A stretch of DNA of 64,000 bases from positions 11,800,699-11,864,698 of the forward strand of contig CM074519.1 of the NCBI GenBank assembly GCA_037379345.1, given 5' to 3'. The stretch comes from Perna viridis. Taxonomy: Eukaryota. The notes below the pieces were generated by a model. That model worked only from the letters and a program-made list of their open reading frames with translations. It made no database searches and was not told the DNA's origin. Below, piece after piece: positions 1 through 64,000 of this stretch. Within the stretch, counting starts at the first letter, position 1; every line of letters begins with the position of its first letter. The position numbers and the translations under genes were made by a program.

Positions 1-2376
1 CTAATTAAATTATTCAGTTGTCAATTTAAAATAGAGATACACATAGGGTACATATAGAAGATTCTCATAAACTAAGGCCAGCATAAAAGTCTTTCTCATT
101 TATTAATACTGATCAGACAAACTTAGGTGTTCTGTGAGCATGAGAAAAAAATGTACTGTTAACCAAAATAATAGTATACTGTGCTTAAAGCCCTTCAAAA
201 AACTTTGGCATTTAGGTCTATTGACATTTCCTAGGTATAATTTACTATAAACTTGTTGAAGGACACATACAAATTAATCAGTTTTCAAATAGAATTTTCT
301 TTCAAGATGAATTTATTGGTTAACAGGCTACTTAGAGAATTTGTACTGCAGTATTTATAAAAGAAACCTTAGTTAAGTGCATTGCAGCTCCTTGTGCAGT
401 GACTGACGTAAAATCTATACACCATGCTTAAAATATCCTAGATCAGAATAAACCATTTTATCGTAAAACTGTTTATTTCCAGCAGGGAGATCAGCAAGAA
501 ATTTCATTTCTAGAGAAATATTATTCTATGGGCATCATCTATAAGTAATCATTCTTTCATCAATTTGTGCAGTACAACATGGGAAAGCTATCTTCTAAGA
601 GAGATAGTCATTAATTCAAGTCTAACATTATCTTTATGGAACTACTATCAAAGATTTCATTGCACAAAGATATTTTTCTTGCCAAAAGGACCAAAAATAA
701 GTTTTTGTGATCATTATTTAAGCTCTTTCATCAGAATGGTATCCATGGTCATATAAAACCATGTTCGCAGCAAGCTCATGGTGCCATTAATTGCTGCAAC
801 AGGTGAGGCGAGAATGGAACTCTCCAGTCAAAGGAGATTAAAAACAACACACAGCAGGTGCTTGCTTGCTTCATTTCAAAATGGCAGATAAAATCAGCAA
901 CTTCTGAAGTAAAAAACTCCCTAAGTACTGACTTTTAATAACTATGAGGTACATCTTATCAAAATATATTTATCTTTAAGGAACATGGAACAATTTTTGG
1001 AGGCAGAAGTTTCCATTCCAAGTTATCACTTAGGGGTAAGCTCAGAAAAACCTTATTAGAATTAGGTGAGAAATCTTATAACATTGAAACCCTAACTCTA
1101 GACAAGACAGGTGCATTTCAATCTTAAAGATAATCAAACAACTTATTGTAGCTAATGCCATCTTCCATCTGAAGAAGCCAACACTTTTCTCTAAAGGATG
1201 TGATAAATACTAGGTGACACATGGAAACTATTCTACTTAGGCTACTCTAAAACTATTATACTTTATTTAAAATTTCTATCTACTGCTTTTACAAACCTTT
1301 AATATTCCAGAAGAGAATGAAATGATACAACTTGGCCTCAGATTTAAGACCTGAATTTAAACAATTTTCTTGATTTCAAGTTTATTTTTGGCATGTTTAA
1401 ATTTCACTATTTTGCCTTGAGCTCATGATGATGTTTTATTTCCGTATTTTGTATCGTGTCATATCATATTATATCGTGCTGTTGTTATCACTGAACTTTA
1501 ACATCCTTGATAAGCTCTTGAAATAATTAGATTTGATTTGCCGAAGCAGCTCTATAGTGCAGTTCCAAACCATGCAATTGAGTCCAATCGAAACTGTACA
1601 AGACTGCTGACGTAACTAGTCATGACACCCCATTGGAATCAATATGAGTAAACAAGTGCTTTCCATTTCCAAGCAATTATAGATGTAAAAACACAACAGA
1701 TACAAGTGTTTGAAGAAGAATGAATAAATCCCAACAAACAATAACGAGACTGCGTCACTGTAGATTTGAACACATCAACGATTGTCAATATCTTGACTAA
1801 AGTGGTTGCAATTAACACTTTTAAACATCAACCATTGTAAAGAAATTTCTTTGGCATGCGAATGCTAAAATCCATTATCCCTTTAGCAATGAAGGGAAGT
1901 GAAAACATTAAATACACTTTTGATATCCTATACATAGAAACTCCATTGAAAGAAATCTTCTGACTGAATTCCTGCCGATTAATTGATTCATAATAGAAAG
2001 GGTCTTGGTCCAACTGTTAAAAAATGGAGCCAAAAATACTCTAGCACCTACATGTAACATCTAAGAGCCAAGATACAAGACCTACTAAGGACTACTGAAG
2101 TTCTAAATGGTTGACTATGCTATAACTAAGAGATTACCAAAGACCTAAACAAAGAAGCAAACAGAGAGCTAGCCAACACCAGACAGACTAAGTAAACTAA
2201 TAAAATTCAAGTATATACATGTGTACATTTTCTACATCACTAATACATGCAATCCCATTACCATGTGTAGATAAACCCTAACTACATGTTGAGAATCACA
2301 CAGACTAAATTGTTAGAAACTTTTCAGCACAAAAATAACCTCACATCTCCACTGCTTGAGTCATTCCTACACTTAC

Positions 2377-2453
2377 ACTCAAGAATAAACATTTTGTGTA
2401 CATTTTCAAAATAACTGGTTAGTAATCGCTACCATTGGTAACTGTTAATTAAC
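2377..2453 (-). other. Candidate 77-nt poison (stop-containing) cassette exon in intron 7
   Basis: Acceptor cattgtctgcag| preceded by a 66-nt AG-free zone; donor GAGT|GTAAGT. After exon 7 it reads G|GT TAA (immediate stop). UAG-rich sequence follows directly. Confidence 0.4.
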
Positions 2454-3943
2454 CTGCAGACAATGATGCAGATGTTTTCAAAAAGCGAAACATGATCGTT
2501 TGCCAATCAGATATTCAAAAACTTTCAACCGAATAATTAACAAGTACATTTTACTATCAACAAGTGCAGAAACACACAGCTTATGGTGTCTGCGGGATGC
2601 CTCGGGTCATCCAAGGATGCCGTGATGTTTATTTGCATTTTGGCGCAACTAATAGCAATTTGGTTTTTCTTTCTGGCAGTGCAAATGAGCACGGGTGTTT
2701 AAAAGATTATTAGTACTAAGAACAGACGGCAAAATGTTCTGTTTTTCTTCATTTCAGAACCAAAGGCAGCTGTTTTGTCAGCTTAAGCTCTTCAAGAAAC
2801 GACCAACTTATCAAAGTCCATATGGAAAAAGCACATGTCAGATCGGAATTTGAGGGCTTGCCAACCAATCGAACCGTGCTATCAATCCGATGAAAACAGA
2901 AAACATTTGATATTCGACTTTTTCATTTGTTTTGCTTGTGGTTTCCCTAATAATTGTTGCTACTTCTATCGATATCAAGTGATTATCTGAGAGTATGTTT
3001 TGAAAATTTGGCTCCTAACAAATCCCCTGCCAACCTCAAGCAAAAACAGATTACTTTAGCATGGCTGTTTCAACATCTAAAAAAATCATTACTATGCTAT
3101 TCTGAAAATGAACTTAAATGCCAATTTCAGATATCAGTATAAAAAACCCCAAAGTATGCTATCATTTTCTTCTAAAATTAGAGTCATATAGTGCTTTTTT
3201 GTGAGTTTCTGGTTCTCTAAGCCAATTTGACCTATTTCAATTCATTATACATTACAAGGTCATTTTTGGCATACACACATCTTCTGTAATCAATCATATT
3301 TTAAACATTACAATCTTCAAAATCTGGAGCAGAAGGTAAAAATATTTCAATTTTCTGTTAAAACTTGTCAAAATTTAACAAGATGAAACTTAATATATAC
3401 CAAGTAAGAAATCAAGTTGACTAACCTTGAGAAAGTTAAATTCTTACAGACAATGGAAAATTTAATTCCAATAACATGATAAGTTTCAACATTTTTTTTA
3501 TGAAAACAGGTTTTGGTACATGTCAACAAGATTAAAAGAAGATAAAAATCAAAACATTTCAAAACCAGAAAAATCAAGATATTGGCATAGCTTCAGTCTA
3601 TATTTGTTTTTTCGAAAGTGACTAAGTATGCATTATATAACATTTCACGTCACACAGTATGTAAACATCAAATTTGGAGGCGAAAGTATTTTGGATAATG
3701 CAGCAGACCTTTTATGACTAACACCAAATTCAGGAGATCAAACTTTTGAAGCAAGTAGCTCCATTTTGATTGAAGAATATCACTTAAAAATTTTGAAAAT
3801 CTTTTTTGCAGAAGGCTTCTTCAAATTTCTTATAAACACTTTGTTGCAACTACAAAAAATGGAGCTGACTTGTAATATTACAAGGAATCACGGGACATTC
3901 TGAACCCCACAATTCCTTTGTTAGCTGTCGTCTGCAGCCTTAC

Positions 3944-3992
3944 CTCGATGTCTCATTGTCTGTTTATCAAACATAAGCATAGCATCTTCAAT
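3944..3992 (-). CDS. msi: Musashi exon 7 (IEDAMLMFDKQTMRHR-G), 49 nt, phase-1 end; gene continues beyond window start
   Basis: Acceptor: long T tract ending ttacag|; donor GAG|gtaagg. Matches Musashi VEDAMLMFDKTTNRHRG. I could not find the expected next exon (GFGFVTFE...) in 1-3943. Confidence 0.97.
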
Positions 3993-6900
3993 CTGTAAAA
4001 AAAAAGAAAGAAAAATATGAAATGATGCAGTTGGGAACATTATTCAGAACATTTTCACTGAAAGTACAAATATACATCTATGCAGAGCTAGAAGAATGGT
4101 GAAATACTAAACTAATGCTCAACTTCAAAATTCACTTCATTTATAATCTTTACTCTGTACTAAATAAACTGGTCTTTTCTTCTCTTAATTCCATCAAAAT
4201 TTACTGGTGCCAGTTGTACTATTCTTTTATCAAATGCAATTACACAAGTTTTCAGGTCGTCACCCTTTATCGTGAAAGACAAACAACCACACAACTGATT
4301 TGAGAACTTCCATGCAAAAAAACTTGATTGAGTACCTCTTATTGAACAATTTGCAAATATTAAATGCTAATATCTCTCATTCTTTTTCAAACAGCTGAAA
4401 CTAATTATTTCTAAAGATATCGACCCAAAAATATATTGAAATCAACTTTGAGAGATTCTAGTGGTGTATTTTGTGCCAACCCTCAACATACAACTCAATT
4501 TAGTTGAATGTATACTTTTAATTGAATTATATAACTGCAAAAATAGTGCTGGCAAATGTTTGCTCATAGTTGATTTTTCCATCACAAATTCAAGTATTTC
4601 ATTGATGGAGATGAACTCAAACTCTGGTACTTTTAGAAACTAATTATTCGACATAATAGTTAAATTATGTGTTTTAAATTACTCACATGGAAATAAATGG
4701 TTGAACCAAAAAAGAAAAGCTAAAAACTACAAGTGAACACAAAAGAACATTGTCAGGTGTTTATGTGCAAATGAACACTATAAAATAACCAAAAATGGGA
4801 CATACATGTACAATAACAACACAAACAATTTCCAGTACAATAGAGTCAGTTAAATATGAACCACTATCACTGCCTATATTTGAATACTGAGTTTTCCCAA
4901 AAAATACTTAAATTTTTTACTAATGGCACAAAAACAACATTGCAAGCCAATTTGTTTGCTTTCGCGGCGAAATAGAATTTTCAAAAACTGTTAAAGACTG
5001 TGAAACAATTGCAGAAGTCAAATGATTCTAATACACCGGTATACCAATGTGATAACCTAATTTTTATGGAAGTGAAATATACTCAACCTACACTCTTTAT
5101 TCTCTCCATATAAAATCTACTTCACCAAAAGGATCTAAGGATGAAATCCCCACTTCCCATTATTAGTTTTGTGCAAACATTTGCCTCCCCCTCAAGAAAA
5201 AATAAGTAATATACTCAAACAACCCTCCCCCCTTTTTGAAATTCCCTGGATCAGAGTGTCTCCTTTTTAAATTAATTTCAGATAACAGTCCCTGTCAACT
5301 CCGCCTATACCGTAAAAAAACTTCAGGTTATCATAACACATTATGAAAATAAAGCATTAAAGGACAGAACAACAATTCATCTATATCAACATTTCTAAAA
5401 CATAGGGTACACAAGACTTTCTCCTAATTGTGGATCAGTATTCCTCCATACATTGAACCATATATGTCTTATAAACTGAAATCCTCAGAAGTAACTAAAA
5501 AACAACAATTAAATCAATACTCTATGGAGCTGCTATTAATAACATTACTCTAGCAATAAACATGGAGTTTATTTGAATATATTTTTTCTTCCTCTAAAGG
5601 GAAAACCAATGACCTTTACTTAATGTGGGATTCATTAGGCTCTGGATCTTTTGAAATTTGATGTGATGTTGTCCACAATCAATGGAAATTTATTTAGAGA
5701 CCTCTGGTTGATTGATTTGATCTCAATCCAGTTCTAGGAAATAGAATCGAGATCAAACAACTCGGTAATTCAGTTAGGTCTAGTTTAGCTCCGTGGCGGA
5801 GACAACTGGTTGAAAGGCAATGGCTACTTCTTATTGTGATCTATATCAGTTACTTGTCTTCGACAGACATAAGATCAAAACTTCAGAAATAATTATTAAC
5901 AACAAAACCAGATGAATGGTTAATAAAACTACATTCAAATCATATACTGGTATCAGGAAATTTCAGCACAAACCTTCCTGAATTTTCAAAATCATGCAAA
6001 ATGACATGGAGGAGGACCATATATACCCTACCTAAAATAATGTATTGTGCAGAATTTCCTTTAGTTATTTGATGTCAATTCTTATATTGACACTGGATAA
6101 TTATTTCTTTTACTGATGTCATATTCAATCTTGTTACATAAAGCAATACACTAATGTATGGATTTCAAAAATACAGAAGAAAAAGGCATTTTTAGAAGAA
6201 TAGTTGCAAAATTATTAGTCCATAAATAATACAATGAATTATCATATAGGTAAATTGGTACAAAGAATTATCTTTTAGTATATTCTGTTCTTCTCATACC
6301 AAAACAACTATACAACTTTTCCCATTATTCTGAAATCACTTTAACAATGTATGCAAAATTAATTTGTTGCAAAAAGCAATTAAAATTTTTTTCATACATT
6401 GGATTTTCCAAAGCTCAATTTAAAATTGAAAGGCATGATTATCGACTTAACCTGAATGCATAATATTTATTCACAGTAGTTAACTATGCTGCCATACTGA
6501 AAAACCGATTAATTTCCTAATCACAGGGAATTATTATCTGCTATAATTATATTATGCACCTTATACTACCCCTTGAACCAAAAAGAAATCACCCTCATTA
6601 ATTGCATCAAGAAAAACTTGAGAAACAGGAAAAAGCAAGCAAGACCTCAGGAACTCATTACAAAGCCAGACATTCTACAAGGAGCATCTGATTACGGCCA
6701 CTATTAAAGGAAGTCAGCTGTAAAATTAAAAGATTTGGCGAAACAGAATCCCCACTCCCTGGCAATCATCACTAACCAAATCTAATTATATTACATTTAA
6801 TCATGGTATTTGGCAATTTTTACCTTTCTGTTTCTAAACATTTAAGAAAATACGGGGGAGGGTTTTAGCTACAGCAAACATAGAACCTGTCAAACCATAA

Positions 6901-9900
6901 ACCCTCAAAGCAGACATCTACCTGAAATGCAAACAAATCTGAAGCTGCTAAATGGGCCCAGAGAAAACTTCAGAAAATTAGTGTACATCGTGAAATCAAC
7001 CAGAAAACAGCATTTGGACAAATTTACAAGGGCGGTTCCAGATTTTTAAACTACTTCATTCAGAAGTTGATTAATTTTTTAATATACTAGATAACTGTTC
7101 ACTTTGCAGAGGTGTCGCTTTACTTCATAAGCCTACTTATCTACATTACCTTATCAAGCAAACAAGCAATAGTTCATTCAATCATGAAATTAATGACATC
7201 AAAACAACACGCTTATGTGAAATGAAATTGTACTTTTCTCATGTACATAAATAATTCAAGATGTAAATTGAAACGAACAAGTTTTTAACCATGTAAATAT
7301 GTCATCCACTTCCCGTCCAATGTCTGCAAATTACAAATATCGAATGTAATTTGAATACACATTATTATCTAGTGACAAGGTATTTTACGCCTTAAGGATA
7401 GCTAAAAATGTAATTAAAACAATAATTATAGAATTAAATCTTTTTTTCATACAAAACAAAGCATTTTTTTCTTTGGAAAAATAGTCATGCATTGACTCGA
7501 GGTCTTTTTTTAAGCTATTAGCATTCAAGGGTCATATACAATGCAAGGATTGGAATGACGCACAATGTCTGTTGGTGCAAATTACATACTAAAGCACCAA
7601 GTAGTTTTAAGAAATTGACTTTAGAAAAATTGTAAACTAACCCCAAAAACAAAAACAAAAACTCATCAGATTGTATGCAAATTCAAGGATCCATATTTAC
7701 ATGATACAAAAGGTCATATTCAGTTGCTATTCTGTCAATCAGAAGGGTAACAAAAGCCCCTTCCATAGACTTGGCAGCCAAGAAGAATAGTCACCTGTTA
7801 AACTGTAACTATCGTTGAAATCTCTTAACAGGGAGAACGCAACAATAGCGTCATGTTCTGCCACCCACAATAGAATCAAAGTTTAAAATCCGATTATTCA
7901 CAACGTTTAATGTCGAATAACAAAGGCATGCCCCGTCAAACAGAAGTCAAAAGCGTATTCTTCCCGCCTTTCAACGCCAATATGCATAAAAATATCATAA
8001 CATAATGGTTAAGATAGTGTGTATTAATAATTGTATACTGTGATATAAACCTGATGATTGTCACAATGAAGCATCCCATGCTTAACAACCATGGAAGTTA
8101 CTGGTATTATCTAATAGGATATTATTATTTTCAACAAGATGCTTTAGACAATATGCGATCCTACCATTTCAGAACATTGTGAATTGTACTGCAGCATTCA
8201 TGGTAACACAAAGAACTTTTTCTCTTGATAACTTTAGATAAATGAACAAAAACAGTTACAATAATAATAATAATTAAGCTTTTGGATTTCTCATTTAAAA
8301 AAATTTTTTTTTTTTTTTTGATCAGTGAAGACTGCATTTCTTGTTTTACTCATGCTACAAATACTCGCTAACACTGGCATTTGAACCAAATATATTTCTA
8401 CAATATATATATATCGATGTAACAGCGGTACCAGTTTGAGGCCCGTGGAGGGAACGACAAACATTTGCTTCGCAAATTTGACAGTTCTAACATCGTTGGG
8501 AATTTTTCAGACCCTTCTATAAGTTTACGTTATCTTCCCTGTATCAATTTGATCTGATGGAGCAGTGTAGTGAATAGAGTCATCACATTCATAGACGTTC
8601 AGAAATTTATGGAAGACTACACCAAAGATAAATATGAAACTTTTCAACATGAACCTCCAAAATGGTCAATTTAAATCAAGATTTAACCACAAACAAATTG
8701 TAAATCTCAAACAAATATCCAGGGTGTTACAAACAAGCAATAATTTCATACTCTGAAGTGAAAGTAATTCTGAAAGTTTACATGCATTTAAATTAACCAT
8801 AATGTGTCTTAAGTGGTCAATCATTTGGTATGTAAAGGTCAAATATCTGCTAATGACATCCTTGGGACATTTTATCTCTATCCATGATGCTGTAAATTTA
8901 GACTACAGTCATACCATAGAAAACAAAATGAATCAATGTTACTTGAAAAAAAAGAGTTTTCCATAGATTTTACATAATATACTACAGAATATGACTTCAA
9001 CAAGTAAAATATATATATATATAAATAATAAATATGGCAAATAAAATAGGGGTGATGGGCGAATTCTAACCCAATATTTTCAGAAATGTACTGTTAGACC
9101 ATTTTAATGTATGAATGACATAAAACAAGGCAAAATTGTAGGAAATACAACTATCAGGGATGATTTTATGAGGCCTTCAAACAAAAAAATAACTGGCAAA
9201 ATTAGAAGTAAATATACAGTAAAAAAGAGAGTCGTAAAAGTAAAATCTGGATTTGAAATAGTGAAACTCCGCTAAAAAGTGGAAATAATTCATCCCTGAA
9301 CAATATATTACTTATTGTAGGTGAGATGTTGACAACACTCACTTTGACCTAAGTATTGAACAGGAAATGTGCATGCTTCAGGGTTAATGCTCTAAACATA
9401 AGGTTCAATTGCACCATAATATCCCAATTTTTCAGAACACTTAGGGAAAACATTATAGTAGGTGTTGTCATTTAAAAATGCCAAAATTACTGCCTTGCCA
9501 AGCTGACCTCTAACAGTAACAATTTACAGTAATTTTCTTCATGGTTAATGAAAGGTTTGGAACAACCGAAGTGCAGACTATGCAAGAAAACACTTTCATG
9601 ATGCAACTACAATAGCAAAATAGCGTTGTAACAACTACATGTACTAATTTAAAGGCAAAAAAATGTTCAAATAGGCGAAAATATCCATCTCTTGTTGACA
9701 TTAAGGCAAAAGATAGCAATTAATTATTGACTTTCCTTGTTCTCTACATTACTTGTTAGATAAAACAAAATATAGGTTTCTACACAGAACCCTGCTCAGC
9801 GGTTCCACTACTTTCAGACGTTAATGTGAAAGATCTGTTTTTGTGATTGCCAATTGACAGTCTTCAGCTGAGCCATTCAATTTAAATTGAATAATAATTC

Positions 9901-11599
9901 CATTAGATCGAAAATTGAACTTATAAAAAGGAAATATTTCTCTCAGTATCAAAACTACCAAAGCATCAAAATTCCTGATATGTATCTAAATTCACCAGTT
10001 AAGTGAAAATTCTTAAGCTTTAACAAAAAAAAAAAATTTCAAAACACTGTAATACAAACATGTTTACATGTAATAATATGGAAGAAAAACACAAAATACC
10101 AAGAAAATATCCCAATCTGCTGCACTGTTTAATTTATTGGATCACTGGATTTGTAAAATTGTATGACTTCATCTTTATAAGGATTCCTATAGTATTTTCC
10201 CCCTGTAATATTCACATTGAATATAGAAAATTGATAAGAACTACATGACCTGATAACTCTTAGCAAAAAAAAATAATTAATTCCACAAATAAAGGTTGAA
10301 AAAGCAATGATACCATGACCAAATGTAACAGCCGTACCAATAAATAAACAGCACAAGCGGAAGAAGACCTTCCATCAAATCATGATATAGATCAGTAAAG
10401 TTATTTAGGTGCACTTTTCACAATTCTTGACAATTCCATTCATGTTAATTTTCTAATCTTAAATTGGATCTTTTCATATATAAATGTGTTCCTTTCTTTC
10501 CAAAAATGACTTTTTTTTATTTTCTGACCTTTCCCTGAATAAAGCAGTTTTCATGTTCAAGATAAATTACAATCCATTACAAATACTTTATTCAAATTCT
10601 TGCTTTAAATGGGTAATGCAAAAGGATGTTTTTGAATTTTAATCTATAAAATGATTAAAATGACCCAAAAGCCCTTGTGTAGATTATCAAACTTCCATTA
10701 TCTGCCAGAAATGCTTTAATTAACCAGAGAAACTATTTAAAAAATAATCTCTAAATCAAGGTTATTAAAAAATAAGATAAAAGAGAAGTCTTGAAGAATC
10801 AATGATATAATGCCAGAAGAAGAACTAATGGAAGCTGATGACATTTTGGAAAATTGTGAAGCCTGAAAATCTAGTTCTCCTAACTCCCACCAAGTTCTTA
10901 TTACATCCTGGAGGAATGCTTCATAATTAAATGAAACATACTCTAAATTCTTCCTATCACTTTGTCAAATGCAATATAAACTTTAATCAATCATTATTGT
11001 AGATGAGTGCCTGATTTTGTATGTATAATACCACAAATTTAATCTAACACATCAAGAAATTCGGAGGGAAACATTTCCTGTGCCATTCCATTCATTTATT
11101 TTTTCTCACCATTAACATATGATAACCAATTCTCCCAATTTATCATAAACTTATTAACGATTTCCTTTCGCTTGACAGCACCACCACAAGTCTTTCAGAT
11201 TGATATAAATAAATGAAACGTCCATTGATCGGGACACAGTTATAGATGAGGATAAATCTCGGCACAAATATTCAAATCGATACAATCAGGGAAGCTATAA
11301 CATACATACCATCAGTAAGGAACACAGGGCCAATTTTTCAATGTGTCAAATAAAGAAATTTCATTACATGCTTATCTCTGGCTACAGCCAAAATGTTCTA
11401 ATCAAAACAAAAGCAAAAATCAATAGTAACTGCAGCCTAACTTACAGACATATATTGGAAACAATTTATACAGATTGGTGTAGATATTGACATCAGAAAT
11501 TAGAAAGAATCAAGGTGAACATATACATGGAAAAGCTAAGAGATCATTTTTAGAACGAGAAACAGGATTTTCATAATCAGAAGACAAAGGTTAGAGAAG

Positions 11600-11745
11600 A
11601 CAAACAGACAAAATAAAAAAAAAGATAACACAAAGCACCTAAAAGTAAACATACAAAAAACAAATGAATAATAGGGCAACCAAGACTCCCCTAAAAACTG
11701 GACCACGGGCACTGTTACAGCAAATTTCCTTCCCTTTTCTAGAAA
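11600..11745 (-). mobile_element. Old, degenerate copy of the same retroelement family (boundaries approximate)
   Basis: GGCAACCAAGACTCCCCTAAAAACTGG and CTTTTCTAGAAA match the family motifs in the same order. Confidence 0.5.
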
Positions 11746-13623
11746 TTGTTCATATGAAGCCAATTCCCAGTCAAAATAAAATAAACAGATTGAATTTCTT
11801 AAGTTTTATTTTGGTATTTGGTTGCTGAAATTAATAAGATTATAGAGGTTAATTGACTTCCCTTTCTTACTCCATATATGATGAATCTAAGAATGATTTG
11901 TAGGCTGAAATCTTAATCACATTAGGGAGATAAATAAAGCTCTCTCTCATAAAAACTAACACTAACAATGAATCTTAAGATACTAAAATATCAAACAGAT
12001 CACATTAAATTCATCATCTTTGTTTGGCTTCAATTCACTAGGAAACCCCTTATAAAACCACAAAACAGAATACAAAGCATCCAGCAGTCAACAACAAAAA
12101 ATGGCAGCATCCAGCAGACGGACAGAATAAAAATTGGCAGAATGAAAATCAAAGAAATGCCATAAGAGACAATTTAATTATAAACCTGCCAATTCTAACC
12201 CAGTTTAGGTCAAAATCCATCCAAATGATTGACCTTATGACCTTAAGTGAGAAAACTATTCAACTAAATAGACATCATTGCCATTATTATCCTTAAAAGC
12301 CAACTGCAATTTCTGGATTTGTCATGACACTACACAATCATAGAAGATTAGAGACGTGCATGTTCTGTTGGTAGTCATTTCTTTACAAGCTTGTAAAACC
12401 AAATTGGTTGGTCCAATGGGAAAATAAAAACTAGAGAGTTTTGCACTATATTCTATTCCAGAGTACTGATTTATGGCTATGTTGGGGAAGAGGCAGTGTT
12501 TACTTTTAAAAAGCAAATCTCAGACATGGTTTGGTCCATTTCTGACTAATGTTTACAGGAAGCCTTCTAATATATGTCGGATTAATGGGTGAGGCTCTAC
12601 TTCTTACATAGACCACCATGGACTTTCTCAATGATTTAAACATATTGATTATTGGTCAAGTTAAAGGAGAATATGTTGCATCATATATCACTTAGGGTAA
12701 CACATTTTAAAAAGTTTACCCAACCTTCCTTCGAGAGTTTCCACTGAGAAGAAAATCTTCATAAACATCTCTTCTTATCATCTTCAAAAGACCTTAACTA
12801 AGTCTACAAATAAAATCTGTCACACTGAGTTTGTTTCTGTCCATTATTTCTCAATAAATTTCTCCTTGAAATCGCTGTCACAAAACACAACATGTTGCAA
12901 AACACAAGTTTACAAGGATTCTGTCCACATCAATACGTAAACACATATCACTACACAAATCTGTATTATCTCAAATCTCTTGTCTGTTCTTTATTGACAA
13001 TGAATAAATCACTAGAATCTAAAAGGTACTAAGTAAATTATACCATCACAAGCTGTTGTTAGACTGGATCGACAGGGGCAAAAATACACCACATTATAAC
13101 GTTACACCAAGGTTTTTATGTGAAAGGAATGGGATCAACTTCTTTTGAAAATTTAATTTTTCAATTAAATGTTTAAAGGAAAGTTGACACTGGGTTAAAT
13201 GCAGATCAATTTCCAACAAGATGCTGCAACCAAACGACTCTTGACAGATTTTCAAAACAAAAGGATTCATTCATGATGACATAGCAAGGATGTTTATAAT
13301 GATTTTATCTACAAATATATCTGTCTAAATAGTCTTTTTAAAGGATTTCTTTTTAATGATATTTTAATCCAAAAAGACCATTCCCATCTTTTTAATTTGA
13401 TTATTATTCTCAAAAGCTGAAATATTATGAATTGGCCAGATGCCTCAATACTCTATCTGCATATGAATATCTTGTTGTGACCAAGATTTCAAGTTGATCA
13501 CTATCCAAACCTTACAATTCGATAAAACTGAACTTAGTTGTCTTCCCCATAAGTCTGATAAATGAACTGACTTTTAGACCAACTAAGAAAGCATCTATAA
13601 CAGCAGAACACTATTTAACCAAA

Positions 13624-13786
13624 TGGTACTATTAGTATGCTCAGCAGGTGGTACTCATTGGTACTATTAGTATGCTCAGCAGGTGGTACTCATTGGTACT
13701 ATTAGTATGCTCAGCAGGTGGTACTCATTGGTACTATTAGTATGCTCAGCAGGTAGTACTCATTGGTACTATTAGTATGCTCAGCA
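13624..13786. repeat. Minisatellite, 35-bp unit x ~4.7
   Basis: TGGTACTATTAGTATGCTCAGCAGGTGGTACTCAT starting at 13624, 13659, 13694, 13729 (one G>A) and 13764 (partial). Confidence 0.95.
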
Positions 13787-16424
13787 CAGACCATTTTACC
13801 TTAATACTATAGTTATCTACTTGTAAGCAATATAGGAAGAAATCCCTCCCTGACATCAAATATTGATGACTCCACTGATGAACGACCATTTTTTATTTAT
13901 TTATGGTCTAATGTTACCTAAACCTAATTATAGAAAGACCGAGGACTTGGCTTTGTGACCATATATTTTTTTCTACCTGTAACAGCAACATTGCTTATAC
14001 ATTCTGCAGATTATCACTGATTCATAATTGATAGTTTCTATGATTAAAGATTTGGTCTCCAGAGAACAGCAATCATGGAGTCAAGCAGTCAATACCGTTT
14101 TAGCTTATTATTGAAGATTAGGACACATTTTCCAAGAAAAACTGTCACAAATAATACAGATAAATTGCTCACATTGTCACATAAGCAATATTGTCAATGA
14201 ATTTGATTGCATTCTTCTGCTAAAATCAAACTCCATTTTGTCAATGTGAGAAAAAGGGGCTTGACAGTCTTCAGATTGGATTTAATTTACTTAGATGTCG
14301 TCAACTTCACTGATATAATTATTCTCCCTTTGTCAGCAGATTCTTTATTATTTGATGTAAAATATGCCTAAGGACTACAGTCACTGTCCTCAATTCCTAC
14401 AGTAGAGGTCAAGGAGAGCCTCAAGGTTTCATTCAGTCTGTCTCTCTGTTTATAAGTATATCATTTACTATATCTAGAACTGGGGATTGAGCATTTTAAT
14501 TCAGTATATTAATGAAGATATATATTACAATTGTCTTATTGGCAAAGTTTATAACAGTTGCAGTTTCATCTAATGCTGTAATTGTTGTAGGAAGTCAACA
14601 GAGTCAAAGTATTTTTTATCTATTTTAAGATTCCACTAAAATAAATACAATTAAAGCCAAAACTTTGATTTCTAAGGTCTCATTTTCTTTTTCCCAACAT
14701 GCATGTATTAGTCTCAACTTGCAAACTGAGATATGAAAGCAACTGATTTATAAAATGTACTTAGTTGTTAAAAAGGTTCATTTTTATACTTTTAAAAATC
14801 TTTTAATCCCTGATTTTTCTTATCAATCTTTTATGAAAAATGTGCATGTTTGGGACTGATTCGTGTAACCACTCCACTGTCATTCCATGACATGTACCTG
14901 TCTTGAAGTTCGTTCTGAGAATAATCCCTCTTGCATGTCTAAAAATAGAATTCCCACTGTGAAATGTCATGTTTCTTTACCTCTCTGACACAATAAGGGA
15001 GATAGGATTTGGTAGAACTCAGTGCCATGAAACAACTTAATACTCCTTGCATAATAATACAATTCTGACATGCCTTACAAAGGGGGATAAAAGATGGGGG
15101 GAAATCCTTTTAATCTCACCACAGGAAACCTAAGATTCGATCTCAATCTCATTACAAATCTTCTTGACATTACCAGTCCAATAAAAAATGTTAAATTTAC
15201 TGCAATATTCACAAACTGGACAAAGAATGATTTGACATAATTTTACAGATCAATTATCTCTGTGTTCATTATAAAGAATTTTTAACAATTTTGTCTAAAT
15301 CTGACTTTAGGAAAATATAACCTACTAAAATTAGTGTAAGTTAAAATGTCCACCTTTACAGAAAGGTGCAACTTTCTAAAAAAAATTTCAACAATTAGTT
15401 CAGGAATGTGCAAAAATACTATTGGTGAAATAGACATCTTGACAGAGACAACAGTTATGAAAACAACTCCTTTGAAATGAACAACATCAAATAAAGTCAA
15501 CAAAGATCTCTTAAATTAAAACTGTCAACCCTGGAATCACCTTTCTACTTTACAACAATATAATATACAGTTTATGAATAACTCCATTTTCTTGTGGATC
15601 CTATGAATGAAAACATGTCATCCTTAATTTTTGTTAATTAGTCTCAGATGTCATTGTTATGAGAGTTTTTTAACACCTTCATCATAAAATGCACTGTTTA
15701 ACCCAATGGATTGATGGCATTATATCAAGAATAATGTTTAATTTCCTCAAGATTAAACACTGTCATTTCTTTGTTTTTTTTCAACTTAATTCTGTAGGCT
15801 GATCTGACTACCCCCTGTAAAGAAACTGAAAGGTGATTTCAATTTCCATTTTATGCAGGAAATCATAAAGTAAAAGCTTGCAGAGGCTGTAATTGAAAAT
15901 GTAGGAATATAATTCAAAATTTCACAACACTGCCTCTTCTCTGAAATATGTTTCAGATCCTCAAAAACCTATTCTCTCACTAATACCAACAGTTTATTAT
16001 AGATTATACATCAGACACTGACACAAATTCAATTATTCAATCACCAACCACATGTATTTACTTATGACACCCTCTCTAATCTTCTTAACAAGGCATCCTA
16101 ATTAAATTACCTCTTCATCAAAGACTAGCCCATCAGCAGGTGTAAAAATACAGGTAAATACAATCAAACAACAGCAGTCAATGCCAAGCTGATCAAGTAC
16201 AGTATCTTAGATAGTAATTAGAAAGGGTGGATAAGGAGACAGCATATATGTACATGTACTAAATACGCCTGAAGTAATTGAAATACAGTGTAACAATTCT
16301 CCCAAGATTTGTATAATCTTTCAATTTTTGTAGTTCATAATTTGCCACTCAAGGCTTTCCAATCTGAGTACAAGTAGTTCATGTATTAACTAAATAAAGT
16401 TATTGGGACACAAAATAATTCACC

Positions 16425-16500
16425 AGACAGGTTTTACTGTATCAGAATGGAAGTGAAGACCTTTTACTGTGTCAGAATGGAAGGAGACAGGTTTTACTGT
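16425..16500. repeat. 30-bp tandem repeat x ~2.5
   Basis: AGACAGGTTTTACTGT(A/G)TCAGAATGGAAG units; the core resembles the TIR of the 55005 MITE family. Confidence 0.7.
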
Positions 16501-19500
16501 GGAGAACAGTTATGGCCAGGTACATTTGAGACATTCCTAAACCAGGGGAAAATGAAATCCACATAGATAAAGGAAACTTCAGGAAGTTTGTAATCATATT
16601 AAAATGAATGAAATCATGAAATAATGTGGAGATTACCATTGAGAATTACCTATAAAAGAATAAGTTTTCCATCTTGAATTGATATAAAAATTCAGTGCAA
16701 CTTGAAGTCTAGACATTCTGTCAGACTATAAGTTTGATTTCTCATTGAAAAGGGTAATTGAAAGGCCAAAATTGAGGACAAAATGTCTGTGTATTGCTGT
16801 TTAATCTACCAACAAAAATATTTTTAAAAACTTGGACTCACTAATTACCTTACCTTATCTAAGAGGCTGAAGTTTGCTTCTTGCTCTTTTCAAAGAGAGT
16901 TTAACTTGAAAAAAACTAAATGAAATATAAAGTTAAAAAGATCAGTTTATTCAACTGATATTCTATTCTTAAGCAGTAAAAAGACTGCAGCACTTCAAAA
17001 TACAGAGAATAAAAAAGAATAAACTTTGACCTATGACCTTTTGTCAGCTTGATGGCCTAATGTTACACCATCCACAAAGCAAAACCATAAGTTTCTTTTA
17101 ATGGTGACCGATGACTCTGACAATCTATTTTCTTGTCCAGACCCGTACCCGGGCACCTGCGAGGTGAACGATGTTCTGTAATGAATTATATCATTATAGA
17201 CCCAGGAAGAGTCTGAATCAATCATATATTTAATGTTACAGTGGGCTTTAGTTAGAAATCACTTAATCAATATTCTGTTATACTGTTCAGAGAAATGAGT
17301 GAAAAAATTTATCTGGTGGAAATTCCCAGGTTGCTTGTAGAAATTGTAGAATCAGGTGCATCGGCAGAATTTTTATAACTTTAATATGCATTTTGCTCTC
17401 TATCTGTTAAAATGTGAATTATTAATTTGATTCACAGAAAACAAGATGCATCAAAAAATAAGAAAGTAAAAAGCTGTTATTTTACTTAACCACATCAAAG
17501 GACCTACTTGCTGACAATCTTTGATGCTAATACTGACACAGTATAACAGCTAGATTTTATAGCTAGCAGCTAATTGTACATGTACATTGTATGTATTGGA
17601 AGGTGACCTAAGGAAGAAGTTTCTATAGCATGCCATTATTTCTAATATCATGGTTCCCAGGCTGCAATGGCAAACTTGGATGCATATCCAAAGGTTTTTG
17701 GAAGGGGAGCTCCAGGCTATTTTTTGCTAATTTTTGAATAATTTTGTTCCAAACCCCTAGAACACCCTCTCTACCCCAGATCATCCACTGAAACCAAGTC
17801 TCTCTTTCAATTTTGAAAATTGCTAATCTCAGCAAACTAAGACTGTTTACAGACCTCTGCCATTTGAATTCATTGCTATTATCTCTTAGATCACTGTGAT
17901 CATACAATTCTATCAAACATTGATGCCTATTTGTCAGCAGGGTTTCCCAGGAGATTTTGAAGTGAGGCTGTAAGAATGTGAGTGACACTTTAAGCTGATT
18001 AAGTATCCTACAACAAACATGCTTCACCAGGATCCAATACATCACAATGTTAACCCCACTTCCATGAGCAGACAACTGTCACAGAAATCAAGGATGGACA
18101 AGAGACAGATCTCTACTAGCTTCAAAGTCTCAATAGTTAAATAATCTGAAAGTGTCAGACAAATTCAGGACCAAGGTAAATTGCTTCAATGAATATCAGC
18201 ACACCAAATTATTCACAACTGAAAGTTAATTCCAGAGGGGGAATGACCACTGAAATTCATCTTTATCATTGTTTTTTCTATTGATCGGAAGATTTGCTTC
18301 TTCTTTTTTCTGATACATCTCATAACTAACATGATTAGATTCAGGCTTATAACTGTATACATAACAAAGATAGACCATAGCGAAATTACAAGATGAAAGG
18401 AATTAAGACAATGGTTAAATAAGGACCGAAGACATCACTGACCTAGTCAAGTACAAAATTGTTAATGGAACAGAGATTTCTTTGTTGTATATTTTGGAAA
18501 AGAAAAAATCACAAAGAAAAAAGGCGACCTTCACAAAAACAATGATTATTATTATTATATTTGTTATAATTGAATTTTGTAAGACTAGATTTGACCATTA
18601 ATATTACCTATTAGTCTTAATTTGGCCTAATCTCTAACATATGCCAAATTTAGTGTTTTCAGATCAACATTTAAGTTATGCATTCTTTATACCATTTTTT
18701 CAGGTGTTATCATCGTTCCAAAAATAAGATGTCTATGTAATATTTGAAACCCTGCTGACCTCAAAACTGAAAAAACATGTCGCTGTTTGTCAAGATGAGG
18801 AAACACAGAAAAAGACAAAACGGGGTCATTTAGTGAGACACATCACAAAGCAACTACATCTTCTTTAGACGAGAACATCAAGGGTCAATGTTGAAACTAG
18901 AATAAACATCTTTTTATCTCGGCACTAATGGATGTAAAACGGAAGATGTGTTTATGTTACACCATGCTAACAAGGACACAAGGAAGTCGCAGCTACCAAA
19001 TTTATTCTGGATGTCTACTAAGTGAAAATAAAATTATCCTGTTTAGGGAAGTGTGTTTATGCATATTTAAGACCTGCCTATGTTTGGTTAACATTTTAAA
19101 GAAAATCAACAAATAATGTATAGATATAGAATAGGTTTGTGATTTGGAAAAACAATATCAAGATCAACCTAAGGCAAAGCTTACAAGTACTGACACCATC
19201 CCTCTTAACCACTGAAAAGCCTAAAGCGATAGATTAAAATCAATGTATTTTTGTACTTATATGAGCCTTACATTTTTTTTTAATAGTGTGAAAGCACTAC
19301 AAAAATCATACAAGTATGAATAACATAATTTGTCAGTTTGTAATAATATTTGACCCTTCAAATGGTTAAAAAGTTCAGGTAAAAGCTTTCACAGGTTCTG
19401 AATGTCATTAATTGGCTGTTGATTAAAAGGAATATATCAAATATTTGAAAACTAAGCCGACTCTTACATTTCTTATGTTTCTTTTAAAAAGTGTTTACAT

Positions 19501-22500
19501 ACGAAATTTATACAAGATAATGACATCACAACAAAATCTCAGAAACACTGATGTTTTTTTTACGATCTAATAAACACAAATAAAACCATATCTATTTCTA
19601 CATTATACAGGATATTATTGAAATACTCTCAACTTAACAGCACTTTTAATTAGCAAAAACCCACACATTAAAAAAGAACTAGGCAAAGTTCTTAAAATGT
19701 AAGACACTCTTAAAATCCTGTTAACTGCACGAGTGGTCAACCAAGGAGAAGTACTTTATCCTTTATCAAAACAAGAATTTAAAATTAGAAGTTCTGAATG
19801 GGTAGAGAGCACAGGCGTTCAACTTTTGACAACTTTTAAATCCAGCTTAATTCAGCCTAAAGGAGAAGCCGATTTTCCATAATTAATGCAATTTACCTAT
19901 TATATAAGTAATCTTATTAGATTAAATTCTTTAGATTATGTATGTTTTATTCACCATCAAAACCACTTAAGTCAAAATCTGTATTCAAACGGACTACGGA
20001 ATGACAAGTAAAGTCTATCTGTCTTAATATAAATGTACTCTTCCCAACATCTTTAGCAAAAGATTAATCTTCCCGTTAAAAATATCTTGTCAAAATTTAA
20101 ACATATTTTTATAAATAAGCTTCATAAAGTAGAGTATAAAAAAATGAATTCATGTTCAACTTGTGAAAAGGATGCGCACTGCTAAATCCCTGTTCACAAT
20201 AACTTTTTAAGCAAGAAACAACATAAGATGTTTGTTTCTTGTTGGTAATCTTTTGGCATGATGTATAATGAGAGGTTGAATTTAGTCTATACAAGGATAC
20301 CCTGCAAGACCTCTACTCAGACATGTAAAAATTTCACAACATGAAGATTGGTCTACTTATTTCAGACATAATTCTTGAGAAAATTTAATAAATTTTCAGT
20401 GCAATATGTAAATAAAAAAGTAATAAGCAAAACTTATGAAGATCGTAATATTATTGATTCTACTGTTACCCTAATAAAGCAGTCCCACACAAATATACAC
20501 TGGCAAATGTCATGAGAAAAGAAAATTTCCACAGAAAATATACACTTGCAGGTGTGAAAGTAAGAAATTAAATTTTCACAAGTAAAGCCTACGATGGATC
20601 TAACAAATGTCAATTATTCCGCACAGAACAAATCGAGATGTCAACCAATATATATTTTTCTATTGATGGATGAACTTACACTAAGTTTAATTGATAACTA
20701 CCATATTTGTCAAGCTTATCGTTTTCCCATTAAATTACTGATGTCTGTAAAATACTACTTATCTATTTAGCAATTAAAAAAATGTATCCATGATCAATCC
20801 ATTTCCATTAATTAGAGAGTAGCCTCCCCTGACAATACTAATTTGCCTATCTTCAGTCATGTCAGTACTTTTATGTTAGCAGGAAAAATAAATCAATGAG
20901 ATTTTTTTCCATGGATAGTAATTGCCGGGGAGACAGAGACCGATAAATCTGATCTGGCCTTAGGGGGGTGTGAAAGAAATTGTCTAATGGTGGATAATTA
21001 TAGCTTCACTTAAGCTGTTTGTTTATGGATTGCTTGCTTGATGAAATGGCAAAGTTCCCCATTCCAAAACAATATTCAAATAAAGGCAACAAATTGATTT
21101 CTCAACCAAAGTTGTTCTGATAAAAGATTTGAATGGAACAAAGTTACAGAACACTTTAAAAATTGAAAGTCAATTGTAAGTATAATGTTAATCTTTAGAA
21201 ATAAGAAAAAAGCAACTCATTAAATTCACATTTGGAAATGTATTTTTATATTTCAAATAGATAATTCATGCCTTGAATTTCAATTTTTCATAGTTCAAAG
21301 TTTCATCTTTTTAATTGGCAAACCTCAAAGACTGGATGCTTAAATAGCCATTAATTTCACGTCTTTGATGTTACTAAGGGGGCAAAAATGGATGATATAA
21401 TACTTAATGTATTAATAGATATATAAGTATTTTATTTTTGCACGCTTTTAAAGTACCTACTGATAAATTTGTGAAAACGTGAACTTTACATACATGTAGA
21501 ACAAGCAAGATTAACATAAATTTGCTATTTACAGCAATTCTACTTTAGGTCAATATCTTTTAGATTGCTTTCAACAACATTTTAATTTCTATCACCAAAT
21601 TTGTGAAGGCTTTCAAATTGTAAAGAAGATTCAATTTTAATTAAACCCTACGAAAAATCTAAAACACAATATTACAAGTTAAACTAACATTACTGCATAC
21701 TAAGTAAGCACCTTGCAAGATAATTTGGTGAGAAACTTTGAATTTGGACGATACATGACGGAAGTTTTACTTAGATACAGATGAAATTTACATAAAGCAA
21801 CAAAGGACACCTTTCAATCTTTCAAACCATTGATAATTCACTATTTTTCAAACTTATACAACTTTACAGGATATAACAATATATATTTGTAATAAATTTC
21901 ATCGTGTAAGCAATTATTAAATTTCTGAGGTAAAAATTAGTTACACTTCACTTTCACTTTACAAAAATTTTTAAAAGTAAAATGTTATACAATGACTTAA
22001 GTATTCAAATTTCCATCTTAGTATAACACACCCAGTTTCACATCATCAAAGGGTTGTGGTTTTTATTGAGGTAACGGATGACATCAGTTTTTAAAGCATG
22101 CTCTGTCAAGATTTAGTTGCCTTCTCTATACATGCTGGTACATGCAGGAAGAAAGTGTGGGATACAGACTTTATAAATAACCTTACATTACCAATAAGTC
22201 AAAGTGCTTTCCTATAAAACAGTCGGAATTTCAAAGACAAGAAATTTATATCAATCATACTGAAATCAAATCAATTGTATATATTGTTAATCATGGGTAC
22301 ATAGACCTCAAATCATGAAAAAAAACAATATCAAATTTTTACTTTTAAAATTCTGCATACTGGAATCCAAATAAATATAAATCACATACCATTGGACTTT
22401 TAATATCCGCAAAGCAATAAATTACTACAGCAAAAACAGAATTTGCATTTTTCATTCATTCAGAGTTGTAAAGAAAAATGGCTATTATAGAGGTAGTGAC

Positions 22501-22739
22501 ACTTCCTGGCAGTCAAATTCATGTATCAAGAACTTCCAAGGCTTATAAAGCATGACTTTAACATGTAATAGGGATATGTTATACCAATGGTTAAAATCTT
22601 GCAATTCTTTTTTAGACTATCATTCTACCATAACCCATGTGCCAATGATACTTAATGAAACCATCATATCTCTGAACCAAAAAAATCAAAAACATCAGAA
22701 AATAACCAAAGGACCACCATCCACTAGCACACTTCTAGA

Positions 22740-22880
22740 AATATTGGATGCTACTTCTCGATAACCATCCTAACAATTTTGGATGTATTATATCCTAAAT
22801 GTCTCGATAACAGTCCAAGCAATATTAGATGTAAGGTCTTGGTAACCATACAAGCAGTCTCAATAACTTTGGATACTAAT
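22740..22880. repeat. Decayed ~40-bp tandem repeat (boundaries approximate)
   Basis: Recurring TCTCGATAAC...TCC...CAATATT(G/A)GATG motifs. Confidence 0.45.
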
Positions 22881-25446
22881 AATAATGTCTTAAACTGCAA
22901 CAGCGAAAAACAGAATGCTTTCCACTACTTTAGATCCGACAAAACTTCAGACACAACTGAATTATGCCCAGTTAAACTATCAGTGAACCATGGTAATAGG
23001 TGTAATTAATTATTTACTACAAACAAGACAAATGATTAAAAGGTCTATTAATGACAGAGAAAAAATACAATGTGATTGTAGTGATACTATATATAGAGTG
23101 GCCTCCTTTTTATTGTTACTTCTATCAGTTCCTGTTAAATACTTGATGTGAGTTTGCATAGCTGATGTCTTGTATGCATTGAATGGAAACTAATTACAAC
23201 TAATTATAGATTAAGAAACACTGTCAACATTCAGCAAAGATAAGTAAATGAAAGCTCAGTGACATGAAAAATGTGTATTGAATTTAAAACTAGTAGTTTA
23301 CAGTGCAGAAGCTGGATTCGGACTCCAGTTTGGGAGGGTTGGGGAGATCTACACTGATAAAAATTGCCTTGAAAAACAACACAGCAGATTGCCAAAATTT
23401 CATTGAAAAAGACATTTTCTTGTAGAAGAAGGCAAAAAACATGTACACATCGTTGATTCCTAACAATGAAAGGATGCAGTCCTACATGATATATACAAGT
23501 AAACATACAGAAAACATATTTAAACCATTATGTCCTTGACCTTGCAAGCAATAACTGCAGTCGAAATCTAAGGATAACATTTCTCTGTAGAAAATATCCC
23601 ACACCTAAACAGAAATTGACTGTGAAAGCTTGACAGCGGCCTTTGTTAACTTTTCCTAATTAAAGGACTTTAAAGCAATTTAAAATGTTTTGTAGGGGCT
23701 CCCAAAGACTTATGGACCAATTAAAGAGACTGTTTTAATAGACAGAAATTTGTGTTGTAAAATGTTGAAGACTGAAAATATGCAGAAATTTGAAACATGT
23801 GCAAAACATCAAAGATTAGGACACAAAGAGCTTCAAATTGATATAGAACATCTGGGAATTAAAGACTAAAATTCTCCCAAGTCAATCATTTTTGCATAAG
23901 TCACTATTCTTACTTAAACACCTCAACACAGATTCCAGAAAAAACAACGGTTTTTCCTAAAATATACTTCTGCTTCACATACAATACTCTATCAATAGTT
24001 CTATTGTTTGTTTAGCTTCCATCACGCAATTACGCCATTCAATCATACAATTGTGGAGGAAAAACAAAATGCAGCTTTTGCAAACATAAACCTCAACATT
24101 TTTCTGAAAAAAACAGAACAACAGAAAACATTAGCAATTCCCTGTTTCAAAATCATGTGTCGAGAATAAAATTTGCACTTTTTCCTTCATTACTAACTTC
24201 TAATTGATTTTTTAACAAAACAGCAACTAAAGCAAAACAAATTTTAAGGAAATACATTTACATTTAATTGAAAAACTAATCAGGCAAAAATGCCTATAAA
24301 GCCCTATTCTAATTTTTTTTAATCCACACCATAAGAATCAGCATGAGCATAGGAGAAAAGTGCATGAAGACAAAATATGATTCAAATCATACAGTTGGTG
24401 GTTTTCCTTGTAAGGCCATTACACTTGCTGATCTAACATTTGTGAAAGGGGATTCCTATCAGTTCCAGACTTTATCATGCAAAACATTCTGCACAAATAA
24501 GATTTTTCAACTAAAGGGAGGTTCCAGCATTCTGAATCCCCATACTCCCTGGATCCATCACTGAAACTGCAGTAAATTTTGCAAAGTTCATGTGTCATTT
24601 CTGGAAATTTCTACTGGCACATTATTGAAAATAGAAATTCTCATGAATCAATTTGCATTAGCTTTTATCATCCAAATCTTATGTAAAATATTGAAATAAT
24701 CTGCAAATATCATTTTTAATCTGAAAAACATACATTCAAGTCACACACAACTTGCCAAAAAACAAGTTTTTTAATCGGTTTCATCATTAAGAAGACAAAA
24801 TGAGTCATTCATGATATTTTGATCAGCGATTTTATTTTACATCATTCTGCGACATCAGACTAAACAGTAAATTATAAATACAGGGTAGGTGGCTCTGCTC
24901 CATTGAGCTGTAACCACAAAGGTTTAAATAAATACAAAAATTGACAAATAAAAAGAAAAGCAAGTCATAATATTTTGTTTCGCTATCATAAATGCTATTA
25001 TAGTGTTTTTATTTTTCCCACGTCATTTGGTAAAGTACATTAGTGAAGCAAAGAGCTCTTTCAACAGATTCAGTGATTTGGGAGAAGCCCTTTTACGTCA
25101 AGCAGGAAATATCTCTAGACAACTTTTAACTTTTACCCTTGCTAGTTTAAATCTGATTTGTTAAGTGAAGTGATTTTTGTTCGTAACTCAATAGTAGTCA
25201 ATAAATGTATAATGAAAAAGGACCCAGAAAATTACCAGTTAAAAAAAATGAAAAAAAAACAAAAGCTTGCAAAACTTACACACATAAATTATTTTCCTCA
25301 AGATAATGATGATAAAAGGATTTTGAAACCAAACGAGTAAAGAAATTTGGAAACATGATATAATATAGCTAAAAGGCATGATCTATAAATTCTCAGGAAA
25401 TGTACAGTACCTTCCCTTAGGTCTAGTTTCCTATTTACTATCATCC

Positions 25447-25598
25447 TACACTGCAACCTGTCAATAAAGAACCTTGAATAACCTGAAAACCTGTCTAACC
25501 CATACACTCCTAAAAGTCCCTTTACATGAACTTTGTAAACCAAACACCTGAACCAATTTAACAAAGAAAAAGTTTAAAGTTAGAAAAGTTTCACTGTA
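25447..25598. mobile_element. Degenerate relative of the 55005 MITE, inverted
   Basis: TACACTGCAACCTGTC...CCTGAAAACCTGTCTAA...AAGTTTCACTGTA; shares terminal and sub-terminal motifs. Confidence 0.5.
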
Positions 25599-26375
25599 CA
25601 TGTAAAACTTTTAGAAATTAAACCCCACTATGAGGCACTTTTACATGCTGAACAAGATCACTTCAGCCTTAGACTATGGTTCTCTACAAAATAAAGTGGT
25701 CTAGTAACTCAACATTCAGAGTTCAGATCACCAACCTATTAGTGTATACATAATAGCAAATCATCATCACCCATTAAATGAGCAATTTCAGACAAGATAC
25801 AGCATTTTAAGCTAGCTTTTTTGCTCCAATAACAACTAATCTTCATACCAAATAAAATCTATATACACCTATTCAGCAAGTATTGACCTGAATCAACTTT
25901 ATGCTTGAAGTGAGGAGAAAAGATACATATTTTAAAATTCCTCTCACTTGACATCAAAATTCTGAGACTACTAACGGTAAAATGCTTAATACTGGGTTTC
26001 AACAATCAAATCTCTTTCCCTGATGAATGTTTATTCAAATTGAGTTCACACATCATCGCATCATCATTTCATTTAAATATCGTTACAGTCAATTCGTAAA
26101 CACCGATTCACGTCAGATTGATTTTCTTTTGCACTTCCACATTGTTCAGCCGGGGATACTGTTTTTTAATGTAGGAGATTATTTGACGAGAAACCGTCGG
26201 AAGCATGTAAAAATGTTAATATTAAATAACGTTGAATTAATTCCAATGAACATTATCGTTTTATGTATTACAAGACAAGTTTTCACTAGTCTCATGCTAA
26301 TCCTGTATGAAAAGTGTCACTATATCTTCTACAGAGGGGAAACTGATTATGAATTTTTAATGTGATGTTACTAAA

Positions 26376-26783
26376 AAGAGTAATCAAGGGAACCAAGGCC
26401 ATAGCAGTAATCAAAAGAATGTAATCAAGGGACAAAGACCAGACATGGAAAACAGACATACACAACAAAGAACATAAAATAACTAAAATCATACATACAA
26501 AGTAACAAAAGTAAATGAGCAACTCGGACTCCACTAAAAACTGGGAGCATGGACCAGGTGCACCAGTAGGGTAAGCATCCTCTGCTTTTCTAGAAACACC
26601 CGCCGAGTTGCTCATAAAAAGTCAAGTCCGGGGGGGACAAACGAGGGAAGGAAAACTATGACCCATTGAATAAATCAGTTTTCATGGTGCTCATGGATAC
26701 ACCATAACGATCCACGAGTTCATGATAACGACCATAAAACTTCTGTAGTGATGACTTCAATCTTGTAGCAACATAACCCTGTT
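26376..26783 (-). mobile_element. 5'-truncated retroelement (probably Penelope-like): ORF C-terminus plus 3' non-coding region
   Basis: Minus strand 26781-26656 translates QGYVATRLKSSLQKFYGRYHELVDRYGVSMSTMKTDLFNGS*, resembling C-termini of invertebrate Penelope-like reverse transcriptases (from recall). The terminal ~220 nt recurs at 44525 and 57048. Confidence 0.75.
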
Positions 26784-27385
26784 ACTAACTGTGCAGTCTT
26801 AAGAAAAAAGTTTATACCTGTACAAGAAACTTCAAATATACTTTACATTTAGAGTTTCTCACTTATAACTATGGAAGACAAGAAGCGATATTAAAAAGGT
26901 CCTAAAAATACATATCATGAAAAAATTCAAGAAGTCCAGGACAGAACCAGCCTAAATGACAATAAGCATCAAATAGACTTTGTTGGTGACCCAGGTAAAA
27001 AGGGCTTTATCTTCATATTTGGCTGTTTTTCCCTTAACAAGCTTGAACCTTCTTTTATGAATACATTGTTGTCCATTAGAAAGAATCAAAGGTACACTTA
27101 ACTATTTTTAGTCTACCAATCCTTAATCAATTAGTTTTTCTGTGCTATTTCCTTTGAAACTTGCACTTTCTTTTTTTTGTTGCCTTGAGCAAGTCCTGTC
27201 CTTAATTAAACATGAAAATATGCCATTGAATACAAGTTAATTGGCTACTAACATGACTATGTATTTCATCAGTCTTGTTCTGTTGTCGCTAATGACCACA
27301 TTTAATGGGCATCGCCATGTTATATCGGCTTCCTAATTCATGTTTACCTTGTGCTTCCGTCTAGCCAAAAATAAGTGATGACCAA

Positions 27386-27514
27386 AAGTCAAGGGAGGTC
27401 AAAGAAGAAAGAAGAACCTCTATAGTAAGTTAAGGGTGGGCCAAATCAAGAAAGGGGAACCTTTTTAGTAAGTCAAAGGAGGTCAAATAAAAAAAAAGAA
27501 GACCTCCTTAGTAA
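27386..27514. repeat. Degenerate ~42-bp tandem repeat x3
   Basis: Recurring AAGTCAAGGGAGGTCAAA...GAACCTC...TAGT. Confidence 0.7.
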
Positions 27515-28887
27515 AAAATACAAATATCAGTTCTGCTTTCTCATGAAAATTGAGTTGTTTGAGCATGTTATTACTGCAAAAATCTGAGTAGTCAAGACTT
27601 GTAGAAATCAGGGGTCAACTGAGGTAAATAATTGTGTCACTGTAAGACTGACAGACAGACTGGAGTTTCAGAGGTTAAGTACGTTAACAGTGGGCAGAGA
27701 TATAAAAAAAAAAATACAAAATTCGATCAGAAATATAACTTGAAATCTTTCCCCTGCAATTTTGACATTTAGCAATCTGTTTGGTCAGGATTTAAGTTTT
27801 GTTGCTTAAAATGGTTGTTAGACAGTTCTTTTTCGAAAAGATTTCATTGTAATTCTATGCTTTGTATAGACTTTTGTATGTAAGTTATTTCATATTGAGT
27901 AACACAAGCTTGGCCAAAAAACTTCTTGAAAATTGCAATAGACATTATAAGCACAGCATTTTATACAGAATCAAGAAAACGACTTTAAACTAAGGAAACC
28001 AATTGAAATTTACCAAATAATTATAACACGTACTTCAAAATATTACTTTGGAACATTTTACTGTTTTCAAAATACATTAAATGTTATGATTTCAACCACT
28101 TAAACATGAAACCAACATCCCAACTTGAAGTTTCCTGACTTTTACTTAAGATTGTTGTTTATGAACTATTTGCCAAAATAAATTACTGTAAAGAATGGAA
28201 TTGAACACTTATTTTATATAACATAAAACCATCCAACGTGTTGGATTACCTTGCAACAGTATAACAATAAATTTAAAGGTGTTATATTGTATGTAATTAC
28301 TTTCCGTTATTGGAAATGATTCAAATTTTCTGACTTGTACCGCCTAAATAAAGAACTGTAGAGAAAACATGATACCAGTTTTTTTTCCCACACGATTAAT
28401 GTGTGGCCAATTATAACAAGACGAGAAGAATTTGTCTAATTTTAGCACCTTCAAAAGAAATGCCCTAGAAGATCATAAGATCGTTTGATAATTGTGTCAA
28501 AATAATTTTCCTGTTCAATAAGTGCCAGAAGTATTTCAAGTACTGTTTAACAAAAATATTTGTATGTAGGAAACATTATACAAGCATGTCTACCAAATGC
28601 AATTATTTATGCATGTTTGACAACAGCAATTGTTCTGAAATTGAAGGGTTTGTAAAAGTCACAAAACCATAGTAGTAATTTGATCTTAGTTTTTTTCAAG
28701 CTCTTTTAAATTTGAAGAGTTTATTGTGTGATAATTCAAATTTGGTTAGCCCTACCACAAAAATGTCTTTTAGCTAAATATTTAGTATCTCTGTAGACAG
28801 ATTCCTCTTAATAGATTTAACCGAATTCCCTTTGCATAGCATCAGTCATTGACATCCTCATCAAAATTATCTTCCTTGACAACTTAC

Positions 28888-28980
28888 CTTTCCGAATCCA
28901 GAGAAGAAATTTTTGACATCTTCTACTGTCGTTGATGCAGACAAACCTCCAACAAATATTTTTTTTGTTCTAGTGACCAT
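28888..28980 (-). CDS. msi: Musashi exon 6 ([31 protein letters not shown]; RRM2 RNP2), 93 nt
   Basis: Acceptor attctttcag|, donor AAG|gtaagt. Diagnostic [14 protein letters not shown]; lies within ORF 28867..29058. Confidence 0.98.
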
Positions 28981-30181
28981 CTGAAAGAATACAAAAAAAA
29001 TACCATTAGCACGTAGTACATGAAATCTAGGTTCAAGAATAGTTTTTAAAATGTTCAAACAGACATTGTAAAAATGTTATCTGAAATGCAAACAGTGTAT
29101 CTGTATGACCTTTTAGACATGTCTTCACATTTCTAAATAATATCCTTATGTTGCCATTCCACAGTTTGCCGTACCAATGATGCCATAATGCTTGGTTATG
29201 TATTACACCTTATAAATGCTATTTTCACCCATGTTTACCTTCAAATAAACTAGCTTTCAGATTTTAAGATCAGAGAAATTGATATCCTTTGTACCAAATA
29301 TGCATAAAGACCAACTGCTTTTAACCCAATTATATAATCGGAAGACTAAATAGAACCAATAAATAGCTAGACACTCAACAGCTCAAGAGCTCAGTAGTTA
29401 AGTATCACAAGGAACCAATACTTGACTTCACTAAGTGTCGTCACTACGATAACATCTACCCCTCCCGCACTCCAAAATCTCAGATGCAAGTTGTGATATA
29501 TACACATATGTTTACATCAGTTCTGATTGATAAGACTTGATTTTTTTCCTCCTCCTACTACCATCCTTATAAAATACTGACCACCGCCACATTTTTTAAG
29601 ACACACCCCCCTTTTTTGCAGCATCACAGAACAAATGTGCTTTTGCCAATTATTTTCTACTGAGGAGAAGTAATTCTATGTCATTGTTCATGAGACTATT
29701 ATCCCCAGCTATAAGTTCAAACCACTTATTTATTACGCAATGAAACCCAGTACAACAGTATAACATTTGTCATTTATTGAATGAACATGCAAGTTTATTG
29801 CACACATCTTTACAATAGAATTTGGTGACGATATTGATCTTTTTTTTTTATAAACTAAGACTTCAGAAAAATACAGAAAAACCACAAACACATGTCAATG
29901 AACCATGTTTTGGTTTCTTCAGCATCATACAGTGTCTAATTAAAGGACTGGACAATAATAAGTTGTCAAGAAAAGCAAAAAAAATCACTACTTGTACAAG
30001 TAAAAACAAAATATTTCAAAATTGAAAAGAAGACAGAGGGTTTCAGGGTAAAATAATAGACCCATTTGTGTGTTTTGTTGGGTTTTGTTTCTGAGTAAGC
30101 TCAAGTGATTCTGTACAATAAATGCAACACTTTCCCATAAAATATTGAAGAAAAAATGTTGAATTTACCTCGAGGAAGTAC

Positions 30182-30385
30182 TACTGTGAAAGTACTTCTT
30201 GGGTACCAATTTTCGTGGATCAGAAAAGATAGACAAATTCATGGATTCTTGAATTCGTGGTTTTGAAGTTTTCAGTATACACATCAATGGGAATCTACTT
30301 TGGGTTGGAACCAAATATCATGGTTTGGCCTACCCATGAAAACTACAAAAATTGGTACCCTATGAACAATATTACTTTCACAGCA
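30182..30385. mobile_element. MITE with terminal inverted repeats (Tc1/mariner-like)
   Basis: CTGTGAAAGTA (30184-30194) / TACTTTCACAG (30373-30383); sub-terminal GGGTACCAATTTT / AAAATTGGTACCC; TA on the left flank. Confidence 0.75.
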
Positions 30386-32819
30386 ACTGGGCATGCCTGG
30401 AAATCAGCATGAAAGGGTTATGGTTGTTTCTGAATAATCAAGTGCTCTATCAGAGTTGTTTGACAATATTCAATTAAATTTTGAAAATCTATGGACAAAC
30501 AAAATTAAACCCTGAATCATTTAAACAGTTAAGGAATGTATATTTATCAATATGCATATTCATACAAGTCATCATAACTTCATACTTCAGCAGTGTAGAA
30601 GGCCTTGTTAGCAATGCTGCTACAACTTCTTAAAAGCTAGAGCACTATGCTTAGCATTCAGAATAAAATGTCATTGACATTTTCTAATCACTTATTTCCT
30701 GCGGAATCCCAAATACGACTCTGAATTCTTGTCAATTTCTTCCAATAAATGTCAACAATGGAAAGAAATCTGCCGAGAATTCATAAATTCCGAAGCGATA
30801 ACTACCACCTCGATCAATGATCCTGTAATGTTAACACAAAACATTGTTAATCGTTGGTTGATTACGATTCATCTTGTAGTAATCAGTTGTTATTCTTGTG
30901 CACTTTGGTATTATGTCATACCAATGCTAATTACGACTGAATCAAAATGACGTAAATATTTCTACGATGACAAATGAGTTACCACCTAGAAACTGCTAAG
31001 ATTTCTTTGCACATCTCAGTGAGCTAAGAACATGTGCATATTGTCAAGTTTATGGTTACAAAATTGTATGTTATGCCCCAAGAATCACAAGAAGAATTCC
31101 ATTGACAAACACAAGGATTTCAATTTTCTATAAGCTACAGTTACATGAATTCAGATTTGTTAATGTACTTAACAGTAATATTAAAATACAGCTTAATCCC
31201 ATCAAAGCAACTGTTTTTAATGCATTGCAAGGGTGCTAATTCAGCACCATAAGCATAAATTCACAATTTGAGTAGAACAGAAATGCAGATGTATTTTGAA
31301 AGTTCAGAACATGGAAACCATAAGTTGATTGCAATTTTTTTCTCAGAAATCAAAAGGAAACAGATAATGACTGTTATTTCCTTAAAAAAGTTTCTTGCAA
31401 AAAATCTTCTAAAGTACAAGTTACTTGAAGGTGACATTGTCATATAACTTCATACAGGGGTATATATATACAGGACTACAACACTGTCTATTTTTTGACC
31501 TTCATCAACCAGGATCAACTGACCTGAACTAACTGGTACTGATCAGAAAGACACCTTGACTAACAAGCCTTGTCAATTTCTAATTACAGGTCATAGGTCA
31601 CCTAGGATAATAGATTAAATCAATCATAATAGTTGTCAATTTCGTACAGGTAACACACACATATATATAAGGGTCTTTATCTTTATTACCTGTACAAATT
31701 GATCAAATAAGATGACTCACATTTCTATTCATTTTGTGGTTAGATTTTGTGGGAATAAGGTTAAAATTGGGTTTTTAAAATGCAGGACAGAAAAAAGGGG
31801 GGAATATCTATAGGATTGAATTTCACATGTATTACCCTGAACTTTTAACCACAAAATGGTTCATACCAGATACTAGATCCTTAATTCCTAGAATTATAAA
31901 ATTAGAGTTAAACATTTAAATTCTTTATTTCTATTAAACCACCAAAAAAATTGTATCAATGACTTGATTATGGATTGGATTATTGTTCTGTAATTTAGTT
32001 GTTGCCATTATTTATTACGTATTATCAACAGACAGCAAACGAAAATTATTTTTCTGTCTCTGATGACCAAACTTTAAATTTAAAACCAAAAGTTCTCATT
32101 TGGAAATCCAGTATCTCACATTTTCATCAGTTTTTATATTGATACTGCTAAGTTATTATATTTTCCATGCTTGGCATACTTTTAATCACATTTTTCAATC
32201 AAGTATTTTCAAATTGCCTTATACAACAAGCAATAGTCCCCCAAGATATTAAAGATACAAATAAAATTTGTACTTTCACCAATCTTTATGTAGACTAAAT
32301 ATTTACCTACAATAAAAATAGAAAGTGTGAATGTCTATAAATTTATAAGGAGGTAAAAAGAGGGGGGATTTTTTTTGTCACACCCAGCAATGAAGTGCAG
32401 CTCATTCAATAAAAACAAGTATTGTTACGTAAAATAAAATGATGTTGATTTTCACCCTCATCACATTTTTAGGAACCCATTGTAAACTAGTTTAACAAGG
32501 ATCCTCAAATTTGACACCTCCCACACAGTTACAATGACCTTCTATATCTGTCAAAACATCAACGACCCTTCAAGATTCCTTCTCTGTCCTGTAATACAGC
32601 ATAAAAATACCAATAAAGGATCCATTTCTAGGGAATTGACACCTAGGAATAAACAATGACTGTGATCAAATTTGGAAGTGATTCATTCATTGATATCAAA
32701 TTAACACTTTCAAGTCAAATAAGAACACTTTGTAAAGAATTAGAACCTAGTACTATTTATGGCATCACATTTCTGTGTTACAATATTGGTGATTTTTCAG
32801 ACGTAGTCGTATAGTTTCG

Positions 32820-32893
32820 CTTTTTACCCTTTGATCTTAAAGACACTCCATGGAAACTTTTTACCCTTTGATCTTAAAGACACTCCATGGAAA
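32820..32893. repeat. Perfect 37-bp tandem duplication
   Basis: CTTTTTACCCTTTGATCTTAAAGACACTCCATGGAAA twice. Confidence 0.95.
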
Positions 32894-34684
32894 GGCAAGT
32901 CACCTGTTTGCGATTCCGTTTCCCGATTGCCCAAATACTGATAACTTCATGGTGTTCGAAAGAAAAAAAAACTGCATGGGAAATTGAAATTGCGTGCCAT
33001 GTGTTATTTCCTGAATGAAATGTAGAAAATTTTAAGTAAAAAGAACAAATTTTACTGAACAGGCTATCTTTTCCTGAAGATAGTACTAGTTTTTCTATGT
33101 TATAAAGACAGACATTATCATGAAATTCTAATTTCAACTTAATTTTCTCAAATTCAACAACAAACAAACACCCTTCATGTTGTGTGCAAAACAAATCCTG
33201 ACATTCTAGAAGTAAAAAAACTCTTAAAATGTTAATAAAACGACTTTATTGCTGAATAGCATGAAAAATAAAAAATGAAAAAAAAATGGGCGGTCCACTG
33301 TAATTTATAAAACATCGCTGTTGTAATTCAAATGAATGATTGAAATGAAAATGAAATTATTTATAAAAAGCCCAAATTCTTTGATAACATATCTAGCACA
33401 TTTTTTTACAAAAGCTGAAAGTTCTTTATGCAACCAGATTCATATCTTTCAAAACCAATATTGAAAACATGCTCGAACAGGAAGTTGTGTTATTCTTCTA
33501 AACTTGAACAATGTTAACGGTTATTTAACAGAAAAGCTTATTGTGTTATAAAACTTAAAACATTTCTACAAATTTTTTAAACTTTAAAATTTTAAATACA
33601 AGCTGATTTTTGTTTTAAGTAAACAAACCCATGAAAGGTTGAATCAACAGAAATAGCATGCTTCTAAATGAATGACATTTTTGTACTCAAATTCTAACTC
33701 TTTATCAAAAAGTGTGTAGAAAGATTCCTCTTCAGATTTCTTCTTTCTTTAGAATGACAAATCTCTGTTTGAAATATACACTGACAACAAAGTACAGGAT
33801 TCAAGACTAACTTGTCCATTATACATGTACGCATTGAAATTCACCTTTTGGGGTTTCAAGAAAATCAGTCAAGTAGTGGATAGCAAAGCTAAAGAAAAAA
33901 GTCAGAAATTTAATAGAACTTTAAGATGTAGTTGGCACTACCTTTAAATAATGTTTTTGACCCCTAAAGAGCAGGTAAGGACCTCTGTCCTCAGCATCCT
34001 AGCATAAAATGTGGTAAATATGTGTCTTTGGCCATAAGTGGGAGTCCTGACCTTTGCCTGTTTCCCAGCAATTCATCCATGCCTACACATGTCCATAAAA
34101 TACCAAGTTTTTACAGGCTATAAGATTCATGTCCAATTCATAATTCAGTGTTGTAATTCAGCACTCCACACAAATATGGCAATAACTTGGAAATTCAACA
34201 TCTCAGATTCTCATGTAATTACTGGGATTAATGTCATAGATTTTATTCCAGAAGGAAATTTGTAACCCATTAATGGCTGTTTAAGACTTTTTTATCCTCC
34301 ATAAAATTCATCTGAGAACACAGACTGCAGATCAATATTAAAAGACTTATTAGGTAAAAGCCATACAAATGAATATGGTATTAGAGATGATTAAAGAGTC
34401 TACATTTGGTTCAGCACTATCCAGAAAACCAGTAGTGTTGTAGGTATGTTGTGTACTGCCAATGATTGCATGTCCATTGCATGTATGTTTGGCTCATAGG
34501 TCTCCCTTTATAAGACTTAATTCTTTAATTTTGATCTATTTTTGAAGTACCTTATAGGATCCCCTGAGGGCATGTCAAGCAGTCCTCATTCTTATTATTC
34601 TAAAAAGCCTAACTTAAGTAATCCTGAATGATACCTTGGTTACAATCATGATATACAGTTTAGGAAATTCTTCTGGATCAAATC

Positions 34685-34949
34685 CTGTCAAACCTATCTT
34701 ACTGAACCCCTGTATTTAGCAATAACCTGTATAATGAAAGACAATACATAAAATATCCTATGTACATACTCAATATGTCAGGGCTCTTGTGTCCACTTGT
34801 GTCCCATGAACACAAGAAGCTCTGACATTGTGAGGATGGCCTATGTAGTGCATTCTATGAAGAATTATCCCATAAATACAGACCACCTGTTTTAAGTGAC
34901 CATAATTTTACTCTCCCTCAGAAGGTTAATGGAGACCAGTTTGATTGTA
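34685..34949. mobile_element. Degenerate MITE with imperfect TIRs
   Basis: CTGTCAAACCT ... CCAGTTTGATTGTA; internal GACCACCTGTTTTAAGTGACCA. Confidence 0.4.
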
Positions 34950-37900
34950 CAGGACAAAAAATGAATTTCTCAAAACTCATTATCAAAATATATTCTACAC
35001 ATGTAAAACTAAACAAAATAAAAAAGCTACAAGAATATTAACACAGAATTTGGTAGAAGTTAAACCCTTCCAGAAAACTTAGCATAAAAATACAAATATT
35101 TCTTTTTCAAACATTTCTTCAGTCCAATTATATTTCTGCATGGATTAACCCTATCTAGTTCAACAGTCATTATATGGTCTTGGGACATATACAAACATCT
35201 ATTTATCCTATACCCATTGAAAGAAAAGACCTTGTTTGAATCAAGGTTATTTTCTTCAAATGTCAAGTTTGATCGGTTAAATGTTTAAGTTAGAGATATT
35301 CATTACGTCCTGACAAGTTTACTTTTCTTTTATAAAATGAATGGCCTTTCTATCCCAGTGACAAATCCTTCCGTAAAGAATGCCGTAGTTGTGTTGTCTG
35401 TGTGTCTCTCTGATGGCTGAATGTCAGGCGACAGCATCGGCTCGGCAAGATCAAATCTGCTTAACTTAGAATAACAGAAACTTTGTCTCATAACCCCCAA
35501 ATAAATTCCTTCAGAATATGTCCTCTTATCATATGGTCCAATCTACTCACCAAAAAATTGCTCTTCAAAGAATCATTTATTCTTTCCAAAGGTGGACATT
35601 TTCAAAGATGAAAACATTAAAGAAAAACAATAGCCAATTGTTCACAGATTTTATCACAAGCAAACAAGCAGCAATCAAGACAAATCTTAATTTATCCAAA
35701 ATTCTAATATTCTTAATAACAGTAATTGTTTTCACAGGACATTTTTTTTTGTAGTGATTACCTCAAGTTGACACTGAACTTATGTTCGTGTTTTTGATTT
35801 CTTCAATGTTAATATAGAGATTTAGTAACAGATTGTGCAACATGAAAGTGATATCAACAATATAATGGAAAACAAGTTCAGCATTGTTGTCCCCACAATG
35901 CAACACTTTCAGTCGACTTTGTACACATCAACTTCTATAAAAGTTCCACTCATAGATAAAATGCTTTGATGTATTCTTTCTCAACTGGGTAACACCTATC
36001 TAGTATCTGGTTGTGTCATATTATAGCCATGGACAAGTTTTTGTCACTAACATCAGCATCGTCAATTACATAACCAAGTGTGATGCAATTCACATAATGT
36101 ACATCTAGGATATGACTCATGTATATATACCCAGTTTAAAAGACCTATCAATGCGAGATTACACAGCAAACTTCCACAAAAATTTCCCCAAACATTCTCA
36201 CTGTATCCTAACAATACATTTACCAATGGTCTTTTAACATTGTTGTTTCTACTTGTTTCAGCGATACGCCTGCCAACTTCGCCATTTCCTTTAACGCAAA
36301 AATGCCAAGCCAGAGTTAAATACAGCAGGAATAGAATTTGACGGAAATAGTACTTATACAAATTTCTGTCTTTCTCAGTTATCTAATAATGCCAAACTGT
36401 GAAAAACTTGGAAATAGTTAACAAGACATTTTTTCTCCCAAATTGTCAGTTTTGTCATGACTGATTGATTCAATACTGCTTGTTCACATTTATTTTCTCT
36501 TCAAACAGGATGAAAATTGACCTTAATTCTTTTATAACTCTCTTACAATTCTAGATTGAGTTGTAGTATCCCAAACACTGCAGTGTGGCTGCAAGATATC
36601 CAATTTGTTTATGGAAAGATGTTTATATGGAACCAAATTTGACTTGACAGGTTGTCGATACAGCACAAAAGATTTGGTAAGCGATCTGGAGGAGTTACTC
36701 CCTTATGTGAAAAAGGACCTGTTTTGGCGATAATTGATTTTGGTCATATACCTTGTCATATTTGTTTTCGATCTTTATCAATATTGACAAGCAGGATTAA
36801 AGCCGAGGGTCTTCATGACAGAAAAACAAACAAAAATCTTAATGGACTGAAAAAGGAAAGTGAGCAGAGACATGATGGATCAAAACTTGTTAAGTTCTGA
36901 TCCAACAAGATTCAATTACATGTAAGGAATTCCTATACTCGTACTGTGACACAATTGTGGTTAGAAAAAGATGGGGAGTGTCTCTTCAATTCATTATTAA
37001 AATGACAAAAAAAAACGTTTTTCAATATTAATTATAAATTTCACTTCAATCATCCTTATACAAGTATCTTTTCATGTTCCAAGTTTCAAAACATTTTAAA
37101 AATTACTTAATAAAAAAAAAAAATATCCTTTAATGACTACAGGTCTAAATATAGGTAAACAACTTGGTGAATACCGGTACATTAAGAAATAAACTTTTTT
37201 CACCTGCACGCTTGGTTAAGTTTTATTATCGGAAATGGAATTGCTTCATTTCAGCTTCATCATCAGAAAATTAATCCATAGTTTGTTGCCTGAATAAAGA
37301 TACCGACCACAAAACCACAGTCCTTATTTTGTTATTTTGTCGTATGTTAGGATAAACTTGATATTCAAGATCAAAATCACGTCTGAGAAATTTTCTTCTA
37401 TCACAAGAAAATCGATAAAGATGGATGACCCCAAACAATAATTCTCCCTCTGAAATAAACCAATCCAAGCAACAAAAAAAGATTTCTTTAATGTTCAGCA
37501 GTATTTGAGTTGCAATAATTGACTATTACTTTCATATCAGAATCAGACCAATAAAACACAAGACGGCAGGAGCCACAATCAGGCAGCTCAAAACATCACA
37601 TCAATAAGAATTGTAAGGAGTGGAAACAGTGTAGTGGCTGTTACAGAAGGATCAAATTAAAAAAAGTTTGAATCAAAAATTTGTTCAAGATTTCAAAAAC
37701 TAAGAGACAAAAATCTGTGATTTTTATCCTAAAAAAAAATCATAAGTCAGGATTGAAAACTTCAAACATTTATGTAAAAGAATCCAATAAATCCCCCCCA
37801 GTCTTCCTCAGAGTTCAGAATCCTGTATTGCACTTCTGTCAAATCTTAAGTTTTAATATGCCTGATCAAAACTATTTTTATTTATATACAAATTATTGAT

Positions 37901-38645
37901 TTTTGCTGTTTATTTCTAAAATATACTTGTTCTTAATTCCAATTCAATACAACTGATTCATAAACTGTTATAAGTTTTGATATTCTACAACTAGAGTACA
38001 AGGGTATTTAAATCAATACTATTTTTCATTTTTGAAATTTTATTTATCCAAAATTCATATTTTTGCTATTTTGTCATCTATAATTATTTGAACTTAAATG
38101 TTAATAGTCCCATTTTAAAAATCATCAAATAAATCTGGCCAAAAAATAATTCCCACAATGCAATCACAGTTGTACAGTCTGCTTCTAAATCCTTTTAAAT
38201 GTCAGAGTGTCTTGTGTTTCTTAGATAACATGGAAAAGAGGATTATGAGAATAAATCTTGCCAAAACTGCATTATACTTCCTTAACTTAAAAATGATACA
38301 TGTACATGTATAACATGAGAAATCATTATTATCAGTAAACCGAAATTAACAATCAACTACAAGATGTCAAGTTCCGGGGCACATTCTAAGAATACACTAG
38401 TAGCTGTATGAACTTTAATCTAGAATCATTGTAGAGAGTGCATGTACTTGCGCCTACATATAACTGCCCTACTAATGATCTTTAATTACGTGTATTTGTA
38501 TTAACAAATCAGAAAACTCACATTGATCAAAAGAGAACTTAAATCCATGTCAACTCGACTTGAAGTCGAGGATTTAAAAATTTCAAAAAAAAATAAACTT
38601 TTTTTTCAAAAATGTAATTTCTCAAAGTTTTTAAAATAAACTAAC

Positions 38646-38705
38646 CTTTGGTTGTGCTGGAGTCACAGGCATGGGAGTTGCGATAGCTGTTGTTAAATTC
38701 ATCAT
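38646..38705 (-). CDS. msi: Probable alternative first coding exon of Musashi (MMNLTTAIATPMPVTPAQPK), phase 0, joining exon 6
   Basis: 60 nt from ATG to donor AAG|gttagt, in frame with exon 6. Last 12 nt GCACAACCAAAG vs exon 5 GCACAGCCAAAG (same AQPK, one synonymous difference). In-frame TAG upstream at 38759-38757; Inr-like ATCAGTT at 38846-38840. Confidence 0.7.
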
Positions 38706-40004
38706 GATTAATCTACACTTTTTTAACTTCCAACAAAAAAAATCCACAAAAATATTCTACAAACTACTTAACTGGTACAAAAAATTTTGCCTCTGCTCTC
38801 TCTAAAGCCTACGAGACTAATGTCGGTGGTACAAGCTAGAACTGATCTTGTATTCGATCTCTCCGACAATAGTTGTGTAAACATATGATTTGAGCAAACA
38901 TTTTATAAATACCCCTTGTTATTAACTTATGAATACTGAAGTACTTGTACACGAAAAATAATTATTCCTGTATTTCAATAGGGATGACAACATACGCAAT
39001 AAGGATGACCAAGTTAATGAAGGAATTTTGGTATTATTAGAAAACAAGTAATTACGAGAACGTATGCAATAAAACGCTGTTTAGTATGTTAATTAGGCCA
39101 ATTACAAAAACATTTGATATTAGGGCAAAAGAAAGTCTTTTTTCCATTTCAAATTAAAAAAAAAAGGTTTGTTCCTGAGGTCCTTGCTGTTTGTTTAAAC
39201 AAGGTCATAATTGACTCAATTTTGGAAACTTTTCTTTCAAATTCTCCTAATAAAGTTTCTTTCAAACTTGAATTTAATAAGTTTTAGACATGAATCACGA
39301 AGCCATAGACTCATTGTTAGAGCTTTAAAAAATCGCTGTAAATTGGGAGGACCTTTGTCAACAAGGTCATCTGTGTAATAGAGCGAAGCTGGATAAGGAA
39401 ATTTGGTTTAAATATCACTACCATTTTCATTATACATGACTGTCGACTATATCTGATGACAGAACTGCAGAAGAAGTAGAAGTAGGTATAAACCCTCATT
39501 TTGGAAGTACAATATCAACAAAAAAGTGCAAGTAAATATTTAGCTTTACCAAACAAAATGTGATTTTTTGTAAAGTCTTCAAGGAGGAACATGTAGAATT
39601 TCATTTTAAGTGTGATCTTTTCTCTACAAATCATTGCACTAATTCTTGCGTTTGATTTTGAAGGATTCCATGAGCCATTTAAGACACATGTATACATATC
39701 ATATGTGAATACAAAAGAATTGCAAAAATTGGACCTTATTTTCATCAAACAGAAAGCGTTCTTATCTGTTTTGCGCACTTCAGATGCACTTCTGCACCTA
39801 ATGTGTGAAGAGTTTTGTACACAAATTATAATCTTTTTAAACTTTTCAACCAGGTTTGCAAGTAAAATTTTATTGCAGTTAAAATATACACTGGCCTCAC
39901 TTGAATTTGTGTAGCAGTTACCAAGAGACAGATAGATCTTTGTATAAAAATTTCCGACCTATCATAAAAACATTTTGTTTTATGAGCCCTGTTCTCAATT
40001 TATA

Positions 40005-40018
40005 GTAACCATGGCAAC
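40005..40018. promoter_or_regulatory. RFX X-box in intron 5
   Basis: GTAACCATGGCAAC (reverse GTTGCCATGGTTAC), near-consensus 14-bp X-box about 1.3 kb upstream of the alternative ATG. Confidence 0.55.
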
Positions 40019-40929
40019 AGCTTGCCTGTGAAACAGACGAAAACACTTTCTGGACCAAGATCATGGGAAAACTGACGTCTGCAAGAAATGGATCAAACTT
40101 TTCACAATAGCATCAAAACCTGTGGTAAATTTTCTTTTCATTATGTGTGAAAAAAAGTAAACAATGATCGGAAAAGAAACAAAATAAAGAGACAAAAGCT
40201 TTTAGCTAGCATACCTAAATAAAACTAAGTAAACAAGTTGGACAATATTTACTAAACTTTTTATTTACCACGCTTTTTCATTTCAATCCAAGAGTTTACT
40301 TTCAATATTTGCCCAAATTGTGTAAACATTTATGCTATTTCCTTTCGTTCAACAACCCAGCAGAAAACTATTATTCAACCTGTTTTGTAATAGTTTGGTG
40401 AATTTCTATTAAATTTTTCAGTGAAAAATTCAATAATCTACAAATATATGCTATTCTTATGGCTCTAAAATGCTTTTGCCAACAGCACAAACATTGATTT
40501 TTAAAAATAACATGTTATCATTTGAGTCACTTGAGCACATGAAAGAACTCCTTGCAAAAAAAATTCAATTGGAACACAAATTAAAAAGGACTTTTAACAC
40601 AAACATCCCATTAACTTAAAATGTCATAGTGGTAAAATAGTTCAGTTAAATATTAAATGTTTGATCCAATAATAGCACAATTTTAATTTTTTTAAAGGGA
40701 AATAATCCATACAAATTCAATCTTCTAAAGAAGACAATTCATCATAAAAATGGATTTACACAACACTTCAGCCTACCGACAACTTCAATAAAAATAAACT
40801 TATAAAATAAAAAATTATCTGTAATCAATAATTTTTGTGTAAAAATAAGAGACGCTTTGTGTATTAACGATACTAGAAACTAACTCCTTATTTTGAACTC
40901 AACAGTTAGTACAAGTCAAATATTCTTAA

Positions 40930-41070
40930 AGACCTGGCATCAGTTTCATAAAAAGTCGTAAGTGTGAAATAGATCGTAAATCATGACGTCACAATGCTAT
41001 TTTAGTTTATGACGTCATTACTTACGATCAACTTTACACTTACGACTTTTTGGTGAAATCGAGACCTGGC
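40930..41070. mobile_element. Palindromic (foldback) MITE
   Basis: Two ~50-nt complementary arms (AAAAAGTCGTAAGTGT...GATCGTAA...TGACGTCA / TGACGTCA...TTACGATC...ACACTTACGACTTTTT); AGACCTGGC repeated at 40930-40938 and 41062-41070. Confidence 0.75.
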
Positions 41071-43715
41071 TGAAACTACTGAAAATTGATTAAATATGGC
41101 TGATGCTTTCAAATGTATAATGAAATCCTACAGTGAGAGTCCTAATTAACAGCACAAAGAGCTTTCTGTGGGAGAAAATCCCCCTCTCATCCCAGGCTAA
41201 CGATTCTATCAAAAATAGGAATAATTCTAGATACTACCAATGAATACATTGCTTGCTCAATTGGCCAGTTAAACACAAAACAAATTCTGATAAAAGCCAA
41301 TGGATAAAAGTTCTGTCAAGCTAATCATGATTAAGAGTTAAAAAAAGAAAAGACGTCAAATTACAAGATTGGTTTAAAAACAGATTTTACTAAGAAAGAA
41401 TTAAATTCAGCAAAAAAAAAATCTACATGTACTATAACATGTACGTGTATTATACATGTTGATTGAACTTTTTAAAACCATTTCTTACATGTTTTATGAT
41501 AGCATTCAATACCCCTGAATCATCGTTTTAGTTTTTCTGATAATTGAAAATTTTCTATTCATGTAACTGTCTCTTTAAAACCCTTTCAGTTTTAACTTTT
41601 CAAACCATAGGTGATAAATTAATGTCATTATTGAAAACTTGTCCAATTAAATTTACAAATAAGGCTATTTATTCCTAAATAAAAATGTAATAGTCCAAAT
41701 TTATCTAAATTTTGAAATCAATATGACATATTTATAAATGAGAATTACGTACAAAACAAATCAATATCACAATTGATAAAATGTAAGGATATTAATTTTC
41801 TACCTATATTGAACATTTGCCACAAGTTTAAACAAAAGCGGTCGAATAATTTCATTTGAGCAGCTTATATTTCTTATCACTACATCCCTGCTTAATACCA
41901 TTGATAAACACAGTTTTCGCGATCAGCCATATTGCTCCTAGAAAGGAAGGAATTTTGGCTCTCTTATGTCTGCCAAACAATAGCACTAGATCAAGCAGTA
42001 TATATACATTAGAATACGTATTGATCACTTAGTGGCCTGGACACGATTTAATTGAAACTCTTCAATTGCCTTCAATAAAAACGTCCTGATATTTTTCCGC
42101 TCGTTCAACGTTCAATTTCTATTTATGGTTGCCAAGTGTGGAGAAATAACTAGATATTGATTGTATAGTTGTCCGATGGTCAGGGAGATGATCGCTCAAT
42201 GCCTACATCTTCAAGATGAATGGCAGTGGTGACTTGATGAACTTGACCTTCCAACCACTAATAATGGCAGCCACATTGGGTCTTTAGAAATGTGAGGTAT
42301 ACCATGTGAACGAGTGAACCATGGACACATGGACACATCTGCCTTACAGGCATTAAGAAACAAGACCCTCAATTTACATATGAATGATTTTTTCACAAAG
42401 TAAAAAACATGGAGGTCATATAAAATGGTAATAAGTTTTTGTTTGACATTCACTGAAAGCTAACTCAATCAAGTCATGAATTAAAGATTGGAATTTAATT
42501 ATTATTCCTCGGAACGACATTTATTATCCCACTTTAGTGCAAAAGTATTACGTTGAATAAAAGTTCTAGTGATATTAAGCTATTTACATGTTACTTATGT
42601 AGGCTTTGGTAAGCAAAGTCGAGGGTGTATTAAGATTTTAAACGAAATTGAGTCATGATGCATTTTCTGTCAGACAAATCAATGTGAAAAGTACTTAGTT
42701 GGATCTCAGCGGCTCTGAAAAAAGTATATTGCACGACTGATCTGAAAGGGACAATAACAAAACAGATAAATGTAAAAATGGAGTCCTCTAAAGAATTGTT
42801 TTCTCTTAAACAATTTTCCAAGGAACACTAAATGAAATTTCTAAATTTGATCACAAATTGATTTTAAAAGCAAGATTCCATCACATTAAGGATGGCTACA
42901 ATCTCTCTCAAGTTTGCCTAATACACTTGATTAGCTTTGTCCCCGGCAAACAGCACATTTAAGTCAATTTATCGTTTTCTAACGATTTTCTCTCCGTCTT
43001 AAATGAACTGATGTAGAGGAATTTGTAAGGGATAGAATTTGCAGCTGGATGGCGCTTAAAAACCAAGCTGAAGAGGACAGAGTTCTTGGCAGTTCCAAGA
43101 GAGTTTGATTTAATTTTATAGCTTTCCACTGACAATTGTATCAACATCCCATTTACGTTTGGAATCAACTTCAAGGTTTTAAGGAAATTCTAAATTGCAT
43201 GTTTAAGAATATCAATAGCCAAGAATAGTGAACTACTGAACCGCTAAGTCTCCCCTCGGTTAGTATCAAAGTAACATATTCTATCCATTTCTTATATCCG
43301 ATCATCGATTTGCTGTAACAATAAAAGCTGACTTATCACACATATATGGCTCGCATGACAATGTAACATCAATAAAGTTCGGGAATGATTACAAGACGGA
43401 ACAAACCGCTTGTCTTCATATGCATGCAACAAATTCACGCTTCATGAAAGCTTTGTGGGAAAATGAACGATTCAAGATTCAAGTTGATAAGGACAAGGAA
43501 TCGAAGAATAGGCCTCCATACCTGTTTCATGCATTTGTTTTCGCTTCATAAAGTTTTTGTGGAAAATTGATTTAAGAATTACCGTAAAAAAAAAGGGCAA
43601 ACAAGAAAACAAGTGATTTGCCTGGTTATGACATAACAATGTTCATACTTCGAAAGATCAATGAATAGTTGGGAATAACCCTCACTGAAAAGTCTGAAAT
43701 ATGCAAACATTGAAC

Positions 43716-43788
43716 CCTGACTGAACAGTTAGGAATACTCCAATACTGACTCCTGACTGAACAGTTTGGAATACTCCAACATTGACTC
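43716..43788. repeat. 36-bp tandem duplication
   Basis: CCTGACTGAACAGTT(A/T)GGAATACTCCAA...TGACT twice with few mismatches. Confidence 0.85.
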
Positions 43789-44002
43789 TATACATATTTC
43801 TGACCATGACAATAGTAGAATGCATTAGGACAAATAAAAATGTATTTCATGACACATTTTACCAACCAAACTTGGAAATTAACAATAACATGGCTGATAA
43901 AAATTATTAAAGGACTTCAGTGTTTGAATTCAAATGTTCCTTCGGGAGCGTTTAAGGTTCACCTTCCTAATATTATAAAGTATCAAGAAATTAAGATCTA
44001 GT

Positions 44003-44202
44003 TACTGTGGTTATTTATAGTTTGTGGGGTACCTTTTTTTTTTTACTTTTATGGTTGAATCAAACCACAAATTCCAAATCCCAATGAAAAATTCAATTTC
44101 TAATGAAGGTCTAGCAAAATCCATGAATTCATGAATCAACGAAATATTTGAAATTTGACAAGCAATGAAAATTGATTCCCAGGAATAAAAGAACCTTCAC
44201 TG
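44003..44202. mobile_element. Diverged relative of the 30182 MITE
   Basis: Starts TACTGTGG...GGGGTACC, internal CCATGAATTCATGAATC and AAAATTGATTCCC, ends TTCACTG; similar length. Confidence 0.45.
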
Positions 44203-44524
44203 CACCTTTAGCAAATCAGCCCTAATCTTTATTTGACCAATCGTAAATTATCACCTTTAAATTACCATATAATAACAGATTATAATAAAAAATTGAAAAT
44301 ACTTTTAAGTATCTGTAGTATCATGCTAAAGATATGCTGCACTTCAATTCCACTCAACACTGAGAAGCAATCTCTCTCCAATTAATAATGTGATTGCTTG
44401 CAATGGAAATTGTCATTATATTTAATAACATCAAAGAAATAAATCTTGTAATTTGTATGAAGTGTAGGCAGTATCAGGACCCATCCATTTAGTAGAGGGT
44501 GATGTCAAAATGAGTTAATATGTT

Positions 44525-44719
44525 CCCTACCGGTGCACCTGGTCCATGCTCCCAGTTTTTAGTGGAGTCTGAGTTGCTCATTTGCTTTTGTTACTTTGTA
44601 TGTATGATTTTAGTTACTTTATGTTCTTCATGTGTATGTCTTTTTTCCATGTCTGGTCTTTGTCCCTGGACTACATTATTTTGATTACCACTATAACCTT
44701 GGTTCCTTTGATTACTCTT
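44525..44719 (+). mobile_element. Shorter copy of the same retroelement 3' end, opposite orientation
   Basis: CCCTACCGGTGCACCTGGTCCATGCTCCCAGTTTTTAGTGGAGT...TTGATTACTCTT aligns with the reverse complement of ~26376-26571; same terminus. Confidence 0.85.
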
Positions 44720-44723
44720 CCAA

Positions 44724-44978
44724 AATTGGCCCATTTCAGGGGTGTTAGTATCAAAGTCAGTACCTACTAAGATTGGTCCATTTAAAATTCAAGGGGGTGT
44801 TTTGTAAGCGAGTAAGTGTCTACAAGAATTGGTCTATTTCAGGGGTGCTCGTGTCAAGATAACCAAGTACCCCAAAGGATTGGTCCATGTGTCAAAAATA
44901 CCAAGTTCCTCTAAAGATTGATGCATTCAACCGGGTGTTCCTGTCAAAACAAGTAAGTACCTTAAAGGACTGTTCCAT
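44724..44978. repeat. Degenerate ~45-55-bp tandem array
   Basis: Five to six decayed units of ATTGGTCCATTT...GGGGTGTT...TCAA...AAGTACC, abutting the retroelement copy. Confidence 0.65.
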
Positions 44979-46791
44979 CTGAGGCATAAAAAGGGGTCTT
45001 AGGTTTTGATTCTTAAGCACATTTTATTGTCTTTACTGTTTAAAAGCAGACAGAAGTGACTAACATATTAAAGAAAAAAACATAACATGTGCTTACTAGG
45101 AACATTAAAAAAAGGGGTAAATGGATTATACAAAAAGTCTTGTTTATGTCATTCTTGACAAGTATGCTGACTTTTTCATGTAGGCCCACTGCATAGTCAC
45201 TTTAAACTATAATAAAATTCTTGTCCCTTTTACATCATTCTGTCGAAACAATGTTACAAAATATACAATTTCATTGCTCTTAAATTTTAAGGTAAATTCA
45301 TTACAATTCAAATCTATGATGATAGGAAGTTTAGGAAATTTGTATTGGTGTGAATAAAAAAAAAATCATTGTTCAGAACACCACAAACAGGGCAGACTGT
45401 ACTGAAAAAACAAGACAGACCACTCAACTTAAATTACACTATGGATTAAAATAAATAATCAGAAATAGTATATAAATTGAAGTCAACGCATAAAATTTCT
45501 TGAACATTTGTGTTTATAGCACGTCAAGACTTTACTTCTACATGAATCTACCTTTCTTACCATGCGTATATTGAAAGGTAATTTTTTTTTTTTTTTTTAT
45601 GCAGCTTCAAAGTTGCACAGTGGTTGACAGACTTTAAATCTGGATATCTCACTTCCATCACAGTAAATTGAAGGCTTGGCTTTGATGATCAAAGGTATTA
45701 ACTACTTTGTCGTCTATTTTAAGTTTAAACCATCATTCACTATCAGGACTGTTGTGAAATTTGAATCAACTTAATAAGTGTCATTTATTCTATTCAAGGC
45801 CTTTTAACATGATTTTTTTCCTTAATCTTTTCCCCCTAGAGTCAAGTATATATATTACATACAATATTAATGACTAATTGTAATTAATACACAAATGAAA
45901 TTGGTTTTCCCTAATTTAAAAATCTCACTGACACTTTTATCACATTAAAAATATGAAATTATGTTTTCTTCACATCCTTTGAGTTACTGCTCATAAATTT
46001 TTCATTTTTTAAAGCAGTGAGGGAATACAAATTTGGATATTGATAATACTATAGAATTGGATAGCATTTTTTTTCAAAATCTTTTTATGTGACAGCAACA
46101 AAATGATACAGTTAATAAATTTTATGGTAATGGAAGTACATATAATTGGAGCAAATTAAGTAAAGTGGTCGAAGATGATTATCATTTAATTTTCTTATGT
46201 CATTTACATTCTAATTCTCACAATCAAGGAATGTCATCTAAATAGGACACTTGTAAAACATTTTACTGTTAAAATGTATGGCACAAAGCTGCACTTCCTT
46301 CATGGTAAAAATGGCATGGCAAAATGTTGGTTTTTTGCTAAATCAAAACATTTATGAAATGCTCAGCTAAATCTATTTAAAAATTGAATTGAAACCAAGC
46401 ATAAAATCTATTGAAAAATCCCATAATAGTGTAGGAAACATCTGATATTAATTATCACTGAAAATCACTAACTGTGTTAGCATATCATTTTATTTCAATA
46501 TATTGCTTTTTCAATTGACACAGAACATTTCAGGACTGTAGCTGAATACTTCCTCAAACACAGTTAATATTCCTATCAATGCATTCACTTTTGATACAGC
46601 ACCAATTTCTCAAAGCAAAACTTCATCAAATCAGTCATTTTTATATGTCTAAAAGGTAAGAATATGCAAAAATTTTAAAAAGAACAATGATTTAGCAAAA
46701 ATAGTCAACTTGATGATGTTTTGTGACTCATCCCTTAGACCCCCAACAAGGCACAGAATAAAGGGTTAAGAAGTAAGATTATCACACTTAC

Positions 46792-46833
46792 CTTTGGCTG
46801 TGCTTTTCTTGGGAATGCTACTTTAGGATCAAC
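46792..46833 (-). CDS. msi: Musashi exon 5 (VDPKVAFPRKAQPK; end of RRM1 and linker), 42 nt
   Basis: Acceptor atatcctcag|, donor AAG|gtaagt. Matches Musashi IDPKVAFPRRAQPK. Confidence 0.97.
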
Positions 46834-49800
46834 CTGAGGATATAGATACCAGAGATTGTTAGAATCCATTGCCATTGCAGTGCAAAATATAAACACTAGC
46901 TAAAAATATGTCCACTGTATAAAAAATACAATACTTGTAATAAACTGGTAGAAACAATATGTCTTTGTCAATCGAACACTTTTATGACCTTCTGACAAGT
47001 GGTGGACAAAACAAGACAGTCCTTTTTTATGTGGTCGTCAATATTGTTGTTGGTTCACAGACTTTCTGGCGATTTCAAAATACTTTTAACACCTAAGTCG
47101 GGTGGCTTCTATAAACAGTGGAAGAATAGTGGTGCCAGTGTTATTCGATAATTGTGAGATGATGTCCCAAAAATATTGATGGCGGCTTTTGGAATTGTCC
47201 CAAAGAAGTCTCCGATGTTATAGTGAGCTGGTACAAAGAAGTCCCAGTGAGATGAAATGTAATAACAGTTTAGTTAATATTTACTCTCTAACTATACACC
47301 AGACTGTGAAAATTTGTCGTGAACCAATTAAAACGTTGATTTTTCTGAGGACCTATGCTTCAACGTCACTCAACACACAAATGAATTGTTTGGACATTGT
47401 AAAATGTATTGAACAGTTTTAAAGGATCGTTATAGGCATACAATAGAACATATGTGGACGTATGAGACTTTTTCCCATCAAATTTTTAAATGTATAAGTA
47501 AACATTTGTTGGAGAAGATCGAAAGAAAGGCGTGCATCCTCAACTGTCAGTAACAGTTGGGGTATTGAATGAAAATCCATTCATTGTTCAATAACATAGA
47601 GCCTGCCATTACCAGGCCCATTATAAAAAGCTTTTCTAAACAAAAGCCACAATCAGATCCCAGAAAAAAACGCACAATGGTGGATTTTAGAAAACAGGAA
47701 CAAAATGCAATAATTTAAACAAGTAAGTGTTTGGTAAATACCTGAACAATGAGTTAGGGTAATATCACTTCAATTTATTGTAATCTTAAGCCATTGTTTG
47801 TAAGCAATTAATTTTAGATCAATTTTAATATAAAATATAATTTCAGCTAGATGTAAACAAAGGGAACTTCTATTATAAACATAAGAAATGATCCAGGCCA
47901 TATGCCTGCATTATGAAGCTAGAATTCGTGACTATAGTTGTTTTTTTAGGTCATTGGTGAGTTTTAATGCATCTTTTGTTTAGAGATACACGTCAGAAAA
48001 GCAACAGGAATTCAATTGTATTTCATTACTTCTTAAAAATGGCTTTTCTAATTATAATTCTCCACTAAAATGCTTTACTTAATAGCAAGGGTTTATAACA
48101 GATTTTTTACACTTTGCTCTTAATCAGCATTTTTGTATCTCAGATTAATTTCTCGAATATCGTAACTATAAATTTATCTGTATGCTTAAGTTCAAATCTA
48201 AAATATACATGAAGTGAAATTAGCTTTTAGTACATGTACATGCACATTTTCACAAAGGTGTGAATTGTTATTTTTCTAAAGCCAACTTAGTTTTTTACTA
48301 TTTTTTTGTTTGTTAAGAGTTTAATCACCCAAAATGCACTCGAATTTTGTATGGAAATAAATGCAAAATTTAAATTTTTTGCACATAAAATTATATCCCT
48401 AATAAATTCTTTCTTGTCAGACATGTTTTGTAACTTTGATCAAAGTTTAAAAACACCTACTCAAATATATTAGGACATTTCCTATCCAAATAAAATTAAG
48501 ATATTACATGAATATTTGACACAATATGACAGAAAACAGGTTAAGATACCTTTTTATTACTGATGATTCATATTTTGTCAAACCCAATATACAAATTTTA
48601 GTACATGTATACATGTCAAAGCAATGGAGAGGGGAGGTAACTCTATTTGCAAATTGTCCTACTAAGTTCATTTAATGTCCACCTATAGATGTATAAGATT
48701 ACATGTATGTATATTTGTGATTATGCTCCATTTATATACAATACATGTATATTGCTGGAAAATATCAAATTTATTTGAGGAGTTTTAGAAACAGTCAGAT
48801 TATGAGGACTCCCTGAGTTAATCAATCTTACAAGCGTGGTGGTCAATGTGGCCACCTTTAAAATAGTTAACTGTTTCCATTGCTCATAACTGAAAAGGTA
48901 ACCAGGAGATGATAATATGCAGAGGAGGAATAAAGCTTGAATCATTCAACACCCTTTATTTGTATAGTAGAAAGCTTGGTTGCTGAATAAAATAAAATGA
49001 ATAAATTCATCATGTTTATTTTTGAACAACATCCCTAAGATCCAAACATTTTTAAAAGAAAATATAAACATGAAACTGTACATGTACTATAAAACTACTG
49101 GTATTCAGAATTATTTTTTGTCTATGTACAAAAATTATTAAACTATTGAGGCATGAAAAATGACCTCAATCTAAGAAAAACAAAATTCTTAAACACATAA
49201 TGTTTTTAAGACTTTTTCAAAACATTGGATTTTCACAAGGTTATAAAAACATTGGCATTTTAACTTCAAAGGATATCTGGAACTCTTTTATGTCAAAATT
49301 GAACATAATCTTTGAATTAGGACACTAACTGCCTTAGGCCCAAAAAAATACAAAAGGTTTTCTTGACCAAAAATAATCATTGCCCAAACTAGAGATGGTT
49401 ATCTCTTCTTTAGCTACTGCAAATCTTTACAATTATCTTTTTGTTATCTTAAATGCCTAATTACCCACAAAACAAATTAGAAGATGACATAATGTGACAA
49501 GACTGTCTTATTATTGCATGTCGTAATTTACATAAAATGTACATCTGAAATTGATGACACAATTTAGGTAGTAACAATACTAATATTTACTGCTTACAAT
49601 TTGTTATGAACAAGTTCAATTCAATTTTCCATTAGTTAGGGTAATGAGAAAACTTGAGTGATTGTGGGTGTATGGGAAATGAACATGTAATTCAATTAGC
49701 AAGAACTTCACTTTTACTTTCTAGAAAATATATAGTTTAATTATATGTTTGTAAGTATGCTGGAATTACAATGTAGGTGAATTTTCTCAAGTTCTGAAAT

Positions 49801-50018
49801 ATTGTTATTCCTCAAGAGTGGATACCAATACTGACATACAGTAGGATGTGCTGACTGACCAAATAGGAGGCACACACCATCACACTTCAGTGATTTTCAT
49901 TCATTTCAGACAATTTTTTGGGGGAAAACTGGAGGGTGCAGGACCTGACATGTCATGCCTGTATCTCCCTTTGATAAAATTGTAGGTATTTTGCTAGAGT
50001 TAGAAATGTTAACCATAC

Positions 50019-50103
50019 CACTTTGGAATCTAGTTCATGTGGACATGCTTTGAGCACCTTGTCAACATCATTAGGATCTTGAAAGGTGACGAAACCAAAA
50101 CCC
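50019..50103 (-). CDS. msi: Musashi exon 4 (GFGFVTFQDPNDVDKVLKACPHELDSKV; RRM1 RNP1), 85 nt
   Basis: Acceptor tttgttttcag|, donor |gtatgg. RGFGFVTF RNP1 and HELDSK motif; lies within ORF 49953..50222. Confidence 0.97.
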
Positions 50104-53100
50104 CTGAAAACAAATTTAAAACACAAGATTAGTAAAGCATCAAAAAATAATGCATGTACACGACAAAGACAAGAAAATTGGAAGAAAAAAACCAGCCATA
50201 ACATGTATGATATTACATACAAACATGGTACTTAATGTAAGAAAACAAGTGCATGAAATCCAATGAATTATTGGCCCATATTTATTTCTTTATACTTCTT
50301 TTAATATGATGAAGCACATTTTAAGTATGAATATTCTATCTTGAATACAAATTATCATAATAATAAACTTGTATTGTGTAAATGTGTGGGATTTACTTGT
50401 GGGATCAATCAGTGCCCTAGTCTGTGGTCTGTGGTGTGATATATGTGTTTTAAACGCTTTCCAGAACACTAGTTAAATTATGTGTACTGGTAATTTTAAG
50501 TCGCCAATTGACTGCCATATTTTGACAGATACATGTACATGCAGGATGTAAAATCTTAAAATGTGGAAACTCAATCTTAGTTTCAAGACCAACAATGAAC
50601 TTGAGTTTAAAGAATGGCCAATTATAGGTGATTTATTTCGTCAATCCACAGAAATTTCACAATTAACCATAAAGACATCAATTCTAAGTATATACACACT
50701 ACACAATTAAAGGGTAGTCTGAGAAACAATATACATGTTTGGCAACAAAAATATACAAAGAACCCAGAAAAAAACAAAGGTAGTTTTGCTCAGTTTTTAA
50801 GAGTATGCGTACACAGTATATCTTTAACAGTATAAGTTTGCATGTTATAGAATAAGTTACAACTAACACTTTTCCAATTCTTTATTATCCATCTTAACCT
50901 AATCATAAAATAACCAAATAAAACAATCCTATGGTTAAAGTTGAACTTGGTTTTTACAGTGACCCTACCCCCTCCTTTTTGTACCATTAACACTTACAGT
51001 AAACTAAGGGATAACTCAATTTCATCTGCATTCCATCGCATTCTGATGAAAGAAATCAACACCTTTGAGTCTGATTTCATCTCACCATTTATCATATCTT
51101 GTGGATTATAAATCATATGCCTATGTAAACTGGCTGTCGGCCGAACAGCTGGATCTAAACTCAATCATATTATATTCTCCTTAAATGAAAGGGGCAACTT
51201 TCTCCATTGAAAGCATCCAAATTGAAATATACGCTCTACTTTTTAAAGCTTTTTTTTTTTAATTTTTCCATGACAGATTGTATAAAAATAACAGGGACAT
51301 AATTTGAAGGTCATCTTAGACAAAGTTGAGGGCAGTAGAAATAATGCAAATGTTTATACATGTACATGTAGGTGGTAAATAAATATATTAAGAAATGGCT
51401 TCATCTTTTTAAACTGAACTATTCACATGTAGCTAAAGGAGTATGTTCAGAAAATGTCAAAAATCAGCCCCAAAAACCAAAGTGTTTCAAATAAATTTGA
51501 TAATTGTATAATTTACTATTTGAATATATGCCTTCGTTAAAAAACAAAGTTTCATGGCTGTTAATGTCTGTGTTTCACTAAAATTGTAGATGAAAATAAA
51601 GCAAAATCAGAAAATAAAGTCGAATTGTGTTAGGGTGCATTTGTTGAACTCTTTGATATTTATACAAAAATAGCCTTCTATACTATCACAACTTCTGACA
51701 AAAGATTGTGTTGTTCATAGCTTACACTCTATATTCTTGGATTAAAAAATATACCCCTAATCCTCTCATTTATGTGAAAATTTCTTGAAAACTTTGTGGA
51801 AGTAGTGTTTTGTACCCTCCTTGTTACTAAATTATGACCCAATAGCTTGTATTTTCTGCATATTAGTATTCAGATAATATTTTAACTTTAAAAAAGGCAA
51901 TTAGAAAATTTCAAATTGTAAGTTGAAATTTCATGAAAATAAGAAACAAGAGTTAGTGAATTTACTCCTTTAGAAACTGTAAGACTAACAAAACAATTAA
52001 ATTGTTAGAAAAAGGAAGGTAAAAAGACTTCCACTACCAAAACAATCTCTATAAATGTAGTTTGAAGTACATTGCCATTTAGCTGTTGAACATGTACATA
52101 AAATGTACATGTACACTAGAAACTTTACAACTGAAGTACAAAAAACATGGTGGGCAAACATTTTTTCGTAAACAAAGCATTTTCTAAAGCAAATAATGAT
52201 TAAATAGTGATAAAATTGATTGACTTCATTGTGCCCTCCCAAATAAAATTCTTAACTTTACCCATAATTACATCCCCAATTGACCTTGACAAAATCACAG
52301 TCTTTAACAGTCCACCTGTATGTTTATTGGATAATACTATCAAATTCACATCCAAACATTGATTAAAGTCACAATAAATCCATGTATTAGATTCCATTAG
52401 GGTATGTAGGACTAACATTAATCTCTGAAATTTACAACCCAACAATAAATACATGTATTGTAGTAAATTTTTAATGTTTAATTTCTGACAAAGGTCCCTG
52501 TATGCATTAAATGCATTTAACTGCATCGTGTATGCACAGATGAATGATAAAAGATAATTTCCTATTTTTACCTTAATACAATATAAGTATAATGAACAAT
52601 CAACATTTATAATAATAGCGGCAATGTGAATACATGTTATAGCACTTTAATACATCTTTTTGAAATTGGAATAAAAATTGGCTCAAACAAAAGAGATTTG
52701 TTTTCCCATGTATCATTTGTTTCGTCTCCATGACTTCCTACACTTTTTCTGAATGTTAAACAATTTATAATAAAATATGCTACATTTTAACCTAACAATT
52801 AAACCACAATGCATCAAAGTGTAAACTAACAATGTTTCTCACAGCTTTTTAGAAATTATTTTTAAAATTTAACATGACTTATGCCCATTTTGCATTGTTA
52901 TAACAAGTCTTTGAAATTTCCCAATGAATAATTATCAGAATTTTTATTAATTTTCATGTCGTAGTTTATCAATTTGAGTTTATTATGCACTTTTCTCCAT
53001 TTTTTTGAATATTTTGCCAGACAAAGAAAGCTTTTTAGACAAAGCTTCCCATTACCTGTAATTACATGTACAACATATATATCGAAATGATGATATACAT

Positions 53101-55004
53101 GTAAGTCTTAATTTAAATGAAAGACATACTTTTCAAATGTATCTACCAAAAGATAAGCTCTTTACATTTTAGAAATTGTACATGTAGAAATTGCAATAAC
53201 ACATGCAGAAAGCATCCTTGCTTGTCAAATTTATATTTTCAAAAAAGCAGATGCACTTAGAATTCAACAAAACACAAAGAAAATCATTTTTATCAAAACA
53301 AAGAAGTTTTCGACTTTTCAAGGGTATTACGTAAGACAACTCCCACAACTTAAGTACGATAAAATAAATGGGTGAGTTTATCGCCTTTGGTCTTATATCA
53401 AAGAAATCGAAGATTTCTCAGATCTTTGAAATTCTTCCCCAACCATATGCAAAAAGATGTTCCCTTGCCAACTTAAACTTTCCCATGCCTCTGCAATCAT
53501 GTGTGCCGATGCTTTTTCAATTGATGATACACCTAATTCAAGAGATAATTACCATTTTCTAATCATCGTTAGGTATGCCTAAGTAGTCTTACTCTGTAAC
53601 TTCCGCTAATTGTTAATAGCTAATTCAAGAGCTACTTCAATCGTTATATTTTTTCTCTTCCCGCAGTTTTAATGGCAAATTAATCCTAAAGGTTATTAAT
53701 AAATGTCATAATGCGTGCGAAAATCCAGCAACAAAATCATAGTGTGGATTCTTTCATGGACAAGACTATATGTATGTACATGTATACATAATACTTGATC
53801 CATTATTTGCCATATTATAAATTTCCAAGTGACTTCATTTTAAAATTATCTGTTTTTAATGTGGTGGGAAACATGAAGTCATTTCATCTTATATTTACAA
53901 AATTTACACAACATTTATTTCTTAAAGGCAGTTTTACTGTGTGCCTCATATTCAACTTTTAATCTGCATTCCTCAATCAGCTGTGATGTTGGCATGGCAA
54001 ACTATGCTAATCTAATGGCTGCTATTTCTTTACATGTAGGATAACATATGTGTATATTGCATGTTTATCTCACAGAATCCAACTGTTCTGTGTACAGTCA
54101 TGCCTCAGTATTAGTTTAAACATTTCTTTTTAATTTTTTAGCCTGAACCTTTTTTTTTCAAAAAATAATGATGCTCATGTTCATTTGAAATCATACCATT
54201 TTGCCTAATTTACAACAGCTAGATAATTATTGAAATGCTACAGACTAGTTGGACAACTTAGGGCTTTATCGAATGCAGGAGCACAATACCACCAATTAAT
54301 TCTTCCTGCTGGTATACATTACATTAATTTGATTGTTGAAAATGTAACTTTTTTATATCTCACAGCGAAATTCACAGGCAAAAGGCATACCCCAGTAAGC
54401 ACAGACAAGATTACAAAACAAGTTTTGTGGCTCAAGCCTGAATGTGACCGTAATAAAACTGCCTCCACATCCTAGTTAAGTAAGTAAAAAGTTAAAACTT
54501 TCTGGCAGGAGTTCTGATAATATCTAATCCTCAAGAACAGCAAATGTTGTGAAGTCCTTAAATTATTCTTCCTATAGTTTAAAAATAACAACGACATTTG
54601 AAATTTACCAAGTCAAAATTGTTTGGAATATTGAAAATCATTCAGACATTGCAATCCATCACGAAACAACTTACATTTCAACATACAATGAAGGAAATAA
54701 ATGTAAAAATATGATAAAAAGATAAAGAGAATTTGAAATACATGTACATGCACACTATGTACCACATGAACAAAAGAAACTAACTTCTATACCACAGAAA
54801 AATTATAATGTACTTTTCTCGGTATTCAACCCTCTTACATGAAAACCAAAGAATGGACATTTCTTTTAACTTTTAATCTCTCAGTTCAGTATCTAAGTAA
54901 TGACTTTGAACATGTATATTGCTGATAGCCAGTTAAAAAAATATAAACAAGATGGTTTTGTTATATTGATATTGTGTTAAAAATGGGGGGGAGGGGGGGG
55001 GGAT

Positions 55005-55300
55005 TATAGTAAAATCCGTCTAAACCAAAATCCTTCTGGACTTAAAAATTGGTTTGGTTTAGACAAGTGTTTGGTTTAGAGAGGTGTTTGGCTTAGACAG
55101 GTCTTTGGTTTAGACAGGTCTTTGGTTCACCAAGGTTCAAAATACATTCAAATTGATATAAAGGAATTTTCAAAAATGTCTGGTTTAGACAGGGCTTCAG
55201 GTTATTCAGGGTTCAGTTTAGACTGGGCTTCAGATTATTTGGGGTTCAGTTTAGAAAGGGCTTCGTTTATTCAGGGTTCAGTTTAGATAGGTTTCACTGT
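55005..55300. mobile_element. MITE (pogo/Tc1-like ends) with internal tandem repeats
   Basis: Left TATAGTAAAATCCGTCTAAAC, right GTTTAGATAGGTTTCACTGT. Internal ~17-nt (TTTGGTTTAGACAGGTC) and ~33-nt (GTTTAGACAGGGCTTCAGGTTATTCAGGGTTCA) repeat units. Confidence 0.75.
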
Positions 55301-57047
55301 TTCTTTAATTCCCCTTAATAAAAAAAACAAAAAAACAAAAGAGCAAGAAAAATCTATCAAGTATAAAAATTATCAATTCAACATCACTCAGACTCAGGAA
55401 CTTTATAGAGTCAGAAATACTAGACACTACTTATCAATTTTCACTTTGAAGGTCATGAATCTGCAAACCAATGCACAAGAACCAGATTCTATAGAGAATG
55501 TTACATCTTGCCTGGCAGTTGAATCTCAAAAAATCCAGAAGATGTCATCACAGACGGCTACATTGATTAATGGTCTCTAAATATATACTACATGTAACTA
55601 GAACAAACATATATTTTACTGACAGAAATCAACACAGACATTTTTTGTTTACTCTGCATTTTCATGGTATTTGCATGGACTTTTCTTCTTCCATAATTAA
55701 AGTAACATTAGCATGTGTATGTTTAGTTCAGTGTACCAGAACCAGTGGTGTCTTTTAAATTAAACTTGCAATATTTAATACTTAGTGAATATGTACAGAA
55801 ATGTCCCCTGATGTTTGACCTTTAACACTTTTCACTGCTTTTAAGAAGCTGGAAAATGTCTATTCCCTTTAATTCCAAGTCCTTGTATAAATGTTTTATG
55901 TACATGTACTTTTATAAAAATATACATGTACTACATGCAAGTCATTGTTTAATAGACCCAAAATCTGAACTTTTATATCATAATATCTTCACTTACAGCA
56001 ATTTTTTTTCAATTTTGACTTGATGTGAGAGCAACAACAGGTTAAAAAACCTTGAAACATACATGTACAAGCATGCAACAAAAATATTCAAAACAAATCA
56101 AATTTTTCAAAGCTCATGGTAACAATTGGAAAGTTTCAAGCATCATTATATGTGACACAAGCCTATAACCTATCTCCCATTCTCTTGATAACTGAATGCA
56201 ACTTGGGAATTTTATCTTAATTTTTGATTAACCAGGAGAAAATTACTGAGAAATGCTAGTTCAGACAGGTGCAGGTAGCCATGTGGAGAGAATTCCAGTT
56301 AATCTGCATGACATGAAAAATTGGAACAAAGTTGTGAAAAAATGCAGAATCGGTTGGAATGTCTGCACAGACACAGCACAAAATTAATAGAATTTTTTTA
56401 TTTCATGTATTACATGTACAATGCACATTCTATGATTAAGATATATGGTAATTTATTAAATTAAATATTTCCAATAGGTGCTTTTTATATGGCAAAGCTG
56501 GGAGAACAGGAATTCTGTCCTATACATGAGAGGATTTTAGGGTCAGCATGAAGATTCACAGCTGGTGATTTCCAGGTAAGATCTACTTTGACAACTGGAG
56601 ATGGCAATTCTATTGACATATGAATACTTAATCAGAATGAGCAAATCTTGAGCAAAATATATAAATGATTTTAGAGTGGAACAACACCTTCTTACAAACG
56701 TTTGCCTGAAGTATCTAAAGCATTTTCTACAAGATAACAAGACAGATTGCTAATGCATTGACGCATGTTTACATGTATGATACAAGTACATGTATGTTGT
56801 ACAAGGATCCCATTAACATGCAGATAGGGCCTTTTATCTGATCATTCACTTTTGCTAATTGGTCTGATATTATTCTTGTTAATATAACTTATGATAATTA
56901 ATGTGTACTTATAATTGTTTTTGTATGTTTGGTCTATTAATTGTGACTAAATGTACCGGTTTTCTCTCCCATTACCTTGAGTAGCCTTTGTTAAGAGTCA
57001 TAGATTGTGAGAAGTTACTGTAAACAAAAGGTATACCTCAAACTTTG

Positions 57048-57273
57048 AAGAGTAATCAAGGGAACCAAGATTCTAGCAGAAATCAAAAGAATGTAATCCA
57101 GGGACAATGACCAGACATTGAAAACAGACCAACACAACAAAGAACATAAAGTTACTAAAATAATTCATACAAAGTAACAAAAGTAAATGAGCAACTACGA
57201 CTCCACTAAAAACTGGGACCATGGACCAGGTGCACCGGTGGGGTTTAATTAAGCGTCCTCTGCTTTTCTAGAA
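57048..57273 (-). mobile_element. Third copy of the same retroelement 3' end
   Basis: AAGAGTAATCAAGGGAACCAAG...CTCCACTAAAAACTGGGA...TCTGCTTTTCTAGAA aligns directly with 26376-26595. Confidence 0.85.
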
Positions 57274-60181
57274 CATTTATACACAAGATATCTTTTAATA
57301 TCTTTAAAGGATTTTTTTTAACTGTAAAATTATTCATTTATTTTGTAGAAGCCTTTCTAAGAAGGTCAAAAGCAAGAGTGAAAGAATGGCTAACAACAGC
57401 TGAACCTCAAAATAAGCTGTGCTTATAAATAAAAGGCCCATTCTGGCGGGTGGCACCTAGTACAGCAGGTACGGCTATGGTCATACCAATAATTTTTGGT
57501 AATTTTTTGGTACTGCATACCATAATTGAAATTCTTGTCAAAATCTCTTTAAAAGGGGGTATTTTACTTGGTAGCTAGTTATATCTAGTTCAAAAATAGC
57601 AAGGTAATTTTTCTACTGACCAATCGAGATTTCAGTGCTATGCCTCTGATACTGCTAACAACTGACTTCAGAATAGAGGCAACTATCCGAGGAAACACAC
57701 TATGACATGGGCTTACAGAAATTTAGCCATCTACATCTTAAGGAAAATTTGGCATCGAAAAATGTGTGAGAAGAAACTTGGATGATTAAATAAAAATAAA
57801 TCCAAATATTTGTTTCAATATACTGCCTCTTAAAAATATGTGTGTTTAATCAAATTAAAAATGATACAATCACACATACATATGTTCTTTAGAGATTAAA
57901 AGGCAGTTTCAAGCAGCCTGTGACCCCTAGTGTAAGTATGGACAAGACATGCTGAACTTTAGGAAAAAATGTTTAAAGTTTGAGTTCTGAGCTGGTTATA
58001 CTTTTGAAGAGAATTTCTGATTCCAATTACACTATACATCTATAGACAATTTTTCCTTCCAATTTTTTTTTTTTATTAATTCTAATATTAAAATACTATG
58101 AGATTAAACAAGGGGCTACATACATGAACATATATCAAGCTTGAAAACTTTAGTTTTAAGATAAAGTTGTGACCTCCAAACTGGTCAATTTACTAAACTG
58201 ATAAAATATTTTAAGGTCGTGAATTTATTGCTGTGTTTACTTAGAAGGTATAAACAGTGCTGATAAATGGCCAGTAGGTGATACTAAGGTTTCACAATGA
58301 AATATCCCAAAATCTATAAAACGAAAATTTATAAAATGCTTGAAACGTTATATAAGGAAAAAGATTTTGTTGCTTTTAGATTATCGTTGAAAAGTACTAC
58401 ATGTACATACATAAAAACTCCTCGGAGAATGAATGATAGTTTTTGTTGTAGATTGATAGCAAAAGTTTTATGTTTTTATTTTAACATAGAATGCATATGT
58501 ACATGTAAAACCTATGAACTCAATGAAAGATATTTTGCTTGTAATACAAATGTAAATGGGGAACAAGAATTTGATTGAAGGATAATTTTTCATCAAACAA
58601 GTGAATCAGTGAAGCTAACACACTGATAAGCAGTTATATGTACATTAAAATTCAAAACTTAAACAAAATTATACTGGGCTTTATTGAGGGAAAGTTTTAG
58701 GATTTTAAATGAATAGTTCATATAAATTAACCAGAGGAAAATTATCTGACACGATTGAATTTTACATTATATAAGGATGATCACCCCCCCCAAAAAAAAC
58801 TATAAACAGTATATGTTTCTCAGCATTGAAATCATCATTAAGGATGCAATTAACTCTGCCAGGAAAATGCAATAACAATCATGTGCATCTGACATCTGTT
58901 CAAAACAGGCAACTACAGTTACAAATATATGAATCCTCATTTTCTTTCCATGGCAGAGAATCTACTGATTTTCACAGTCTATTTATTATAAGGCTACTAG
59001 CAATTTAAGAGGCAAAATTGTTTATAATTAAGGCTTTCAGCTGTTTTACATTTCAATCTTTTGTCATGATTTTGATTGAAAAAGCATTTGAATAGGATAA
59101 GGTGAATTTGAATTTAGTAATCTTTCTCACTGTGAGAAAATCTGACCTAAACATGAAATTAAATGTTTCAATATAAAAGAACCTTTCATTAATAGTTTTT
59201 CTGTATTGTGGTTATTGGACGTCATTTACTATCAAATATGAATTATACCAAATTCAGTGACTATACAATTTTCTTTATTCCTACAATTCGCACCTGTTTA
59301 GGATTTCAAACCCTATTTTTTACCCCTAATTAAATATCCTTAAAACCAGGATCAACATGCATTTGACTAAATCTGATAGGAAATTTCTGTGATTCACTTT
59401 CTTATGTTATCATGGTGTTATCTCGAAAATGGCGAGATACTATAGAATGTAAAGAAACCTATGTTATCTATACTAAGAACTTGTTAACAACACAGAAATT
59501 CCATTAGTAAACTGACTTGAATTTATCGCATAGAATAGAAAAGAAAACTCCCACTGTGTACAATCAAATGTGTTTTACTTGTAGATGACATGATGTTTGT
59601 CAACTCGATTTGTTACTTTTCCATTTTGTGTATTGGAATTTTAATGAACTTGTAATCTTGTAAGACAATGTCATTCAAAAATGACACAACATATTCAAAT
59701 TTTGACAATGAATAAATTTCCTACATTGTTGAATAGTGTGGCTACATGCAATATGTATGTAGGGGAATTCAAGTTTGGCTTCGAAATTTATGCCCTATTT
59801 GAAATTTCCACAGATCTTTTCATTTAGAAAGGAATTTTTAGATACTTATCACAACAAATGTCATGGTAGTCCAAACTTACACAATGAACCTATTAAAATT
59901 TTTAAAATCGGTTGACTAATATGTTGTAAAAATATCATTAAATTATTTAATTTCCCTATACATGAATTAGACCATTGTGAAATTTTATTAGTACCTTGTG
60001 GTTTTTAACGTATACTCCCAAGAAATTTACTGGATAGTTTAAAATCAATTGTCAATTGTTATGCTCAGAATCAATGCCCGGAGGACTAAGGAAAAACGTG
60101 TGAATGCTAATAATAGAGAGGAAACGGTTTATTGTATTTAAAATCAGTGACCCGTAGCGGAAAATGTAAACAATGGCTTAC

Positions 60182-60263
60182 CGTGAACGTTTGGTAGTGG
60201 GGTCCTTCATAACCATTGCTTCCTTAATTTCTCCAAATTTACCAAAGTGTGCCTTCAATGTTT
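60182..60263 (-). CDS. msi: Musashi exon 3 ([28 protein letters not shown]), 82 nt
   Basis: Acceptor cattttgcag|, donor |gtaagc. Musashi RRM1 motif [11 protein letters not shown]. Confidence 0.97.
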
Positions 60264-60464
60264 CTGCAAAATGAAATAAAGCACACAACTTTGAAACGGA
60301 CCATACTTCGACAAGCACTCGCTGACATTAAATTTAAAGAACTTCCGACAAAAAACTCCACAGAAAACAATTAACGGTATGATATGCTCTATGACCCAGA
60401 ACAACACGAGATAGCGTAAAATTATTGTTGACATTTTTTCAAAAATAGATTAAGCACAACATAC

Positions 60465-60505
60465 CTGCAGTCGTTTGCCACGATAGTCCACCTATGAACA
60501 TTTTC
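60465..60505 (-). CDS. msi: Musashi exon 2 (KMFIGGLSWQTTA; RRM1 RNP2), 41 nt
   Basis: Acceptor tttctttgcag|, donor |gtatgt. Translation matches the Musashi-family KMFIGGLSWQT motif; phases fit exons 1 and 3. Confidence 0.97.
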
Positions 60506-60653
60506 CTGCAAAGAAAAAATACATTTCATTAAGAAAATCTTACGAGCCGGTGACCTAAATCTCCCAAGATGATTGAAATTTGATCGCGTACGCTCACAAA
60601 CAAAAGATCAATCGAGAAAACAACTTAGAAATTCACTTCTAATTCCAACTAAC

Positions 60654-60724
60654 CCGGGATCATTTGGTATATCATCAATGCCATTTGTAGAAATTGGTGA
60701 ATTTTGAGCGGGATCCATCTTCAT
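60654..60724 (-). CDS. msi: Musashi homolog, coding exon 1 (MKMDPAQNSPISTNGIDDIPNDPG; 71 nt, phase-2 end)
   Basis: ATG at 60724-60722 with an in-frame TAG two codons upstream (second ATG at 60718). Ends DPG as in Musashi 'DPGKMFIGGL'. Donor GG|GTTAGT; splices in frame to exon 2. Confidence 0.9.
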
Positions 60725-60727
60725 TTT

Positions 60728-60758
60728 CTAAATACTACTTCTAACTAAACACTACTAC
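60728..60758 (-). promoter_or_regulatory. Cluster of Musashi-binding elements in the putative 5' UTR
   Basis: Sense RNA GUAGUAGUGUUUAGUUAGAAGUAGUAUUUAG-AAA-AUG: 6 UAG, 4 matching (G/A)U1-3AGU. Confidence 0.6.
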
Positions 60759-60775
60759 AGATATCCAAAGTAATG

Positions 60776-61007
60776 CACGTGGGGATGAAATGAAGATCGC
60801 TACACTACTATTGGTTTGAGGTGGGTGGGCCATCCGCGCGTCTCTCAAAGGCGCCAACTATCAGTGATTGACAGTCCTTTATCAGCTATCGATTGGTTAA
60901 TTGGCTGTTGCCTGGCAACACAAATCAGTTCTAGCTGACGTAATGTTAGCTTTTGACCACAAACCACGCCTTTATATACGAAATACACAATACAAACAAA
61001 CCCGCCC
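60776..61007 (-). promoter_or_regulatory. Musashi proximal promoter
   Basis: Locally CpG-richer. E-box CACGTG 60776-60781; CCAAT boxes (ATTGG on +) at 60810, 60892, 60900; PBX/PREP-MEIS decamer TGATTGACAG 60865-60874; X-box GTTGCCTGGCAAC 60907-60919; CRE-like TGACGTAA 60936-60943; GC boxes 60964-60970 and 61001-61007; TATA-like 60971-60978. TSS not determinable. Confidence 0.75.
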
Positions 61008-64000
61008 AGGTTCATTTATGGCTACGATATTGAATTATTTTTAGTGATTAGAATTTTTATAGCATGCATGAATGGAAACGAAACGTTAAATCTGCATTTC
61101 AATAGCGAATACACATCAGGAAAGATGAATAATTTGATGCGATGAATTTTAATCGATTTTTGTTTCATATCTCGCCGGTAAGGCTTTGTAACAAGATGTT
61201 TTATAGACGAAGACTTTTAATATTAAATTATTACATTTCAATGCACTAGGCAAACACGTCATTGATAGAATTAATCCAGCGATAATTGCATTAACTACTG
61301 TATCTGGCAGACTTAATCACTTTGGCAGATTCTTAGACTGAAATGATCCAGGTTTTGACATTTCTTGGGCCTAGATACATATCGATAATTTTGTATATAA
61401 CAACTTTCATTTTATCATTTATCTGACTAATATTTGGTACGTTAATCTCGTTTGACAATACCTGCCCGAGGTTACAAGATAAGCGAGTCCTAAATCTTAT
61501 AGTATGGCGAGATAAAGATTTTCTCTTATTGACCTGAGATCGTTCTTTCTACTGTCAAAAAAATTACGCAATAATTTTAATTGGGATTTTCGGTAATTAA
61601 AAACTCCAACCGTTAATCTTCAAATCTCGCACCTTGCACGCATTGAACGACCGTTGGCATTTTCCAGTCTTAAATTTGTTTATTGAAAAGTTTAAAGTGT
61701 AAAGTGTACGACAGAAACTGCAAAAAATACCGAAAACCATGCGTGACTTTTACGGGTAATTAGTCTACAGTATTCTAGGAAGGAAAATAAAATTACTCGG
61801 GATTTTTATGTCAGTACTGTGAAATTATGGATGATTAAATTTATACTACAACGGTAACTGATACACTTACAGATCACTGATTTTGCATGCATTGGAGATG
61901 ATTTCAGAACGGGCACCATTTTCTCCAGGGTTCAGGAGCAATAGGGCGACGATCTCAGACACCGTCTCTTAATTTCATATTTCAGCGTTTTCCGAGGTTC
62001 AAATGCTATTTTAACTGAAAGAAAATACTTTAAACCCTCTTATAAACAGAATGTTTATGTAACAGCAACAGGGGTGTTTTGAATACGATTCTTCAAAACG
62101 TACAGAACAAACTAAGCCGGTTCTGCAAAAAAAAAATGCACACAACCATGATATTTTAAATCCAAGTTCACTTTGAAGAAACACTTCACTATAGACTGTG
62201 AGATTTCGCTGTCCATATACTGAGTTTACTTCTGTCACGACAAATCCTGTACGCTAATAAAGCTATTACCAAGTGTAGCTTGATATATTTCTTCTACCCT
62301 CAGTCCTGTAGGACTTTGAATATCGTGGCTATCTACATCTTTTATAGTACAATGTGAAAAGGTAGACGACTCCCGGATATTAAGCTACTATTATATCTAT
62401 TTGATATATGGATATTCTAAAAAAAGAAAAAAAGGATGACAAATATTCTGTCCTATCAATACAATGATCGTTATTTTTTTCTGAAACAGATAATTGAAAT
62501 AACCAATGTGGCTTGCTTTAAAAAAAAAAGTTTCGACCGAAACTCTTTTTCTCGATTATTTTCGACAGATTATCTTTGTGTGTGTGTTTTCTGTTTGTTT
62601 TTAGCGGCGTTTTAATTTTCCGTGCTAAATGTCTGACGAATTCTTCAAGAAAGCATACCTCAAACTGGTTTCGTACCTGCACCACTGAAGGTCCTTCGAG
62701 CCGATGACGATTTTCGCATCTTGTGGGTACAGTTAGCATAAAAAGGATCACACCAGTAGTTATGTATACAAGTATAAAGCCAAGTTACATATAAGTCCAT
62801 ACGTGACATGCTTTCTGCCCCTCTTTGTCGTGACCCGACTGGTTGATGCCAAACAGTTAAAAGCCATCACAAAAACATTTTGGTATTACGGATCAAGTCA
62901 TTTAAGGCCCATACAGACAGATCGCCCGAGGAGATTATCTATCGTGCTTGGAGCGACATCTTTTTTTAGCTTAAAGTGGAAAAGCCTAAATCATGTATCA
63001 ATAGACAGACAGACTGACTGAAATTGGATTTAAATGAAGGGCGATCGGGCAAGTCACTGTATTTGATACCAGCGTGCATCTCCCAGATTCCCCAAACCCA
63101 TGTTTACTGGTTGTTCAATTAACTCGTTTATCATTGTGTTTTGTATTTAATCACTTTATTAATTATATTCTCTACCATTTTGCACCACAGAAAAAGATCA
63201 AAATAATAACGAATAACTCATCCCTATCGAAAACCATTCCAATCAGATACTATAATGGAAAAACACAACATCACTGTACCACAAAAACACAAAGCGCCAA
63301 TTATAAAACAAAATACCGATAATTGTTATATAATGGCATACAACAGGAAACTGGAACACATTTACTGTATTTTAAAGGACATCTTGCCACTTAAATTTGA
63401 TTGTATTGATCATATTACGCAAGATCCCAGCGTGTGTGACGTAACGGTGTGCGTTTTTAAACACTTTGATGACTACTAGTCGATCACTTTTACTTGATCA
63501 TACTGACTTAGCCAATAGTCGATAAAAGCAGATTTATGTGAATTTGGTTCCAAATGGCATATTCCGATTACTTATTTATTTACGGATTGGCAATGAACCA
63601 TTTATCAACACCGGGTCTTCTCTCCTTCACCGCAATAGCGCAGGGTAGAAAATAGGAATGGCAAACTAGTGCATGCTCCTTGTGTTTCCAATATACTATT
63701 TGGACAACACACATACGCATTAAGTAGCCGTCTTTGTAAAAATCATGCAAAATCTGAAAAATGTGACACACCCCAAAAAAGGCTACATATTTTTATTTTT
63801 GTAATTAAGTTGTTTAATGGGTCTATACAATGAAATGTGTAATTATCCATTCAAATCTGCCTGCTCTTAGGAGATAATCAACATTGAAAATCCAGTAGAT
63901 TCTATTGTTGTTGACTGTCATTCACAGAGTTATCTCCCTTTATTTTGAGATCTCCAGTGCATTCTATATAATTTTTATCTCCTATGAGTACGGGTTACAT

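What the first reader, a model, noticed from the sequence alone, without database searches (positions are those of the whole stretch)
2041..2521. Candidate Musashi-activated poison exon in Musashi's own intron 7
Seen (minus strand): a 66-nt AG-free zone, acceptor TGTCTGCAG, a 77-nt exon (2453-2377) and donor GAGT|GTAAGT. Joined to phase-1 exon 7 it reads ...MRHR-G-TAA, a stop in RNP1 of RRM2, 72 nt before the next junction. Downstream lie 19 sense-strand UAGs in 2041-2307; 14 fall in 2041-2199, against only 2 on the other strand and roughly 17 per kb in an intron stretch I counted by eye. Established: Musashi RRMs bind UAG cores, Musashi bound downstream of cassette exons promotes inclusion in vertebrate photoreceptors, and many RNA-binding proteins limit themselves through poison exons and NMD. 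Inference: a negative-feedback loop in which Musashi switches on decay of its own mRNA.
Basis: partly seen in the sequence, partly recalled or inferred. Interest (0 to 1): 0.8.

Follow-up and report, generated by a model that had tools for sequence, protein, structure and literature searches.

The report
UAG cluster beside candidate Musashi poison exon
Intron 7 of a mollusc's Musashi gene really does hold an unusually dense, one-strand cluster of the UAG motif that Musashi proteins bind, just after a stop-carrying pseudo-exon, but nothing yet shows that the pseudo-exon is spliced in, so the self-limiting loop remains a good hypothesis and not a finding.

Summary
That covers the 66-nt AG-free zone, the 77-nt exon 2453-2377, the GTAAGT donor, the reading ...MRHR-G-TAA with the stop 72 nt before the exon's end, and 19 sense-strand UAGs against 3 antisense in 2041-2307.

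The UAG cluster is real. It is the densest on either strand in 154 kb around the gene, exceeds all 200 block shuffles, is single-copy and is not a tandem repeat. No non-tandem cluster in 400 kb of random genome strand matches it.

The pseudo-exon alone is not special. The gene holds about six comparable decoys, and this acceptor is weaker than all ten true ones.

RNA contigs from four runs show no junction. They cross both candidate splice sites unspliced, but they come from pre-mRNA primed at a genomic A27 tract, so they decide nothing.

Conservation could not be tested. A 60-kb walk along a relative's contig stopped 2-3 kb short of the site. That walk did show that sense-strand UAGs are preferentially conserved in this gene's non-coding islands (50/100, against 14/59 for antisense CUA). 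It also found a second, conserved candidate further down intron 7: a stop-carrying exon followed by a UAG cluster.

The parts
3944..3992 (-). Musashi exon 7 (49 nt, encodes IEDAMLMFDKQTMRHR plus the first base of a Gly codon; ends in phase 1)
   Evidence: A spliced contig of run X9 lies on 3943-3994. The same exon and intron position appear in about 45 animal Musashi loci.
2454..2521 (-). Candidate 3' splice site: a 66-nt AG-free zone (2521-2456) and the acceptor tgtctgcag (AG at 2455-2454)
   Evidence: The pyrimidine tract is the weakest of all acceptors compared: 7 U in positions -20..-3 and a longest pyrimidine run of 4, against 8-14 U and runs of 4-19 in ten true exons.
2377..2453 (-). Candidate 77-nt cassette ('poison') exon. 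Its use is not shown.
   Evidence: No spliced contig was found. Contigs X2 2145-2442, X2 2420-2650 and X4 2380-2530 run through both ends unspliced.
2449..2451 (-). In-frame TAA after joining to exon 7 (…MRHR-G-stop), 72 nt before the candidate exon's 3' end
   Evidence: local translation only.
2371..2376 (-). Candidate 5' splice site, AGT|GTAAGT
   Evidence: Intron positions +1 to +6 match the consensus, while exon positions -2 and -1 do not.
2041..2307 (-). Sense-strand UAG cluster: 19 UAG in 267 nt, with a dense core of 14 UAG in 2041-2199. It lies 70-336 nt downstream of the candidate donor. Nine of the 20 UAGs in the 336 nt downstream of the donor (these 19 plus one at 2369) are UAGU and five are UAGG.
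   Evidence: The region folds less stably than 95 of 100 shuffles (z = +1.46).
1124..1282 (-). Lesser sense-strand UAG cluster further down intron 7 (10 in 159 nt)
489..647 (-). Lesser sense-strand UAG cluster (8 in 159 nt)
60702..60860 (-). Sense-strand UAG cluster (10 in 159 nt) in the 5' leader around and upstream of the start codon (ATG at 60724)

Best explanation
The window carries most of a mollusc Musashi gene on the minus strand. About 1.5 kb into its 28-kb intron 7 lies a non-repetitive, strand-specific array of 19-20 UAG triplets in weakly structured, U/G-rich RNA. I read this array as a landing pad on Musashi's own pre-mRNA for a UAG-reading tandem-RRM protein. That protein could be Musashi itself or a related hnRNP A/B-type protein. 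The array would be one of several such pads in this gene, with others in the 5' leader, the introns and the 3' UTR.

The most likely output of this particular pad is control of the 77-nt stop-carrying pseudo-exon immediately upstream. Its weak acceptor would need help, and bound Musashi downstream would supply it, as it does at mouse Ttc8 exon 2A. Inclusion would truncate the protein inside RRM2 and mark the mRNA for decay.

What is shown: the anatomy, the statistical excess of UAG, and strand-specific conservation of UAG elsewhere in the gene. What is inferred: binding by Musashi, use of the exon, and decay of the product.

My odds are about 0.5 that the cluster is a functional RNA element, and about 0.2-0.25 that the full poison-exon loop operates at this exon.
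For: 1. The cluster is exceptional. It has 14 UAG in 159 nt against a mean of 2.2. It is the top window on either strand in the 64 kb and in the 154 kb around the gene. It lies above all 200 block shuffles and above every non-tandem cluster in 400 kb of random genome strand.

2. It is neither a tandem repeat nor a repeated element.

3. The strand bias is 19 to 3.

4. True exons of the gene have 1-5 UAG in the 350 nt downstream of them. The candidate has 20.

5. The gene's 102-kb sense strand has five clusters of 10 or more UAGs, and its antisense strand has none. About 0.8 would be expected from the genome sample. My own Poisson arithmetic gives P of about 0.001.

6. I compared the gene with a relative whose introns are mostly unalignable. 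In the aligned non-coding DNA, sense TAG is conserved 50/100, against 39% for all 3-mers (rank 4 of 64). Antisense CTA is conserved 14/59 (rank 58). Fisher P = 0.0014.

7. The lesser clusters at window coordinates -21600, -26890, -34771 and -41286 have counterparts at matching positions in the relative.

8. There is a precedent. MSI1 promotes Ttc8 exon 2A inclusion through 15 UAGs in the downstream intron, and clusters of three or more UAGs are enriched downstream of Musashi-activated exons (PMC4991804).

9. A dosage-compensating feedback on mouse Msi1/Msi2 exists, and its mechanism is unknown (PMC13175383).

10. The stop lies 72 nt before the exon's end and ahead of at least six further junctions.
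Against: No RNA contig joins 3944 to 2453, or 2377 to exon 8. Contigs in two runs cross both candidate sites unspliced.

The acceptor is weaker than all ten true acceptors.

Pseudo-exons of this quality occur about once per 16 kb in this gene. One lying within 350 nt upstream of a given cluster therefore has roughly a 2-7% chance by my estimate, and the pair was picked after the fact.

Conservation of this site is unknown.

Only 6 of the 20 UAGs fit the longer (G/A)U1-3AGU Musashi consensus. Five are UAGG and one is UAGGGU, which are the hnRNP A1-type silencer motifs (PMC1079783).

The dense core lies 178-336 nt from the donor, at the far edge of the range described for Musashi-activated exons.

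Dense clusters elsewhere often turn out to be trivial tandem repeats. The empirical background of 400 kb is also small for a 723-Mb genome.
Confidence: 0.45

Rival explanations
1. Musashi protein binds the UAG array, activates inclusion of exon 2453-2377, and the premature stop sends the mRNA to NMD. This closes a negative feedback loop.
For: The anatomy is exact. The UAG array is significant. The layout matches Ttc8 exon 2A. A weak acceptor is typical of exons that need an activator. Feedback on Musashi levels is documented in mouse without a known mechanism.
Against: There is no junction evidence. The exon is one of about six equal decoys. Conservation is untested. Nuclear splicing activity of Musashi is shown only for vertebrate photoreceptors (PMC4991804). 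Whether NMD in molluscs follows the 50-nt junction rule is not known to me.
Confidence: 0.22
2. The array acts as a splicing silencer or decoy suppressor. It recruits an hnRNP A/B-type repressor, or Musashi acting as a repressor, to keep cryptic splice sites silent in a 28-kb intron. These include the 77-nt pseudo-exon and the many pyrimidine-tract-plus-YAG pseudo-acceptors inside the cluster itself.
For: UAGG and UAGGGU motifs are present. UAGG is an established hnRNP A1-dependent silencer (PMC1079783). The RNA contigs show the region only unspliced. Most UAGs in the core follow short pyrimidine runs, so they resemble 3' splice sites.
Against: Only 5 of the 20 UAGs are UAGG. Silencers usually sit in or right next to the exon they silence, whereas the dense core is 178-336 nt away. 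Other decoy exons of the same gene have no such array.
Confidence: 0.15
3. The feature is neutral. The cluster is a compositional accident or the eroded remnant of an old minisatellite in a U/G-rich stretch, and the neighbouring pseudo-exon is a coincidence.
For: TA and AG dinucleotides are locally enriched, so local dinucleotide shuffles already give 9.8 UAG per 159 nt. Minisatellites rich in TAG exist in this genome and in other Musashi introns. Pseudo-exons are common. The finding was picked by eye from a very large scan. No conservation is shown for this site.
Against: There is no periodicity and no TRF signal. There is no similarity to the known minisatellite. The cluster still exceeds local dinucleotide shuffles (P = 0.0014, and <0.0002 for 267 nt). 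The same gene shows a sense-only excess of clusters and strand-specific conservation of UAG.
Confidence: 0.4
4. The idea is right but the exon is wrong. The regulated stop-carrying exon of intron 7 is the conserved island about 2.6 kb upstream of exon 8 (L004:8630-8587, minus strand), and the array at 2041-2307 serves another purpose.
For: The acceptor-like and donor-like flanks are conserved between two species whose introns are otherwise unalignable. The 44-nt (ours) or 42-nt (relative) middle is poorly conserved. Six of six UAGs are conserved within about 90 nt after the donor-like site. Both species read a stop within four codons when joined to exon 7. There are 14 UAGs in the 350 nt downstream. 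The richest 2.3-kb window for sense UAG in the 154 kb lies here.
Against: The donor-like GTATAT/GTATAC is weak (5 of 9 matches). No RNA data could be laid on it. A conserved island could equally be a DNA-level enhancer. Only two species were compared.
Confidence: 0.15

Closest known systems
Musashi-activated cassette exons of vertebrate photoreceptors (for example mouse Ttc8 exon 2A; Murphy et al. 2016, PMC4991804)
   Same: A short cassette exon is followed by clusters of UAG in the first 300 nt or so of the downstream intron. Ttc8 has about 15 UAGs within about 320 nt, and here there are 20 in 336 nt. The upstream intron has only background UAG (3 in 350 nt here).
   Different: In Ttc8, binding, Musashi dependence and loss on UAG mutation were all shown. 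Here none of them is. The Ttc8 exon is coding, whereas this one carries a stop. The host gene here is Musashi itself, in an invertebrate.
Autoregulatory poison exons and AS-NMD in RNA-binding-protein genes (reviewed in PMC6884704)
   Same: A cassette exon with a premature stop more than 50 nt before the next junction lies inside the gene of an RNA-binding protein, next to that protein's own motif.
   Different: In the known cases, inclusion is seen in RNA, rises on NMD block, and the exons are usually highly conserved. None of these is shown here. My four paper searches turned up no description of a Musashi poison exon.
Musashi1 autoregulation through its own 3' UTR in Xenopus oocytes (Arumugam et al. 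2012, as summarised in PMC6884704)
   Same: Musashi protein acts on its own transcript through UAG-type elements. This gene also has a conserved 3' UTR UAG cluster.
   Different: That loop is positive, cytoplasmic and translational (polyadenylation). The proposal here is negative, nuclear and acts through splicing.
UAGG / hnRNP A1 splicing silencers (PMC1079783)
   Same: They share the UAG core. Five UAGG and one UAGGGU lie in the array.
   Different: Those silencers act mainly from within or right beside the exon, often together with GGGG motifs. Here most motifs are UAGU and lie 70-336 nt downstream.

Membership tests
Autoregulatory poison (AS-NMD) cassette exon | The exon is actually spliced into some transcripts (junction reads at both ends) | tested here: inconclusive
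   no joints in the contigs of four runs, and contigs cross both sites unspliced. Contigs drop rare isoforms, and these ones derive from internally primed pre-mRNA. Raw reads were not available.
Autoregulatory poison (AS-NMD) cassette exon | A premature stop more than 50-55 nt upstream of a downstream exon junction | tested here: met
   TAA at 2451-2449, 72 nt before the exon's end. At least six further coding exons follow.
Autoregulatory poison (AS-NMD) cassette exon | The inclusion isoform is stabilised when NMD or translation is blocked | not testable with these tools
   This needs cycloheximide or UPF1-depletion RNA-seq.
Autoregulatory poison (AS-NMD) cassette exon | Conservation of the exon's splice sites and flanks in related species | tested here: inconclusive
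   The walk along the relative's contig ended at about window -1700, plus up to 2.4 kb that does not align. The site was not reached. More distant Musashi loci align only in exon 7.
Autoregulatory poison (AS-NMD) cassette exon | Binding motifs of the encoded protein beside the exon | tested here: met
   20 UAGs in the 336 nt downstream, significant by shuffles and by a genome sample. This is met at motif level only, since binding was not tested.
Musashi-activated cassette exon (photoreceptor type) | Clusters of three or more UAGs at short spacing in the proximal downstream intron, with no excess upstream | tested here: met
   successive spacings in the core are 19, 24, 19, 6, 5, 12, 11, 7, 3, 21, 13 and 7 nt; 3 UAGs upstream against 20 downstream. 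The criterion comes from PMC4991804.
Musashi-activated cassette exon (photoreceptor type) | Inclusion depends on Musashi and on the UAGs | not testable with these tools
   This needs a minigene with or without Musashi, and UAG-to-UAC mutants.
Tandem repeat / minisatellite | Head-to-tail repeated units or clear periodicity | tested here: not met
   TRF at minimum score 30 finds nothing in 1-4200 apart from two tiny arrays elsewhere. Autocorrelation at lags 3-80 peaks at 0.38. By contrast, L106 and L060 are clear tandem arrays.
Interspersed repeat / transposon relic | Further copies in the same genome | tested here: not met
   only the locus itself matches in the 723-Mb assembly. The tool warns that very common words are skipped.
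Recursive splice site | An acceptor directly followed by a regenerated 5' splice site (YAG|GTAAGT) | tested here: not met
   the exon starts GTTAAT, which mismatches the consensus at +3 and +5.
hnRNP A1-type UAGG silencer | UAGG or UAGGG(A/U) motifs in or next to the silenced exon | tested here: inconclusive
   five UAGG and one UAGGGU among 20 UAGs. There are none inside the 77-nt exon, and one lies at +8 from the donor.

The most novel reading that the evidence does not exclude
Musashi genes keep their own level constant by splicing. Conserved, strand-specific UAG arrays in intron 7 would let Musashi protein switch on stop-carrying cryptic exons, so that excess protein destroys its own mRNA. 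There are two candidates here: exon 2453-2377 and the conserved island L004:8630-8587. This would give a mechanism for the unexplained dosage compensation of Msi1/Msi2 seen in mouse photoreceptors, and would show that the nuclear splicing role of Musashi is old and not confined to vertebrate retina.
Probability: 0.17. Interest if true: 0.75.

Novelty: new member of a known kind. Interest (0 to 1): 0.5.

Why it matters
Musashi proteins are key regulators of stem cells, neurons and germ cells, and their dosage matters in cancer. A robust feedback on Musashi levels has just been reported in mouse with no mechanism (PMC13175383).

Self-limiting poison exons are known for many RNA-binding proteins, but my paper searches found none described for Musashi. 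A UAG-driven poison exon in Musashi's own gene would supply that mechanism. It would also show that Musashi's splicing-activator role predates vertebrates.

Even without the exon, one result stands on its own. Sense-strand UAGs are enriched and preferentially conserved across this gene's introns and UTRs. This is a concrete, testable sign of autogenous or cross-regulation.

Tried and rejected
1. Tandem repeat or eroded minisatellite. TRF, autocorrelation and comparison with a TAG-rich 29-nt minisatellite of the same genome were all negative.

2. Repeated element. The region is single-copy.

3. Known RNA family. Rfam finds nothing in window 1-6000 or at the conserved island.

4. Nested gene or independent transcript in intron 7. 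This would have explained why RNA contig depth rises towards window position 1. There is no ORF of note. The gradient is explained instead by a genomic C12-A27 tract on the sense strand at window -359 to -414, exactly where the contigs end. This means internal oligo-dT priming on pre-mRNA.

5. Recursive splice site. Not met.

6. Cross-phylum comparison. Eighty metagenome loci with Musashi exon 7 were fetched.
- About 45 are genomic and share the exon and its phase.
- Only the exon aligns to the window.
- One dense UAG cluster in their intron 7 is a 44-nt tandem repeat (L060).
- The non-tandem clusters in L021 and L023 lie in the intron after exon 9, not in intron 7. I first misplaced those two and then corrected it.

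7. Four Logan contigs found through exon-7 ORF fragments were too distant.

8. Exact look-up of ORFs overlapping the site found nothing in the collection.

No search was made with a joined (spliced) protein or cDNA model. Exons were searched one by one, by reference. The exon 7 plus candidate join was only translated locally, to check the frame.
Full report
**Where we are.** The window is G000:C9:11800699-11864698 of a 723-Mb, 46-contig assembly with about 32% G+C.

A Musashi gene lies on the minus strand. I mapped it exon by exon with a 430-aa Musashi of a related species (P0004) as a local tblastn guide.
- The start codon is at 60724.
- RRM1 exons are at about 60505, 60263 and 50103.
- The linker exon is 46833-46792.
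- Exon 6 is 28980-28888.
- Exon 7 is 3992-3944.
- Exon 8 is not in the window. It is L004:5922-5840 (C9:11776621-11776539), so intron 7 is about 28 kb.

Notes by other agents of this scan call the genome a mussel (unchecked by me). The nearest relative I found comes from hydrothermal-vent metagenomes, which would fit a vent mussel host.

**The observation.** Every sequence detail is exact:
- a 66-nt AG-free zone;
- the acceptor tgtctgcag;
- the 77-nt exon 2453-2377;
- the donor AGT|GTAAGT;
- after exon 7 in phase 1, the reading ...MRHR-G-TAA, with the stop 72 nt before the exon's end.

The UAG counts are exact too. There are 19 sense and 3 antisense in 2041-2307, and 14 and 2 in 2041-2199.

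The cluster is the densest 159-nt and 267-nt window on either strand of the 64 kb and of the 154 kb around the gene. Block dinucleotide shuffles of the 64 kb reach at most 11 and 14 in 200 trials. Local dinucleotide shuffles, which already keep the local excess of TA and AG, give P = 0.0014 and <0.0002.

The cluster is not a tandem repeat and is single-copy. In 20 random 10-kb samples of the genome (400 kb of strand), the only equal cluster is a 29-nt minisatellite. The remaining clusters reach 10 at most.

**What is not special.** GTAAGT occurs 19 times on the gene's 96-kb sense strand. Eight of these have a fair acceptor 40-250 nt upstream, and only two of the eight are true exons. The pseudo-exon is therefore one of about six.

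Its acceptor is the weakest I compared. It has 7 U and a longest pyrimidine run of 4, against 8-14 U and runs of up to 19 in ten true exons. In 32% G+C sequence, nearly any pseudo-exon carries a stop.

What stands out is the juxtaposition. True exons have 1-5 UAGs in the 350 nt downstream, and this one has 20.

**RNA.** Only assembled contigs of four putative RNA runs from four studies could be laid on window 1-6000. No joint was reported. X2 contigs 2145-2442 and 2420-2650 and X4 contig 2380-2530 run straight through the candidate donor and acceptor. X9 holds a spliced contig on exon 7 (3943-3994).

In X1, X2 and X4, depth rises two- to three-fold from about 3200 towards position 1, and the contigs end at -366, -355 and -332. 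Exactly there, the sense strand carries a genomic C12-A27 tract. These contigs are therefore internally oligo-dT-primed Musashi pre-mRNA.

This shows the gene is expressed in those samples. It says nothing about a rare, NMD-sensitive isoform.

**Conservation.** More distant Musashi loci share exon 7 and its phase-1 end but align nowhere else. This holds for 80 loci from metagenomes (about 45 of them genomic) and for four Logan contigs.

Through a C-terminal exon I found a closer relative with 83% nucleotide identity in coding sequence and mostly unalignable introns. It sits on a 186-kb contig. Walking that contig in five hops gave 59.8 kb colinear with our gene, from the 3' UTR up to window about -1700. 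The look-up cap then ended the walk 2-3 kb short of the candidate. The candidate's conservation is therefore untested.

**What the walk did show.**

(a) There are about 20 colinear conserved non-coding islands.

(b) Within them, sense TAG is conserved 50/100, against 39% for all trinucleotides (rank 4 of 64). Antisense CTA is conserved 14/59 (rank 58). Fisher P is 0.0014, or 0.007 for introns alone. TGC, part of UGCAUG, ranks first. This is strand-specific, RNA-level conservation of UAG.

(c) The gene's lesser UAG clusters have counterparts at matching positions in the relative.

- a conserved acceptor-like site;
- a poorly conserved middle of 44 nt in ours (L004:8630-8587) or 42 nt in the relative;
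- a conserved donor-like TTATCG|GTATA(T/C);
- six of six UAGs conserved within about 90 nt;
- a stop within four codons in both species when read from exon 7.

Over the whole gene, the sense strand has five clusters of 10 or more UAGs and the antisense strand has none. About 0.8 would be expected.

**Literature.** MSI1 activates Ttc8 exon 2A through 15 UAGs in the downstream intron. Clusters of three or more UAGs are enriched up to eight-fold downstream of Musashi-activated exons (PMC4991804). Xenopus Musashi1 activates its own translation through its 3' UTR (PMC6884704). Mouse photoreceptors compensate for lost Msi alleles through a feedback of unknown mechanism (PMC13175383). UAGG is an hnRNP A1-type silencer (PMC1079783). 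I found no paper describing a Musashi poison exon.

**Reading.** The UAG array is most likely a functional RNA element on Musashi's own pre-mRNA (about 0.5). A silencer role (0.15) and a neutral accident (0.4) remain open. The conserved island near exon 8 is at least as good a candidate for the same idea.

No search was made with a joined (spliced) model. Exons were searched singly, by reference, and the junction was translated only locally.

Noticed in passing
L004:8500-8650 (minus strand; C9 about 11779200-11779350, window coordinates about -21350 to -21500): A conserved island in intron 7, 2.6 kb upstream of exon 8. It has an acceptor-like site, a 44-nt middle (L004:8630-8587; 42 nt in the relative), a donor-like GTATAT/GTATAC, and then six of six UAGs conserved within about 90 nt. 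Read from exon 7, both species hit a stop within four codons. This is a second and better-conserved candidate for a UAG-controlled poison exon.
   Followed up: partly
L002:9585-9640 (minus strand; window -359 to -414): A genomic C12-A27-rich tract on the Musashi sense strand. RNA contigs of three runs end right at it, and their depth decays upstream over about 3.5 kb. This is internal oligo-dT priming on pre-mRNA, and it explains the intronic coverage of window 1-3211.
   Followed up: yes
C9 about 11765876-11766343 (intron before the C-terminal exon 11765297-11765061); relative L011:1954-2501: Two boxes that are reverse complements of each other, each containing UGCAUG. They are well conserved in the relative, while the rest of the intron is unalignable. 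They enclose about 370 nt that holds a UAG cluster (10 in 159 nt) with several conserved UAGs. It looks like a conserved long-range stem around an Rbfox/UAG-rich regulatory module.
   Followed up: partly
window 60702-60860, and C9 about 11759412 (3' UTR, window -41286): Sense-strand UAG clusters (10 in 159 nt each) lie in the 5' leader and the 3' UTR of the same gene. The 3' UTR aligns to the relative at 67% over 1.3 kb and has a matching cluster there.
   Followed up: partly
window 3954-3956 (codon in exon 7): This species reads QTMRHRG in exon 7. All 79 other Musashi sequences fetched read QTNRHRG, TTNRHRG, ATQRHRG or VTQRHRG. This is an Asn/Gln-to-Met change just before RNP1 of RRM2.
   Followed up: no
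L021:15200-15760 and L023:11180-11700: Two arthropod-like Musashi/Rbp6 loci from metagenomes carry dense, non-tandem sense-strand UAG(U) clusters (13 in 159 nt) in the intron after the ECKKAQPKE exon. In L023 the cluster follows directly after a pseudo-exon with a GTAAGT donor. UAG arrays inside Musashi genes may be widespread.
   Followed up: partly
L106:6830-8542: A 29-nt minisatellite (about 45 copies, two TAG per unit) is followed by a 48-nt repeat. This is the kind of sequence that produces trivial UAG clusters in this genome.
   Followed up: yes
window 26295-26621, 44573-44767, 57076-57267: An interspersed repeat occurs in at least three copies within the gene's introns. It shows up as similar stop-free stretches (…FHVWSLSLDYI.LIT…LVPLITL…).
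   Followed up: no

Follow-up and report, generated by a model that had tools for sequence, protein, structure and literature searches.

Musashi is a much-studied translational regulator of stem cells and the nervous system. According to a review (PMC7982713), RRM1 supplies most of the RNA-binding energy of Musashi and recognition takes place mainly through this domain, and the four human MSI2 isoforms described there (MSI2a-d) all retain RRM1 and RRM2. These mammalian isoforms gain their diversity from alternative N- and C-termini, as in the mussel case described below, and none of those covered in the same review lacks RRM1. A literature search returned no paper on an RRM1-less Musashi isoform or on mussel Musashi isoforms. 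The closest counterparts are computed protein models from Mytilus. One of them, XP_071181401.1 (Mytilus edulis isoform X5)/XP_076108071.1 (M. galloprovincialis isoform X4), named 'RNA-binding protein Musashi homolog 2-like' and referred to here as P0266, starts with MNLTQAIATPMPVTPMQPK (leader MNLTQAIATPMPVTPMQPKMVTRTKK), continues directly into MVTRTKK and has the full C-terminus; it contains one RRM_1 stretch, whereas MSI [Mytilus edulis] CAG2200684.1 (P0153) contains two. Here we describe the corresponding exon in a 64,000-nucleotide stretch of DNA from Perna viridis (the window), and we consider it highly probable that it serves as an alternative first exon, transcribed from an internal promoter, which gives a Musashi protein consisting of RRM2 and the C-terminus without RRM1. 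What is new is the exon in the window species; the isoform is already predicted in the Mytilus annotations, and as a class it is unstudied.

The host gene lies on the minus strand of the window, to which all exon coordinates below refer, and its exons were placed by tblastn with named Mytilus Musashi proteins at 83-100% identity. Exons were queried separately, and natural database proteins alone were used as long queries. With P0277 and P0153 as queries, the canonical first exon was found at 60724-60653, exon 2 at 60504-60466, exon 3 at 60264-60181 and exon 4 at 50105-50019; these four exons (50019..60724) encode the N-terminus and most of RRM1, and they are absent from the short isoform. Sequence reading together with tblastn placed the last exon on the RRM1 side, exon 5 (VDPKVAFPRKAQPK), at 46833-46792, the first RRM2 exon, exon 6 (31 residues, MVTRTKK...GFGK), at 28980-28888, and the continuation of RRM2, exon 7 (IEDAMLMFDKQTMRHRG), at 3992-3942. 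Exon 5, which the short isoform bypasses, ends in phase 0 at 46792 with ...AFPRKAQPK followed by GTAAGT. Exon 6 opens with ATG GTC ACT at 28980, is preceded by tttcag and likewise has a phase 0 junction. When exon 6 was compared with solved structures, the top match was RRM2 of Musashi-1 (E 4e-08), and the nearest database proteins of the gene are named Musashi homolog 2-like or MSI. The gene also has the two tandem RRMs and the ...DPKVAFPR.AQPK-MVTRTKK linker of the Musashi/Rbp6 family, and as judged from these sequence features it is a bivalve (mytilid mussel) Musashi. The intron between exons 5 and 6 is 17,811 nt long, and the frame of interest lies inside it.

The first-pass annotation of this DNA had drawn attention to a 20-codon frame with a phase 0 donor, in frame with exon 6, and the features on which it relied are indeed present in the sequence. 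The frame (MMNLTTAIATPMPVTPAQPK) occupies 38646..38705, with its first ATG at 38705-38703 and its phase 0 end at 38646, and it was recovered by sequence reading, by tblastn and in RNA-like contigs. It is followed by the donor GTTAGT (38640..38645) after AAG, at which the contigs of runs X1 and X2 break (see below). Upstream it is closed by an in-frame TAG at 38759-38757, so that it is open back to 38756, and this open part contains two in-frame AGs, the first of which follows a T-rich tract. The acceptor-like sequence ttttttgttggaag ends at 38727 and would delimit an in-frame unit of 81 nt, and the motif ATCAGTT is found at 38846-38840. The last four codons encode AQPK and differ from those of exon 5 only by CAA vs CAG, a synonymous change. 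With tblastn, both P0266 and P0153 matched the window at 38702-38646, that is, from the second ATG (38700..38702) onwards. This ATG appears to be the initiator conserved with Mytilus, as P0266 opens with MNLT and P0153 reads IRKMNLT at this place, while the first ATG aligns with the K of the P0153 cassette. In the 723-Mb assembly, 38500-38900 has no second copy. With regard to the donors of the gene, GTTAGT is common to the canonical first exon (60648-60653) and the alternative exon; the others are GTAAGT in exons 5 and 6 and GTATGT in exon 2. We take the GUUAGU donor to agree with the Musashi binding consensus.

The Mytilus proteins were reached by comparing the 31-aa exon 6 with protein representatives, which gave 1309 matches, followed by a search with P0006 that led to P0153. 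Counted from the second Met, 17 of 19 residues of the window leader are identical to those of P0266; the window species differs by an extra ATG codon ahead, by T for Q at residue 5 and by AQPK for MQPK. In P0153 the same exon peptide is present as a linker cassette, ...AFPRKAQPK-IRKMNLTQAIATPMPVTPMQPK-MVTRTKK..., which has three extra codons (IRK) and keeps RRM1; this cassette form is absent from the X1 and X2 contigs. The 90% cluster of P0153 has ten members, in which the exon is used once as a cassette (P0153) and once as a leader start (P0266), while AQPK continues directly into MVTRTKK in the remaining eight. Among the RefSeq XP members of this cluster (n=7), six skip the exon and one starts with it. 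When residues 1-40 of P0266 were used as a query, the P0153 cluster was the one cluster in which the leader was recovered (78 bits, all other matches <=47). No homologous leader was found outside Mytilus among proteins of 208-661 aa, a search that is blind to isoforms within 90% clusters and to shorter fragments; the 41-aa stop-to-stop frame 38756-38634 gave no candidate among short protein fragments, a result of little weight as the eligible proteins were of 23-72 aa. By sequence comparison, the proposed RRM1-less isoform is one that is already modelled in two Mytilus species, with the window exon as the orthologue, and the earlier description of the exon as 'hidden' does not hold.

A frame and a donor are not in themselves rare in this intron, as its 17,811 nt contain two frames that open with ATG, span 15 codons or more and run into a donor with a score of 5/7 or higher. 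The sole other ATG frame with a donor-like end lies at 44618-44734 (minus strand), has 39 codons and ends with AAA followed by GTAACT. The combination of AQPK and a subsequent GT, on the other hand, is limited to two sites when both strands of the window are considered, exon 5 and the candidate itself. No place in the intron matches the end of exon 5 better than this site, with 17 agreeing letters over 19 nt, and none of 500 shuffles reached the score of this match. It had been suggested that the exon arose by partial duplication of exon 5, and we rejected this origin: a local alignment of the two exons, in which 80 nt before and 60 nt after each donor were included, covered these 19 nt only, six of them donor bases, and Mytilus has MQPK instead of AQPK. 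The idea that the exon rebuilds the AQPK linker is thus true of the window species and not a general rule, given MQPK in Mytilus and leaders without QPK in a scallop and a limpet.

To assess expression, public runs were looked up with the 201-nt span 38646-38846, represented by 17 sampled words, and the stretch was present, in whole or in part, in nine of the 24 runs listed. Three runs of organism A, each from a different study, held 1.00 (X1), 0.82 (X2) and 0.77 (X3) of the sampled words; they comprise 70-90 million letters of contigs each, which is transcriptome-sized, and their RNA label is a guess. X4 and X5 each held 0.12, X5 being from a second organism (organism B), and the other runs with matches, X6-X9, are of unknown kind, with X6-X8 (658-934 million letters) approximately genome-sized. 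Thirteen further RNA-like runs of organism A (X12-X24) contained next to none of the sampled words, indicating that expression of the exon is restricted or low.

Contigs of X1, X2 and X5 and raw RNA-Seq reads of X10 were then aligned to 37400-43399 with a likeness threshold of 85%. Of the 234 letters in the X1 record, 1-213 fit the window from 38858 down to 38646, ungapped and with 0 mismatches; of the 316 letters in the X2 record, 1-271 fit from 38916 down to 38646, ungapped and with a single mismatch (38788). Past 38646 the two records run on for 21 and 45 letters, respectively, that are unlike the intron. A two-piece X5 record shows the position rising as the window coordinate falls, as expected of minus-strand records, and for this reason X1 and X2 must begin upstream of the exon end; neither has a 5' overhang beyond its upstream end at 38858 or 38916. 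A break at exactly 38646 followed by unlike tails is the signature of a used donor, and as it was observed in contigs from two different studies, splicing at the donor proposed earlier is confirmed. The exon also stands out as an island and not as part of a general intron signal, since X2 had depth in only 6 of 30 bins over the 6 kb, three of these being a repeat. In X10, the depth over 38600-38799 was 1.22 (first mate on +) vs 0.23; this bias derives from a handful of reads, and it suits minus-strand RNA without being proof alone. These results show that the exon is transcribed, bearing in mind that the RNA label of X1-X3 is a guess.

The contigs also define the minimum extent of the transcribed leader (5' UTR), 38706..38916, over which X1 (from 38858) and X2 (from 38916) are collinear with the window. 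The leader contains the cassette acceptor at 38727/38728, which is unused in both contigs. ATCAGTT (~38843) had been put forward as the transcription start site and was ruled out, as X1 and X2 both begin upstream of the motif. If transcription begins further upstream than these, the leader also includes a pair of upstream ATGs seen in the X2 contig, one at 38901 with a frame of 21 codons and one at 38884 with a frame of 38 codons, which could lower translation. No splice joint into the exon was listed in the X1 and X2 contigs, within the aligned range of 37400-43399 and at low depth, and the organism B contig is collinear with the window up to 39681; the exon may be longer than X1 and X2 show, or another, non-coding exon may precede it. 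In addition, X1 has small contigs at ~39150-39400 (depth 11.6), 37600-37799 (depth 4.07) and 43016-43204 (depth 2.7), at none of which X2 has a contig. The pieces at ~39150-39400 may form part of a longer leader or of a non-coding exon that lies upstream in this transcript.

Organism B, a relative that is approximately 10% diverged, allowed the conservation of the frame to be examined. Aligned over 38644-39443, its X5 contig has 77 differing letters and 11 gaps. In codons 1-10 it departs from the window at 38676, 38682, 38688 and 38691, each time by a synonymous third-position change, and there is no indel; the comparison covers these ten codons, as differences within ~32 letters of the contig end are unlisted. 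The 55 bases upstream of the ATG, in contrast, carry 8 substitutions and 4 one-base deletions, and two of the deletions, at 38726 and 38729, fall in the proposed cassette acceptor and its first codon. The probability that four of four differences fall at third positions by chance is about 1 in 81, a pattern that is suggestive of coding constraint.

Among other molluscs (79 proteins from 10 clusters), RRM1-less models with leaders unrelated to that of the mussels were seen twice. In Argopecten irradians isoform X16 (P0392) the short leader MGKTT, and in Patella vulgata isoform X4 (P0424) the short leader MACWLKARPAKQRVALGRSSPQ, is joined to MVTRTKK, and neither leader contains QPK. A further Argopecten irradians model, X17 (P0389), begins inside RRM2. 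As far as such models can be relied upon, P0392, P0389 and P0424 hint that internal promoters of Musashi are widespread in molluscs. A barnacle model (P0119) begins at MVTRTKK and may be partial. In Ostrea edulis, five models (P0009, P0184, P0199, P0208 and P0222; isoforms X7, X24, X13, X9 and X2, respectively) have an unrelated cassette, LTDLVQTVEAEVLSEANQSKKRK, inserted where AQPK would meet MVTRTKK, showing that the inter-RRM intron hosts alternative exons in other bivalves too.

The reading as an alternative first exon for an RRM1-less Musashi, which the first-pass annotation had favoured, is supported by three independent lines, namely the RNA-like contigs that break at the donor, the exclusively synonymous differences in organism B and the RefSeq Mytilus isoforms in which the leader is joined to MVTRTKK. 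The same annotation had offered as an alternative that the sequence is an in-frame 81-nt cassette which lengthens the inter-RRM linker. Such a cassette would lie between exons 5 and 6 in the transcript of a two-RRM protein and would be entered through the 38727 acceptor or, alternatively, close to the ATG. Such usage does occur in one M. edulis model, P0153, with the exon between AQPK and MVTRTKK and two RRM stretches, and it would agree with the frame being open to 38756 with two in-frame AGs, the first behind a T-rich tract, as well as with the unrelated linker cassette that Ostrea edulis isoforms have at the same junction. However, since the X1 and X2 contigs are collinear through 38727, and also through the AG at 38712-38713, up to 38858 and 38916, the exon is not an 81-nt cassette in these two runs. 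The region concerned is also poorly kept in organism B, where the 8 substitutions and 4 one-base deletions of 38706-38753 include those at 38726 and 38729, and if the AG had the position that it has in M. edulis, the unit in the window would measure 67 nt and lose the frame. Moreover, the cassette is found in only one of ten members of the Mytilus cluster, all seven RefSeq XP members either skipping the exon (six) or starting there (one). We consider cassette usage improbable in the window species, where, as the aligned range (37400-43399) ends short of exon 5, it is perhaps a minor product.

It could also be argued that the exon is transcribed and spliced and yet non-coding in practice, either as part of a regulatory intronic transcript or because upstream ORFs block the MMNL start. 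The two upstream ATGs of the X2 contig (38901 and 38884), and the scarcity or absence of the sampled words in the majority of runs, would fit this; it is at odds with a leader in which all four visible organism B differences are synonymous third-position changes next to an indel-rich upstream region, in which 17 of 19 residues are common to the window species and Mytilus, and whose phase 0 end is the one needed for exon 6, and we regard it as very improbable. That the frame is merely a chance intronic ORF, sampled from unspliced pre-mRNA or contaminating DNA, is scarcely credible. A second ATG frame with a donor does exist in the same intron, X1 and X10 show slight depth in neighbouring intron bins, and X1 and X2 were classed as RNA by guess; nevertheless, in contigs from two separate studies the fit ceases at one and the same base, at the predicted donor, and gives way to unlike tails, and Mytilus proteins carry homologous leaders, and on these grounds we rejected this explanation.

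Taken as an alternative first exon, the sequence suggests the following course of expression. Transcription would start at 38916 or further upstream, from a putative internal promoter in the 17.8-kb RRM1/RRM2 intron. The donor at 38646 (AAG followed by GTTAGT) would then be spliced to exon 6 at 28980; we infer this join in the window species from the phase 0 of both boundaries and from the Mytilus models, which join the leader to MVTRTKK. The presumed initiator is the second ATG, which is conserved, or else the first one, and translation from it would place a leader of 19-20 residues directly before MVTRTKK, and the predicted product would contain RRM2 and the whole C-terminal region without RRM1. 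As RRM1 gives most of the binding energy according to PMC7982713, such a form would be expected to bind RNA weakly while its C-terminal partners are kept. Its most likely function would be that of a weak-binding competitor or modulator, with a partner-binding C-terminus and no high-affinity RNA targeting.

If this is correct, the conserved RRM1-less isoform would be a natural separation-of-function variant, with which one could study what RRM2 and the C-terminal region do by themselves and whether promoter choice is a means by which animals adjust Musashi activity. For genome annotation the consequence is an ordinary one, in that the exon is to be annotated here as it is in Mytilus. A broader and rather doubtful proposal is that the internal intron promoter is an old, recurrent feature of mollusc Musashi genes (mussels, scallop and limpet, with differing leaders), that it yields RRM2-only natural antagonists or retargeted forms in particular tissues or stages, that the mussel leader is selected, and that the GUUAGU donor, common to both first exons, could let Musashi influence which of them is productive.

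Two further elements were noticed in the surrounding introns. A repeat of ~120 nt at 40930-41070 had a depth of 350-430 in X1 and X2, and of 44-54 plus 26-38 in the X10 raw reads, and shows numerous differing loose ends at either flank as well as many variant letters; it has the appearance of an interspersed repeat that is present in many transcripts. In addition, an open stretch, YGFVTFTNPSISEQLLLSNMHK, at 28606-28671 (minus strand), ~200 nt downstream of exon 6, resembles the RNP1-like part of an RRM. Its tblastn match was weak (E 0.95-2.6), and judging from the sequence the likeness is probably due to chance, or possibly the stretch is a decayed exon copy.

What the first reader, a model, noticed from the sequence alone, without database searches (positions are those of the whole stretch)
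60728..60810. Musashi start codon is preceded by an array of Musashi-binding elements
Seen: six UAGs in 30 nt ending 3 nt before the AUG, four of them perfect (G/A)U1-3AGU (GUAGU x3, GUUUAGU); three more UAGs at 60800-60810 (AUAGUAGUGUAG). Established: (G/A)U1-3AGU is the Musashi consensus and is normally described in 3' UTRs. Inference: translational autorepression by blocking scanning or start-codon recognition, an unusual 5'-UTR placement.
Basis: partly seen in the sequence, partly recalled or inferred. Interest (0 to 1): 0.78.

Follow-up and report, generated by a model that had tools for sequence, protein, structure and literature searches.

The report
Conserved UAG array before Musashi's start codon
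The messenger RNA of a mussel-like bivalve's Musashi gene carries six copies of UAG, the triplet that Musashi proteins bind, just before its start codon; the cluster is kept in bivalves, snails, a cephalopod and a sister group, so it is probably an ancient control element, perhaps a self-regulation site.

Summary
- On the minus strand, six UAGs lie in 30 nt (60757-60728) and end 3 nt before the AUG (60724-60722).
- Four of them fit (G/A)U1-3AGU. Three more UAGs lie at 60811-60800.

**The gene is a Musashi orthologue.** It has tandem RRMs, all RNA-contact residues including the Musashi-specific Trp and Phe, and 93-97% exon identity to a mytilid Musashi transcript.

**The array is in mature mRNA.** Stranded RNA-seq confirms the splicing of exons 1-4. 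Spliced contigs run through the array to 60845.

**The array is conserved.**
- Four to six UAGs sit in the 40 nt before the AUG in Mytilus, Crassostrea, Pinctada, Mya, Haliotis, Patella and a cephalopod mRNA. The same holds for six marine transcripts that form a sister clade to molluscs.
- The core UAG-N-AGUAG is invariant in the 11-leader alignment (one non-mollusc row needs a one-base shift), while the spacers vary.
- Across 11 leaders, UAG occurs 53 times against 11 expected. UAA occurs once and UGA never.
- Reading frames are not conserved, there is no consensus RNA structure, and no UAGGG occurs.

**Interpretation.** It is a single-stranded, UAG-specific element. Musashi itself is the leading candidate reader, which would mean autogenous translational control. 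Other UAG readers, such as hnRNP A/B-type proteins and Unkempt, are not excluded.

**Untested.** Binding, the direction of the effect and the exact transcription start.

The scan had also noted UAG clusters in this gene's intron 7 and 3' UTR.

The parts
60728..60757 (-). UAG array: six UAG in 30 nt, ending 3 nt before the AUG. Four fit (G/A)U1-3AGU.
   Evidence: Sequence. Counts. Densest cluster in the window and in the 400-kb background. Conserved in orthologues.
60735..60743 (-). Core of the array, UAG-N-AGUAG. Its AGUAG half is invariant or nearly so in all 11 aligned leaders; the first UAG is at least 90% conserved.
   Evidence: Alignment A2: invariant columns G110, T114, A115, G116; nearly invariant T108, A109, A112, G113. 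Position 1 of the alignment row is 60850. One non-mollusc row needs a one-base shift for the first UAG.
60800..60811 (-). Upstream UAG trio (AUAGUAGUGUAG) next to a CCAAU motif. The UAGUAG pair is kept in all five bivalves.
60722..60724 (-). Start codon. A second in-frame AUG lies at 60718-60716. The string AUGAARAUGGA is conserved in all leaders.
60725..60845 (-). Minimal 5' leader shown to be in mature mRNA. The true 5' end is not mapped.
   Evidence: The spliced contig of run X1 covers 60653-60845 and that of X18 covers 60653-60796. Stranded raw reads give depth in 60708-60891 and none in 60892-61075.
60654..60724 (-). Coding part of exon 1 (MKMDPAQ...NDPG). The donor GUUAGU lies at 60653-60648.
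   Evidence: Joint 60504/60653 (cut +1) in four runs. tblastn.
60465..60505 (-). Exon 2 (KMFIGGLSWQTTA; RNP2 of RRM1).
   Evidence: Joints..
60182..60263 (-). Exon 3 (RRM1 middle).
   Evidence: Joint 60263/60465. The loose end at 60181 reads into exon 4..
50019..50103 (-). Exon 4 (RNP1 GFGFVTF of RRM1).
   Evidence: (loose-end sequence).
46792..46833 (-). Exon 5 (VDPKVAFPRKAQPK). It holds the contact residues D, K, V and the Musashi-specific Phe.
   Evidence: Residue list from PMC3326303.
28888..28980 (-). Exon 6 ([14 protein letters not shown]...; linker and start of RRM2).
60741..60833 (-). Upstream ORF of 30 codons. Its uAUG at 60833 is in a strong context, and its stop is the fourth UAG of the array.
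   Evidence: The uAUG is kept in Mytilus, Haliotis and Patella but not in Crassostrea, Pinctada or Mya. The length runs from 5 to 31 codons.
60776..60781 (-). CACGUG (E-box-like hexamer) inside the leader. It is invariant or nearly so in 10 of 11 leaders, 20-45 nt 5' of the array.
   Evidence: Alignment A2.

Best explanation
The 30-nt stretch is a conserved, single-stranded array of UAG triplets in the 5' leader of Musashi mRNA, directly before the start codon.

**Shown.**
- The gene is a Musashi orthologue.
- The array is in spliced mRNA.
- Four to six UAGs, with an invariant UAG-N-AGUAG core, have been kept at this position across bivalves, gastropods, a cephalopod and a sister clade, while the spacers and reading frames drift.

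**Inferred.** The element is read as RNA by a UAG-specific tandem-RRM protein. The most likely reader is Musashi itself, because every RNA-contact residue is conserved in this protein. Five or six UAGs spaced 0-5 nt apart could hold two or three molecules.

**Speculative.** When Musashi protein is abundant, it coats positions -3 to -35 and hinders the scanning 43S complex or AUG recognition. That would be a negative feedback holding Musashi levels steady, in the manner of PABP on the A-rich tract of its own leader.
For: **Gene identity.**
- RRM exons were found.
- The best single-domain PDB hits are Musashi-1 and Musashi-2.
- The exon-6 search returned Musashi proteins, and these are named Musashi/Rbp6 by NCBI.
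- Exon identity to a mytilid Musashi transcript is 93-97%.
- Contact residues K21, F23, W29, R61, F63, F65, K88, D91, K93, V94 and F96 (PMC3326303) are all present.

**In mRNA.**
- Stranded reads and spliced contigs cover the array.
- Transcript contigs of a cephalopod (89% identical to Octopus Musashi) and of other invertebrates carry it.

**Conservation.**
- Leaders of Mytilus, Crassostrea, Pinctada, Mya, Haliotis and Patella carry it.
- The alignment shows the invariant core.
- The empirical P per locus is 1.7e-4 to 2.4e-3.
- Six array-bearing unknown transcripts form a clade sister to molluscs.

**UAG specificity.**
- TAG is seen 53 times against 11.4 expected (z = 13). TAA is seen once, TGA never and CTA about four times.
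- G or U precedes 47 of 53 UAGs, and there is no UAGGG.

**Unstructured.** The consensus fold has no pairs, and the leader is no more stable than shuffles.

**Literature.**
- MSI1 and MSI2 prefer two UAGs about 2 nt apart and tolerate 1-5 nt (PMC12136788).
- Xenopus Musashi1 regulates its own mRNA through a 3' UTR site (PMC6884704).
- Human MSI2 immunoprecipitates its own mRNA (PMC7961039).
Against: - No binding or translation data exist for any of these species.
- Musashi sites are described mainly in 3' UTRs, and proteins bound far from the cap are usually displaced by scanning ribosomes.
- Musashi can activate as well as repress, so the sign of the effect is open.
- Depth over the leader is about five times lower per base than over the exon-1 coding part. 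In one run, 5 of 15 molecules end at 60745 inside the array. Part of the mRNA may therefore start within the array and carry only two or three UAGs.
- The array is embedded in a roughly 300-bp deeply conserved promoter and leader block, so a DNA-level role is not excluded.
- Most arthropod-type Musashi leaders lack it.
Confidence: 0.45

Rival explanations
1. The array is a functional RNA element, but its reader is another UAG-binding protein, such as an hnRNP A/B- or D-type protein, DAZAP1 or Unkempt. That protein would control Musashi translation, or the splicing or export of exon 1. Musashi would then be a target and not its own regulator.
For: - All conservation and mRNA evidence fits this reading equally well.
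- Unkempt and the MSI proteins compete for UAG sites (PMC12136788).
- F23 and F65 stacking on A and G is shared with hnRNP A1 and hnRNP D (PMC3326303).
- UUAG, the hnRNP D-type unit, makes up 19 of the 53 sites.
Against: - No UAGGG, the hnRNP A1 high-affinity core, occurs in any leader. UAGG is found at only 11 of 53 sites.
- G precedes UAG in 28 of 53 sites. This fits the Musashi-specific Trp29 contact to the first G of GUAG.
- RNA-binding proteins commonly regulate their own mRNA (PMC6884704).
Confidence: 0.28
2. The conserved TAG triplets act in DNA as promoter-proximal or downstream binding sites for a transcription factor. They would belong to the deeply conserved promoter block, and their presence in the mRNA would be incidental.
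For: - About 300 bp upstream of the AUG is conserved from bivalves to gastropods. It holds CCAAT, CRE-like, X-box-like and CACGTG motifs.
- The transcription start is not mapped, and some molecules end inside the array.
Against: - Spacing between the triplets varies by insertions and deletions, while the 3-nt units are kept.
- The orientation is strictly sense: 53 TAG against about 4 CTA.
- The array lies within 3-6 nt of the AUG and inside mature mRNA in every transcript contig.
- A 3-nt unit is too short for a usual DNA-binding site.
Confidence: 0.12
3. The UAGs act as stop codons. They would form a barrier that ends translation of the upstream ORF or of near-cognate starts in all frames, just before the main AUG.
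For: - In the window the six UAGs cover all three frames, and the 30-codon uORF ends at the fourth UAG.
- The uORFs of Haliotis and Patella also end inside the array.
Against: - Five of eleven leaders lack a UAG in one frame.
- The uAUG is missing in Crassostrea, Pinctada and Mya, and the Mytilus uORF stops after 5 codons.
- UAA and UGA would serve equally well, yet they occur once and never in 11 AT-rich leaders against about 12 expected each.
Confidence: 0.05
4. The cluster is chance low-complexity sequence or a decayed TAG microsatellite with no function.
For: Plain (TAG)n runs are common in this genome.
Against: - Tandem Repeats Finder calls no repeat.
- The same arrangement is kept in lineages separated since the early Palaeozoic, while the neighbouring spacers change.
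- The empirical P is at most 2.4e-3 in each of seven loci.
Confidence: 0.02

Closest known systems
Musashi binding elements (MBE; (G/A)U1-3AGU and bipartite UAG) in 3' UTRs of targets such as numb, and in the 3' UTR of Xenopus Musashi1 mRNA itself (Arumugam et al. 2012, cited in PMC6884704)
   Same: - The UAG core, GUAG and UAGU flanks, several units 0-5 nt apart and an unstructured context are all shared.
- The target is the Musashi mRNA itself.
   Different: - This element lies in the 5' leader, ending 3 nt before the AUG, and not in the 3' UTR.
- The density is 5-6 units in 30-40 nt.
- The Xenopus loop is positive and works through cytoplasmic polyadenylation. A leader site would more naturally act on scanning or AUG recognition.
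- Binding was not tested here.
PABP autoregulatory sequence: an A-rich tract in the 5' UTR of PABPC1 mRNA, bound by PABP to repress its own translation (mentioned in PMC5308895; mechanism from my own knowledge)
   Same: - An array of the protein's own recognition motif sits in its own 5' leader.
- The proposed logic is negative feedback at initiation.
   Different: - The protein family and motif differ.
- The PABP element is experimentally proven. The Musashi array is so far supported only by sequence, expression and conservation.
UAG-rich silencer and regulator sites of hnRNP A1, A2/B1 and DAZAP1, and Unkempt UAG sites
   Same: The units contain UAG and are read by tandem domains.
   Different: - There is no UAGGG.
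- G-UAG and UAG-U flanks dominate.
- The position is at a start codon and not in an alternative exon or coding region.
Sex-lethal on the msl-2 5' UTR (my own knowledge)
   Same: An RRM protein bound to repeated short motifs in a 5' leader stops scanning ribosomes before the main AUG, in concert with an upstream ORF.
   Different: - The motifs are U-rich and the regulation is not autogenous.
- The uORF here is not conserved.

Membership tests
Musashi protein family (identity of the gene) | Two tandem RRMs with RNP2 and RNP1 motifs | tested here: met
   KMFIGGLS, GFGFVTF and KIFVGGLS exons are present. Pfam RRM_1 matches three exons. The RNP1 of RRM2 lies outside the window or is split by an intron and was not seen.
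Musashi protein family (identity of the gene) | Musashi-specific RNA contacts Trp29 and Phe96, plus K21, F23, R61, F63, F65, K88, D91, K93 and V94 | tested here: met
   The residue list comes from PMC3326303. All are present in exons 2-5 as read.
Musashi protein family (identity of the gene) | Closest relatives are named Musashi orthologues | tested here: met
   - The exon-6 HMMER search returned Musashi proteins with the same N-terminus.
- NCBI names its relatives Musashi homolog 2 or Rbp6.
- Exon identity to the mytilid transcript P0188 is 93-97%.
- Exons were searched one by one by reference.
Musashi binding element cluster | UAG core with (G/A)U1-3AGU or GUAG flanks | tested here: met
   Four of six sites in the window fit the SELEX form. 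Orthologues have 0-4 SELEX-form sites, 2-6 (G/A)U1-3AG sites and 2-4 GUAG sites.
Musashi binding element cluster | Two or more UAGs about 1-5 nt apart (bipartite preference of MSI1 and MSI2) | tested here: met
   Spacings in the window are 0, 4, 1, 3 and 4 nt. The preference is taken from PMC12136788.
Musashi binding element cluster | Single-stranded presentation | tested here: inconclusive
   There is no consensus structure and the fold z-score is +0.5. In the window's own minimum-energy fold, the first two UAGs pair with an upstream stretch that is not conserved.
Musashi binding element cluster | Location in a 3' UTR (the usual place) | tested here: not met
   The array lies in the 5' leader, at -3 to -35 from the AUG.
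Musashi binding element cluster | Bound by Musashi protein | not testable with these tools
   This needs EMSA, fluorescence polarisation or CLIP.
Autogenous translational control through the protein's own 5' leader (PABP type) | An array of the protein's own motif in the leader of mature mRNA | tested here: met
Autogenous translational control through the protein's own 5' leader (PABP type) | The protein level feeds back on translation of its own mRNA | not testable with these tools
   This needs reporter assays or ribosome profiling with altered Musashi dosage.
Conserved regulatory uORF | uAUG and uORF conserved among orthologues | tested here: not met
   The uAUG is present in 4 of 7 genomic leaders. 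Lengths are 5, 29, 30 and 31 codons, and the peptides are unrelated.
hnRNP A1 high-affinity site | UAGGG(A/U) | tested here: not met
   No TAGGG occurs in any of the 11 leaders. TAGG is found at 11 of 53 sites.
Microsatellite | Head-to-tail copies of one unit | tested here: not met
   TRF finds nothing at score 30.
Known structured RNA family (Rfam) | Match to a covariance model | tested here: not met
   No match at E <= 1 in 60500-61100.

The most novel reading that the evidence does not exclude
An ancient homeostatic loop, at least mollusc-wide and probably shared with another spiralian phylum, so more than 500 million years old. Musashi binds a multi-UAG landing pad that abuts its own start codon and throttles its own translation. 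This would be the first Musashi element acting from a 5' leader, and a rare case of a deeply conserved, sequence-defined autogenous initiation block in animals.
Probability: 0.35. Interest if true: 0.82.

Novelty: new variant of a known kind. Interest (0 to 1): 0.72.

Why it matters
Musashi dosage decides between stem or progenitor state and differentiation, and excess Musashi drives tumours in mammals. How Musashi levels are themselves held in check is poorly known. The only described self-regulation is a positive loop through the 3' UTR in frog oocytes.

A start-codon-proximal array of its own motif, kept since before bivalves, snails and cephalopods split, points to a simple and testable feedback.

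It also gives a natural, minimal RNA of about 35 nt for studying several questions:
- how several tandem-RRM proteins load on closely spaced UAGs;
- whether such a complex can stop a scanning ribosome;
- how Musashi, hnRNP and Unkempt proteins compete for one site.

The surrounding 300-bp promoter block is a further unusually deep non-coding conservation in molluscs.

Tried and rejected
**Rejected readings.**
- *Three-frame stop barrier or uORF terminator.* Frames and the uORF are not conserved, and UAA and UGA are avoided.
- *Microsatellite or chance.* TRF finds nothing, background counts are low, and the array is conserved.
- *Structured RNA or a known family.* No consensus pairs, fold z = +0.5, no Rfam hit.
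- *hnRNP A1-type UAGGG site.* UAGGG is absent.
- *Splice or trans-splice acceptor cluster.* Spliced contigs and reads run straight through the array, and no joint was reported there.

**Steps that led nowhere.**
- PDB and Pfam searches of single exons could not separate Musashi from hnRNP A/B on E-value alone. That is why the exon-6 search of the representative library was run.
- Four orthologue loci gave no DNA because the gene spans more than 100 kb: Mercenaria, Pecten, Pomacea and Patella vulgata.
- The isoform P0009 is not on record as a gene product.
- The 2012 Xenopus paper is not held.
- One literature search was badly framed and uninformative.
- The comparison of the window with Mytilus is too close to be informative on its own: the leader is 85-89% identical and the introns 72-75%.

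**Not done.**
- Vertebrate and human Musashi leaders were not examined.

Full report
**Observation.**
- The gene lies on the minus strand. Read 5' to 3', the last 37 nt before the AUG (60724-60722) hold six UAG triplets, starting at 60757, 60754, 60747, 60743, 60737 and 60730. The last is followed by AAA and then AUG.
- My first indexing of the AUG was off by one. The frames given here are corrected.
- Four sites fit the SELEX form (G/A)U1-3AGU.
- A second group, AUAGUAGUGUAG, lies at 60811-60800.

**Is it more than chance?**
- It is the only place on either strand of the window with six UAG in 30 nt. The next best has five.
- In 400,000 strand-bases from 20 random loci of the same 723-Mb genome there is none. 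The single five-UAG case is a plain (TAG)5 run.
- Of all 40-nt windows on the sense strand of the locus, 1.7e-4 reach six.
- A four-UAG core pattern occurs about 430 times in the whole genome, fewer than its reversed control and often as (TAG)n. The chance of one falling in a given 40-nt window is therefore of the order of 1e-5.
- Tandem Repeats Finder reports no repeat and Rfam no family.

**The gene.**
- Exons were found by RNP motifs and by tblastn and were searched one by one by reference.
- Pfam sees only RRM_1.
- Single-exon PDB searches give Musashi-1 and Musashi-2 as the best single-domain matches, but hnRNP A/B proteins are close behind.
- Because the word-index search cannot see full-length relatives of a 31-residue exon, exon 6 was sent to the representative library. 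It returned proteins with the same N-terminus (MKMDPAQNSPISTNGIDDIPNDPG) and the Musashi linker.
- The word search with one of these listed NCBI-named Musashi homolog 2 or Rbp6 proteins of many molluscs.
- The window's exons are 93-97% identical to a mytilid Musashi transcript.
- All eleven RNA-contact residues of mouse Msi1 RBD1 are present. These include Trp29 and Phe96, which are restricted to the Musashi family (PMC3326303).
- The window holds exons 1-7. The rest of the gene lies beyond position 1.
- The organism is a mytilid-like bivalve that is not Mytilus galloprovincialis. Non-coding identity to that species is 72-89%.

**Is the array in the mRNA?**
- Two stranded raw RNA-seq runs and two sets of contigs were laid on 58500-64000.
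- Joints 60263/60465 and 60504/60653 (GT..AG on the minus strand) were seen in all four runs. The loose end at 60181 reads into the GFGFVTF exon. Exons 1-4 are thus confirmed.
- All reads have the polarity expected for a minus-strand RNA.
- The spliced contig of X1 continues 5' to 60845 and that of X18 to 60796. A thin contig covers 60814-60965. The raw reads give no depth beyond 60891.
- Both UAG groups are therefore in mature mRNA.
- Caveat: depth per base over the leader is about a fifth of that over the exon-1 coding part. In one run, 5 of 15 molecules end at 60745. This may be the usual 5' fall-off, or a second start site within the array. The reads tool allowed one call, so this stays open.

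**Orthologues.** Loci were fetched through exact-protein look-ups.

| Leader | UAGs in the 40 nt before the AUG |
|---|---|
| Window | 6 |
| Mytilus galloprovincialis | 6 |
| Crassostrea angulata | 5 |
| Pinctada imbricata | 5 |
| Mya arenaria | 4 |
| Haliotis rufescens | 5 |
| Patella caerulea | 5 |
| Cephalopod mRNA contig (89% identical to Octopus Musashi) | 5 |
| JGI metatranscriptome contig L030 | 4 |

- In each 50-104-kb locus the count is at or within two of the sense-strand maximum, with an empirical P of 1.7e-4 to 2.4e-3.
- In the 11-sequence alignment the CACGUG hexamer, the core UAG-N-AGUAG (60743-60735) and AUGAARAUGGA are invariant or nearly so. In one non-mollusc row (L064) the first core UAG is shifted by one base. 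The spacers between UAGs differ in sequence and length.
- The pattern is roughly: G-UAG, 0-4 nt, UAG, 1-4 nt, UAG, N, AG-UAG, 4-7 nt, UAG, 3-6 nt, AUG.

**Beyond molluscs.**
- A scan of JGI metagenome contigs with a Musashi alignment gave 80 transcript-like contigs.
- Of 63 distinct complete leaders, 11 have three or more UAG in the last 40 nt. Shuffles predict 1.5, with a maximum of 8 in 5000 shuffles.
- The same contigs' 3' UTR windows reach that count in 3.7% of cases.
- Six array-bearing contigs with MKMD- or MKME-type N-termini form a clade (SH-aLRT 97). This clade is sister to the mollusc clade and apart from arthropods, hemichordates and vertebrates. It is probably another spiralian phylum, but its taxon is unknown.
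- Most arthropod-type leaders have none. A barnacle-like leader has three.

**What kind of element?**
- Across 11 leaders, TAG is by far the most over-represented trinucleotide: 53 seen against 11.4 expected (z = 13).
- Permutations of the same letters are missing. ATG and TGA are never seen and TAA once, against about 12 expected each. CTA is rare.
- The signal is therefore UAG-specific and strand-specific.
- It is not a stop-codon barrier. Five of eleven leaders lack a UAG in one frame.
- The upstream ORF runs 30 codons in the window and ends at the fourth UAG. It is cut to 5 codons in Mytilus and is absent in Crassostrea, Pinctada and Mya.
- No consensus secondary structure exists, and the leader folds no better than shuffles.
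- G or U precedes 47 of 53 UAGs, U or A follows 36, and UAGGG never occurs.
- This fits Musashi: RBD1 reads GUAG and RBD2 reads UAG (PMC3326303). MSI1 and MSI2 prefer a second UAG about 2 nt away and tolerate 1-5 nt (PMC12136788). It fits hnRNP A1 less well. It does not exclude hnRNP D-type proteins, DAZAP1 or Unkempt.

**Mechanism.**
- I commit to autogenous control. Musashi loads on the array, with room for two or three molecules, and hinders the 43S complex or AUG recognition, because the last UAG is 3-6 nt from the AUG.
- Shown: the array, its presence in mRNA, and its conservation and specificity.
- Inferred: it is read as RNA by a UAG-binding tandem-RRM protein.
- Known self-regulation of Musashi is a positive loop through the 3' UTR in Xenopus oocytes (PMC6884704). 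Human MSI2 co-precipitates its own mRNA (PMC7961039).
- I found no description of a leader array.
- The nearest working analogue is PABP on the A-rich tract of its own leader (PMC5308895, plus my own knowledge).

**Verdict.**
It passed the two computational tests its author named, but binding and effect remain untested.
- It is a new variant of a known kind, namely autogenous control by a motif array, here at a new position for Musashi.
- Earlier notes of this scan report UAG clusters in intron 7 and in the 3' UTR of the same gene. I saw the intron cluster in passing and did not check the 3' UTR one.

Noticed in passing
window 60776-61010 (minus strand); L022-L026 and L029 at about 1650-2000 (about 2650-3000 in L022): About 300 bp upstream of the Musashi AUG is conserved from mussel to abalone and limpet as a string of blocks.
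- A GGGCG(G/T)GTTTGTTT..ATTGTG block lies at about 61007-60986.
- A CRE-like ACGTCA lies at about 60945-60933.
- A palindrome, GTTGCCAGGCAAC at 60919-60907, fits the RFX X-box consensus from memory.
- CCAATCG lies at 60897-60889 and GTCAATCA at about 60872.
- GCCCACCCAC lies at 60830-60821, and CACGTG at 60781-60776 inside the leader.
   Followed up: partly
window 60648-60653 (minus strand): RNA-seq confirms the exon-1 donor GUUAGU, but it is not conserved. Mytilus has GUAUGU, Crassostrea GUGAGG, and Pinctada, Mya, Haliotis and Patella have GUAAGU. A Musashi-site reading of the donor is therefore weak.
   Followed up: partly
window 2082-2128 and 1210-1255 (minus strand); sense strands of L022-L026 and L029: Clusters of 5 or more UAG per 40 nt are strongly biased to the sense strand of the Musashi gene in all seven species. 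The totals are 29 sense against 4 antisense, with the leader array included. Part of this follows from the T- and G-rich sense strand. The rest may reflect further Musashi sites in the pre-mRNA.
   Followed up: partly
window 63652-64000: This stretch is very deeply covered on both strands in all RNA runs. It shows many variant letters, loose ends and 'opposite strands' joints (63799-63801 with 63894-63997). It looks like a high-copy expressed repeat with inverted arms, possibly MITE- or SINE-like.
   Followed up: no
window 61681-61807: There is a small island of reads of the opposite polarity (plus-strand RNA). It shows a joint 61807 to 61681 carrying 25 foreign letters in three runs, which suggests a diverged copy of a repeat or a small antisense transcript upstream of Musashi.
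   Followed up: no
window 60716-60724 and all orthologous leaders: Two in-frame AUGs one codon apart (AUG AAR AUG GA) are invariant from bivalves to the non-mollusc clade. The second has the stronger context. This may matter for start-site choice next to the array.
   Followed up: no
L076, L077, L067, L079, L099, L104, L106 (metatranscriptome contigs): Musashi-like transcripts with long N-terminal extensions, from unknown long-branch taxa, also have two or three UAGs directly before their AUG (for example ...UAG..UAG.AUG). This hints that the habit is wider than spiralians.
   Followed up: partly
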